A DNA stretch of 64,000 bases. Origin: Anaeramoeba ignava BMAN. Its lineage: Eukaryota; Protista; Anaeramoebae. Made by a program: the position numbers and the translations under genes. Positions 1 through 64,000 of the stretch are shown here, one piece after another. The DNA lies in contig JAPDFW010000136.1 of the NCBI GenBank assembly GCA_028826165.1, forward strand, positions 806,001 through 870,000, written 5' to 3'. The notes beneath the pieces were generated by a model. That model was not told the DNA's origin, ran no database searches, and worked only from the letters and a program-made list of their open reading frames with translations. The stretch's first letter is position 1, and every line of letters starts with the position of its first letter.

Positions 1-532
1 TAGATTTAAATATTTTATTATTTTAAATATTTAACATAAAAATATAAAAATAAGAATAGATTTAATTTAATATTTAATTTTATTATTAAAATAATAATTT
101 ATTGTTTTAGATTTAAATATTTTATTATTTAAAAATATTTTGAAAATTGATTTTTGAAATTAAAATTTTATCTTTTTGAATTAAATTGAATTAATATTAA
201 TTTAGAAATTTGTTTTTAAAATTTAAATTTATTAATAATTTTTAAATTCCAAAAATTAAATTAAAAATTAAAATAAAATAATTTTCCTTTTTAATAATAA
301 AAATTAATAAAAATAATAATAATTTATTAATAAATTAATTTAAAATAATAAATTAAAAAGAAAATTAAATTAATTATTAATTTAAATTTATTCTCATTTT
401 TATATTTTTATTTATTTTCAAAATTCACTTTTTATTTAAATTTTTATTTTTCATTTTTCATTTTTTTTTCATTTTTCCTTTTTAAAAACAAAACACAAAC
501 AACAAAACAAAAAACAACAAACAAAAAACAAA

Positions 533-2204
533 ATGGATAACAATAATAATAACCAAATTGAAAATGCAAATCAAAATCAAAATGAAAATGAAATGAAAAA
601 TTTAGAAAAAAAAGTAACAAAAAATTTAATTAAAGATTATTCAAACCTTTTAAATGGAAATTCATTTAAAGATTTTTCAATTTTTGTTGAGAATAAATCA
701 AATCCTTTTGAAATTAAAGTTCATAAATCAATTTTATGTTCAAGATCTCCTTTTTTTAATGAGTTTTTAAAAGGGCAAAATGATCTTAATAAAATTTCTT
801 TAAATCAATTTAATAAAAAAGAAATGGAATCAATTTTGGGTTATATTTATTATGGAAATATTTCTTTTGAGAATCAAGAAAATCTTATTCAATTATTAGA
901 AATTTCAATTTATTTTAAATTAAATTTATTGAAAGAAATTATTCAAAAATTTTAAATTCAATTAATTATTCAAATTTTTTCCAATTTTTATTCCAAAATC
1001 GAAATTTAAATTCAAATGAAATTGAAATAAAATGTTTTGAATTAATAAATCAAAATTTTTCCCAAATTCAAAATAATGAGAATTTATTCAATTTAACTAA
1101 AGAAGAAATTATCAAATTTATTCAATTTAAACAAGAAAAAAAAGAAATTTTTCAATTTGATTTTTTTCAATTTTTAAATAATTGGATTAAAAAAAATGAA
1201 AAATTAAAAGGAAAAAAGGAAAATGAAAAGAAAAATGAATGAAAAAGAAAAGATTATTTCATTCTTTTTCATTATTTGATAAAGATTCAATTTCAAAACA
1301 AGATTTTGATAAATTAAAACAATTTGATTTTTTTCTTCCAAATTCTTTTTTAATTCATTTTGAAAGAACTATTTTTGAAATTCAAGATCAAACAAAAATC
1401 AAAGAGAAAGAAAAGAAAATTAAAAGAAGAGATAAAAGAATCAAATCATTTGAATCAGAGATTCGAAATTTGAAATCTGAAAATAAGAAGAAAGAAAAGG
1501 AAATTGAAGAGAAATGGAAGAAAGAAATTGAAAACAAAGAGAAAGAAAATCAACAAATGAAAATTGAAATTGAAGATAAATGGAAGAAAGAAGTTGAGGA
1601 TTTGAAATCCAAATTTGAATTAATGGAATTTCAAAAGAATTTTCTTCAATTTTCAGATTCCGAAATTATTAAAGATATTGAATATGTTAAGAAATTACAA
1701 GAATGGATAAATGATAATGATTTTTTTTCTAAAATGAAAAAAGGATTTTCAGCAAAAAGAGATGGATTTAATTCTCAAAATTGGCATAAAGCAGTTGATG
1801 AAAAAGGAAAAACATTAGTTATTATCAAAACAAAAGATAATTTTATTTTTGGAGGTTTTACTCAAGTTGGATTTAAATATGCACAAAATGGAGAATTTAG
1901 TAATGATTCAAATGCATTTATTTTTTCATTAAGAAATGATAAAGGGGATAGAATACCTGCAAAGTTTACAATTAAACAAGGAGAAGAACAAAATGCAATT
2001 TATTCTAGTTCAAGTTATGGTCCATTTTTTGGTAAAGGATATGATTTTTGTTTTTATTCTGATTTACAACCTGGTTATTCAAATTTTGGTTATAGTTATA
2101 ATCCACCTAATGGAATTACTTATAATACAGATTCAGGTAAAAGTTATTTAGCTGGTTCTTATAAATCATGGGTTGTTGATGAACTTGAAACTTATTTCAT
2201 TTAA
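533..2204 (+). CDS. BTB/POZ - coiled-coil - TLDc domain protein (split by apparent homopolymer frameshifts near 950 and 1200-1240)
   Basis: ORF 533-955 has BTB motifs (DFSIFV, IKVHKSILCSRSPFF, ILGYIYYG). Coding-like sequence continues 955-1240 in another frame. ORF 1239-2204 has a K/E coiled coil then TLDc motifs (AKRDGF..WHKAVDEKGKTLVIIKT..FIFGGFT, AFIFSL, YGPFFG, VDELETY). Confidence 0.8.
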
Positions 2205-2677
2205 AAATTAATTAGCAATAAGAAAATCAAACTTTTTTTTTTAATTTTTTTTTTCAAAATTTAATTCAATTTTAATTTACTTTTAATCAAATTAATTTCT
2301 TTAAAATAATAAATAAGAAACAAATTTAATTTTAAATAATTTAATTTTAATTTAAAATATTTATTAAAAATTTAATTAATAAAAAATAATCCAAAAAAAA
2401 AAAATAATAAATTTTAAAAAATTGAATATTTTTAATATAATAAATAAAAATAAAAATTGAAAATAGAAATTAATAATAATTAAATTTAAATTCATTAATT
2501 AAAATAATAAAATAAAAAAAATCAAATAAAATTTATTATTAATTAATATTTAAATATTAATAAATTATAATCAAAATCAAAAATAGAATAATTAGTAAAT
2601 TATTTTTTTAGAAAGTTTATCTTATTCAATCATGTTAAATTCAATTTATTTAAAATTTTTTAATTTTTTTAATTTTA

Positions 2678-3330
2678 TTTTTAATATATTTTATTATAAT
2701 TAAAATTGGAATAATAAATAATCAAAAATATTAATATAATAAATAAAAATAATATATTAAATTAAATTTAAAATAAATTTAAATTAAATTATTATTAAAT
2801 ATTATTAAAAATTAAATATTTATATCTTTATTAAAATATTTATTCCACTTTTTAATATATTTTATTATAATTAAAATTGGAATAATAAATAATTAAAAAT
2901 ATTAATTTAATAAATAAAAATATTATATTAAATTAAAATAAAATAAATCTAAATTAAATTATTATTAATTCTTATTAAAATTAAATATTTATATTTATTA
3001 AAAATATTTCAATTTTCTTCTCAATTTTATTAAATTATTGGGAATAGTTTTATATTATTTTAAATAAAAGAAATATTGATGAAATATATAAAATATAATT
3101 AATTTTAAATTTAATTATTTAATATTTTTTATTCCATTTTTGAAATAAATTAATTAAAATATTTTATTAATTTTATTAAATTATTGAGAATAATTTTATA
3201 TTATTTTAAATAAAGAAATATTAATAAAATATATAAAAAATATTTAATTGATTCCATTTTGAAATAAATTAATTAAAATATTTTATTAATTTTAATTTAT
3301 TTAATATTCTTTATTCCATTTTTGAAATAA
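2678..3330. repeat. Intergenic direct repeats: two ~170 bp copies (about 2678-2840 and 2849-3007), then repeated ATTCCATTTT(T)GAAATAAATTAAT blocks (about 3131, 3251, 3314)
   Basis: TTATAATTAAAATTGGAATAATAAATAAT occurs twice; ATTCCATTTT(T)GAAATAAATTAAT occurs three times. Confidence 0.75.
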
Positions 3331-3333
3331 ATT

Positions 3334-3666
3334 AATGAAAAAGATTTTATAATTGAAAGAAAAGAAAAACAATATAAATTTCCTAAATTAATATTAATAA
3401 TGAGAAGTGAATTATATCGAGGAATGTTTTTATCTGTAACAAATGATAGTTCTAATAAAGTTACAGATTATAGTGAATTAAGTAATAAATCATTTCAAAT
3501 ATTTGAATATTGGATTTATTCAAATCAAATTAAAGATGAAATTCAAATTACACAAGAAATAATTAATGAAATTAAAACAGGAATTGATTATTTTCAATTA
3601 AATGAAGCAAATCCAAATTTATTTGATTTATTAATTAATAAAATTAAAATCAAAATCAAAAATTGA
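3334..3666 (+). pseudogene. 5'-truncated fragment of the RCC1-BTB family (last BTB domain only)
   Basis: NEKDFIIERKEKQYKFPKLILIMRSELYRGMFLSVT...FQIFEYWIYSNQ is near-identical to the C-termini of the three downstream copies. It starts abruptly after an intergenic repeat with no upstream RCC1 part. Confidence 0.75.
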
Positions 3667-3780
3667 AGTTTCGAATAAATTCCAAAAATAATTTTTTTTA
3701 AATTTTAATTTTCATTTTTTTTAATTTTAATAATTAAATTAAATTAAATAAATTCCAACTTTAATCAATAAAAAAGCAAA

Positions 3781-5671
3781 ATGAATGATTGTTTATTTTT
3801 TGGTGAAAATGAATTTAATTCGCTTATAAAAGAAGAACCAAATAAAATCCCAAAACCAATTCAATTTAAAATCAAAATTAAGAAAGAAAATGAAAATGAA
3901 AATGAAAATGAAAAATGAAAATGAAAATGAAAATGAAAATGAAAATGAAAATGAAAATGAAAATGAAAATGAAAATGAAAATGAAAATCAAATTAAACAA
4001 ATTAAACAAATTAAACAAATTTCAACAGGAGAGTATCCAACAATTATCCTTTTTAAAAATGGAAAAGCAATAGAGTATTCAAGAAATATAATTGAAAATC
4101 CTCAAGAAATCCAAATTGAAGAAAATATTCAAAAAGTAACTGTTAGTTCTCAAGATGAAGCTATTTTAACAATAGAAGGAAATGTATTTGCCAAAGGAAC
4201 TTATATTAATTCAGGAAATCTATATGAATTTACCAATGTTTCATCATTAATTGAAGATAAAAATGATAGAATAATTAAAGATATTGTTTCTGGAGAAAGT
4301 TCAATTTACTTATTAACTTCAAATCAAAATGCTTATGGAATTGGTTTAAATTTTCATGGCCAAATTGGTTTTGATTCTAAAACAGTCGACCTAGGAGACA
4401 AACCAATTTTAATGATGAAAAATGTTTCTAAAATATTTTCAGGAAGCTCTTTTCATGTTTTTCTTTTAAATTCAAATCAAGAATTATTTGGATGCGGAAA
4501 TAATGCATTTAGTGTGCTTGGATTAGGAGAATCAAGAAAAGAAAAAAAAATTGATAAATTAACTCAAATCCAAAATATTCCAAAAGGTAAAATAATTGAT
4601 ATTCAATGTGGATATTATCACTCAATAATGTTGGTTGAAAATGAAAATCAAAATCCAAAAAGAAAACTTTATTCATGCGGAAGTTGGCAAAAAAATGGGC
4701 TTGGTAAAAATAAAGAAGATACTTATGAATTTACTGAAATCAAATCATCTTTATTTGAAAATGATTATATTCTTGATTTTTCTGTTGGTAATTTCCATAC
4801 TTTGATTTTAACTTCTAATTCAAAATTGATTGGATTCGGGAATAATTCTTATGGTCAATTAGGAAATGGAACTACTTCTTTAAATCAATTAATTCCTATT
4901 CAAATTGAACTTCCTAAATTAAGATTTAATGAAGAAATTTCCAATTATCATCTTTCTTGTGGAGATGAAAAATCATTTCTTTATTATTCTCCTTTTTTTC
5001 TTTTTCCAATATTGAAGAAGATTTGATAAAATTATTTCAGAAGAAAAGAATTTTGTAATATTTCATTTAAAACCAAAAATGGAGAAATAATTGAAGCTCA
5101 TAAATTAATATTGAAATATAGATTAAATCAAAATCAAAATCAAAATGAAATTGAAAAACTTCAAGAAATTATTTCAAATAAATCAATTAAAGAATCAAAT
5201 CAAATATTTGAAATGATTTATTCAAACAATTCCAAAATAAATCCAATATTATATTCCGAAATTAAAGAAATTATAAATTTAAATGAAAAAATTGAAGAAA
5301 CAATGAAAAGAATTTATTTAAATGAAAATGAAAATGAAAAAGATTTTATAATTGAAAGAAAAGAAAACCAATATAAATTTCCAAAATTAATATTAATAAT
5401 GAGAAGTGAATTATATAGAGGAATGTTTTTATCTGTAACAAATGATACTTCTAATAAAGTTACAGATTATAGTGAATTAAGTAATAAATCATTTCAAATA
5501 TTAGAATATTGGATTTATTCAAATCAAATTAAAGATGAAATTAAAATTACAAAAGAAATTATTAATGAAATTAAAATTGGAATTGATTATTTCCAATTAA
5601 ATCAAACAAATCCAAATTTATTTGATTTATTAATTAACAAATTTAATAATCAAAACCAAAATCAAAATTAA
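3781..5671 (+). CDS. RCC1-repeat + tandem BTB protein, copy A (frameshifts in the GAAAAT tract near 3910 and near 5000-5040)
   Basis: Starts MNDCLFFGEN at 3781 like the other copies. RCC1 repeats (GxNxxGQLG, CGYYHSIML, VGNFHTLIL) followed by BTB-like segments (FCNISFK..IEAHKLILKYR; DFIIER..FPKLILIMRSELYRGMF). Ends NQNQNQN*. Confidence 0.8.
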
Positions 5672-5749
5672 AATTAAAATTAAAATTAAAATCAAAAATT
5701 AAAATTAAAATTCATTTTTTCATTTTTTTCATTTTTTTCATTTTCAAAA

Positions 5750-7955
5750 ATGAATGATTGTTTATTTTTTGGTGAAAATGACAAACCAAAACTTATCAAA
5801 AATAAACCAAATAAAATAAAAAAACCAATTCAATTTAAATTTGAATTTGAAAATCAAAATGAAAATGAAAAACAAATTAAACAAATTTCAACAGGAGAGT
5901 ATCCAACAATTTTCATTTTTAAAAATGGAAAAGCAATAGAATATTTAAGATATTCAGATCCAAATCCTCAAAAAATCCAAATTGAAAATATTCAAAAAGT
6001 AACTGTTGGTGATCATAATGTAGCTATTTTAACAAAAGAAGGAAATGTATTTGCCAAAGGAAATTATATTCCGTTAGATAATTACAATAAATTTGCCGAT
6101 ATTTCATCATTAATTGAAGATAAAAATGATAGAATGATTAAAGATATTGTTTCTGGAGAAAGTTCAATTTACTTATTAACTTCAAATCAAAATGTTTATG
6201 GAATTGGTTCAAATTATAATGGCCAACTTGGTTTAGATTCTGAAACACTTGAAAAAGCAGAAAAACCAATTTTAATGATGAAAAATGTTTCTAAAATATT
6301 TTCAGGAAATTCTTCAAAGCGTGTTTTTCTTTTAAATTCAAATCAAGAATTATTTGGATGCGGTGATAATGAAAATGGTCAACTTGGATTAGGGTATTCA
6401 AGAGAAGAAGAAACAAAAATTGATAAATTAACCAAAATCCAAAATATTCCAAAAGGCAAAATAATTGATATTAAATCAGGAACTTTTCATTCAGTAATGT
6501 TGATTGAAATTGAAAATCAAAATCAAAATCAAAATCAAAATCAAAATCAAAATCAAAATCAAAATCAAAATCAAAATCAAAATCAAAATCAAAATCAAAA
6601 TCAAATCCAAAATCAAAATCAAAATCAAAATCAAAATCAAAATCAAAATCAAAATCAAAATCAAAATCAAAATCAAAATCAAAATCAAAATCAAAATCAA
6701 AATCAAAATCAAAATCAAAATCAAAATCAAAATCAAAATCAAAATCAAAATCAAAATCAAAATCAAAATCAAAATCAAAAAAAAATCAAAATCAAAATCA
6801 AAATCAAAATCAAAATCAAAATCAAAATCAAAATCAAAATCAAAATCAAAATCAAAATCAAAATCAAAATCAAAATCAAAATCAAAATCAAAATCAAAAT
6901 CAAAATCAAAATCAAAATCAAAAAAGAAAACTTTATTCATGTGGATATTATGGATTTAATGGTCTTGGAAAATATGTGGATAGTTATGAATTTACTGAAA
7001 TCAAATCATCTTTATTTGAAAATGATGAAAATATTGTTGATTTTTCTGTTGGATATGCACATAGTTTGATTTTAACTTCCAAAGGGAAATTAATAGGATT
7101 TGGAAGTAATGAATATGGTGAATTAGGAACTGGAGATAAAAAAGAATATGGACTTAATCTTATTCAAATTAAACTTCCTAAATTAAGATTTAAAGAAGAA
7201 ATTTACAATTATCATATTTCTTGTGGATATGAAAAATCATTTATTTATTATTCTCCTTCTCTTTCTTCTTTTTCCAATCTTGAAGAAGATTTGATAAAAT
7301 TATTTGGAAGAAAAGAATTTTGCGATATTTCATTTAAAACAGAAAATGAAGAGGTGATTGAAGCTCATAAATTAATATTGAAATATAGATTAAATCAAAA
7401 TCAAAATGAAATTGAAAATGAAATTGAAAAACTTCAAGAAATTATTTCAAATAAATCAATTAAAGAATCAAATCAAATATTTGAAATGATTTATTCAAAT
7501 AATTCCAATATAAATCCAAAATTATATTTAGAAATTAAAGAATTTATAAATTTAAATGAAAAATTGAAGAAACAATGAAAAGAATTTATTTAAATGAAAA
7601 TGAAAAAGATTTTATAATTGAAAGAAAAGAAAACCAATATAAATTTCCAAAATTAATATTAATAATGAGAAGTGAATTATATCGAAAAATGTTTTTATCT
7701 GTAACAGATGATACTTCTAATAAAGTTACAGATTATAGTGAATTAAGTGAAGAATCATTTCAAATATTTGAATATTGGATTTATTCAAATCAAATTAAAG
7801 ATGAAATTCAAATTACACAAGAAATTATTGATGAAATTAAAATTGGAATTGATTATTTCCAATTAAATCAAACAAATCCAAATTTATTTGATTTATTAAT
7901 TAACAAATTTAATAATCAAAATCAAAAAAAGAAAGATAAATGTTTAATTTTTTAA
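5750..7955 (+). CDS. RCC1-repeat + tandem BTB protein, copy B, with a large (NQ)n insertion and C-terminal polybasic CaaX (KKKDKCLIF)
   Basis: ORFs 5750-7069, 6976-7578 and 7575-7955 are collinear with copies A and C. The frame breaks lie in A-runs (about 6780/6920 and 7560). Confidence 0.8.
6510..6921 (+). repeat. (CAAAAT)n microsatellite within copy B coding region, poly-(Asn-Gln)
   Basis: About 400 bp of near-perfect CAAAAT, at a position where copies A and C have only ENENQN or EDENQN. Confidence 0.95.
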
Positions 7956-8167
7956 AAAAGAAATTATTAATGAAATTAAAATTAGAATTGATTATTTTCA
8001 ATTAAATCAAACAAATCCAAATTTATTTGATTTATTAATTAACAAATTTAATAATCAAAACCAAAATCAAAATTAAAATTAAAATTAAAATCAAATTTAA
8101 AATTAAAATTTAAAATCAAAAATTAAAATTCATTTTTTCATTTTTTTCATTTTTTTCATTTTCAAAA

Positions 8168-10070
8168 ATGAATGATTGTTTATTTTTTGGTTTAAATAGA
8201 AATTTAATTCTTATCAAAAATGGATCAAATAGAATAACAAAACCAATTCAATTTAAATTTGAAAATAAAAATGAAAATGAAAATGAAAAACAAATTAAAC
8301 AAATTTCAACAGGTGAATTTCCAACAGAAAAATATTCAATAATTTTCCTTTTTGAAAATGGAAAAGCAATAGAATATTTAAATGAAGAATATTTATCATA
8401 TCCAGATCGAAATCTTCAAAAAATCCAAATTGAAGAAAATATTCAAAAAGTAACTGTTGGTCATCAAAATGAAGCTATTTTAACAATAGAAGGAAATGTA
8501 TTTGCAAGAGGAATAAATATTACTGGGCATTTATCAGATCTATTTATCAATATTTCATCATTAATTGAAGATATAAATGATAGAATAATTAAAGATATTG
8601 TTTCTGGAGAAAATTCAATTTATTTATTAACTTCAAATCAAAATGCTTATGGAATTGGTTTAAATAGACATGGTCAACTTGGTTTAGATTATAAAACACT
8701 TAAAAAAACAAAAAAACCAATTTTAATGATGAAAAATGTTTCTAAAATATTTTCAGGAAATTATTCAAATCGTGTTTTTCTTTTAAATTCAAATCAAGAA
8801 TTATTTGTATCTGGATGGAACCAATATGGTCAACTTGGATTAGGAGAATCAAGAAAAGAAGAAACAAGAATCAAAAAATTAACCAAAATCCAAAATATTC
8901 CAAAAGGTAAAATAATTGATATTCAATGTGGGACTGATCATTCAATAATGTTGATTGAAGAAGAAGATGAAAATCAAAATCCAAAAAGAAAACTTTATTC
9001 ATGTGGCTATTGGAAAAATAATGGACTTGGCAAAAGAAAATACTTATGAATTTACTGAAATCAAATCATCTTTATTTGAAAATGATGATGATTATATTCT
9101 TGAAATTTCTGTTGGAGATACACATACTTTGATTTTAACTTCTCATTCAAAATTAATAGGATTTGGGAATAATGAACATGGTCAATTAGGAATTGAAGAT
9201 ACAAAAAATCAACCAATTCCAATTCAAATTGAACTTCCTAAATTAAGATTTAAAGAAGATATTTACAATTATCATATTTCTTGTGGATATGAAAAATCAT
9301 TTATTTATTATTCTCCTTCTCTTTCTCCTTTTTCCAATCTTGAAGAAGATTTGATAAAATTATTTGGAAGAAAAGAATTTTGTGATATTTCATTTAAAAC
9401 CAAAAATGGAGAAATAATTGAAGCTCATAAATTAATATTGAAATATAGATTAAATCAAAATCAAAATAAAATTGAAAAACTTCAAGAAATTATTTCAAAA
9501 AAATCAATTAAAGAATCAAATCAAATATTTGAAATGATTTATTCAAACAGAATATTAAATCCAAAATTATATTCTGAAATTAAAGAAATTATAAATTCCA
9601 ATGAAAAAATTGAAGAAACAATGAAAAGAATTTATTTAAATGAAAATGAAAATGAAAAAGATTTTATAATTGAAAGAAAAGAAAAACAATATAAATTTCC
9701 AAAATTAATATTAATAATGAGAAGTGAATTATATCGAGGAATGTTTTTATCTGTAACTGAAGATAAATCAAATAAAGTTACAGATTATAGTGAATTAAGT
9801 AATAAATCATTTCAAATATTTGAATATTGGATTTATTCAAATCAAATCAAAAAAGGAATTGAAATTACACAAGAAATTATTGATGAAATTAAAACTGGAA
9901 TTGATTATTTTCAATTAAATCAAACAAATCCAAATTTATTTGATTTATTAATTAACAAATTTAATAATCAAAATCAGAAAAAGAAAGATAAAAGAAAACC
10001 TTTTTTAGAAAAAGAAATATTTAATGAAATTAAAATTAAGAAAAAGAAAGATAAAAGTTTAATTTTTTAA
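8168..10070 (+). CDS. RCC1-repeat + tandem BTB protein, copy C (one frameshift near 9030-9040)
   Basis: ORFs 8168-9049 and 8955-10070 join into a full-length paralog ending KKKKDKSLIF*. Confidence 0.82.
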
Positions 10071-10375
10071 AAAAGAAATTATTGATGAAATTAAAATTAA
10101 GAAAAAGAAAGATAAAAATTTAATTTTTTAAAAAAGAAATTATTGATGAAATTAAAATAGGAATTGATTATTTTCAATTAAATCAAACAAATCCAAGTTT
10201 AATTGATTTATTAATTAACAAATTTAATAATCAAAATCAGAAAAAGAAAGATAAAAGAAAACCTTTTTTAGAAAAAGAAATATTTAAAAAATCAATGGAA
10301 TTAAAAATTAAGAAAAAGAAAGATAAATATTTAATTTTTTAAAAAAGAAATTATTGATGAAATTAAAAATGATAA
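10071..10375 (+). repeat. Tandem duplicated 3'-tail modules of the RCC1-BTB gene
   Basis: Repeated unit AAAGAAATTATTGATGAAATTAAAAT...AAGAAAAAGAAAGATAAAnnnTTAATTTTTTAA after the stop codon, encoding KKKDK-N-LIF* and KKKDK-Y-LIF*. Confidence 0.85.
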
Positions 10376-10458
10376 TCAAAAAAAAAATCCAAAAAAAAAT
10401 AAAAATCAAAATTTCATTTTTTTTCTTTTTTCTTTTTTCTTTTTCTTTTTCTTTTTAT

Positions 10459-13400
10459 ATGGAAAAATTTGCAGAAAAAACAACCATTTTACTTGAACAT
10501 CAGGAAGGAATTCTTGCTCAAATTTACAATCTCAAACAAAAAGTTAATTTCATCTTTTAAAAATAACGTTTTTTTTTTTTACTAATTATTAATTCTTATT
10601 TAAAATAAATTTAATCTAAATTAAATTAAATTAAATTTTTTTTTTCTTTTTGATTTAGTTTGATGACCCAAATCAAATGGGAAGTATTTGGAATGATGAG
10701 AAACTTAATAAAACATTGAACAATTCTTACAAAAAATTTGGAGAAACACAAACAAATGAAAAAATTTTAATTGTAAATTTTTAAATAAATTTTGCCATTT
10801 AAAAAAAAAAAAAGCAAAAAAGAATTTTAAATTGGAATTTTAAATTGAAATTTTAAATTGAAAAAAAGAAATCCCGATTTGATCTTTTAAGGAAAGAAAG
10901 CAAAAAAGTTTTTAAACAAATGGAAAAACCGTTTTTCATTTTGAAAAATTCAATCACAATTTCTCAACAAGTTTTAACGTTTTTAGATTCACTTGTTGCT
11001 GGTTTATGTTGTTTTTCTGTAAAACAATTTCTTTTTCAATTAAAAATTTAATTTAATTTAATTTAATTTAATTTAATTTAATTTAATTTAATTTAATAAA
11101 AAAAAATTTTTTTTTGATAGTTTGATTTGAATCCAAAAATCACAGAATCCTTTATGAATCTGTTTGTTAATTATATCCGCATTCATTTACTACTTTCACA
11201 ATTTGAATCACGCAAAAAAGTTGTTCTTCTTTATAATATAACTTACAAAATGGAAAATAAAAAATTTTCACCTGATTTTATGGAAGTTGCAAAATTTGTT
11301 GCTTCAGTTGATTCATCAGAAAAAAAACTAATGACTGATCTAAATCATTTTTGGGAAACAATCACTTCAATAATTGAACCATTATTTTTCACTTTATCAA
11401 CGGGTTTAAATACTGAAGTAATTGGAATATTTTGATTCAAAAAAAAAACAAAAACAAACAGTTTTTTCTTTTTGAAAATTCAAAATTCAAAATTCAAAAT
11501 TTTAATCAAAAAGACAATTCGCAAAAAAGGGATGCTATCAATAAGCTTGAAGGAAACAATGCTTGCATATCCGGTTCAAGAGCCAGAATTTTATTATCTG
11601 AAGAATTTCCAGAAAGTAATTGAATGGGTTGTTTATGGAATTGTGTTTTGTCCTCAAACATTCCAGAAAGATATCATGGTTCAAACTGCTGAATTGGTTC
11701 TTTCCAATTTATATGTGATTCCTGTTTATCGAGATGTTGTTTTTTATCCGCACCAACCTTTTGAATCTTTTCTTGGTTCATCACTTTTCAAGAAAATGAA
11801 GCTTTCAAAAAAGAAAAAAGCCATTGCGAATGCTTTGAATAATTGCGTTGGAAATGGACCTGAATCCCATCTCAAGTATCGATTCTTTTTAATCAAGGAG
11901 GTTTCCTCACTTTTTAATTTATTGAAAGCACGACCAGGATTAATTCCACCGAAAATCAATGTAGCGATAAAATTTTATAAAAAAGAAGAACAAAAAGAAG
12001 AAAAAATACTTTATATTTTTTTGACAACTAAAAAAAGCAATTTTCTTTCTTCAAATTATTTACATTTTAGATTGTTTATGCTGCTTTGGGTTTATGTTAT
12101 TATGAAATTATGTGGTATTTGCATCATCATAAACGTCTTCCACCAAAAACTAAAGCAAAATTATCAGCAAATGATTTTAAACATTCAAATTTTATTCATT
12201 TAATTCAAATTTATTCAGAATTTCTAAATTTGGTTTTAAAATATCGATCAAGTAAAATTTGAAATTCAATTCAATTCAAAAAAAAAAAAAAAGCAAAATG
12301 AAAAAAATATAATTTTTCTTTTTGAAATTGCATTAGTTATCAGGAAATATTATATAATGAATATGCATAAAAATGATTTATCTCGATTGGATGATTTCAA
12401 CCAAAAATTTTTCCAAAAATCATCGACACTTTCACACAAAATTGTTGAATTCAACTTGAAACATCTCAAAAATATTTCATCCAATGATTTCGAGAAAGAA
12501 ATTGATTTATCCGCCATTTTATTGAATTGGTTCCGATGCGAATGCGAGCTCTCGACGCGTACTCTTTCAGAACCCGGGTTAATGATTAGCAAAAATGGTG
12601 ATTTTGCGAAATCAATGATCAAAAACGTGAATAATATCAAGTTGATTTCGGAAGTGGAAAATGATTTGGATAATCTTTTTGGATTGCAACATTTATTTGC
12701 ATACATCAACGATCTTTATGCCATTTACAAGGAAGGAATCACGCATTTCCGCTTCAATCAAGAATTCATTGTTTCTTTTATTTCTATTATTCTTAAAGCT
12801 CATAAATTACCTCATCCTTTTTTTTCGGATGAAAAGAAGAAAATTGGACGAATTTCAACAAAATTCGCAGAAAATTTCTTAACATTTACTTCTTCAAGAA
12901 TTGTGGAACTTATTCGTTCTATCGGAACTGATAAAAAGGGGTTTAGTTTCCTTAACGATCAAATGCGGCCAGTTGTTGTTGCTCAGAATCTTTTAAATTC
13001 CCAAAAAGCGGAGCAAAAAGGGTTGCGTTACCAAGTGTTTATTCCCGGAACAGAGTCGCTTTTCAAAGAATACAAGAATGTCCAGGATCTTGATCAATGG
13101 GAAATTCAACTTCACAGACTCTGTTTTGCTATCGATTCTTTGCCTCATTTCGTCATCTATGATACCCAATTTATTCCCACATCAGTATCATTTTTTATCA
13201 TCTCTGTCTTTCTTTTCTTTTCTTTCATCTTCTTTTTCTCTTTGTTTTACTTTGTCTTAGTTTGTTGCTTCTGCTTTCGAAAAAGTTCTGCATGAGCATA
13301 TCCAAAAATGTCTATTTACCGATACTGAGCCAAAATTTGTTCAACGTCCAACTATATTTTTCAATCAAATTACCAATTTTATCAGCGCAATGAAGATTTC

Positions 13401-15438
13401 AGAAGATACACGTAAGTTTTTTTTATTGTGTTTACAATATTTATCATTTTTTAATAATCCATATTTTTTCATTGACATTTTGTTCCACTTTTTTTTTATA
13501 AAATAAAAACAAAAACAAAAATAAAAATAAAAACAAAATTCAGTTAAATTAAATGTTACAAAAATTATTCAGTCAACATTTTTATCTCAAGTTTATGGAA
13601 AATCACCAGGTCCACAAGCACAACTTCTTGCCTTGCAAAATCCACAAAAAATTGAAGGAACTGTTTTATCAGCTTATGTTGAATTTTTCAAGAATTTTGT
13701 TGAAAATTATATTTCAACTGGATGTTCTCATTCTGAAATTAACCGAAATTTTACTTCAAAACCAACAACACCTTTTCGCGCGGATTTCTATTTCGATTTA
13801 CCCGAATTAACTGCGCTATCAAACTTTTTAGGGCCTTATGGAATTATGATAATTGATAATACTTTATTAACAACAATTATCAGATTATTTTTCGAAATTA
13901 AAGTATTTTTTTTCTTTAAAACAAAAAAATCAAAATCAAAATCAAAATCAAAATCAAATAATAAAATTATTTTTTTTTTGATTAGGATATTATTCTTCAA
14001 AATGAGAATGTTTTATTAGATTTTGAAAAATGTTATTGGAGACCTGAAAAAACTCCTGAAATTTTTAAGAAATTTCTACAACTTGATAAATTAATTAATT
14101 TTTCAATTCATATTGGGACAATTCTTAAATTACGAGGAATGCTTTATGATTCACTTGAAGAGTCTATGAAAGGCAATGCGAGTTTAATTTATGAGAATGT
14201 CAACATTTCTTTTAAACAAGTACAAAATCATTTTAGAATTATTTTAAAATGAAATTAAAATTCATTTATAATTTAGAATTATTTTAAAATGAAATTAAAA
14301 TTCATTTATAAAATTTAAATTTAAATTCATTTATAAAATTAAAATTAATATTAAAATTAATATTAAAATTAAAATTAAAATTAAAATTCATTTATAAAAT
14401 TTAAATTAAAATCAAAATTAAAATCAAAATTAAAATCAAAATTAAAATTCATTTATAAAATTAAAATTAAAATTCATTTTATTAAAATTTAAAATTCATT
14501 TATAATTTAAAATTCATTTATAAAATTTAAATTAAAATTAAAATTAATATTAAAATTAAAATTAAAATTAAAATTAAAATTAAAATTCATTTATAAAATT
14601 TAAATCAAATTCATTTATAAAATTTAAAATTAAAATTAAAATCAAAATTCATTTATAAAATTTAAATTAAAATTAAAATTCATTTATAAAATTAAAATTC
14701 ATTTATAAAATTTAAATTTAAAAAAAGTATCCAAGAAATCGATTTGGAGAAGAACAATTCCTTGATATGGATTCACTTGCGAACTCAACAGGAATTGCAC
14801 GAAAAGCACGAGTAGATCATCCATTTTCAACCGCACTTCGGTCTAAATTAAGGAAAACTAACATGAATGCGATGTGGGAATATTTACCACATTTATACGC
14901 AGCAAGTTTTGTATCACCGATTTGGATGGATATGAAGTACATTCCCGATGTTGAAGGCCATTTAAACAACGCACATTGCATTGTTGATTGTTTCCAAAAA
15001 GCGTTTGATATTCCAATTATTCTTTCTGAAGATCGCGACTTCGTTTTCCAACAAGGAGAGCAACATTTGGCTAAATTTCATAATAAATTCATCGAAATTT
15101 CTTCTTTTGTTTTGTTCCAACTTTCAAATCAACCTGAAAAAAAAATGCCTCCAATTTCTTCTATGTTTATTATTCTTGATAAGTTCGTTTATTCTTCTCC
15201 TTATACTAAAAGAGAAAATTTGGAACAATTTATGCCTTATATGTTGGTTCGTAATTTTTATGCTCAATGCTTTAGAGAAACTGAAAAAGAAGTCGAAGAT
15301 GTTATTAAATCTGATGGTGTTGATTCAAAACCTTCTGATTCTAATGAACAAGAAAAACAACAAGAACAAAAAAATCAAAATCAAAATCAAAATCAAAATC
15401 AAAATCAAATTGAAAATGAAAATCAAAAATCAAATTGA
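10459..15438 (+). CDS. NCKAP1: Nck-associated protein 1 (NAP1/NCKAP1/Hem), SCAR/WAVE regulatory complex subunit; multi-exon
   Basis: N-terminal MEKFAEKTTILLEHQEGILAQIYNLKQ (cf. [25 protein letters not shown]), plus LLLSQFESRKKVVLLYN, IPGTES, DLPELTALSNFLGPYG, EGHLNNAHC and LEQFMPYMLVRNFY. Exons are separated by GT-AG introns. Confidence 0.88.
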
Positions 15439-15439
15439 A

Positions 15440-16137
15440 AATCTAATTCAAAATTTCAAAATTTCAAAATTTCAATTTCAATTTCAATTTCAAAAAATTC
15501 AAAAATTTATTTGAAAAATCAATTTCAATTTCAATTTCTAAATCAATTTCAATTTCTATTTCAATTTCAAATTCAAATTCAATTTCAATTTCAATTTCAA
15601 TTTCTAAATCAATTTCAATTTCTAATTTCAATTTCTATTTCTATTTCAATTTCTAAATCAATTTCAATTTCAATTTCAATTTCTAAATCAATTTCAATTT
15701 CAATTTCAAATTCAATTTCTAATTCAATTTCAAATTCAATTTCTATTTCTATTTCTAAATCAATTTCAAATTCAATTTCTATTTCTATTTCTAAATCAAT
15801 TTCAAATTCAATTTCAAATTCAATTTCTAATTCAATTTCAATTTCAATTTCTAAATCAATTTCAATTTCAATTCCAATTTCAATTTCTATTTCAATTTCA
15901 ATTTCAATTTCAATTTCAATTTCAAATTCAATTTCAATTTCTATTTCTATTTCTAAATCAATTTCAATTTCTAATTCAATTTCAAATTCTAAATCAATTT
16001 CAATTTCTAATTTCAATTTCTATTTCAATTTCTATTTCTATTTCTAAATCAATTTCAATTTCAATTTCAATTTCTATTTCTATTTCTATTTCAATTTCTA
16101 TTTCAATTTCTAAATCAATTTCAATTTCAATTTCAAT
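15440..16137. repeat. Intergenic (ATTTCA/ATTTCT)n microsatellite
   Basis: About 700 bp degenerate hexamer array; the ISISIS and EIEIEI ORFs here are repeat artefacts. Confidence 0.9.
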
Positions 16138-16270
16138 TTTTTCTTTTTTTATTTTCACAATTTTTTGTTCCACTTTTTTGTTTTTCTTCTTTTTTCTTTA
16201 AAACAAAAATTCAAACAAAATTTATTTTTATTTTTTTTATTTTTTTTCTTTTCATTTTTTTCTTCTCATT

Positions 16271-17048
16271 ATGAATTTTTTACTTTCTTTATTTAAAACT
16301 AAAAAACAACCAGAAATTAAAGAAGAGAAATCAGTTGAAGAAGCAGTATTTTCAACTAAAAAATTTATTTGAAAAAAAAAACAAAACAACAATTTTTAAC
16401 AGAAAGTTTATTTTATTTATTTTATTTATTTATTATTTTTTTTTACTGTAAATTTAGCTTTTAGAAAAAAAAATATCAGAAGCAAATGAATTAATAAAAC
16501 AACTTGAAACAGAATTAGAAAAAATATTTGATTCACAAAAAAAGGAAGAAAATAACAAAGAAAATAAAGAAAACGAACCAAAAAAAAGAATTCCCCAAAT
16601 TAATCAAATTACTCAAATTCATCAAATTAATCAAATTCATCAAATTAATAAAATTAATAAAATTAATAAAATTGGTCAAATTAATACAATTAATCAAATT
16701 GATTTGTCACAATTCTCAAATAAATCAAAATTTTTTAGACCAAATAATTTAAAAATACAAAAAAATCCATTTGCAGAAGAACTTGATTCACCAGTTCAAG
16801 TTGAAGAACCAATTATTAAATTTAATCAATTAAATGGATTTAAAATGGATGATTCTGAAAAAGGAAAATTAGTTATTTCTCAAAGTGTTTCTAATCAAAA
16901 TATAACTGATTGGATTAAAAATGATTTAGAATTTGAAAATGAAAATGAAAATGAAAATATAAATATAAATGAAAAATCACATGATTTATTAAAAGAATTA
17001 TCTATTGAATTTATTACACAAAATGCAAAACAATTAACAAAAATTTAA
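16271..17048 (+). CDS. Hypothetical protein, two exons (intron about 16347-16457), coiled-coil with a QIN/QIH/KIN tripeptide repeat
   Basis: ATG at 16271 after a TCATTTTT motif (MNFFTSLFKTKKQPEIKEEKSVEEA). A GT...TAG intron precedes an exon that reads open into ORF 16704-17048. Confidence 0.55.
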
Positions 17049-17214
17049 ATTAAATTAAAAAATGAGTTATTTTTAAAACAAAATGAGTAATTTTTATTTT
17101 TTATTATTTTTAAAATAAAAAAGAAAAAAAATTTTTTTTTTAATTTTTTTTTTTTTAATTTTTTTATTTTTTTTCATTTTTTTCATTTCCATTTTTCTTA
17201 AAATAAATATTCTA

Positions 17215-19629
17215 ATGTCAGATTCACAACAAAGACCAAGAAGTGGTTTTGCAAATCAAAGAAGACGAAGATTTCAAAAAAAGTACATTTCATATTAAAA
17301 TTACCAACAAATTTATCAACCAAATTCAAATTCATTTATAAAATTAAATTAAAATTCATTTATAAAATTAAAATTCATTTATAAAATTAAATTAAAATTA
17401 AAATTAAAATTAAAATTAATATTAAAATTAAAATTAAATATAAAATTAAAATTAAATTAAAATTAAAATTAAAATTAAAATTAAAATTTAAATTAAAATT
17501 AAAATTAAATTAAAATTAAAATTAAAATTAAAATTTAAATTAAAATTAAAATTCATTTATAAAATTAAAATTTAAATTTAAATTAAAATTAAAATTAAAA
17601 TTAAAATTAAATTAAATTAATATTAAAATTAATATTAAAATTAAAATTAAAAATTAAAATTAAAATTAAATTAAATTTAAAATTTAAAATTAAAATTAAA
17701 AATTAAAATTAAATTTAAAATTTAAATTAAAATTAAAATTAAAATTAAAATTAAAATTAAAATTAAAATTAAAATTTAAATTAAAATTAAAATTAAAATT
17801 AAAATCAAAAATTAAATTAAATTAAAATTAAAATTTAAATTAAAATTAAAATTAAAATTAAAAATTAAAATTAAAATTAAAATTAAAATTAAAATCAAAA
17901 TTAAAATTAAAATTAAAATTAAAATTTAAAATTAAAATTAAAATTAAAATTAAAATTAAAATCTAAAATTAAAATTAAAATTAAAATTAAAATTAAAATT
18001 AAAATTAAAATTAAAATTAAAATTAAAATTAAAATTCATTTATAAAATTAAAATTTAAATTTAAATTAAAATTAAAATTAAAATTAAAATTAAAATTAAA
18101 ATTAAATTAAAATTAATATTAAAATTAAAATTAAAATCAAAATTAAAATTAAAATTAAATTTAAAATTAAAATTAAAATTAAAATTAAAATTAAAATTAA
18201 AATTAAAATTAAAATTAAAATTAAAATTAAAATTAAAATTAAAATTAAAATTAAAATTAATATTAATATTAAAATTAAAATTAATATTAAAATTCAAATT
18301 AAAATTAAATTTAAAATTAAAAATTAAAATCAAAATTAAAATTCATTTATAAAATTAAAATTAAAATCAAAATTAAAATTCATTTATAAAATTAAAATTA
18401 AAATTAAAAATTAATATTAAAATTAAAATTCATTTATAAAATTAATATTAAAATTAAAAATAAAATTAAAAATAAAATTAAAAATAAAATTAATATTAAA
18501 ATTAAAATTCATTTATAAAATTAAAATTCAAATTAAAATTAAAATTAAAATCAAAATTAAAATTAAAATTAAAAATTAAAATTAAAATTAAAATTAAAAT
18601 TAATATTAAAATTAAAATTAAAATTCATTTATAAAATTAATATTAAAAATTAAAATTAAAATTAAAATTAAAATCAAAATTAAAATTGATTTATAAAAAT
18701 AATATTAAAATTAAAATTAAAATTGATTTATAAAATTAAAATTAAAAATTAAAATTAAAATTAAAATTAAAATTCATTTATAAAATTAAAATTCAAATTA
18801 AAATTAAAATTAAAATTAATATTAAAATTAAAATTAAAATTAAAATTAATATTAAAATTCATTTATAAAATTCATTTATAAAATTAAAATTATATAAAAA
18901 TAATTCAGTAGAAGACCCGAAAGAAAAAAGGAAGAATGGATTCCAAAAACAAAATTAGGAAGATTAGTAAAAACCCAACAAATAACAAGCATTGACGAAA
19001 TATACAAATATTCGATACCAATCAAAGAGCATCAAATAGTAGATGAATTTTTTGGGGAGAAATTAAAAGACGAAGTATTAAAAGTACTAGCAGTTCAAAA
19101 GCAGACCAAAGCGGGACAACGAACACGCTTCAAAGCAATAGTAGTTGTAGGAGACAAAGAAAGATATGTTGGACTAGGAATCAAAGTAGCGAAAGAAGTA
19201 GCGATAGCAATCAAGGGCGCCTTAATCAACGCAAAGCTCTCAATTATTCCAGTACGATTGGGGTATTGGGGTAACCGTATCGGAGAACCGCACACCGTAC
19301 CTTGCAAAGTGACAGGCAGATGTGGGTCCGTTGGCGTCAGACTCGTTCCTGCTCCTCGTGGTGCTGGCATCGTCGCTGCTGGTGTCCCTAAAAAACTCCT
19401 TAGTTATGCTGGTGTTTCTGATGTTTATACTTCTTCTGAAGGTTCTACTAAAACTCTCGGTAATTTCGCTCAAGCTACTTTTCATGCTATCGCTAAAACT
19501 TATCATTTTCTTACCCCTGATTTTTGGCCTCAGAAAAAAATTGAAGATGTTCCTTTTAAAAAACATTCGGATTTTCTTTCTAAAAAACAAGATGCTCAAA
19601 CTGAAGATGATTTCAAAAAATTCAAATGA
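17215..19629 (+). CDS. RPS2: 40S ribosomal protein S2 (uS5); exons 17215-17282 and 18909-19629
   Basis: [78 protein letters not shown]. The phase-2 GT-AG splice joins the exons in frame. Confidence 0.97.
17283..18908 (+). repeat. RPS2 intron filled with (TAAAAT)n punctuated by ATTCATTTATAAA
   Basis: About 1.6 kb intron, GTACAT...TTCAG, almost entirely hexamer repeat. Confidence 0.9.
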
Positions 19630-19852
19630 TTTTTTTTCTTTTTTCTTTTTTCTTTTTCCGTTTTTTTTTTCTTTTAATTTTTGCTTCTTTTTTAGATTCT
19701 CATTCAATTCCTAATTTTTTCTTTTTTTCTTCAAAGATTCTTTATCAACTCAATCTTTCAGAATTAATAAACATTTCATAAACACAAATTTATTTTTTTT
19801 CCATTTTAATTTTTTTCATTTTTCATTTTTTTTCTCTTTTCTTATTTAAAAA

Positions 19853-22800
19853 ATGAAAAAATTTTTCGATTTATCAAATCAATTTAAAAAAACTTCTTTT
19901 ATTGGTTTTGATTTAGATCATTGTTTAGTTCCTTATCATATTAAACAACTTTCTCATTCACTTTTTGATATTTCTAAACAAACTTTTGAAAAATTTGAAA
20001 AAATTAAATTACCAAAAGAGGTTTTTTCCAATAAAAACAATTTCAAATTCAAATTATTTATAATAATTATTTTTTTCCAGTTTAAATTTGATTTTAATAC
20101 TTGTGGAAAAGGCAATGTTTTTGATTACAAAAGAGGAAATATTTTAAAGATTGATTCTGAAGCAAAAGTTCTTGTTTGTTTCTCTAAAATTATTATTATT
20201 ATTTTCATTTTGAAAATTAATTTATCAATTATTATTATTTTTATTTTGAAAAGAAAGCAAGACATGGTTCAAATAAGGTTTTATCCTCTCAAGAAATTGA
20301 AAAAGAATATGGATCAAAATCACTTGAAAATTTTACTGTTTTACCAAATTCTAATTATTTTCTTATTCCAACTTTTTTTCATATTGGTTTAGCTATTTGG
20401 CTTGCTAAAATGGTTTTAATTCAATTCAAAATCAAAATTAAAATTAAAATTCAAATCAAATTTAAAATTCAAATCAAAATTCATTTATAAAATCAAAATC
20501 AAATTCAAAATCAAAATCAAAATCAAATTGAAAATCAAATTGAAAATCAAAATTAAATTCAAATTAAAATCAAAATTAAATTCAAATTCAAATTCAAATT
20601 AAATTCAAATTAAATTCAAATTCAAAATTCAAATCAAATTCAAATCAAATTCAAATTCAAAATGAAAACCAAAATCAAAATTCATTTATAAAATCAAAAT
20701 CAAAATAAAGGTGGACTTGATTGATAGTAAATTCTTTTTAAAACCTTTAAGTTATCAAAATCTTTGTGAAATTTCTCTTCATGCAAGAAAATATAATTTT
20801 AGAGATTGGAACACTGGTTTTTTTCATGAAGAAGAAAGAAAAACTCCAGAAAAATTCTTTAGAAAAAATCATAATCATCTTGAATTTCTTGAATTCTTAT
20901 TGAAAAATAATAAAAAGTTATTTTTAATAACAGATAGTATTCCACAACATTGTAACTTCTTAATGACAGGTATTTATTATTTAATATTTAATATTTAATA
21001 TTTAATATTTAATATTTATTATTTATTATTTATTATTTAATATTTAATATTTAATATTTATTATTTAATATTTAATATTTAATATTTATTATTTAATATT
21101 TAATATTTAATATTTAATATTTATTATTTAATATTTAATATTCAATATTTATTATTTAATATTTATTATTTATTTAATTTTATTATTTAATATTCATTTA
21201 TTTATTATTTAATTATTTAATATTTAATATTTATTTATTTAATATTTAATATTTATTATTTATTTATTTAATATTTATTTTATTTAATATTTAATATTTA
21301 TTATTTATTATTCAATATTTATTATTCAATATTTAATATTTAATATTTATTATTTATTATTTAATATTTAATATTTATTATTTATTTATTTAATATTTAT
21401 TATTTTAATATTTAATATTTAATTATTTTTTATTCAATATTTAATATTCATTTATTATTTATTATTTAATATTTATTTATTTATTATTTAATATTTAATA
21501 TTTTATTATTTATTATTTAATATTTAATATTTAATATTTATTTATTTAATATTTATTATTTATTATTTAATATTTAATACTTAATATTTATTATTTAATA
21601 TTTAATATTTATTATTTAATATTTATTATTTAATATTTTAGTATTTAATATTTAATATTTAATATTTAATATTCATTATTTAATATTTATTATTTAATAT
21701 TTATTTAATATTTAATATTTAATATTTAATATTTTAATATTTAATATTTAATATTTTTATTTTATTATTTATTATTTATTATTTATTTATTTATTATTTA
21801 ATTATTTACATTTATTATTTTAATTTTTAATATTTATTGTTTTTAATATTTATTATTTAATTATTTTATTTTAATATTTAATGTTTTTATTCAATATTTA
21901 ATATTTTAATATTTATTATTTAATATTTAATATTTAATATTTATTATTTAATATTTAATATTTAATATTTAATATTTATTATTTAATATTTATTATTTAA
22001 TATTTATTATTTAATATTTAGTATTTAATATTTAATATTCAATTTTAATATTTATTATTTAATATTTATTATTTAATATTTATTTAATATTTAATATTTA
22101 ATATTTTTATTATTTAATATTTAATATTTTATTTATTATTTATTATTTATTATTTTTATTATTTTAATATAATATATTTAATATTCAATATTTATTATTT
22201 AATATTTATTATTTAATTTTTAATATTTAATTTTTAATATTTATTATTTATTATTTATTATTTATTATTTAATATTTAATATTTAATATTTAATATTTAA
22301 TATTTATTATTTAATATTTAATATTTAATATTTATTATTTAATATTTATTATTTAATATTTATTATTTAATATTTAATATTTATTATTTAATATTTAATT
22401 TTTAGAAATTTATGGAAAAGATTGGAAAAATTTTTTCGAATTTATTGTTTATAGTGCTCAAAAACCAAAATTCTTTTTTTCTAATACTCCTTTTGAATGT
22501 ATTTCTTTAGTTGAATTTCTTATTATTTAAATTTTAAATTTGAATTATAAATTTAAATTTTATAAAGCTATTTCAAGTTCTTCAAACAAAGAATTCATTA
22601 TGGGAAATTTTCGTGATTTAGAAACATCTTTAATGAAAAAATTCCCAAAAGAATCCAAAGATTTTATTTTTTTCGGAGATGATTTGATTTCGGATATTAC
22701 ATTTTGTAAAAAGTAAAATTTATTTTTTAAATTGAATGAAATATTAAATATTAAATATTGAATATTGGATTAAATATTGGATTAAATATTGAATTAAATA

Positions 22801-23986
22801 TTTATTTAAATATTTATTTAAATATTGGATTAAATATTGAATTAAATATTTATTTAAATATTTATTTAAATATTGAATTAAATATTGATTTAAATATTGA
22901 ATTAAATATTGATTTAAATATTGATTTAAATATTGATTTAATTATTAATTTAATTATTAATTTAAATATTGAATTAAATATTGGATTAAATATTGGATTA
23001 AATATTGATTTAAATATTAGATTAAATATTGAATTAAATATTGGATTAAATATTGGATTAAATATTGGATTAAATATTGAATATTGGATATTGGATTAAA
23101 TGATTAAATATTGATTTAAATATTGGATTAAATATTGATTTAAATATTGGATTAAATATTGATTTAAATATTGATTTAAATATTGGATTAAATATTGGAT
23201 TAAATATTGGATTAAATATATTGATTTTAAATATTGATTTAAATATTGGGAAAATTGGATTAAATATATTGATTTTAAATACCAAAATATTGATTTTAAA
23301 TATTGAATTAAATATTGATTTTAAATATTGAATTAAATATTGATTTAAATATTGATTTAAATATTAAATATTGATTTAAATTTTAAATATTGATTTTATT
23401 GAATTAAAATATTGATTTTAAATATTGGATTAAATAAATTTTAAATATTAATAAATATTGATTTAAATATTGATTTTAAATATTGAATTAAATATTGAAT
23501 AATTAAATATTTTAAAAATAAAATTAAATATTTTAAATATTAATTTAAATATTGGATTAAATATTGATTTAAATACAAAATATTAATTTAAATATTGATT
23601 TAAATATTGGATTAAATATTGATTTAAATATTGGATTAAATATTGGATTAAATATTTATTTAAATATTGATTTAAATATTGATTTAAATATTGGATTAAA
23701 TATTGATTTAAATATTGATTAAATATTGATTTAAATATTGGATTAAATATTGGATTAAATATTGAATATTGAATATTTTAGGCACACTTCTTGGAAAACT
23801 GTTGCTATTGTTGAAGAATTAAATGAAAATTTTCAATATAATGGAGATGAATTTTGGGAAGGAAGTTTTCTTAGAAAAGCAAAATCTTTAAAACCAACTT
23901 TTTGGGAAAATTTAATAAATCGTTATTCTGATTATGCTTTTCCAAGTTTAGAAGAATTTTACAAAAATATTAAAAATTCAAATTAG
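19853..23986 (+). CDS. HAD-superfamily 5'-nucleotidase domain-containing protein (NT5DC1-like); multi-exon
   Basis: HAD motif I IGFDLDHCLVPY, motif II LFLITDS, YGKDWKNFFEFIVYSAQKPKFF, motif IV FFGDDLISDI, WKTVAIVEEL, YSDYAFPSLE. Confidence 0.85.
20971..22405. repeat. Intronic (TATTTAA/TATTTAT)n array
   Basis: About 1.4 kb heptamer repeat between GTATTT and TTTAG in the NT5DC-like gene. Confidence 0.9.
22712..23781. repeat. Intronic (TTAAATATTGAT/GGA)n 12-mer array
   Basis: About 1 kb array in the last NT5DC-like intron; its unit is the reverse complement of the 54-56 kb intergenic array unit. Confidence 0.9.
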
Positions 23987-24180
23987 ATTTTACAATTAAA
24001 TTTTACAATTAAATTTTACAATTAAATTTTACAATTAAATTTTACAACCGTTAATAAAACTTTTTTTTTTTCATTTTTTAATTATAACGGTTTTTTTTTT
24101 TTAAAAATAATTTCCGATTTTCAAAATAAAAAAACAATTTTTTCTTTTTATTTTCTTTTTATTTTCTTTTTATTTTTTAA

Positions 24181-26607
24181 ATGAAACCTTTATCAAAAAA
24201 CAAAACTGAAAAAAACTCAAAAAAATCAACACAATCAATGTATATTTCCCACATAAACTTATTTAATTAATTATTCAAATATTTATTCAATTATTTATTC
24301 AAATATTTATTTAATTATTTATTTAATTATTTATTCATATATTTATTTAAATATTTATTTAATTATTTATTCAAATATTTATTCAAATATTTATTCAAAT
24401 ATTTATTCAAATATTTATTTAAATATTTATTCAAATATTTATTCAAATATTTATTCAAATATTTATTTAAATATTTATTTAATTATTTATTTGATTATTT
24501 ATTTGATTATTTATTCAAATATTTATTCAAATATTTATTTAATTATTTATTCAAATATTTATTCAAATATTTATTCAAATATTTATTTAATTATTTATTT
24601 AATTATTTATTTTAATTATTTATTCAAATATTTATTTAAATATTTATTCAAATATTTATTTAATTATTTATTTAATTATTTATTCAATTATTTATTCAAA
24701 TATTTATTCAAATATTTATTTAAATATTTATTCAATTATTTATTCAAATATTTATTCAAATATTTATTCAAATATTTATTTAATTATTTATTCAAATATT
24801 TATTCAATTATTTATTCAAATATTTATTCAAATATTTATTCAAATATTTATTTAATTATTTATTCAAATATTTATTTAATTATTTATTCATTTATTTAAT
24901 TATTTATTTAAATATTTATTTAATTATTTATTCAAATATTTATTTAATTATTTATTCATTTATTTAATTATTTAAATATTTAGAATCTCCATCTCAAAAA
25001 TTCAACAATTTAAAGGAAATAAAGCACTTAAACTATGGGTACAATACTTGAAATTACTCAAACAAAAAAATCAAATGACATCAACACAACTAATTGAAAT
25101 CTATGAAAAATGCACAGATCACTTGCACCAATTTGAAGAACTTAACTCAAATATTAAATACCTTCGAATTTGGATCGAATATGCAAATTTCTATCCAGAT
25201 TCAACTGATATTTTCCAATTTCTTCAACAAAAAAAAATTGGATTAAAACATTCACTATTTTATATTGCGTTCGCAACAGTTCTTGAAAACAAAAAAGAAT
25301 TCCAAAAAGCATATGATATTTATCAAGAAGGATTCACTCATTACGCAACACCAAAAGAAAGACTTGAAATTCGTTTCCAAGAATTTTTGAAACGAGTTAT
25401 CTTCCTTTATCAACAAAATCCTCAATTAATTAATCCTGATCCTCTTCATCCACTTTCCCAATTCTTATCTTCTCAACCCAAAAAAATTGAACAAGAAAAA
25501 CCTCTTGATTTGAATCCTAAATCAAACTCAAATTTTTCTTTAATTTTAACACCAAATTTCACTTCAAAACCCAAAAACGATTCCATTTCTTCTCAAAAAG
25601 ATATAGTTCTTGGCTCATCAAAAACTCAACAGAAAATTCTCAATGAAAAACCTTTTTATGACTCTTCGCTTCTAATTTATAATAACGAAGAAATGAGTTT
25701 TGAAGAAGCAAGAGCACTTAATCATAAATACAAAAAAGAAGAAAAAATAACGGTTGTTAAAGAAGTTCCCAGTCAAAAAGTGGAACATTCTGAAAATATA
25801 TCTGAACAGCAAAATCCTTCGCAAAATGTTGATATTTTCTCTACTACTTTTAATTTCGATGAAATCCCAGAAAATACAACTTTGCAATTTGGTTTTCTTC
25901 AACACATTTCCCGCAAACTTACATTTGGAAATTTCGAACAAGATGAACAAACCACACAAGAACAATCTGTTCCCCAAGATTCCATGCAAACCACAATATC
26001 AGACCCTAATCATTCCCAATATAAATCATCACACAAAGAAGCAACTCCAAAGCACAATCCCATTCAAACATCAACTCCTTCACCAACAATAAACACTAAA
26101 ATTGCGGCCAATGATATAATGAGCATGTTCCAAGATCCTCTTGAAATTGATGATTCATTGAAAAAAGATCCCAATCAAGAAGAAATTTCACTTAATTTGG
26201 TTCCTCAAAATCAATTCCAAAAACAATCAACTAATTTCACTATTTTTTGCGATCCAAATACTTCAAAAAACCCTCCTTCAAAAAAATCATCCGCAAAAAA
26301 CAAGAACCTAAAGAATCATCATTCAAAAGGTTCTGTGAAAAATTCGAAAAAAAGACTTGCGGATCAACAAAACTCAAAGATAAGAAGAAAAAACACTAAT
26401 AAATTAAAAGAAATTTCAGTTAAAAAAAATCAAATTAACAAAAATCAAGTTAAAAAAAAAACTAAAAAATCTTCTTTAAAGAAAAAACCACTTTCAACAA
26501 TTCAACAATATGATCTTAATGATGAAAATGGAATTTACAATGAAAATAAAATTGCTCCAAAAAAAATTTTTAATCGAGATGTTCTTCAATCAATTTTAAA
26601 TAATTAA
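24181..26607 (+). CDS. Bub1/Mad3-family spindle checkpoint protein lacking the kinase domain; exons 24181-24239 and 24984-26607
   Basis: Mad3/BUB1 TPR region (YLRIWIEYA..DIFQFL..KKIG...LFYIAFA..LE..A..IYQEG....ATPKERL), GLEBS-like EEMSFEEARA, CD1-like TPSPTINTKIAANDIMSMFQ, ABBA-like FTIFCD. The intron is filled with (TATTTATTCAAA)n. Confidence 0.85.
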
Positions 26608-26880
26608 TTAATTAAATAATTAATTGATGAAATTTTTTTTTTTTATTAAATAATTAATTAATAAAAAAAAAAAGCAAATGAAATTGATCTTAAAATTATA
26701 AATTAAAATTTTAATTTGAAATTAAATTTTGGAAAGGAAAAATTTTTTCAATAAAGATTAATTGAAAAAAAAAAACATTTGGAAAATTTTTTTAATTAAA
26801 ATTTTAATTTATAATTTAATTTTAAATTTTTTTTTTTTCATTTTTAAATTTCATTTTTTTTCTTTTTCTTTTAAAAAAAA

Positions 26881-29800
26881 ATGATCTTTTTACCAGAAAT
26901 TCAATTTAAGCCACTTTCACCACCAAAATTAGAAACAAAATCATTTACAAGAGATATTTTACCTCTTTTTTCAAACAATGTTGAACATATAAAGAAAATT
27001 CGCAGTAAAGCTGTTGACTGGGATTCAATAAAGGGTCTTTTAGACAACTGTTTGTTTTATTCATAATTTCTCAGTTCATTTTTATAATCTTTGTTTTTAT
27101 TAAAAATCACTTCATTTTTCATCTGTTTGTGTTGTTTATAATTTCCTTCTTCTCATTGCTATTCCCAAAAAAGATGAACATGTTTTGTTGTTTCGAGACA
27201 TTGAAAAGAAGTCTCTTGATGAGTTGAAGATTATGGTTCAGGAAGAAGGCAAAAATCTTATTCATGGTTTCTGTATTTTTTTGACTAAAATCACTTCGAC
27301 CGATATTTTGAAAATTTTTGCAACTCTTTTTGATGATTTATTAATCGGTAATTTTATTAATAATCAACAAATTCATCTGCAAAAATCTTATTAGCATTTT
27401 GTTCTCTTGTTTTTAGAATTCCCATCTTTTGCAGAAGAGTTTAATAGACTTGAAGATCGTCAAGAATTAATGGATTCACTTATTAAGTTAGTTTTTTTTT
27501 ATTTTTTTTATTTTTATTATTTTTATTTTATTATTTTTATTTTTATTATTAGAAAAATTTTATCTATTTCAATGCCTTTAAGTGATGAACCTAAGAATTA
27601 CTATTTACTTTCACTTTATTTACGAATAACTGCTACTTTATTAACGTATTTTTGGAGGAAGATTATTTAAACTAAAATCAAAATCAAAAATTAAAATTAA
27701 AAATAAAATATAAATTAAAAATAAAATTAAAATCAAATTCAAAAAAAAATTAAAATTAAAATTCAAAATCAAAATCAAATTCAAAATCAAAATCAAAAAT
27801 TAAAATTAAAAATAAAATATAAATTAAATTCAAAATAAAATTAAAATTAAAATCAAAATTAAAATTAAAATTAAAATATAAAATTAAAATTAAAATTAAA
27901 ATTAAAATTAAAATTAAAATTAAAATTAAAATTAAAATCAAAAATTAAAATCAAAAATTAAAATCAAAAATTAAAATCATTTTTAAAGAATTCAATTTAT
28001 AAAATTAAAATTAAAATTAAAATTAAAATTAAAATCAAAATCAAAATCAAACTAAAATTAAAATTAAAATTAAAAAAAATTAAAATTAAAATTAAAATCA
28101 AAATCAAAATTAAAATTAAAATTAAAAATAAATTTAATTTTCAAAAATCAATTAAAAATATAGATTCAAAAATAATAAAACATCACAACAATGTTAAATT
28201 GAAAATTAATTTAAATGAAAGAAAAGGATTTAATTTTCAAAAATATAGTTTAAATTTAAAAATATTTTAAAGAATAAAAATATAATGATTTCTTTTCGAA
28301 ATGATTTAATTCAAAATAATTTAAATTCAAAATAATTTAAATCCAAAATTAATTTAATTTCAAAATAATTTAAATTCAAAATGATTTAAATTGAAAATAA
28401 TTTAATTTCAAAACAATTTAAATTCAAAATAATTTAATTTTCAAAAATAATTTAAATTCAAAATAATTTAATTTCAAAATAATTTAAATTCAAAATAATT
28501 TAAATCCAAAATAATTTAATTTCAAAATAATTTAAATTCAAAATAATTTAATTTGAAAATAATTTAAATTCAAAATAATTTAAATCCAAAATTAATTTAA
28601 TTTCAAAATAATTTAAATTCAAAATAATTTAATTTGAAAATAATTTAAATTCAAAATAATTTAAATCCAAAAATAATTTAATTTCAAAATAATTTAAATT
28701 CAAAATAATTTAAATCCAAAATTAATTTAATTTCAAAATAATTTAATTTCAAAATAATTTAAATTCAAAATAATTTAAATTCAAAATAATTTAAATTCAA
28801 AAATAATTTAAATTCAAAATAATTTAAATCAAAAATAATTTAAATTCAAAATAATTTCAAAACAATTTAATTTCGAAATAATTTAATTTTCAAAATTAAT
28901 TTAAATTCGAAATGATTTAATTTCGAAATAATTTAATTTCAAAATAATTTAAATTCAAAATAATTTAAATCCAAAATAATTTAAATCCAAAATGATTTAA
29001 ATTTCAAAATAATTTAAATCCAAAATTAATTTAAATTGTTTTTAGTCTTTTGAATTTATTATATATTGATTCTCAAGGTGAAATTCAATTCATTTATGAA
29101 ATCTGTTTATGCATTTGGACTTTATCTCTTAATCAAAATATTGTTGGAAAACTTAATGAAGTTGATTTGGCTGAAAATGAAAATTTTAAACAAAAATCAC
29201 AAAAGAATTTAGTTTCAAATTCTTTTCAAACTTATCAAAGTAAAAAGAAATGTTTGATTAATATTTTTGCTGATATTTTGAAGACAAATGCAAAAGAAAA
29301 AGATAAAATTGTTAGAATGATTCTTGCAACTTTAGTTGTAAAATTTATTTCAAAATTATAAAATTTATTCCAATTTATTTTTTTGCAATTTTTTTTACAA
29401 ATAGAATATGTCAAACAAATCTAATCATAATGAAGAGATGGTAGAAGCTGGATTTTTAAGAATTTTGAATGTAGATTATTTCAAAATAATTTCAAAACAA
29501 ATTTAAATTCAAAATAATTTAATTCTAATTTCAAAACAATTTTAAATTCAAAATAATTTAAATTCAAAATAATTTAATTCTAATTTCAAAACAATTTAAT
29601 TTCAAAATAATTTAATTTCAAAATAATTTAATTTCAAAATAATTTAAATTCAAAATAATTTAAATCCAAAATAATTTAAATTCAAAATAATTTAATTTCA
29701 AAATAATTTAATTCAAAATAATTTAAATTTCAAAATAATTTAAATTCAAAAATAATTTAATTTCAAAATAATTTAATTTCAAAATAATTTAAATTCAAAA

Positions 29801-31340
29801 ATAATTTAATTTCAAAATAATTTAAATTCAAAATAATTTAATTTCAAAATAATTTAAATTCAAAATAATTTAATTTCAAAATAATTTAAATTCAAAATAA
29901 TTTAATTTCAAAACAAATTTAAATTGAAAATAATTTAAATCCAAAATAATTTAATTTCAAAATAATTTCAAAACAAATTTAAATTCAAAATAATTTAAAT
30001 CCAAAATAATTTAAATTTAAAATAATTTAAATCCAAAATAATTTAAATTCAAAATAATTTAAATTGAAAATAATTTAATTTCAAAATAATTTAAATTCAA
30101 AATAATTTAATTTCAAAATAATTTAATTTCAAAATAATTTAATTTCAAAATAACTTAATTTTTAATTGAAAAAACAAAGTCACTTTATGCAAGAAATTGG
30201 GAACAACAAATTAAAGAAAATTTAGATTCTTTATCAACAATAGTTCAAGACAATTTAAAAATTTTCTGGTTTGTTTTATTAATTTTAAAACAATTCCAAA
30301 AATTTTTTTGAATTTAAAACAATAATTTGAATAAAAATATAAAATAGTTCTTGGGATAAATATGTTGCTGAAGCTGAAAATGAGAAAATGGAATGGAGTC
30401 CAACTCATAAAAGCAAATTATTTTGGGAACAAAATATCATTAAATTTGAAGAAAATGATTATCAACTTCTTAGAGTTTTAGTTCATCTTCTCAAGAATGA
30501 AAATCCTCAAAATGTTGCTATTGCATGTCATGATATTGGTGAATTTTCTAAATATCATCCAAGAGGAAAACAGTAAAAATTCTTTTATTAACTCAATTTA
30601 TTCTTTTATTAACTAATTTATTCATTCTTTTAAATTTATTCTTTTAAACTTATTCATTTAAATTTATTTCTTTTAAACTTATTCTTTTAAATTCTTTTAA
30701 ATTCTTTTAAATTCTTTTTAAATTTATTTTTAAATTTATATTCTTTTTAAACTTATTCTTTTAAATTCTTTTAAATTTATTCTTTTAAACTTATTCTTTT
30801 AAATTTAATTCTTTTAAAATTTATTCTTTTTATTTCTTTTAAATTTATTCTTTTTAAATTTTTTTAAATTTATTCATTTTTATTCATTTAAATTCATTCT
30901 TTTAAATTCATTCCATTTAAATTTATTTTTAAATTTATTCTTTTTAAATTTATTCTTTTAAATTTATTTTTTATTTAAATTCATTTCTTTTAAATTTATT
31001 CTTTTAAATTTAATTCTTTTAAATTTATTTCTTTTTAAATTTATTCTTTTTTTAAACTTATTCTTTTAAATTCATTTCATTTAAATCAATTCTTTTTAAA
31101 TTCTTTTAAAATTTTTTTAAATTAATTTTATTTTTTTAAATTCTTGAACAATTCTTTTTAAATGCAAAAAAACAACTTTAATTACTTTTATTTTTTTCTT
31201 AAATTTATTCTTTTTAGAATCTCTTTTAAACTTATTCTTTTAAAATCATGAAAATTCAGATGTTCAACATCTTTTAAAGCTTTAATTTGCGTAAATGCAA
31301 AAAAATTCTTTTTATGTGGAATTGGATCTTTTAAATGAAG
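26881..31340 (+). CDS. ATP6V1H: V-type proton ATPase subunit H (VMA13/ATP6V1H); multi-exon, 3' end garbled so the end coordinate is approximate
   Basis: IRSKAVDW, IQFIYEICLCIWTLS, KEKDKIVRMILATL, WDKYVAE..MEWSPTHKSKLFWEQN..FEENDYQLLRVL..AIACHDIGEF.KYHPRGK. Last-exon remnants (HENSDVQ) at 31250-31270. Confidence 0.88.
28310..30160. repeat. Two intronic arrays of (AATAATTTAAATTCAA)n in the V-ATPase H gene (about 28310-29040 and 29470-30160)
   Basis: The same ~16 bp unit fills two separate introns of one gene. Confidence 0.88.
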
Positions 31341-31578
31341 ATAATTTTCGATTAAATTTCATTTTCCATTTTTTTTCTTTTTTCCTTTTTTTTTGAATTT
31401 TTTGAATTTTTTAATTCAAAAAAAATTTTCAACATAAAGTTTTAATCAAATAATTAATTAAAATTCAATAATTAATCAAAATTAAAATTTGATTTAATTT
31501 TTTAAAAGATTTTTTTAAGAGAAAAATTGATTTCTTTTTAAAAATGAATAATAAAAATATTAAGAAAAGAAAAGAAAA

Positions 31579-34500
31579 CTATTTTTTTCTTAAATTTCTA
31601 GAAGGAGGAGGAGGAGGTTTTCTTCTATTAGTTTTTGGAGTTAAACGAGAACGAATTATTGGTCTTGGAGGAGGTTTTCTTCTTGTAGATTTTCTAATTC
31701 CAAAATGAAGATTTATATCAGGATTTGTAACTGATTTTGTATTAAATTTATAATTTTGATTTTTCATTTGGAATTGATGTAATTCAGGATTTGTAAGTGA
31801 TTTTGATATAAATTGATTTTCATTTTCATTTTGATTTTGATTTTGATTTTGATTTTGATTTTGATTTTGATTTTCATTTTGATTTTGATTTTGATTTTGA
31901 TTTTGATTTTGATTTTGATTTTGATTTTGATTTAGATTTTGATTTTGATTTTGATTTTGATTTTGATTTTGATTTTGGTTTTTATTTTGATTGCTTTTTC
32001 CTCTTTTTGATATGTTTCTTTGAAACTGTTTTGAAAATTTTTCAAATTCTTGATTGAATCTTGGAGATTGATCAAAAAGAAAATTTTTTGAAATTGTATC
32101 ATTTAAATCCATTTCATTTGAATTTGCACCATCTGAATCAAAAGGATCAGGAAATTCAGACAGTTCATCTTGACTTGTCTCATCTAAATCACTTCGATTT
32201 GTATCATTAAATTCACTAAATAAATTAGTTTTTTCACTTTGAACATTTTGCCAATTAACATAACCAATAGTATTTCTTTTTTCTCTTTTTGCTCTTAATT
32301 TTTGAAGTTCTGATTCATATATTTTTTTTTCTTTTTTTCTTTCATTTCTTTTTGTATAAAAACCCTTCTTAAATTCTGTATCAACAATATGAATAAAATT
32401 TGAATAAAAATCCTCTTTATAACCTCCATAAATAATAATATTAGTTGATTTATATAAAGAATTTGTATGAAAAGATTTTGTAATTGATCGTTCTCCATGA
32501 TCAAATACTTGTTGCCAAGAAGAGCTTTCAAGATCAAAATAATAAATAGTATCGAATTGATCTTGGAATATAGTTTTTCCACCAATAATATAAATACGAT
32601 TTCCAATTAATGTTGCTGTATGTCCAAAACGTGCTTCAATTGGAGAATCTTTAGTATCAATTTTTGACCATTGATATGTTTTATCTAAAATTAAAATTAA
32701 AATTTAATATTAAAATTAAAATTAAAATTAAAATTAAAATTAAAAATTAAAATTAAAATTAAAATTAAAATTAAAATTAAAATTAAAATTAAAATTAAAA
32801 TTAAAATTAAAATTAAAATTAATATTAAAATTAAAATTAAAATTAAAATTAAAATTAAAATTAAAATTAATATTAAAAATTAAAATTAAAATTAAAATTA
32901 AAATTAAAATTAATATTAAAATTAATATTAAAATTAAATTAAAATTAATATTAAAATTAAAATTAAAAATATACCTGCATCATAAACCCAAACATCAGAA
33001 TAACATTTTGTATAATAACATCCTCCAAATAAATATAACTTATAATCAACAAATAAACTTGTTGCCCATGATCTTTCAGGTGGTGAAATAGTAGTTTCCA
33101 CTTTTATCCATGAATATGTTGATGTATCAAGACAATAAAGATCATTAAGATAAGAAGATGAATCATTTATTCCTCCAAATATCCAAATTTGATTTATTAA
33201 GACAGATTGAGAATGACCTGAACGTGGAGTTGGTCTAGTTCCATTTATTTGTGGATCATTGATCCATTCATTTTGATCTACAAAAAGAAATGTTTCCATT
33301 TTTTTTTAATTTTGATTTTAATTTTGATTTAATTTTGATTTGATTTAATTTTGATTTTGATTTAATTTAATTTTGATTTAATTTTGATTTTGATTTTGAT
33401 TTAATTTTGATTTTAATTTTAATTTTAATTTTGATTTTGATTTTGATTTTGATTTGATTTTTGATTTTAATTTTGATTTTGATTTTGATTTAATTTTGAT
33501 TTTGATTTAATTTTGATTTTGATTTAATTTTGATTTAATTTTGATTTTGATTTAATTTTGATTTTGAATTAATTTTGATTTAATTTTGATTTGATTTAAT
33601 TTTGATTTAATTTTGATTTTGATTTTGATTTAATTTTGATTTAATTTTGATTTTGATTTAATTTTGATTTTGATTTTGATTTTTTGATTTTGATTTGATT
33701 TAATTTTGATTTGATTTAATTTTGAATTAATTTTGATTTAATTTTGATTTAATTTTGATTTAATTTTAATTTTGATTTGATTTAATTTTGATTTTGATTT
33801 AATTTTAATTTTGATTTTGATTTAATTTTGATTTTGATTTTGATTTAATTTTGATTTAATTTTGATTTGATTTTGATTTTGATTTTGATTTTGATTTTAA
33901 TTTTGATTTAATTTTGATTTAATTTTGATTTTGATTTAATTTTTTTTTAAAATAATTTTGATTTTGATTTGAACCTGGAATAAATATATGCAAATCATTC
34001 AATTTTTTATTTTCATCTGAACCTCCAAAAACAAAAATATAAGGATCTATATATGATAATGTATGAGATTTACGAGCTGGTGGTGGATTTTTACATAAAA
34101 CTTCTGACCAATTCAAGTTAACTTAAATAAAAATAATAAATTAATATTAAATTAAAATAAAATTTCTCCTTTGAAATCAAAAAATATACTCAAATCAAAA
34201 CTATATAATTTGTTTGATAATCCATTTTCTGTTTCTCCTCCAAAAATATAAAAATTATCTCCTATAATATAAGAAGTAGCTCCTTTTAAACCAGGTGGAA
34301 CAAATTCAGTTTTTGGTATTAATCTTTTCCATAAAATAGTATCTAAAGCATTTTAATAATGTTTTTTTTTTTGTTTCAATAAATTTAATAATAAAATAGA
34401 ACTTAATAAAATTTTATACCATGAAGATCATGTTCTTGTTGAGAGTAATCATTGAAAGCTTCTGCAAATTTTGTCATAAGATCTTTTCTTTCTGTTTCAT

Positions 34501-36280
34501 CTTTGCAAACAATTGCAAGATCCTTTTTCAAAAAAAATGAGAAAGGATGAGAATTATTGAGTGATACTAATAAGTCTGTCATTTGAATAGTTTTAATTCT
34601 CAAATATTTTCCTGACATTTTTTTTCGAGCAATTATAATTTGATCATTAAAAACAAAAAGATAACAACTTCTTAATGTTTGGTTATCAAAAAAATGAACT
34701 CTTTTGGTAAATAAATAAACTCTTCCTTCGATTGCTAATTCCTATATAAAAATAAAAAAGAAAAAAGAAAAAATTCATTTGATAAGAAGAAAAAATAAGA
34801 AGAAAAATAGGAAGAAGAAGAAATTTACAAAATCTTTGTTTAAAAATGAGTGTTGAATTTTAAGTAATTTATGATAAGTTTCGACTTCTCGAACACTTTC
34901 ATTAATTTCTCTTGCGATATTATCAATATTTTGCAAAGCAAGACTAATATTTTTATAATCAGGATGAGATTTATCTGTTGAAGATAAAATTCCCTATTTT
35001 GATAAATTTTCATAAATTTTCATAAATTTTTTTTGGAAGAAAATAATTTCAAACTTGAGTAAGTAAAATATATCTTGGAATTCTTTGAATAGGTTTAATC
35101 AAATAGGACATTAAAGAAAGTTCTTGAACGTCTGGTATTTTGATAGTGTCACTTAAGAATTTTTGGAAAGGTGGATGAGTAGAATATGTTTCAACAATTG
35201 TAAGAGCTTTCTTATAATTGTTTACATATTGAATATAAGGATCTCGAAATAAAGGAAACATTTTAAGTAAAATATCTCCATATTTAAGATTAGAAATATT
35301 CGTTCTTCGCTCTTCAAGTTGTTCAAGGAATTCAAGATTAACTTCGCAAATTTGATCGATATTTGAAAAGATATCTAAAACAATATCCAATTTAAGAACT
35401 CCATTTTGTTTTAAAGGATAAAAATAATATGCTTGAATAATTCGAAGGTCAGAAACATAATTTTTCTCAGTTAGAATAAATTCATTAATTTGTGAGTTGC
35501 GTTTTCTTTCTTTTTTTAAGCTTGAGTCTTTTAAAATAAAATTTAAATTAAAATTTGAAATAATTTAAAATAAAATTTGAAATAAATTTTAAAATAAAAT
35601 TTAAAATAAAATTTGAAATAAATTTAAAATAAAATTTAAAATAAAATTTAAAATAAAATTTAAAATAAATTTTGAAATAAAATTTGAAATAAATTTAAAA
35701 TAAAATTTAAAATAAAATTTAAAATAAAATTTAAAATAAATTTAAAATAAATTTAAAATAAAATTTGAAATAAAATTCGAAATAAAATTTGAAATAAATT
35801 TAAAATAAAATTTAAAATAAAATTTAAAATAAAATTTAAAATAAAATTTAAAATAAAATTTGAAATAAAATTTGAAATAAAATTTAAAATAAAATTTAAA
35901 ATAAAATTTAAAATAAAATTTAAAATAAAATTTAAAATAAAATTTAAAATAAAATTTAAAATAAAATTTAAAATAAAATTTAAAATAAAATTTAAAATAA
36001 ATTTAAAATAAAATTTAAAATAAAATTTAAAATTTAAAATAAATTTAAAATAAAATTTGAAATAAAATTTGAAATAAAATTTGAAATAACAATTTACCAA
36101 ATTGTACAAATTTTTTTGCTAAATTTCCTCGACATATTTTTTGTATCATTTTTGCTTCTTTATCTTTTCCTTGTATAAATTCAATAAATTCAATTTGTTC
36201 AGATTCACTTATATTTGGAAATAAAAAAAATTTAAGATTTCTTTCAGAAATTTGTTGAGGAAGTTGAGATTGAGAAAGTG
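31579..36280 (-). CDS. Rho GEF: IQ motif - DH - PH - Kelch repeats - NQ tract - proline-rich tail; multi-exon, 5' end uncertain
   Basis: IQ-like AKMIQKICRGNLAKK. DH motifs INEFILTEKKYVSDL, IFSNIDQI, YLIKPIQRIPRYILL, HPDYKNI. A PH-like segment, then Kelch repeats (PPARKSHT..FVFGG, PTPRSGHS..WIFGG, EARFGHTA..YIIGG). Tail RRKPPPRP / RRKPPPPPSR. Confidence 0.85.
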
Positions 36281-36527
36281 CTTTTAAAAAAATAATAATA
36301 AATTGAATTGAATCAAGAAAAAAATTTTTCGTTTTTAATTTTAAATTTAAATTTAATTTAATTTTTAATTTTGATTTAATTACAATCAATTGGGTTTTGT
36401 GACATTAAAAAATTTGGAGAAAATAATTAAATGATTAAAAATGTATTGTTTTTTTTTTAAAAAGAAAAAAATGAAATTTTTTTTTTCAAATTTTTTTTTA
36501 TTAAATTTTTACTTTTCTTTTTTTGGA

Positions 36528-37241
36528 TCATTTTTTTTTAACTTTCTCAATCTCTTTTTCTAATAATTTTTTTTCTTTTTCAAATGCTAATTTTTGTTCC
36601 ATTAATTTTTTTTTATAAAAAGAAAGAAGTTTTTCTTGATTTGAATTTGAAGAAGAAGTTGTAATTTTGAAAAGTTTTTGTTCATAATTTATTCTTTCTT
36701 TTTGTAATTCTGTTTCATATAAATGTTGATTTTGTTCAATTAATTTTTTTAATTGATTAATTTCAGTTTTTTTTTGAGAAATTTCATTGACATTTTTTTC
36801 TTCATTTTTTTTTAATTTTAGATTTAAATTTTCTAATTGATTTTGAAGAATTTGATTTTTTGATTCAAAATTTTGTTTTAAAATTAATATTTGATTAATT
36901 TCTTTTTGTAAATTATCTATTTTTTGATTTAAAAATAAGATTTCTTGTTTTTGTTTTTCAATTTTTTGATTTAGATTTAAATTTTCATTTTTAAATTGAT
37001 TATTTATTTTTAAAATTTCTTGGGATTTTAAATTTTGATTTAATTCTTGAATTATTTGCATTCTTTCTATTTTTGAATTATTTTGAAGCGTTTCAATTTT
37101 GGAATCTTTTTCTTTGTTTTGTTTTTTAAGGAAATTATTTTCTTCTTGAAGTTTGATTATTTTTAATTGATTTTCTGAATTAATTTTTTGGATTTGATCA
37201 AGATCTTTTAGCATTTGAATAGCAAAAGGTTCTTGTTCCAT
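36528..37241 (-). CDS. Long coiled-coil ORF; possibly exon 1 of the downstream RhoGEF-Kelch gene
   Basis: ATG at 37241 after an A-run (MEQEPFAIQMLKDL...), heptad-rich. The stop follows an A9 run, and the RhoGEF has no other clear start. Confidence 0.6.
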   Translation of the reverse strand: MEQEPFAIQMLKDLDQIQKINSENQLKIIKLQEENNFLKKQNKEKDSKIETLQNNSKIERMQIIQELNQNLKSQEILKINNQFKNENLNLNQKIEKQKQEILFLNQKIDNLQKEINQILILKQNFESKNQILQNQLENLNLKLKKNEEKNVNEISQKKTEINQLKKLIEQNQHLYETELQKERINYEQKLFKITTSSSNSNQEKLLSFYKKKLMEQKLAFEKEKKLLEKEIEKVKKK

Positions 37242-37379
37242 TTTTTTTTTTAAAGAAACACAAAAAAAGAAGAACAAAATTAAAATGAGTAAAAAAATGT
37301 TTTTTTTTTTAATCAAAATTTTTTCATTTTAATTTTAATCAATGTCATTATTTATTAAATGAAAAGAAATTAACAATAT

Positions 37380-40345
37380 TTTAAATAATATTTTTATTCT
37401 ATTTATTTATTTAATTAATATTTTATTCAATTTATTTATTTAATTAATATTTTATTCCATTTATTTATTTAATTAATATTTTATTCCATTTATTTATTTA
37501 ATTAATATTTTATTCCACTTTATTTATTTAAATAATATTTTATTCCATTTATTTATTTAAATAATATTTTATTCCATTTATTTATTTAATTAATATTTTA
37601 TTCCACTTTTATTTATTTAAATAATATTTTATTCCATTTATTTATTTAAATAATATTTTATTCCACTTTTTATTTAAATAATATTTTATTCCATTTATTT
37701 ATTTAATTAATATTTTATTTTTATTTATTTATTTAATTAATATTTTTATTCTATTTATTTATTTAAATAATATTTTATTCCATTTATTTATTTAATTAAT
37801 ATTTTTATTCTATTTATTTATTTAATTAATATTTTATTCCATTTATTTATTTAATTAATATTTTATTCCACTTTATTTATTTAATTAATATTTTTATTCC
37901 ATTTATTTATTTAAATAATATTTTATTCCACTTATTTATTTAATTAATATTTTATTCCACTTTATTTATTTAATTAATATTCTATTCCATTTATTTATTT
38001 AAATTAATATTTTATTCCACTTTATTTATTTAATTAATATTTTATTCCATTTATTTATTTAATTAATATTTTATTCTATTTATTTATTTAATTAATATTT
38101 TATTCCATTTATTTATTTAATTAATATTTTATTCAATTTATTTATTTAAATTAATATTTTATTCCAATTTTTATTTATTTAAATTAATATTTTATTCCAT
38201 TTATTTATTTAAATTAATATTTTATTCCACTTTATTTATTTAATTAATATTTTATTCCATTTATTTATTTAATTAATATTTTATTCTATTTATTTATTTA
38301 AATAATATTTTTTATTCTTATTTATTTAAATAATATTTTTATTCTATTTATTTATTTAATAAATATTTTATTCAATTTATTTATTTAATTAATATTTTAT
38401 TCCTTATTTTATTTAATAAATATTTTATTCTATTTATTTATTTAAATTAATATTTTATTCTATTTTATTTATTTTAATTAATATTTTTATTCTATTTATT
38501 TATTTAAATAATATTTTATTCCATTTTTTATTTAATTAATATTTTTATTTTATTTATTTATTTAATTAATATTTTTATTCCACTTTATTTATTTAATTAA
38601 TATTTTTTATTCAATTTATTTATTTAATTAATATTTTATTCCATTTATTTATTTAATTAATATTTTTATTTATTTATTTTATTTAATAATATTTTTATTT
38701 ATTTTTTTTTTAATTAATATTTTTATTCCATTTATTTATTTAATTAATATTTTATTCCATTTATTTATTTAAATAATATTTTTATTCCATTTTTTTTATT
38801 TATTTAATTAATATTTTATTCCACTTTATTTATTTAAATAATATTTTATTCCACTTTTTATTTAATTAATAAATATTTTATTCCAATTTATTTATTTAAT
38901 TAATATTTTATTCCATTTATTTATTTAATTAATATTTTATTCCATTTATTTATTTAATTAATATTTTTATTCTATTTATTTATTTAATTAATATTTTATT
39001 CCACTTTATTTATTTAATTAATATTTTATTCTATTTATTTATTTAATTAATATTTTTATTCCATTTATTTATTTAAATAATATTTTATTCTATTTATTTA
39101 TTTAATTAATATTTTATTCTATTTATTTATTTAATTAATATTTTTATTCCATTTATTTTTTAATTAATATTTTATTCCACTTTATTTATTTAATTAATAT
39201 TTTATTCCACTTTATTTATTTAATTAATATTTTATTCCACTTTATTTATTTAAATAATATTTTATTCCATTTATTTAATTAATTAATATTTTATTCCACT
39301 TTATTTATTTAATTAATATTTTATTCCATTTATTTATTTAAATAATATTTTTATTCCACTTTATTTATTTAATTAATATTTTATTATTTTTATTTTTATT
39401 CCAATTTTTTTATTTTAATTAATATTTTATTTTATTTAAATAATATTTTATTCCATTTATTTATTTAATTAATATTTTTATTCCATTTATTTATTTAATT
39501 AATATTTTTATTCTATTTATTTATTTAATTAATATTTTATTCACTTTATTTATTTAATTAATATTTTATTCCACTTTTATTTATTTAATTAATATTTTAT
39601 TCCATTTATTTATTTAATTAATATTTTATTCCACTTTATTTATTTAATTAATATTTTATTCCATTTATTTATTTAATTATTTTTATTCCATTTTTTTATT
39701 TAAATTAATATTTTTATTCCATTTATTTATTTAAATTAATATTTTATTCCATTTATTTATTTAAATTAATATTTTTATTCCATTTATTTATTTAATTAAT
39801 ATTTTTATTCCACTTTATTTATTTAATTAATATTTTATTCCACTTTATTTATTTAATTAATATTTTATTCCATTTATTTATTTATTTAAATAATATTTTA
39901 TTTATTTTATTTTTAATTAATATTTTATTCCATTTATTTATTTAAATAATATTTTATTCTATTTTATTTAAATAATATTTTATTCCACTTTATTTATTTA
40001 ATTAATATTTTTATTCCACTTTATTTAATTAATAAATATTTTTATTCCATTTATTTATTTAATTAATATTTTTATTCCACTTTATTTATTTAATTAATAT
40101 TTTATTCCACTTTTTATTTAATTAATATTTTATTCCACTTTTTTTATTTAAATAATATTTTATTCCACTTTATTTAATTATTATTTTATTCCACTTTATT
40201 TAATTATTATTTTATTTATTTATTTAAATAATATTTTATTCCATTTATTTATTTAATTAATATTTTATTCCACTTTATTTATTTAATTAATATTTTATTC
40301 CACTTTATTTAATTAATATTTTATTCCATTTATTTATTTTTTTAT
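37380..40345. repeat. ~3 kb minisatellite with a ~31 bp unit, TATTTTATTCCA(C)TTTATTTATTTAATTAA, between divergent genes
   Basis: Unit visible throughout the interval with a CCAT/CCAC/CTAT variable core. Confidence 0.95.
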
Positions 40346-40409
40346 TTTATTTTTAATTTTTTCATTTTTCATTTTTCATTCTTTTCAAATTTTATTTGTT
40401 TGTTTGTTA

Positions 40410-42627
40410 ATGAATACAATTCCAGATTTCTTTAAAAAATTAAATAGTAAACCTTGTACTTCAATTTCTTTAGCAAGAAAAAAAACAAACAGTTGTTTTG
40501 AATTTTTTAAACCAAGTAATTCACAAGAAGCTCCACCAACAGAAAATAAAGAAAATGAAACAGAAATTCAAAAAGAAGAAAATGTTGAAAATATTTTAAC
40601 GCAAATTTTAAGTCAACCAATTTTATCTACAAAAAGAAGAAAAACAACAAAAAAAACAACAAAAAAAGATAACGAATTATTTAAAACTTCAAATTTTAAT
40701 TTTGATACGTTACAAAAATCTCATTCAACACAAAATTTCTCTCGTTTTTCTTCTCAAGAAAGCAAAGAAACTAATGAATTAGATTTAAAATTTGAAAAAA
40801 TTAAAGAATTATCAATTAAAACAAAAATTAGAATAATTTCTCAATCTCCTTTTTCAATTTTTCCAAAATCAAATTCAAAACAAAAATTTCAAACTCAAAA
40901 TCTTTTTCTAAATTTTTCAAATGATCAAAATTTAGAAAAATCTTTTTTTTACTATCAATATGCTTCAAAACAATTAAATATTAAAAAAAGAAAAGCAGGT
41001 CAAAAATTAACTAAAAAAGAAAAAGAAGAAAAAGAAACTTTTAATATTGCTTTAAATAATCTTTTTAATTTATTAATTAATAAGAAATGTAAAAGTTTCT
41101 ATATCAATTTTTATGGAACTTGGATTATTTTTTTAACGAACATAATTAAACCAAATCAAAATCAAAATGAAAAACAATTAGAAAATGAAAAACAATTAGA
41201 AAATGAAAATGAAAATGAAAATGAAAATGAAAAACAATTAGAAAATCAAAATCAAAATCAAAATCAAAATCAAAATCAAAATCAAAATTTAAATCAAATT
41301 CAAAATCAAAATCAAAATGAAAATGAAAAACAATTAGAAAATGAAAATGAAAATCAAAACCAAAATCAAAATCAAAATCAAAATCAAAATCAAAATCAAA
41401 ATCAAAATCAAAATCAAAATCAAAATCAAAATCAAAATAAAAATCAAAATAAAAATCAAAATGAAAATGAAAATCAATTTCAAAATGAATTAGAAAATCA
41501 AAATCAATTAGAAAATGAAAAACAATTAGAAAATCAAAATCAAAATCAAAATCAATTAGAAAATCAAAAACAATTAGAAAATGAAAAACAATTAGAAAAT
41601 GAAAAACAATTAGAAAATGAAAATGAAAATGAAAATCAAAATCAAAATCAAAATCAAAATCAAAATGAAAATAAAAACAAAAATAAAAATAAAAATCAAA
41701 TTCAAATTCAAATTCAAAATCAAAATCAAAATCAAAATCAAAATCAAAATCAAAATGAAAATGAAAATGAAAATGAAAAACAATTAGAAAATCAAAATCA
41801 AAATCAAAATCAAAATCAAAATCAAAATCAAAATCAAAATGAAAATGAAAAACAATTAGAAAATGAAAATGAAAATGAAAATGAAAATCAAAATCAAAAT
41901 GAAAATGAAAATCAAAATCAAAATCAAAATCAAAATCAAAATAAAAATAAAAATAAAAATAAAAATAAAAATCAAAATCAAAATCAAAATCAAAATGAAA
42001 AACAATTAGAAAATCGAAAATGAAAAACAATTAAAAAATCAAAATCAAAATGAAATTGAAAATATCAAAGAAAATCAAATAGGATTTCAATTCTATTCAA
42101 TTATTCTTAATCCAAAATCACAATTTCTTTCCAAAATAAAATTATCAAAAATTCCATATGATTTATTAAATGAAAAACCAATTGAAAATAATCAAATCAA
42201 CAACACAGAAAATAAAAAGCAATCAATATTGATAAAAGACCGAACAAATCTAGAAGAATTAATAAATTTGATTACAGAAAATTGTCGGGAAACTCAAACA
42301 CCAATTCTTCTTTGTTCTGAAAGTTTTCTTTATGGAACATTAAATTTTCTTAAAATTCAAAAAAATGATCGATTTCAAAAAGTTACTTCAAATGGAAAAG
42401 AATTTATGTTTAATCTTCAAATTCAAGGAACAATTTTACCTGAAAATCTTGATAATTTAATTCAATTTATAAGAAAATCTCATCAAAAATTTGAAATTAT
42501 TTGTCAAAATGATTTAGCTTTAAGATTTTTAATTGATTTAAAAAATGAAGAAGAAATTCAATTAATTTCTTTAAAGAAAATTATGAGAATGAATTGTGAT
42601 TTTGAACAAAAAAAGATTGTTTATTAA
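40410..42627 (+). CDS. DONSON: DONSON (downstream neighbor of SON)-like replisome factor with a large N/Q/E-rich insertion; frameshift near 42015
   Basis: ELSIKTKIRIISQSPF (cf. DWSIKTRLLFTSSQPF), FNIALNNLFNLLINKKCKSFY (cf. SF.SLY.LL...CPYFY), TPILLCSESFLYGTL (cf. PPTLLSPVAFRGAT), NLQIQGTILPENL (cf. SLEITGPIMPHSL), all in the expected order. Confidence 0.7.
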
Positions 42628-42740
42628 AATTGAAATTGAAATTAAAAATTAAAATTAAAAATTAAATTTGGAAATGACGTTAAAATTAAAATTAAAATTA
42701 AAATTAAAATTTTTTTTCATTTTCATTTTTTCTTATTATT

Positions 42741-45700
42741 ATGACTTCTACAACAATTCTTGAATTAACACGTTCTTTACATCAAGAAATTGAATCTAAA
42801 ATTGAAAAAGCATCACAATTAATGATACATGAATTTTCTTCAAGAAAAGATACAGTAATTAAAGAACATAAAATAAAAAATTTAATAGAAGATGTTCAAA
42901 ATTTAAGTCAAAAATTATTAGATATTTATATGGATAGAGACGGGTAAATTAAATTAAAATTCATTTATATAATTAAAATTAAAATTAAATTTAAAATTAA
43001 AATTCATTTATAAAATTAAAATTAAAATTAAATTTAAAATTAAAATTCATTTATAAAATTAAAATTAAAATTAAAATTAAAATTCATTTATAAAATCAAA
43101 ATTAAAATAAAAATTCAAATTGGGGTTTTAAAATTAAAATTAAAATTTTAAAAATAAAATTACTATTAAAATTTTGAAACAAGAAAATCCTAATTTTAAA
43201 ATTCTTTTTAAAATTAAAATTCCCCAAAAATTTAAAACTAAAAAAAAACAAAAAAATTTTTAAAAATCTTTTAAAAATTTGTAATTAAAATTAAAGTTGA
43301 CATAAACTTGATCAAATTCAATTTAAAATTAAAACTAAAAATTAAAATTAAAATTCATTTTGATAAAAAAAAATTAAAATTGAATTTAAAAATTATCACT
43401 ATCAAAAACGCAAAAATCAAAAATCAAATCCAAAATTAAAATTCAAAAGAAAAATTTAAAATTGATTTGAAAAATATAAAATTTAAAATTAAAACCACAA
43501 GAAATTTGGAAATTATAATTCCCGACTTAAGGAAAATTTAAAATTAAAATTTTCTCAAAGACACCAAATGATAATTGAAAAATTAAAATTTTATTATCAA
43601 AAATTAAAATTAAAAGAAATTATCATCTTAAAATTCAAAATTAAAATTATAATTAAAATTTAATTTTTGTAAAATTTTTAAAATTAAAAATTTTAAAAAT
43701 AAAATAAAAAATAAATTTTTATTTAAAAATTAAAGTTTTTCTTAAAATTAAAATTAAAAAAAAATTGTCAAAAAATTAAAATTAGGATTTTTGAATTAGA
43801 TTTTTATTGTGTTTTAAAATTATTTTTAAAATTCAATTTAAAATTAAAATTAAAATTAAAAATTAAAATCAAAATTAAAATTAAAATTAAAATTAAAATA
43901 AAAATTAAAATTAAAATTAAAATTAAAATCAAAATTAAAATTAAAATTATAATTAAAATTTAAATTAAAATTCATTTATAAAATTAAAATTAAAATTAAA
44001 ATTTAAAATTAAAATTAAAATTAAAATTAAAATTAAAATTAAAATTATAATTAAAATTCATTTATAAAATTAAAATTTAAATTAAAATTTAAAATTCATT
44101 TATAAAATTATATAGAGTTAGAGAACAAGAATTAAAACAAATTAGTGGAGATACTGTATTCACTTCTTTTTATGACCGTTTAAATTCTATTAAAACTTAT
44201 TACCGAAAAAATCCAAATGAAGATTTTACAATTCCTTCAATGACTGTTCTTGAAGACTTTATTCCTATTAAAAACACAGAAAACCATCTTGAAACACTAG
44301 AAGCCTTAAAAAAAGAAACAGAAAAAATAGATGAGGAAAAAGTTGAAGCGTTATTTTTAGGAGAAGAACATTTCGGAAACTTTATAGATTTAAATATTTT
44401 TTATCAAAAATTTATGAATTTAAAACTTGAGAAATATTTGCCCAAAATGGTGAAATCCACAAACCAAAACGAAAAAGAAAAACCACTTGATTATATATCC
44501 TATTTGGGGATATTTAATGAATTTATGTTTATTCCTGAAAATATCAAATTATGGAAATCATATAGAAATTACTTGAATGAATTAATGGATTATCTTATAA
44601 ATTTTATTAAACGTTCTCGTCCTTTATTTAATCTAAAAAGAGCAATGGAAATTATACATAACGATTTTAAACAAGGTTGGGAAAATGGATATTTCCAACC
44701 CAAATGGAAAAAAACAAATCAAAATGATGGAAATAATCAAAGCAAAAAAAATGTTGATGATAATGAAGTCAATCAAAATGATCAAATTTTAATCACAAAT
44801 GAAAACAAAAAATCAGAGGAATTGAATCATAATCATCTTTATTGTGAATACTGCAAAAAACAATTTGCAAAAGATACTGTTTTTCAAGTTCATCTTAAAG
44901 GAAAAAAACATCAAAAAAATATGAATAGAAAAATCAAACAAGAAGAAAATAAAATGAAATCATTTGAAGAATTTTCAAGATATGAATTTATTATCACAAA
45001 ATTAACACAAATTCTTCATGAAGTTATTAAAAAAACAATCGAAAATACTGTTAGAAAACAAACTTTAACTTATGAAGAACTTCAAAGAGAAATTCTTGAT
45101 GCTGAAGAAGAAGATAATCATGAAAATGCTGATGAAAATGCTGATGAAGATATTGAAGATGATGAAGATATGTTTTATAATCCAAAAGGCTTACCATTAG
45201 GTATAATTTATTAAAATTCATTTATAAAATTAAAATTCATTTATAAAATTAAAATTCATTTATAAAATTAAAATTCATTTATAAAATTAAAATTCATTTA
45301 TAAAATTAAAATTAAAATTAAAATTAAAATTAAAATTAAAATTAAAATTAAAATTAAAATTAAAATTAAAATTAAAATTAAAATTAATATTAAAATTCAT
45401 TTATAAAATTAAAATCGGATAAAAATTAAAATTAAAATTCATTTATAAAATTAAAATTAAAATTAATTTATAAAATTAAAATTCATTTATAAAATTAAAA
45501 TTAAAATTAAAATTAAAATTAAAATTAAAATTAATATTAAAATTAATATTAAAATTCATTTATAAAATTAAAATTAAAATTAAAATTAAAATTAAAATTA
45601 AAATTAAAATTAAAATTAAAATTAAAATTAAAATTAAAATTAAAATTATTAAATAGGATGGGATGGAAAACCAATTCCATATTGGTTATATAAATTAAAT

Positions 45701-46006
45701 GGATTAAGTGTAGAATATCGATGTGAAATTTGTGGTGGATTTACATACAGAGGAAGAAAAACATTTGAAGATCATTTCCAACAATGGAGACATGCACATG
45801 CAATGAAATGTTTAGGAATTCCAAATACAAAACATTTTCATGAAATAACTTCAATTGATGAAGCACTTGCTTTATATAAAAAGATTAAGGATTCTTTAGA
45901 TGAACAAAGATTTAAACCTGATGAAGATGAAGAATTTGAAGATTCTCAAGGAAATGTTATTTCTAGGAAAACTTATGAATTGATGAAAAAACAAGGAATT
46001 TTATAA
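42741..46006 (+). CDS. SF3A3: Splicing factor 3A subunit 3 (PRP9/SAP61); exons about 42741-42943, 44116-45201, 45657-46006
   Basis: TILELTRSLHQEIE, LFLGEEHFGNFIDL, zinc finger [80 protein letters not shown]. Confidence 0.95.
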
Positions 46007-46029
46007 TTTGGATTTTTAAATTCATTCCA

Positions 46030-47700
46030 AAATTAAAATTAAATTTAAAATCAAAATTAAATTATAAATCAAATTCAAAATTAAATTTACAAATTAAATT
46101 ATAAATTAAAATTAAATTATAAATTAAATTATAAATCAAATTATAATTATAAATTATAAATTATATTCAAAATTAAATTATAAATTAAATTATAAATTAA
46201 ATTATAAATTAAATTATAAATTAAATTATAAATTAAAAATTAAATTATAAATTAAATTATAAATTAAATTAAAAATTAAATTATAAATTAAATTATAAAT
46301 TAAATTAAAAATTAAATTATAAATTAAATTATAAATTAAATTAAATTATAAATCAAATTATAAATTAAATTATAAATTAAATTATAAATAAATTATAAAT
46401 TAAATTATAAATTAAATTATAAATTAAATTAAATTATAAATTAAATTATAAATTAAATTTAAAAATTAAATTATAAATTAAATTATAAAATAAAATTATA
46501 AATAAAATTATAAATCAAATTAAAATTAAATTATAAATTAAATTCTAAATTAAATTATAAATTAAATTATAAATTAAATTATAAATTAAATTATAAAATT
46601 AAATTCAAAATTAAATTCAAAATTAAATTCAAAATTAAATTATAAATTAAAATTAAATTAAATTCAAAAATTAAATTTAAATTAAATTATAAATTAAATT
46701 ATAAATAAAATTCAAAATTAAATTATAAATTAAATTATAAATTAAATTATAAATTAAAATCGGAAAAATTTATTTGAAAATTAAAATTAAAATCGGAAAA
46801 ATTTATTTCAAAATTATAAATTAAATTATAAATTAAATTATAAATCAAATTATAAATCAAAATTAAATTAAAATTAAATTATAAATTAAATTATAAATCA
46901 AATTATAAATAAAAATTATAAATAAAATTATAAATTAAATTTAAATTAAATTATAAAATTAAATTATAAAACTAAATTATAAATTAAATTATTAAATTAT
47001 AAATTAAATTATAAATTAAATTAAATTCAAAATTAAATTATATTCAAAATTAAATTATAAATTAAATTATAAATTAAATTATAAATTAAATTATAAATTA
47101 AATTATAAATTAAATTATAAATTATATTCAAAATTAAATTATAAATTAAATTATAAATCAAAAATTATAAATTAAATTATAAATTAAATTATAAATTAAA
47201 TTATAACAAATTATAAATTAAATTATAAATTAAATTATAAATTAAATTATAAATTAAATTAAAAATTAAATTATAAATTAAATTATAAATTAAATTATAA
47301 ATTAAATTATAAATTAAATTATAAATTAAATTATAAATTAAATTATAAATCAAATTATAAATCAAATTCAAAATTATAAAATCAAATTCAAAATTAAATT
47401 ATAAATTAAATTATAAATTAAATTATAAATTAAATTATAAATTAAATTATAAATTAAATTATAAATTAAATTATAAATAAAATTAAATTATATTCAAAAT
47501 TAAATTATAAATTAAATTATAAATTAAATTATAAATTTATTTCAAAATTAAATTATAAATAAAATTATAAATTAAATTCAAAATTAAATTATAAATTAAA
47601 ATTAAAATCGGAAAAAAAATTTATTTCAAAATTATATTCTAAATAAAATTCAAAATTAAATTATAAATTAAAATTAAAATCGGAAAAAAAATTTATTTGA
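46030..47700. repeat. Intergenic (AAATTATAAATT)n array with recurring AAAATCGGAAAA interruptions
   Basis: About 1.7 kb 12-mer array; ATCGGAAAAA at about 46760, 46793, 47607 and 47680. Confidence 0.9.
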
Positions 47701-47791
47701 AAACGTGTTTTTGGAAAATTTTTTTTAATTTTTTTTAATTTTTTTTTTCATTTTTTTCTTTCATTTTTTAAAAAGAAAAATTAAAAAAAAA

Positions 47792-50700
47792 ATGTCTCAA
47801 ACTGAATCACAAACTTTAAAACAAAGAAAAGAAACAAAAGAAAAAAAAACAAAAGAAAAAGAAACAAAAGAAACAAAAATGGAAACAAAAGAAATGGATT
47901 TTGGAGCAACAAAAGTTTGTTTGATAGAAAAAAAACCTGAAGTTAAATTTGAAATTAAAACAATAAATCGACTTTTTCCAAAACTTTTTAAACTTTTCTT
48001 ATTCCTTTTAACAAAATTATATTTAATTTATTTAAATATTAAAGGAATGCATAAACTTATCAAAGTAAAAATAAAAATAAAAACAAAAACAAAAAGAAAA
48101 AAGCAAAAAAAAATTTTTTAATTAAAAATTTTTAATTGAAAAAAAAATTACTCATTTTCCGTTTTTTTTTTTTGCTTTTTTTTTCTTTTTTAAAAAAAAA
48201 AAGATACTTTGTGGATTTTTAGAACTTATTCTATCTTTTATTTATCCTTTTTTTTGGCATAAAATTCAATCAATTGATAATTGGATTTTTGATCATTTTT
48301 TCTTCAAACAAAAAGATCTCTTGAAAATTCTTAAACAAAAATTCCCAAAAAATCGATTTAAACTTGATTATGATGGAGGAGAAAAAGCTTGTAAAGAAAA
48401 AGATTCTGAGAAAAACTTGCCAGATCTTATTAAAGAAATGTTAAATTCATGCGAAACTTTTTTGCAAGAAAAATTCCCAAAGAAAAAAAAAGAAAAAGTT
48501 GATCAAATTGATAATGAAAATGAAGACAAAATTGAAAATCAAGACGAAGATCAAACTCAATTTGAGAAGGCAAAAAAACAAATCTTGAAAAAATTGAGAA
48601 TGATCATTTCAAGTCATTTTGGAAAAGTTGGAAAAGATGGAAATGGTTCTGTTCCTCAATTAAGTAATGTTGATATTTTGAATGTTTTTGATAAGAATAT
48701 TGATAAGATGTATAAAGCTTTAGCTGATGAAATTAATGGATTTGTTTTAGAAATTTTTAAGGTAAATATAAAATTATTTATAAATTATATATAAAATTAA
48801 TTATAAAATTAAATATAAAATTTATTTATAAAATTATTTATAAAATTAAATATAAAATTATTTATAAAATTTATTATAAAATTTATTATAAAATTATTTA
48901 TAAAATTAAATATAAAATTATTTATAAAATTATTTATAAAATTATTTATAAAATTAATTATAAAAAAATTAATTATAAAATTAATTATAAAATTATATAA
49001 AAAAATTATTTAATTATAAAATTATTTATAAAATTAATTATAAAATTATTTATAAAATTATTTATAAAATTATTTATAAAAATTAATTATAAAATTATTT
49101 ATAAAAATTATTTATAAAATTAATTATAAAATTATTTATAAATTTATTATAAAATTAATTATAAAATTAATTATAAAATTTAATTATAAAATTATTTATA
49201 AAATTAATTATAAAATTATTTATAAAATTATTTATAAATTTATTTATAAAATTATTTATAAAATTATTTATAAAATTTATTTATAAAATTATTTATTATA
49301 AAATTATTTATAAAAATTTATAAAATTATTTATAAAATTTATTATAAAATTAATTATAAAAATATAAAATTTATTTATAAAATTTATTATAAAAATTATT
49401 ATAAAAATTTATTATAAAATTTATTAAAATTATTTATAAAATTATTTATAAAATTAAAATTATAAAATTATTTATAAAATTATTTATAAAATTAATTATA
49501 AAATTATTTATAAAATTTATTTATAAAATTAATTATAAATTTATAAAATTATTTATAAAATTATTTATAATTTATTATAAAATTATTTATAAAATTATTT
49601 ATAAAATTAATTATTAAATTAAATATAAAATTTATTTATAAAATTATTTATAAAATTATTTATAAAATTGTATAAAAAATTTATAAAATTTATAAAATAA
49701 ATTATTTTATAAAATTATTTATAAAATTATTTATAAAATTATTTATAAAATTATTTATAAAATTTATTATAAAATTTATTTATAAAATTAATTATAAAAT
49801 TATTTATAAAATTATTTATAAAATTAATTATAAAATTTAATATAAAATTATTTATAAAATTATTTATAAAATTAATTATAAAATTATTTATAAAATTATT
49901 TATAAAATTATTTATAAAATTATTTATAAAATTATTTATAAAATTATTTATAAAATTTATTATAAAATTAATTATAAAATTAATTATAAAATTATTTATA
50001 AAATTTAGAATTACAAAGAAGAAGAAAAAAAAGAAGAACTACAATTTTCATCTCCTATTAAAAAAAAATCAAACAAGATCTGGACAATAATCAAAGAAGT
50101 ATTCTCTTTATCAAAATCATTAATTTACTTCCCAATATATTTTATTGAAAACGGAAAGAAAAGTTGGTTAAAAATACCTAAAAAAATCCTTTTCACTGTG
50201 AAATCAATAATCTATAAAGCTATTTCATTAATTTTGGGTAAATCTCTCAAAAACGGAAATGAAGAGGATTATTTGAATCTAATCAAAATGGGATTTGATT
50301 ATATCAAAATTATTAATGAAGATATTTTGAATCAAATTTGGAATGGAGCATCAAAAATGACTCAAACAATGTTCCAAAAAGAAAGCGAAATTATTCAACA
50401 AATCAAATTAATCTCTTCCCAAAAAGACACAAAAAATTCAATAGAAGTTTTGAATAACCTTCTTTCTTTTCAATTAATTCAGAATTCTTATTGTTTTGCA
50501 ATTCAAGAATTTATCAAAGACATGGATCAAAAAATCAAAACAATAATTGAGTTTATAATTTACCAACTCAGATGTAAAGAATCAACAAACATCATTCAAA
50601 GTTTCAAAGAGACTCAATATCATATTGTAAGAAACTTTGCAAATGAGTTTTTTGAAATCATCTTCCAATCTCAGGCAAAATTATTTGCTTCAATGGATAA

Positions 50701-51292
50701 TATTATTAAAGCTGGAAAAAAAGATGATTTATTTGATAATGAAAGTGTTGAAAAATTTTTGAAATTTAATGATTTAATTAATTTGAAGAATTTGGAAAGT
50801 GTTGTTGAACCGAATAATGATAATTTAGTTTTGAATGAAAATGAAAATGAAAATGAAAATGAAAATGAAAATGAAAATGAAAATGAAAATGAAAATGAAA
50901 ATGAAAATGAAAATGAAAATGAAAATGAAAATGAAAATGAAAATGAAAATGAAAATGAAAATGAACAAGACATTGACAATAAGATTGATAGTGATAAAGA
51001 ACAAGAACAAGACCTTGACAACAAAATTGATAGTGATAATGATAATGATAATGATAGTGATAGTGATAGTGATAGTGATAATGATAAAGAACAAGACATT
51101 GATAATAAAATTGATAATAAAATTGATAGTGATAATGATAAAGAACAAGACATTGATAATAAAATTGACAATAAAATTGATAGTGATAATGATAAAGAAC
51201 AAGACATTGATAATAAAATTGATAATAAAATTGATAGTGATAATGATAAAGAACAAGAAAGAAGTGATAATGATGATGATGATAATAATTAA
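47792..51292 (+). CDS. Hypothetical protein, multi-exon, with hydrophobic N-terminal segments and an acidic C-terminus ((EN)n plus three copies of DNDKEQDIDNKIDNKIDS)
   Basis: ORFs 47792-48121, 48321-48794 and 50198-51292 are linked by GT-AG introns (about 48064-48203 and 48762-50008, the latter filled with (AAAATTATTTAT)n). No family recognised. Confidence 0.65.
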
Positions 51293-51526
51293 TCAATCAA
51301 TTAAATCAATCAATTAATTTTTCTTCTTGAATCAAATTTCTTTCTTAATTTTTTTTTTCTCTCCTTTTTTTTTTTTTCTTTTTCTTTTTTAAATCTTTCT
51401 ATTTCCACAAAATTTCTTGAAAGAAAACAATCAAAAAAAAAAAATTTTTTTATTTTCATTTTTTTCATTTTCATTTTTTTATTTTTTTTCTTCATCTATT
51501 TTTTTTAATTTAAATAAAAATATAAA

Positions 51527-51802
51527 ATGGGTTTTTGTGGTAGAAATTCAAATGGAAAATTAACTTGTTGTGGTGCAACGTGTACAAATATTTGTAAATT
51601 AAAATTAAAATTAAAATTAAATTTAAAATAAAAATTTAAATTTCTTTTTTAATTTTTTAATTTTTTAATTTTATTTGAATTAACTTTAATTTACATTTTT
51701 ATTTATTTAGGGAGTTTAATTTTGGCTTTCGTAATTTTTTATGCTGTTTTGGGTTTATTCTTTTTTATTTTATTGGAAATTTTCTTAGCGATGAAATTTT
51801 AA
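51527..51802 (+). CDS. Spliced 52-aa single-pass membrane microprotein; exons 51527-51593 and 51711-51802
   Basis: ATG after TCATTTTT motifs. The GTAAAT...TTTAG intron joins in frame to give MGFCGRNSNGKLTCCGATCTNIWSLILAFVIFYAVLGLFFFILLEIFLAMKF*. An AATAAA lies downstream. Confidence 0.6.
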
Positions 51803-52164
51803 ATTCAAATTTTAAATTCAAAAAAAAAAAAAAGAAAAATTGAAAAGAAGAAAATAAGAATATCAATGAATAAAATCTAAAAAAAAACGAGAACACAACA
51901 ATTTATTTTTTTTTTACTATCTTATCTTTTTAATAAAGAATTTAAATTCAATTTAAAAAAATTAAAAAAAAAAATCTTTTATTTTTATTTTTATTTTTAT
52001 TTTTTAAAAGATGAATAAAAGAAATTCAATCAATTCATTTTTTTTGTAATGATTCAATTGTTAATTTTCCTTTTTTTTGAATTTTTGGATTATTTGGAAA
52101 AGTTTCCATTCTTTTTTGGATAATTTCAATTCCTTCAAGTTTTTTTAAATTTGAATTTGATTTA

Positions 52165-52245
52165 ATTCAAATTACACAAGAAATTATTGATGAAATCCAA
52201 ATTTATTTGATTTATTAATTAATCAATTTAATAAAGAAAAAGAAA
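52165..52245 (+). pseudogene. Short relic of the RCC1-BTB family 3' end
   Basis: ATTCAAATTACACAAGAAATTATTGATGAAAT + CCAAATTTATTTGATTTATTAATTAA match the 7806-7903 region with an internal deletion. Confidence 0.75.
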
Positions 52246-52287
52246 ATTTCATTTTTTCATTTTTTCATTTTTTCATTTTTTTTTCTT

Positions 52288-52869
52288 ATGGAAACTGATA
52301 AAACAATAAATGGAATTCGAAACAAAAAACTTTTTGAAGTTTTAAAATTTACATTAAAAAAAATAACAAAATCAACAGAAAAAGAGAAATTTATATCACA
52401 ATTTCCAAATTTATCAAAGAAAAATGGAGAATTACTTGAAGATATTTTTTCACAATTCTTAAACATTTTAGAAAATAATACAATTAACGAATTTGAATTA
52501 ATTTATGAAGAAAGAAACCTTCAAGATACGTTAAATCAACTTGAAAAAATGATTGAAGAAAATAAAGAAAAACCAATTAAAAAAAATCAAATCAAACAAG
52601 AAATTTCAAATGAAAAAGTTAAAGAAGTTATTTCTAAAAGAGAGCAATTAGAAGATCAACAAAAAAGTTTGCAGGATGAATTATTATTACTTGAAAAAGA
52701 AAAAGAAAGTCTTGGAAATGAAATTTTTCAATTAAAAAAAGAAGTTGAAGAAATTGAATCAAAAAATGAGAAGAAATCAAATGAAAAAGAGAAAGAAATG
52801 AATGAAACTTTGTTGAATTTGGATAATTTTTTAAATCAACTTATTAAAACAACAAATTTGTTAAAATAA
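52288..52869 (+). CDS. Nnf1/PMF1-like Mis12 complex kinetochore subunit
   Basis: RNKKLFEVLKFTL..KFISQFPNL..LLEDIFSQF..LENNTINEFELIYEERNLQDTLNQLEKMIEE matches the Nnf1 pattern (FP...Q...EF..I..ER.L...LN.L...I.E), followed by a coiled coil; 193 aa. Confidence 0.72.
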   Translation: METDKTINGIRNKKLFEVLKFTLKKITKSTEKEKFISQFPNLSKKNGELLEDIFSQFLNILENNTINEFELIYEERNLQDTLNQLEKMIEENKEKPIKKNQIKQEISNEKVKEVISKREQLEDQQKSLQDELLLLEKEKESLGNEIFQLKKEVEEIESKNEKKSNEKEKEMNETLLNLDNFLNQLIKTTNLLK

Positions 52870-52927
52870 AAAAAAAATAAATAAAAGCAAATTTTTTTCA
52901 TTTTGAAATTTTTTTCATTTTTTTAAA

Positions 52928-53958
52928 ATGTCTCAATTTATTAATATTTATCTTCAATTAGAAAATGAATCTCGTTTTTATTCTATTCCTAAAAATATTA
53001 CTTTTCAATTATTTCTTGATTTTATTTATCAAGATACAGGTTTAAAAATTTCATCAATTAATTATTTTGATGATGAATCTGATTGGATTTTTTTAAATAG
53101 TACTTTAGAATTACAAGAAGCTTTTCAATCTTTTTCAGATGATCGTTTAATTATAAGTACATTTTATTTAGTCATTTTAGAATTTAAATCAAAATTCATT
53201 TATGAAATTAAAATTCATTTATAAAAATTTAAAATTAAAATTATAATCAAAATTAAAATCAAAATTAAAATTAAAATTAAAATTAAAATCAAAATTAAAA
53301 TTAAAATTAAAATTTAAATCAAAATCAAAATTAAAATCAAAATTAAAATCAAAATTAAAATTCATTTATAAAATCAAAATTAAAATCAAAATCATAATCA
53401 AAATTAAAATTAAAATTAAAATTAAAATTAAAATTAAAATTAAAATTAAAATTAAAATTAAAATTAAAATTAAAATTAAAATTAAAATTAAAATTAAAAA
53501 TATTTGAAAAAGAAATTCCAAATCAAAATGAAAATGAAAATGAAAATGAAAATGAAAATGAAAATCAAATTCAAAATCAAAATCAAAATCAAAATCAAAA
53601 TCAAATTCAAAACAGTGGAACAAAAATAAACGAAAAAATGTCAGCAATAATTAAAGCAAAGGATGAAAATAACAAAATAGAATTAAAAGCGAATGAAAAT
53701 GGAGAATTTTCATGGATAATTGAAAATAATGGAGCAAGAAAATGGGAAGGAAATCCAATTTTTGTATTTGTTGGTGGAGATAATTTTTTTGATTCAGTTG
53801 AATTTCATATCAAACAATTAAATCCTAAAGAATCTATCATTGTTTCTCTTAAAATTACTGCTCCAAGTCAAAAAGGAAGATTTCTTACTTTTTGGAAATT
53901 AAAAATTAATGATGAAAATATAGGAAATAAAACTTGGATTGATTTGCAAGTTATTTAA
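52928..53958 (+). CDS. PB1 + FW (NBR1 Ig-like) domain protein; exons 52928-53156 and 53513-53958
   Basis: PB1 OPCA motif INYFDDESDWIFLNSTLELQEAF. FW domain WIIENNGARKW..FVGGD..LNPKESIIVSLKITAPSQKGRFLTFWKL..GNKTWIDLQV. The phase-1 splice is in frame. Confidence 0.8.
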
Positions 53959-54019
53959 ATTATTTTTAGAAAAAATATATTTTTCTATGGAATTTGATAT
54001 TTTCAGAAATTAAACCAAT

Positions 54020-56480
54020 ATTAAAATTATTTAAATCAAATATTTAAATCAAATATTTAAATCAAATATTTAAATCAATATTTAAATCAAATATTTAAAT
54101 CAATATTTAAATCAAATATTTAAATCAATATTTAAATCAAATATTTAAATCAATATTTAAATCAATATTTAAATCAAATATTTAAATCAATATTTAAATC
54201 AATATTTAAATCAATATTTAAATCAATATTTAAAATCAATATTTAAATTAATATTTTAAATCAATATTTAAATCAATATTTAAATTAATAATTAAATCAA
54301 TATTTAAATCAAAATATTTAAATCAAATATTTAAATCAATATTTAAATCTAATATTTAAATTAATATTTAAATCAATATTTAAAATCAATATTTAAATCA
54401 AATATTTAAATCAATATTTAAATCAATATTTAAATCAATATTTAAATCAATATTTAAATCAATATTTAAATCAAATATTTTAAATCAAATATTTAAATCA
54501 ATATTTAAATCTAATATTTAAATTAATATTTAAATCTAATATTTAAATCAATATTTTAAATCTAATATTTAAAATCAATATTTTAAATCTAATATTTAAA
54601 TTAATATTTAAATCAAATATTTAATTTAATATTTAAATTAATATTTAAATCAAATATTTAAATCTATATTTAAATTAATATTTAAATCAAATAATTAAAT
54701 TAATATTTTAAATCAATATTTAAATTAATATTTAAATTAATATTTAAATTAATATTTAAATTAATATTTAAATCAATATATAAAATCAATATTTAAATCA
54801 ATATATAAATCAATATTTAAAATCAATATTTAAATCAATATTTAAATCTATATTTAAATTAATATTTAAATCAATATTTAAATTAATATTTAAATCAATA
54901 TTTAAATCAATATTTAAATTAATATTTAAATTAATATATTTAAATCAATATTTAAATCAATATTTTAAATTAATATTTAAATTAATATTTAAATCAAATA
55001 TTTTAAATCAATATTTAAATCAATATTTAAATCAATATTTAAATCTAATATTTAAATTAATATTTAAATCAATATTTAAATTAATATTTAAATTAATATT
55101 TAAATCAATATTTAAATCTATATTTAAATCAAATATTTAAATCAATATTTAAATCAAAATATTTAAATCAAATATTTAAATCAATATTTAAATCAAATAT
55201 TTAAATCAATATTTAAATTAATATTTAAATCAAATATTTAAATCAATATTTAAATCAATATTTAAATCAATTTAGAAATTAATATTTAAATCAATATTTA
55301 AATTAATATTTAGAATATTTAAATCAATATTTAAATTAATATTTAAATCAAATATTTTAAATTAATATTTAAATTAATATTTAAATCAAATATTTAAATC
55401 AAATATTTAAATTAATAATTAAATTAATATTTAAATCTAATATTTAAATCAATATTTAAATCAATATTTAAATCAATATTTAAATCTAATATTTAAATCT
55501 AATATTTAAATTAATATTTAAATTAATATTTAAATTAATATTTAAATCAATATTTAAATCTATATTTAAATCAATAATTAAATCAATATTTAAATCAAGT
55601 ATTTAAATCAAATATTTAAATCAATATTTAAATTAATATTTAAATCAATATTTTAAATCAATATTTAAATCTAATATTTAAATTAATATTTAAATCAAAT
55701 ATTTAATTTAATATTTAAATTAATATTTAAATCAAATATTTAAATCTATATTTAAATTAATATTTAAATCAAATAATTAAATTAATATTTAAATCAATAT
55801 TTAAATTAATATTTAAATTAATATTTAAATTAATATTTAAATTAATATTTAAATCAATATTTAAATCAATATTTAAATCAATATATAAATCAATATTTAA
55901 ATCAATATTTAAATCAATATTTAAAATCTATATTTAAATTAATATTTAAATCAATATTTAAATTAATATTTAAATCAATATTTAAATCAATATTTAAATT
56001 AATATTTAAATTAATATTTTAAATCAAATATTTAAATCAATATTTAAATCAATATTTAAATCAATATTTAAATCTAATATTTAAATTAATATTTAAATCA
56101 ATATTTAAATTAATATTTAAATTAATATTTAAATCAATATTTAAATCTATATTTAAATCAAATATTTAAATCAATATTTAAATCAAATATTTAAATCAAA
56201 TATTTAAATCAATATTTAAATCAAATATTTAAATCAATATTTAAATTAATATTTAAATCAAATATTTAAATCAATATTTAAATCAATATTTAAATTAATT
56301 TAGAAATTAATATTTAAATCAAATATTTAAATCAATATTTAAATCTATATTTAAATTTATTATTTAAATTAATATTTAATTCAATATTTAAATCAAATAT
56401 TTAAATCAAATATTTAAATCAATATTTAAATCAATATTTAAATCAATTTAGAAATTAATATTTAAATCAAATTCCAAATT
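54020..56480. repeat. ~2.4 kb intergenic (TATTTAAATCAA)n array with an internal higher-order duplication
   Basis: 12-13 bp unit. Variant patterns at about 54560-55300 recur at about 55650-56330. Confidence 0.92.
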
Positions 56481-56601
56481 TAAACCCAAATTCCAAATTT
56501 AAAAATTTAAATAAAAATGGAAAAAGAATTTTTTTTATTTTTCATTTTCATTTTTTTTTTCAATCAAAGAAAAAAAGCAAAAAAAAAAAAAATAATTCAA
56601 A

Positions 56602-59476
56602 ATGAATTGGAAACATTTACGAACATTTTGCAAAATTTTTGTAGGAATAGTAACAGGAGAATCTATAACGATGATAGTATTATTAATAGTATATTTAACG
56701 ACGACATCAGAACAGAATTTAGAAGAAGGACATATTAAATTTTACACAACAATTTATATAGCAACAACAATAACGGTTGCAATTTTTGCTTTTTTAATAG
56801 TTATTTATCAAAATATTTTTCAACTCTTCACTTTTGCTATTGCTCATGTTCTTCTTACTAGTTATATGTTATATGATTTCTTAACTAGTACTGCGAAAAT
56901 TCGTTTCGGTTTTTTGTTTCTTATTCTTATTTGTGATGCTCTTTATATTTATACTTTATGGAGAATTTATTTTGAAGTTAAATGGGATTTTTGGCAAAGG
57001 GCTGGAACTAGCTCAAGAATGCAAAGTACTTTCATTTAATAATCCTTCCAGAAATACATTCAAATTTAATAATAATTTTAATAATAAATTTAATAATAAT
57101 TTTAATAATAAATTTAATAATAATTTTAATAATAATTTTAATAATAATTTTAATAATAATTTTAATAATAATTTTAATAATAATTTTAATAATAATTTTA
57201 ATAATAATTTTAATAATAATTTTAATAATAATTTTAATAATAATTTTAATAATAATTTTAATAATAATTTTAATAATAATTTTAATAATAATTTTAATAA
57301 TAATTTTAATAATAATTTTAATAATAATTTTAATAATAATTTTAATAATAAATTTTAATAATAAATTTAATAATAATTTTAATAATAATTTAAATAATAA
57401 ATTTAATAATTTTAATAATAATTTTAATAATAATTTTAATAATAATTTTAATAATAATTTTAATAATAATTTTAATAATAAATTTAATAATAAATTTAAT
57501 AATAAATTTAATAATAATTTTTAATAATAATTTTAATAATAAATTTAATAATAAATTTAATAATAATTTTAAATAATAAATTTAATAATAATAATTTTAA
57601 TAATAATTTTAATAATAATTTTTATAATAAATTTAATAATAATAATTTTAATAATAAATTTAATAATAAATTTAATAAATTTATTTAATAATAATTTTAA
57701 TAATAAATTTAATAATAAATTTTATAATAAATTTAATAATAATTTTAATAATAAATTTAATAATAAATTTAATAATAAATTTAATAAATAATTTAATAAT
57801 AATTTTAATAATAATTTTAATAATAATAATTTTAATAATAATTTTAATAATAAATTTAATAATAAATTTAAATAATAAATTTAATAATAATTTAAATAAT
57901 AAATTTAAATAATAAATTTAATAATAATTTTAATAATAAATTTAATAATAAATTTAATAAATAATTTAATAATAATTTTAATAATAATTTTAATAATAAA
58001 TTTAATAATCAATTTAATAATAATTTTAATAATAATTTTAATAATAAATTTAATAATAAATTTAATAATAATTTTAATAATAAATTTAATAATAAATTTA
58101 ATAATAATTTTAATAATAAATTTAATAATAAATTTAATAATAAATTTAATAATAATTTTAATAATAATTTTAATAATAATTTTAATAATAAATTTTTTAT
58201 AATTTGCTTTGTTTTAGCACTTTATAAATTATGGTCAATTTTCCTCAATATACTTCAAGTAAATTGTATGTTGGATTTTATTCTTGATTTATCAAGTTGT
58301 GCACTTCTTTTTTCATTTCATTCTTTTGGAACTTATCTTGATATATTTGGAATGATTCTTGTATTTATTTGGTTTTGGGTTGGTTACTCAGCTGTATTAA
58401 TTATTCCTTTATTTGAATTCAAAATTAAAATCAAAATTAAAATCAAAAATTAAAATTAAAATCAAAATCAAAATTAAAATCAAAATTAAAATCAAAATCA
58501 AAATCAAAATCAAAATTAAAATTAAAATCAAAATCAAAATCAAAATTAAAATCAAATTTAAAATTAAAATTAAAATTAAAATTAAAATTAAAATTAAAAT
58601 TAAAATCAAAATCAAAATCAAAATCAAAATCAAAATTAAAATAAAAATTAAAAATAAAATTAAAATTAAAATCAAAATCAAAATCAAAATCAAAATTAAA
58701 ATTAAAATTAAAATTAAAATTAAAATTAAAATCAAAATCAAAATTTAAAATTAAAATCAAAATTAAAATTAAAATTAAAATTAAAATTAAAATCAAAATT
58801 AAAATCAAAATTAAAATTAAAATTAAAATTAAAATTAAAATTAAAATTAAAATTAAAATTAAAATTAAAATTTAAAATTAAAATTAAAATTAAAATTAAA
58901 ATCAAAATTAAAATTAAAATCAAAATCAAAATCAAAATCAAAATTAAAATCAAAATCAAAATCAAAATCAAAATTAAAATTAAAATTAAAATTAAAATCA
59001 AAATTAAAATCAAAATTAAAATTAAAATTAAAATTAAAATTAAAATTAAAATTAAAATTAAAATTAAAAATTAAAATTAAAATTAAAATTAAAATTAAAA
59101 TTAAAATTAGTATAAATATGAATATCCAAAAAGAATATATTTTTTCTTTGGTTTATCTGTTCTTCAACCAACTTGGACTATTATTAAATGGGCAGGATTT
59201 GATATAGAAGGAAAAAATAATTCAAAATACAATACGGGACCATATAATACATATCGAGGAATAGCAATAGTTTCATTAATTGCAAGAATTGCTGCTATAG
59301 TTTTTGCTTTAATTGGATTTTTACATTTTGGTGAAGGTTTAAAAGATCGTTTATTAGAAAAATATATGGATGAAAATACTTTTTTAACAGATCCTCAAAT
59401 TGAAAATACTGGAATTCAAAATAGTGATGGTGATGATGATGAAGATGATGATGAAACTTCAACAGAAGATTTTTAA
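56602..59476 (+). CDS. Multi-pass membrane protein, possibly related to the fungal UPF0658 family; exons 56602-57025, 58218-58393, 59111-59476
   Basis: In-frame GT-AG splicing gives about 8 hydrophobic segments. YQNIFQL, YFEVKWDFWQRAG and HFGEGLK resemble the family's N.IQ, EF.W..Y...GAD and NF..GLK patterns (recalled, not searched). Acidic tail. Confidence 0.7.
57026..58217. repeat. Intronic (AATAATAATTTT)n array
   Basis: About 1.2 kb, nearly pure A/T 12-mer. Confidence 0.92.
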
Positions 59477-59489
59477 AATCAACATTTAA

Positions 59490-60050
59490 TTCAAAAACAA
59501 TCCAAAATTTATTTCAAAAACAATCCAAAATTTAATTTAATTTAATATTTAATTTAAGATTTAATTTAATATTTAATTTAAGATTTAATTTATTATTTAA
59601 TTTCAAATTTAAGATTTAATTTAATTTAAGATTTAATTTCAAATTTAATTTAATTTAAGATTTAATTTCAAATTTAATTTAATATTTAATTTAATATTTA
59701 ATTTAAGATTTAATTTAATTTCAAATTTAATTCATTATTTAATTTATTATTTAAAATTTAAAATTTATTTCAAAAACAATCCAAAATTTATTTCAAAAAC
59801 AATCCAAAATTTATTTCAAAAACAATCCAAAATTTATTTCAAAAACAATCCAAAATTTAATTTAAGATTTAATTTAAGATTTAATTTATTATTTAATCCA
59901 AAATTTAATTTAATATTTAATTTAAGATTTAATTTAAGATTTAATTTATTATTTAATTTCATATTTAATTTAATATTTAAAATTTATTTCAAAAACAATC
60001 CAAGATTTAAGATTTAATTTAAGATTTAATTTAAGATTTAATTTAATATT
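59490..60050. repeat. Intergenic repeats between convergent genes: AATTTAAGATTT units and a 23-bp AAAATTTATTTCAAAAACAATCC unit
   Basis: The 23-mer occurs in tandem at 59760-59855 and again near 59505 and 59980. Confidence 0.8.
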
Positions 60051-60358
60051 TAAAATTTCTTTTTTTGGATTTGTTTTTTTTTTTTATTTGTTCTCTTTTT
60101 TCAATTAAAAAGTAAATAAAAAAAATTGAAAAAAAAAAAAAGAATAAAAAAAATTTTTTTCCGATTTTGTTGTTCCTATTTGATTTTGTAAAAAAAAAAT
60201 AAAAAGAAGAGAACTAAAGAATTTTGAATAAATTCTGTTCAGTTGAAAGTAAAAAAAAAGAAATTAAAATAATTTGATTAAATTTTTAAAAAAAATATCT
60301 TTCTTTCTTTCTTTTTTGTTGTTGTTTTTTTTTTTTTGATTTTTTTTAGAAATAATTT

Positions 60359-63300
60359 TTAATCACTATCTTCAGTTTGAAATTCATTATCATTTTGATT
60401 ATCATTTTGATTTTGATTTTGATTTTGATTTTGATTTTCTTCAAGTTCAATTTCATTATCAGAATGAATTTTTGGATTATCGGATCCTAAAGATAATTCA
60501 TTATCATTTTGATTTTGATTTTGATTTTGATTTTGATTTTGATTTTGAATTTTGATTCGATTTTGATCTTGATCTTGATTTTGATTTTGATTATGATTAT
60601 GATTAGTTGTTCGAAGATCCATTTCTGCTTCAAGTAGTGTTAAATCAATTCCTTGTGTTACTTTTTTTTTTATTAAAATAAAATTAAAAATTTAAAATTT
60701 AAAATTTAAATTTAAAATTAAAATTAATTTACATCCTAATTGTTTTTGAATTTGTCTCATTTTTTCTCGATTTGCTCTATTAGCAATATTGAGAAAAACT
60801 TCTTCTAATGTTGTTAAACTGATAGCATAATCTTTAATTTGAAATTGAGATTTTGAATTATCTAAAAAATGAAATAAATCAGGAAGTGAAGAATTTGCAT
60901 TTCGAGGAACTGAAATAGTTAAAGTTGATGTTGATTCTTGAAGAAGACTAAAATTTTGAAATCTATTCAAGATTTCTGTTCTTAAAGGACCAGTTTGATT
61001 TTCTTCTGTGATAATATTGATTAAATATCCTGCTCCAAATTTATTCTTTAAATGTAAAGAAGTTCCTAAACATTGTAATTTTCCAGCAGCAAGAATAGCA
61101 ATTCTATCTGATAAAATATCTGCTTCTTCCATTGCTAAAAAAATCAAGAATATTTTTGAATTGAATTAAATATTTTGAATTGAATTAAATATTTTTATTT
61201 GAATTGAATTAAATATTTTGAATTGAATTAAATATTTTGAATTGAATTAAATATTTTGAATTGAATTAAATATTTTGAATTGAATTAAATATTTTTAAAT
61301 TGAATTAAATATTTTAAATATTTTAAATTGAATTAAATAATTTAAATATTTATTTGAAATATTTTGAATTGAATTAAATATTTTGAATTGAATTAAATAA
61401 TTGAAATATTTTGAATTGAATTTAATATTTTAAATTGAATTAAATAATTTAAATATTTTTAAATTAATTTAAATATTTTGAATTGAATTAAATAATTTAA
61501 ATATTTTGAATTGAATTAAATATTTTGAATTGAATTAAATATTTTGAATTGAATTAAATATTTTTGAATTGAATTAAATAATTTAAATATTTTGAATTGA
61601 ATTAAATAATTTAAATTGAATTTAATATTTTGAATTGAATTAAATATTTTTATTTAAATTAAATATTTTTGAATTGAATTTAATATTTTAAATTGAATTA
61701 AATATTTTGAATTGAATTAAATATTTTGAATTGAATTTAATATTTTGAATTGAATTAAATATTTTAAATATTTTTGAATTGAATTAAATATTTTAAATAT
61801 TTATTTGAAATATTTTTAAATTAATTTTAAACATTTTAAATTATTTTAAATATTTTAAATATTTATTTGAAAATATTTTTATTTGATTTGAAAATATTTT
61901 GATTTTATTACAATGTGTAGTTAAAAGAATAACTCGATCTTTCTTCGCTTTTTGAATAATATTCCAAATTTGTCTTCGAGCAACAGGATCAAGTCCTGTT
62001 GTGCATTCATCAAACAAACATACTTTAGGAGAACCAACTAAAGCAATTGCAAGAGAAAGTCTTCTTTTCATCCCTCCAGAAAAAGAAGAAACAAGACTAT
62101 TCTTTACATCAAGAAGATCAACATCTTTGAGTCTTTGGTCAATTTCTTCTTTGATTTCCTTTTTGGGAACATTTTTCAAATGAGCAAAAAGATCAAGAGT
62201 TTCTTTTGGAGTTAATTCATTCCATAAAATATCATGTTGAGGACAAACACCAAGATCTTTACGAATTTCTCCCAAATGTGACAGGATCGATTTATTCAAA
62301 ATTAAAGCATCTCCATATGTTGGTCTAAATCTCCCAATAAGCATGTTAATTGTTGTTGAGTTGTGAGTCACTGTGAAATCTTCCAAAAGAAATCTTCCAT
62401 TTCCGCTAATTTCAAATCCATAGTAATTTCCAACACAATCTTCTTCAACACTTATTGGTGCTGTCAAAATATCAACTGGTTTCTTTCCGTTTTGCTTATT
62501 TCTTGCAAATTCACTAATTTCGGATCCAAAAACGGAAATTAAATCGAAATTCGCATTTTTTTGATTGATTTGAACACCTAAACCCAATGAACGAATCGAA
62601 AAGAGAATTTTCTTCAGAATATTTTCATCTGATTTTTTTGAATTAATTTCAAATTCAAAGGTTTGATTCCCATTTTCATTTCCAATTGAATCAAAAATTC
62701 CTGATAAAAATGAGAGCCGAATTGCGCGTGAATTTGTTCTTATTAAGTCAAGTGTATCGCCAAATTCTGCGGTGATTGGAAGCACTTGTTGTGTCTCATC
62801 TGAACAAAAACGCGCCAAAAGAAAATCCAAATTGATAAGCTTCTTTCAAAGTGATTTTGTTATTGCAAGGAAATTCAACACCAACTTTGAATCCGTGATA
62901 ACAATCTTTCCATTCTTGAGATTTTGCAAGATAATCTTGAACAGAAATATCAACAACTTCACCTATTTTTGACATTAAAGGGATTTTTCTAGCGATGAAT
63001 TTTTTCAAGGAATTTCTGGCGCAATTTTCATCATTTGCAAAATTTTTGAGATGAAAAAACTTGTTCATTTGGTGGTGATCTTGGATCCAAACGAGAAGGA
63101 AGGCGTTTTTCTTAGGGAGAAAAGAAACGGAGTATTGTTTAATAAGTTTGAGAGAAAGAATATGGTGAGAATTAACGCGATAAAGAGATTTTGAGAAATT
63201 AGGATTTTTGGAAGAAGGGACAATTCGGTACAAAGGGGATCTTCCTTTTGTAAGAGAAAGTACTACGCGAGGCAAGGAATCATCGCCAAGAAGAAGATCA

Positions 63301-64000
63301 CCAATTTGGATATCTTGAACCATTTTTGACTCCCCATTGTACATTAAAACAGGCGTGTTTTCCGCTAGGCATTTCCCAGACCCATTCGGTCCCAGAAGAG
63401 CCAGAAGCTCGCCTTCATGAAGTGAAAGATACACAGAATCAACGGCGCGGAAATTATGGATTTTGGAATGAAGAAATGACTTGCGAAACTCTTTTGTCAA
63501 ATTTAGAATTTTAACAGTCGCGTTATTTTCTGTTTCATTGTTTGTAAGTGTTTTTTTCTCTTCAAGAACATCATCATCCATTGTGTTCTCATCATCCTCG
63601 TTTTCCAAATTCACTTTTTTGGAGGATTTTCTTTTTTTGGGTTTTCTTTTGCCAGTCCAATATGATTTCTGAAGGAAAAATAACGGATGTTGAGTGATCC
63701 CGTAATCAGTAGGTAAAACTTGGTCGAGATATAAAGCAAGAACAATATAAATCGCAAAATCAATGAGCATCCAATAATAGCATGTTGTCAATGGATAAAT
63801 TTGGCCGTTGCTTCGTTCCGACCAAGACATTCCAGGCATAGATTTCATTTTTGTTGCTGTGGCGAGTAATTGTACTCCTCGTGCAAATACTACTGGTGAT
63901 AGAAATGAAAAACCTGTTCGGTAGCTTTTATCGATTCCTGGCTCAAATATCACATTGTTCGTGATAGGGTTTAATATCGTAAACACAAAGAAAAATACAA
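60359..64000 (-). CDS. ABCA-subfamily ABC transporter, 3' part, intein-containing; exons >64000-61912, 61134-60733, 60660-60359
   Basis: TM segment WMLIDFAIYIVLALYLDQVLP.DYG...PLFFL. NBD: AVDSVYL..ELLALLGPNGSGK//STT, GVCPQHDILW..LT..E.L, signature FSGGMKRRLSLAIAL, Walker B CLFDECTTGLDP, H-loop LTTHSMEEADILSDRI, LHLKNKFGAGY, TTLEEVFLNI. The frame is open to the window edge. Confidence 0.93.
61135..61911. repeat. ABCA intron filled with (TATTTTGAATTGAATTAAA)n
   Basis: The GT-AG intron interrupts the H-loop codons (CAT T|CA ATG); 19-bp unit. Confidence 0.9.
62360..63371 (-). mobile_element. Intein (~337 aa) with a degenerate LAGLIDADG homing endonuclease, inserted in the ABCA Walker A motif
   Basis: Block A CLAENTPVLMYNG, block B VNSHHIL, EN-like AYQFGFSFGAF, RLSFLSGIFDSIG and ILFSIRSLGL, block F YYGFEISGNGRFLL, block G FTVTHN, +1 Ser. 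Excision restores GPNGSGKSTT. 1012 nt = 337 codons + 1 extra base near 62806-62810. Confidence 0.95.

What the first reader, a model, noticed from the sequence alone, without database searches (positions are those of the whole stretch)
62360..63371. Intein splitting the Walker A motif of a nuclear ABCA transporter
Seen: GPNGSGK is followed by CLAENTPVLMYNG...YYGFEISGNGRFLLEDFTVTHN and then STTINML. All canonical cis-splicing residues are present (Cys1, block B His, penultimate His, terminal Asn, +1 Ser), and removing the insert rebuilds a perfect P-loop. Known: inteins favour P-loop GK|S/T sites, but eukaryotic nuclear inteins are mostly confined to a few hosts such as VMA1, PRP8 and RNA polymerases. 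Anaeramoeba is a reported exception with many inteins, so this may belong to that set. Inference: the transporter cannot bind ATP until splicing occurs, so splicing gates its activity. A Cys1-dependent reaction in an anaerobe could be redox- or oxygen-sensitive.
Basis: partly seen in the sequence, partly recalled or inferred. Interest (0 to 1): 0.92.

Follow-up and report, generated by a model that had tools for sequence, protein, structure and literature searches.

The report
Known-type intein in Anaeramoeba ABCA transporter
A self-splicing protein insert does interrupt the ATP-binding loop of a membrane transporter in the amoeba Anaeramoeba ignava, but the genome is published as carrying about 100 such inserts, GenBank already labels this gene's sister copy as intein-containing, and nothing suggests the insert is a redox switch.

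Summary
Observation confirmed; the element is of a known, published kind. Minus strand 63371-62360 encodes a 337-aa class 1 intein of the VMA1/PRP8 (Hom_end) type between GK and S of Walker A in a one-NBD ABCA half-transporter. The assembly has one extra base near 62806-62811 that breaks the frame. Spliced-mRNA contigs from two studies lack that base and keep both intein junctions, so the insert is not an intron and the frameshift is very likely an assembly error. The genome is Anaeramoeba ignava (103 inteins published for strain BMAN, PMC10710043). A paralog on contig C3 has an intact intein at the same site, annotated in GenBank as intein-containing (KAJ5080784.1); the scan reported an A. 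ignava ABCA intein on other DNA before (s1-686540). The two inteins are sisters, as are their hosts. Splicing blocks are conserved, the homing endonuclease is decayed, and A. flamelloides relatives have an empty site. Redox gating has no support: +1 is Ser, and no second Cys is near the junctions or conserved. Side result: phage-like ABC ATPases carry a related intein at the same site, acquired independently. I could not see whether this exact copy is in the paper's dataset.

The parts
62360..63371 (-). Intein, 337 aa after removing one surplus base; class 1, VMA1/PRP8 (Hom_end) type
   Evidence: family profile hits PI-SceI E=1e-36; model of the paralog's intein matches PI-SceI, Foldseek E=2e-20, TM about 0.7
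63372..63392 (-). Walker A N-half GPNGSGK (end of N-extein)
   Evidence: uninterrupted GPNGSGK-T in A. flamelloides relatives
63369..63371 (-). Cys1 (block A nucleophile)
   Evidence: invariant in 63 related inteins
63162..63173 (-). Block B N67-S-H-H70 (B7 Asn, B10 His; lines up with N76/H79 of PI-SceI)
62807..62837 (-). Decayed first LAGLIDADG motif (catalytic Asp replaced by Ala), followed by a large deletion in the first endonuclease domain
   Evidence: alignment
62806..62811 (.). A5 run plus C: one surplus base in the assembly that causes the apparent frameshift
   Evidence: absent from contigs of runs X2 and X5
62681..62716 (-). Decayed second LAGLIDADG motif (D-S-I-G instead of D-S-D-G)
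62360..62425 (-). Blocks F and G, ending His-Asn
   Evidence: 84% identical to the paralog's intein over the last 25 residues
61912..62359 (-). C-extein: Ser+1 and the rest of the ABC nucleotide-binding domain (Q-loop, signature, Walker B, D-loop, H-switch)
63393..64000 (-). End of the ABCA transmembrane domain and start of the NBD; the gene continues beyond the window to about C126:873243
   Evidence: TIGR01257 hit; tblastn with the paralog
61135..61911 (-). GT-AG spliceosomal intron (777 nt, repeat-filled)
   Evidence: spliced out in X2 and X5 contigs (loose ends)
60733..61134 (-). Exon with NBD end and ABCA R1 regulatory domain
   Evidence: Pfam R1_ABCA1 E=7e-8
60661..60732 (-). Inferred 72-nt GT-AG intron
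   Evidence: sequence only; not checked against reads
60359..60660 (-). Inferred last exon and stop codon (low-complexity N/Q tail)
   Evidence: inference

Best explanation
A constitutively cis-splicing class 1 intein, a retained selfish element with a dead homing endonuclease. An intein of the VMA1/PRP8-type family that favours P-loops and is widespread in viruses and in this genome entered the GK|S site of an ABCA half-transporter gene once, in the A. ignava lineage or with later loss in A. flamelloides. The gene then duplicated (C126 and C3 copies). The LAGLIDADG nuclease decayed while the splicing blocks stayed under selection, because only precise excision restores Walker A. The mRNA keeps the intein (shown). 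The cytosolic precursor then most likely splices by the four-step route: Cys1 N-S shift helped by His B10, transfer to Ser+1, Asn cyclisation helped by the penultimate His, O-N shift (inferred from class 1 chemistry, PMC4031507). The product is an ABCA half-transporter that presumably dimerises and exports lipid (inferred from family). The frameshift is an assembly error (strongly supported).
For: Junction residues and Pfam hits. mRNA contigs from two studies keep both junctions, lack the surplus base and show no joint skipping the intein. Paralog with intact 369-aa intein at the identical site, annotated as such in GenBank. Paralog intein identity is 59%, 58% and 84% in splicing segments against 27-32% in the insert, nuclease and linker. 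Inteins are sisters at 99/92 and 96; hosts are sisters at 99/98 to the exclusion of four intein-free A. flamelloides proteins. Both catalytic aspartates are lost, with a deletion. Model of the paralog's intein pLDDT 88, PI-SceI fold. Three other Anaeramoeba inteins were shown to splice (PMC10710043).
Against: No direct splicing or proteomic evidence for this intein. The DNA-type runs did not cover 62811. No single contig spans the whole intein. The structure model is of the C3 paralog's intein, not of the window copy. Gain in A. ignava versus loss in A. flamelloides cannot be separated, and the donor intein is unresolved.
Confidence: 0.85

Rival explanations
1. Domesticated conditional-splicing switch: oxidation of Cys1 blocks splicing and so gates ABCA activity by oxygen or redox state.
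For: Cys1 is present; redox-responsive inteins exist (PMC6195587 abstract; PMC5784728); the intein is kept in both duplicates despite a dead nuclease.
Against: Ser+1, no Cys near either junction, no second Cys shared between the paralogs. A. flamelloides, also anaerobic, has intein-free relatives. At least 23 of 31 family members in this genome are in Walker A of unrelated hosts. Retention is explained by the difficulty of precise loss.
Confidence: 0.07
2. The frameshift is real on the assembled haplotype: one allele is a pseudogene and only the intact allele is seen in RNA, or the base is removed by RNA editing.
For: RNA contigs also differ from the assembly at 62060 and 63333 (synonymous); a DNA-type contig begins right at 63334; no DNA coverage at 62811.
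Against: The indel is at a homopolymer run. Run X2 shows two expressed variants near 63216 (depth about 640 and 920), while the contig carrying the deletion has depth about 1390, close to their sum, so both expressed forms appear to lack the base. All ABC motifs are intact.
Confidence: 0.06
3. The element cleaves or splices poorly and this ABCA copy is largely non-functional, covered by other paralogs.
For: Long branches (about 1 substitution per site each); Cys1 with Ser+1 needs thioester-to-ester transfer; other ABCA genes exist in the genome.
Against: Strong conservation of the splicing blocks and of the NBD (77% to the paralog); expressed and spliced mRNA; Ser/Thr+1 with Cys1 is the rule in this family.
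Confidence: 0.02

Closest known systems
A. ignava KAJ5080784.1 'intein-containing abc transporter a family member 1-related precursor' (contig C3 paralog)
   Same: Same host family and architecture, identical insertion site GPNGSGK|STT, sister intein, decayed nuclease.
   Different: 369 vs 337 aa; 42% intein identity (141/332) and about 62% extein identity; intact frame in the assembly. The window copy did not come up in the protein searches (withheld or not modelled; cannot tell).
Anaeramoeba intein set of Gallot-Lavallee et al. 2023 (PMC10710043), probably network cluster 15
   Same: Same species; the paper's Prp8-f site AKWK/TAEE and its 550-aa maximum intein size for strain BMAN both occur in this genome. 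Related inteins sit in Prp8, VMA, Lon, MCM and dynein; intron near the site in an intein-free paralog.
   Different: The main text never mentions ABC transporters and Dataset S1 is not held. Its P-loop homing figure concerns cluster 1 (apparent class 3) inteins, whereas this one is class 1. Cluster 15 assignment is my inference.
Sce VMA1 intein / PI-SceI and Cryptococcus Prp8 intein
   Same: HINT fold with inserted DNA-binding region and LAGLIDADG-type domain; block B N-x-x-H; Gly at F4; His-Asn end.
   Different: Ser+1 rather than Cys+1; nuclease catalytic residues lost; host is an ABC NBD.
Inteins in Walker A of phage-like ABC ATPases (P0017, P0021, P0175; metagenomic, unnamed)
   Same: Same intein family, same GK|S/T position in an ABC transporter NBD.
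   Different: Intact LAGLIDADG motifs; prokaryotic-type ABC ATPase host; a single clade with the A. ignava ABCA inteins is rejected (AU p=0.0008), so independent invasions.

Membership tests
Class 1 intein | In-frame insertion in a host protein, retained in mRNA | tested here: met
   (both junctions in RNA-run contigs, no skipping joint, surplus base absent)
Class 1 intein | Cys/Ser1, His B10, His-Asn end, Cys/Ser/Thr +1 | tested here: met
   C1, H70, H336-N337, S+1; definition from PMC4031507
Class 1 intein | HINT fold / Hint-family profile match | tested here: met
   PF05203 above cut-off for the window copy; fold match for the paralog's intein
Class 1 intein | Exteins rebuild a host protein matching empty alleles | tested here: met
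   four A. flamelloides proteins with GPNGSGK-TTTINML
Class 1 intein | Demonstrated protein splicing with extein ligation | not testable with these tools
   needs reporter or proteomics
Class 3 intein (paper's cluster 1 P-loop inteins) | No N-terminal nucleophile; Cys at F4 | tested here: not met
   Cys1 present, Gly at F4
Mobile LAGLIDADG homing intein | Catalytic acidic residues in both LAGLIDADG motifs, full domain | tested here: not met
   both Asp lost and first domain partly deleted, in both paralogs
Redox-trapped conditional intein | Second Cys able to pair with Cys1 (extein Cys near the junction, Cys+1 or conserved intein Cys) | tested here: not met
Redox-trapped conditional intein | Splicing depends on redox state in assay | not testable with these tools
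   wet-lab test
ABCA half-transporter | ABC2-type TMD, single NBD with intact motifs, R1 domain; nearest relatives annotated ABCA | tested here: met
Published A. ignava BMAN intein catalogue | This exact copy listed in Dataset S1 (complete or pseudogenised) | not testable with these tools
   supplement not held; sister copy annotated in GenBank

The most novel reading that the evidence does not exclude
The intein, fixed in two duplicated ABCA genes long after its nuclease died, has been domesticated as an oxygen- or redox-sensitive switch for a lipid exporter in an anaerobic eukaryote. As far as I know that would be the first regulatory intein on a eukaryotic membrane transporter. A smaller novelty, more likely (about 0.4): this copy is missing from the 103 complete inteins or was filed as a pseudogene because of the one-base error, and other 'pseudo-inteins' in the assembly are also intact.
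Probability: 0.06. Interest if true: 0.75.

Novelty: already known. Interest (0 to 1): 0.2.

Why it matters
Modest. It is a clean example of an intein in a membrane-transporter ATPase and a natural pair of paralogous inteins for studying nuclease decay. It shows that single-base assembly errors can make intact inteins look pseudogenised in this genome. The independent occupation of the ABC Walker A site in phage-like ATPases adds to the known P-loop preference. It would matter much more only if conditional splicing were shown.

Tried and rejected
Intron removal of the insert: rejected. Single-sequence AlphaFold failed (pLDDT 35) and was repeated with a 63-sequence alignment. Direct descent from the phage-like ABC-ATPase inteins: rejected (AU p=0.0008). 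Origin from the A. ignava SMC1-like intein, which has the same GPNGSGK|S site: neither shown nor rejected (AU p=0.27; not sisters in the free trees). Other eukaryotic ABCA proteins with this intein: none among the ABC hits, though both lists were capped and dominated by two-NBD proteins. Paper searches for ABC-transporter inteins gave nothing relevant in their listings (the two hits were not read); Novikova 2016 and Green 2018 main texts never mention ABC. One alignment call failed on wrong coordinates and was redone. The read-corrected intein and the intein-excised part of one exon were built only inside scripts for local alignment and trees.

Full report
Observation. The N-terminal piece hits Pfam Hom_end_hint (E=3e-15, above cut-off); the C-terminal piece hits Hom_end (E=1e-5, above cut-off) and ABC_tran, whose profile is split at position 25 across the insert. 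With the insert removed, Walker A, Q-loop, signature, Walker B, D-loop and H-switch are all intact. A downstream exon encodes the ABCA R1 domain, and the upstream exons run beyond the window to about C126:873243. The paralog has one TMD and one NBD, so this is an ABCA half-transporter.

Frameshift. The insert is 1012 nt in the assembly, and its two halves lie in different frames. I laid four public runs on 61880-64000. Two runs, X2 and X5, from two studies, are mRNA-derived although not labelled so: their contigs stop matching at 61912 and continue with bases 61134 and below, which splices out a GT-AG intron at 61135-61911. Both lack one base at about 62811, beside an A5 run. Removing it gives a 337-aa open intein, the same whichever base of the run is dropped. 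The spliced contigs cross the C junction, other contigs of the same runs cross the N junction, and no joint skips the intein, so it is not removed at RNA level. Caveats: no single contig spans the whole element, and the DNA-type runs did not cover 62811. X2 shows two expressed variants near 63216 whose depths roughly add up to that of the contig carrying the deletion, so both appear to lack the base. A long-read homopolymer error is the best reading.

Identity of the genome and prior knowledge. A paralog on contig C3 carries an intact 369-aa intein at the identical site. It is 100% identical to KAJ5080784.1, which GenBank names 'intein-containing abc transporter a family member 1-related precursor [Anaeramoeba ignava]'. 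The genome also holds the Prp8 site AKWK/TAEE and a 550-aa intein, both given for strain BMAN in PMC10710043, which reports 103 complete inteins plus pseudogenised ones found by tBLASTn. That paper reports homing among P-loops of unrelated proteins and introns near empty sites in paralogs. Its main text does not name ABC transporters and its dataset is not held, so I cannot say how this copy was filed. An earlier agent of this scan reached the same verdict for an A. ignava ABCA intein on another piece of the genome (s1-686540); I had the GenBank label independently.

Intein class and fold. C1, N67-x-x-H70 (block B), Gly at F4, H336-N337 and S+1 meet the class 1 definition. A family profile matches PI-SceI end to end (E=1e-36) and the Cryptococcus Prp8 inteins. 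A model of the C3 intein built with a 63-sequence alignment has pLDDT 88 and matches PI-SceI (E=2e-20, TM about 0.7). I could not fold the window copy whole, because it cannot be given by reference across the frameshift.

Homing endonuclease. Against relatives with intact motifs, the window intein has lost the catalytic Asp of both LAGLIDADG motifs and much of the first nuclease domain; the C3 copy is decayed in the same places. It is almost certainly not mobile.

History. The two ABCA inteins are 42% identical overall, with 59%, 58% and 84% in the splicing segments and 27-32% elsewhere, the pattern expected from selection on splicing alone. They are sisters in intein trees (SH-aLRT 96; 99/92). 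Their hosts are sisters (99/98) beside a clade of four A. flamelloides proteins whose Walker A is uninterrupted. One insertion before an A. ignava-lineage duplication is the simplest account; homing between the paralogs, or loss in A. flamelloides, cannot be excluded. The genome gives 67 matches to this intein family. Of 31 I extracted, at least 23 sit in Walker A motifs, with hosts recognised from their flanks as SMC, Lon, dynein, MCM, RecQ, GTPases and others (only Lon was database-checked). The donor is unresolved: a clade with the SMC1-like intein, which shares GPNGSGK|S, is neither supported nor rejected (p=0.27). A third, more distant ABCA gene on C82 has no intein but a phase-0 intron 15 nt upstream of the site, in line with the paper's intron-blocks-homing idea.

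ABC sites elsewhere. Public relatives are mostly inteins in P-loops of proteins such as thymidine kinase, RFC, DnaB and helicases. Three unnamed metagenomic ABC ATPases carry one at the same GK|S/T site with intact nuclease motifs. They lie in phage-like contigs next to an OmpA-domain gene, and an intein-free relative occurs on an IMG/VR contig (L099). A single clade of these with the Anaeramoeba ABCA inteins is rejected (AU p=0.0008, LG+G4, 42 rows after dropping long or redundant ones), so the ABC P-loop was invaded at least twice. I found no other eukaryotic ABCA with an intein among capped hit lists.

Mechanism. Shown: expression, retention in mRNA, intact catalytic residues, intact ABC motifs, dead nuclease. 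Inferred: four-step cis-splicing of a cytosolic precursor domain that restores Walker A, then an ABCA dimer exporting lipid. That ATP binding must wait for splicing is true of every P-loop intein and is not evidence of regulation. The redox idea has no anatomical support: +1 is Ser, there is no extein Cys near the junctions, and of the six and four cysteines in the two inteins only Cys1 aligns. A related anaerobe does without the intein. General sensitivity of Cys1 to oxidants cannot be excluded without an assay.

Verdict. A real intein, already known in kind, genome and host family. What this work adds is the read-level correction of the frameshift, the pre-duplication history, the decayed nuclease and the independent phage-like ABC case. 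Interest 0.2.

Noticed in passing
P0017 (L061), P0021 (L062/L063), P0175 (L064/L065); empty allele L099:1501-2313: Phage-like contigs encode an ABC ATPase with a full LAGLIDADG intein in Walker A, downstream of an OmpA-domain gene (and a weak BPD_transp_1 permease hit in L061). The three inteins form a clade; an intein-free relative is on a 143-kb IMG/VR contig. I found no paper on it.
   Followed up: partly
L060:about 4303-4780 (G000:C82, about 397.3-397.8 kb): Intein-free ABCA paralog with a phase-0 GT-AG intron inside Walker A (GP/NGAGK), 15 nt upstream of the intein site.
   Followed up: partly
G000:C92:283245-284248, C102:21399-22516, C137:156693-157564, C98:200093-200740: Other inteins of this family that did not extract as one open frame, two with stops reported. 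Some may be assembly errors like this one rather than pseudogenes.
   Followed up: no
L052:384-1214 (G000:C71, about 1.076 Mb): Intein placed so that its +1 Cys is the Cys of a protein-phosphatase-like H-C-x5-R motif, i.e. probably the catalytic nucleophile (recognised from flanks only).
   Followed up: no
L053 and L056 (G000:C60 about 831 kb; C61 about 539 kb): Sister inteins of 513 and 550 aa at the same site in two RBR/Ariadne-like E3 ligase paralogs (recognised from flanks): another shared-paralog case.
   Followed up: no
window about 63216, 62060, 63333, 63809: Run X2 shows two expressed variants near 63216; both RNA runs differ from the assembly at 62060 and 63333 (synonymous), and X5 alone at 63809 (Asn to Asp). 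Possible heterozygosity or assembly errors.
   Followed up: partly
window 61135-61911, 58420-59110, 59490-60050: Intronic and other non-coding stretches filled with short AT-rich tandem repeats, each with its own unit.
   Followed up: no
window 59357-64000 region, exon 61912-64000: The intein-bearing exon is GC-richer (33-37%) than the next exon (27%) and the window (16%).
   Followed up: no
window 3830-10070 (+): Tandem RCC1-repeat/BTB-like genes, some in several frames (introns or more single-base errors); recognised by eye only. Nearby ORFs look like a TLDc protein (1239-2204), Bub1/Mad3-like (25048-26607) and SF3a60-like (44240-45214).
   Followed up: no
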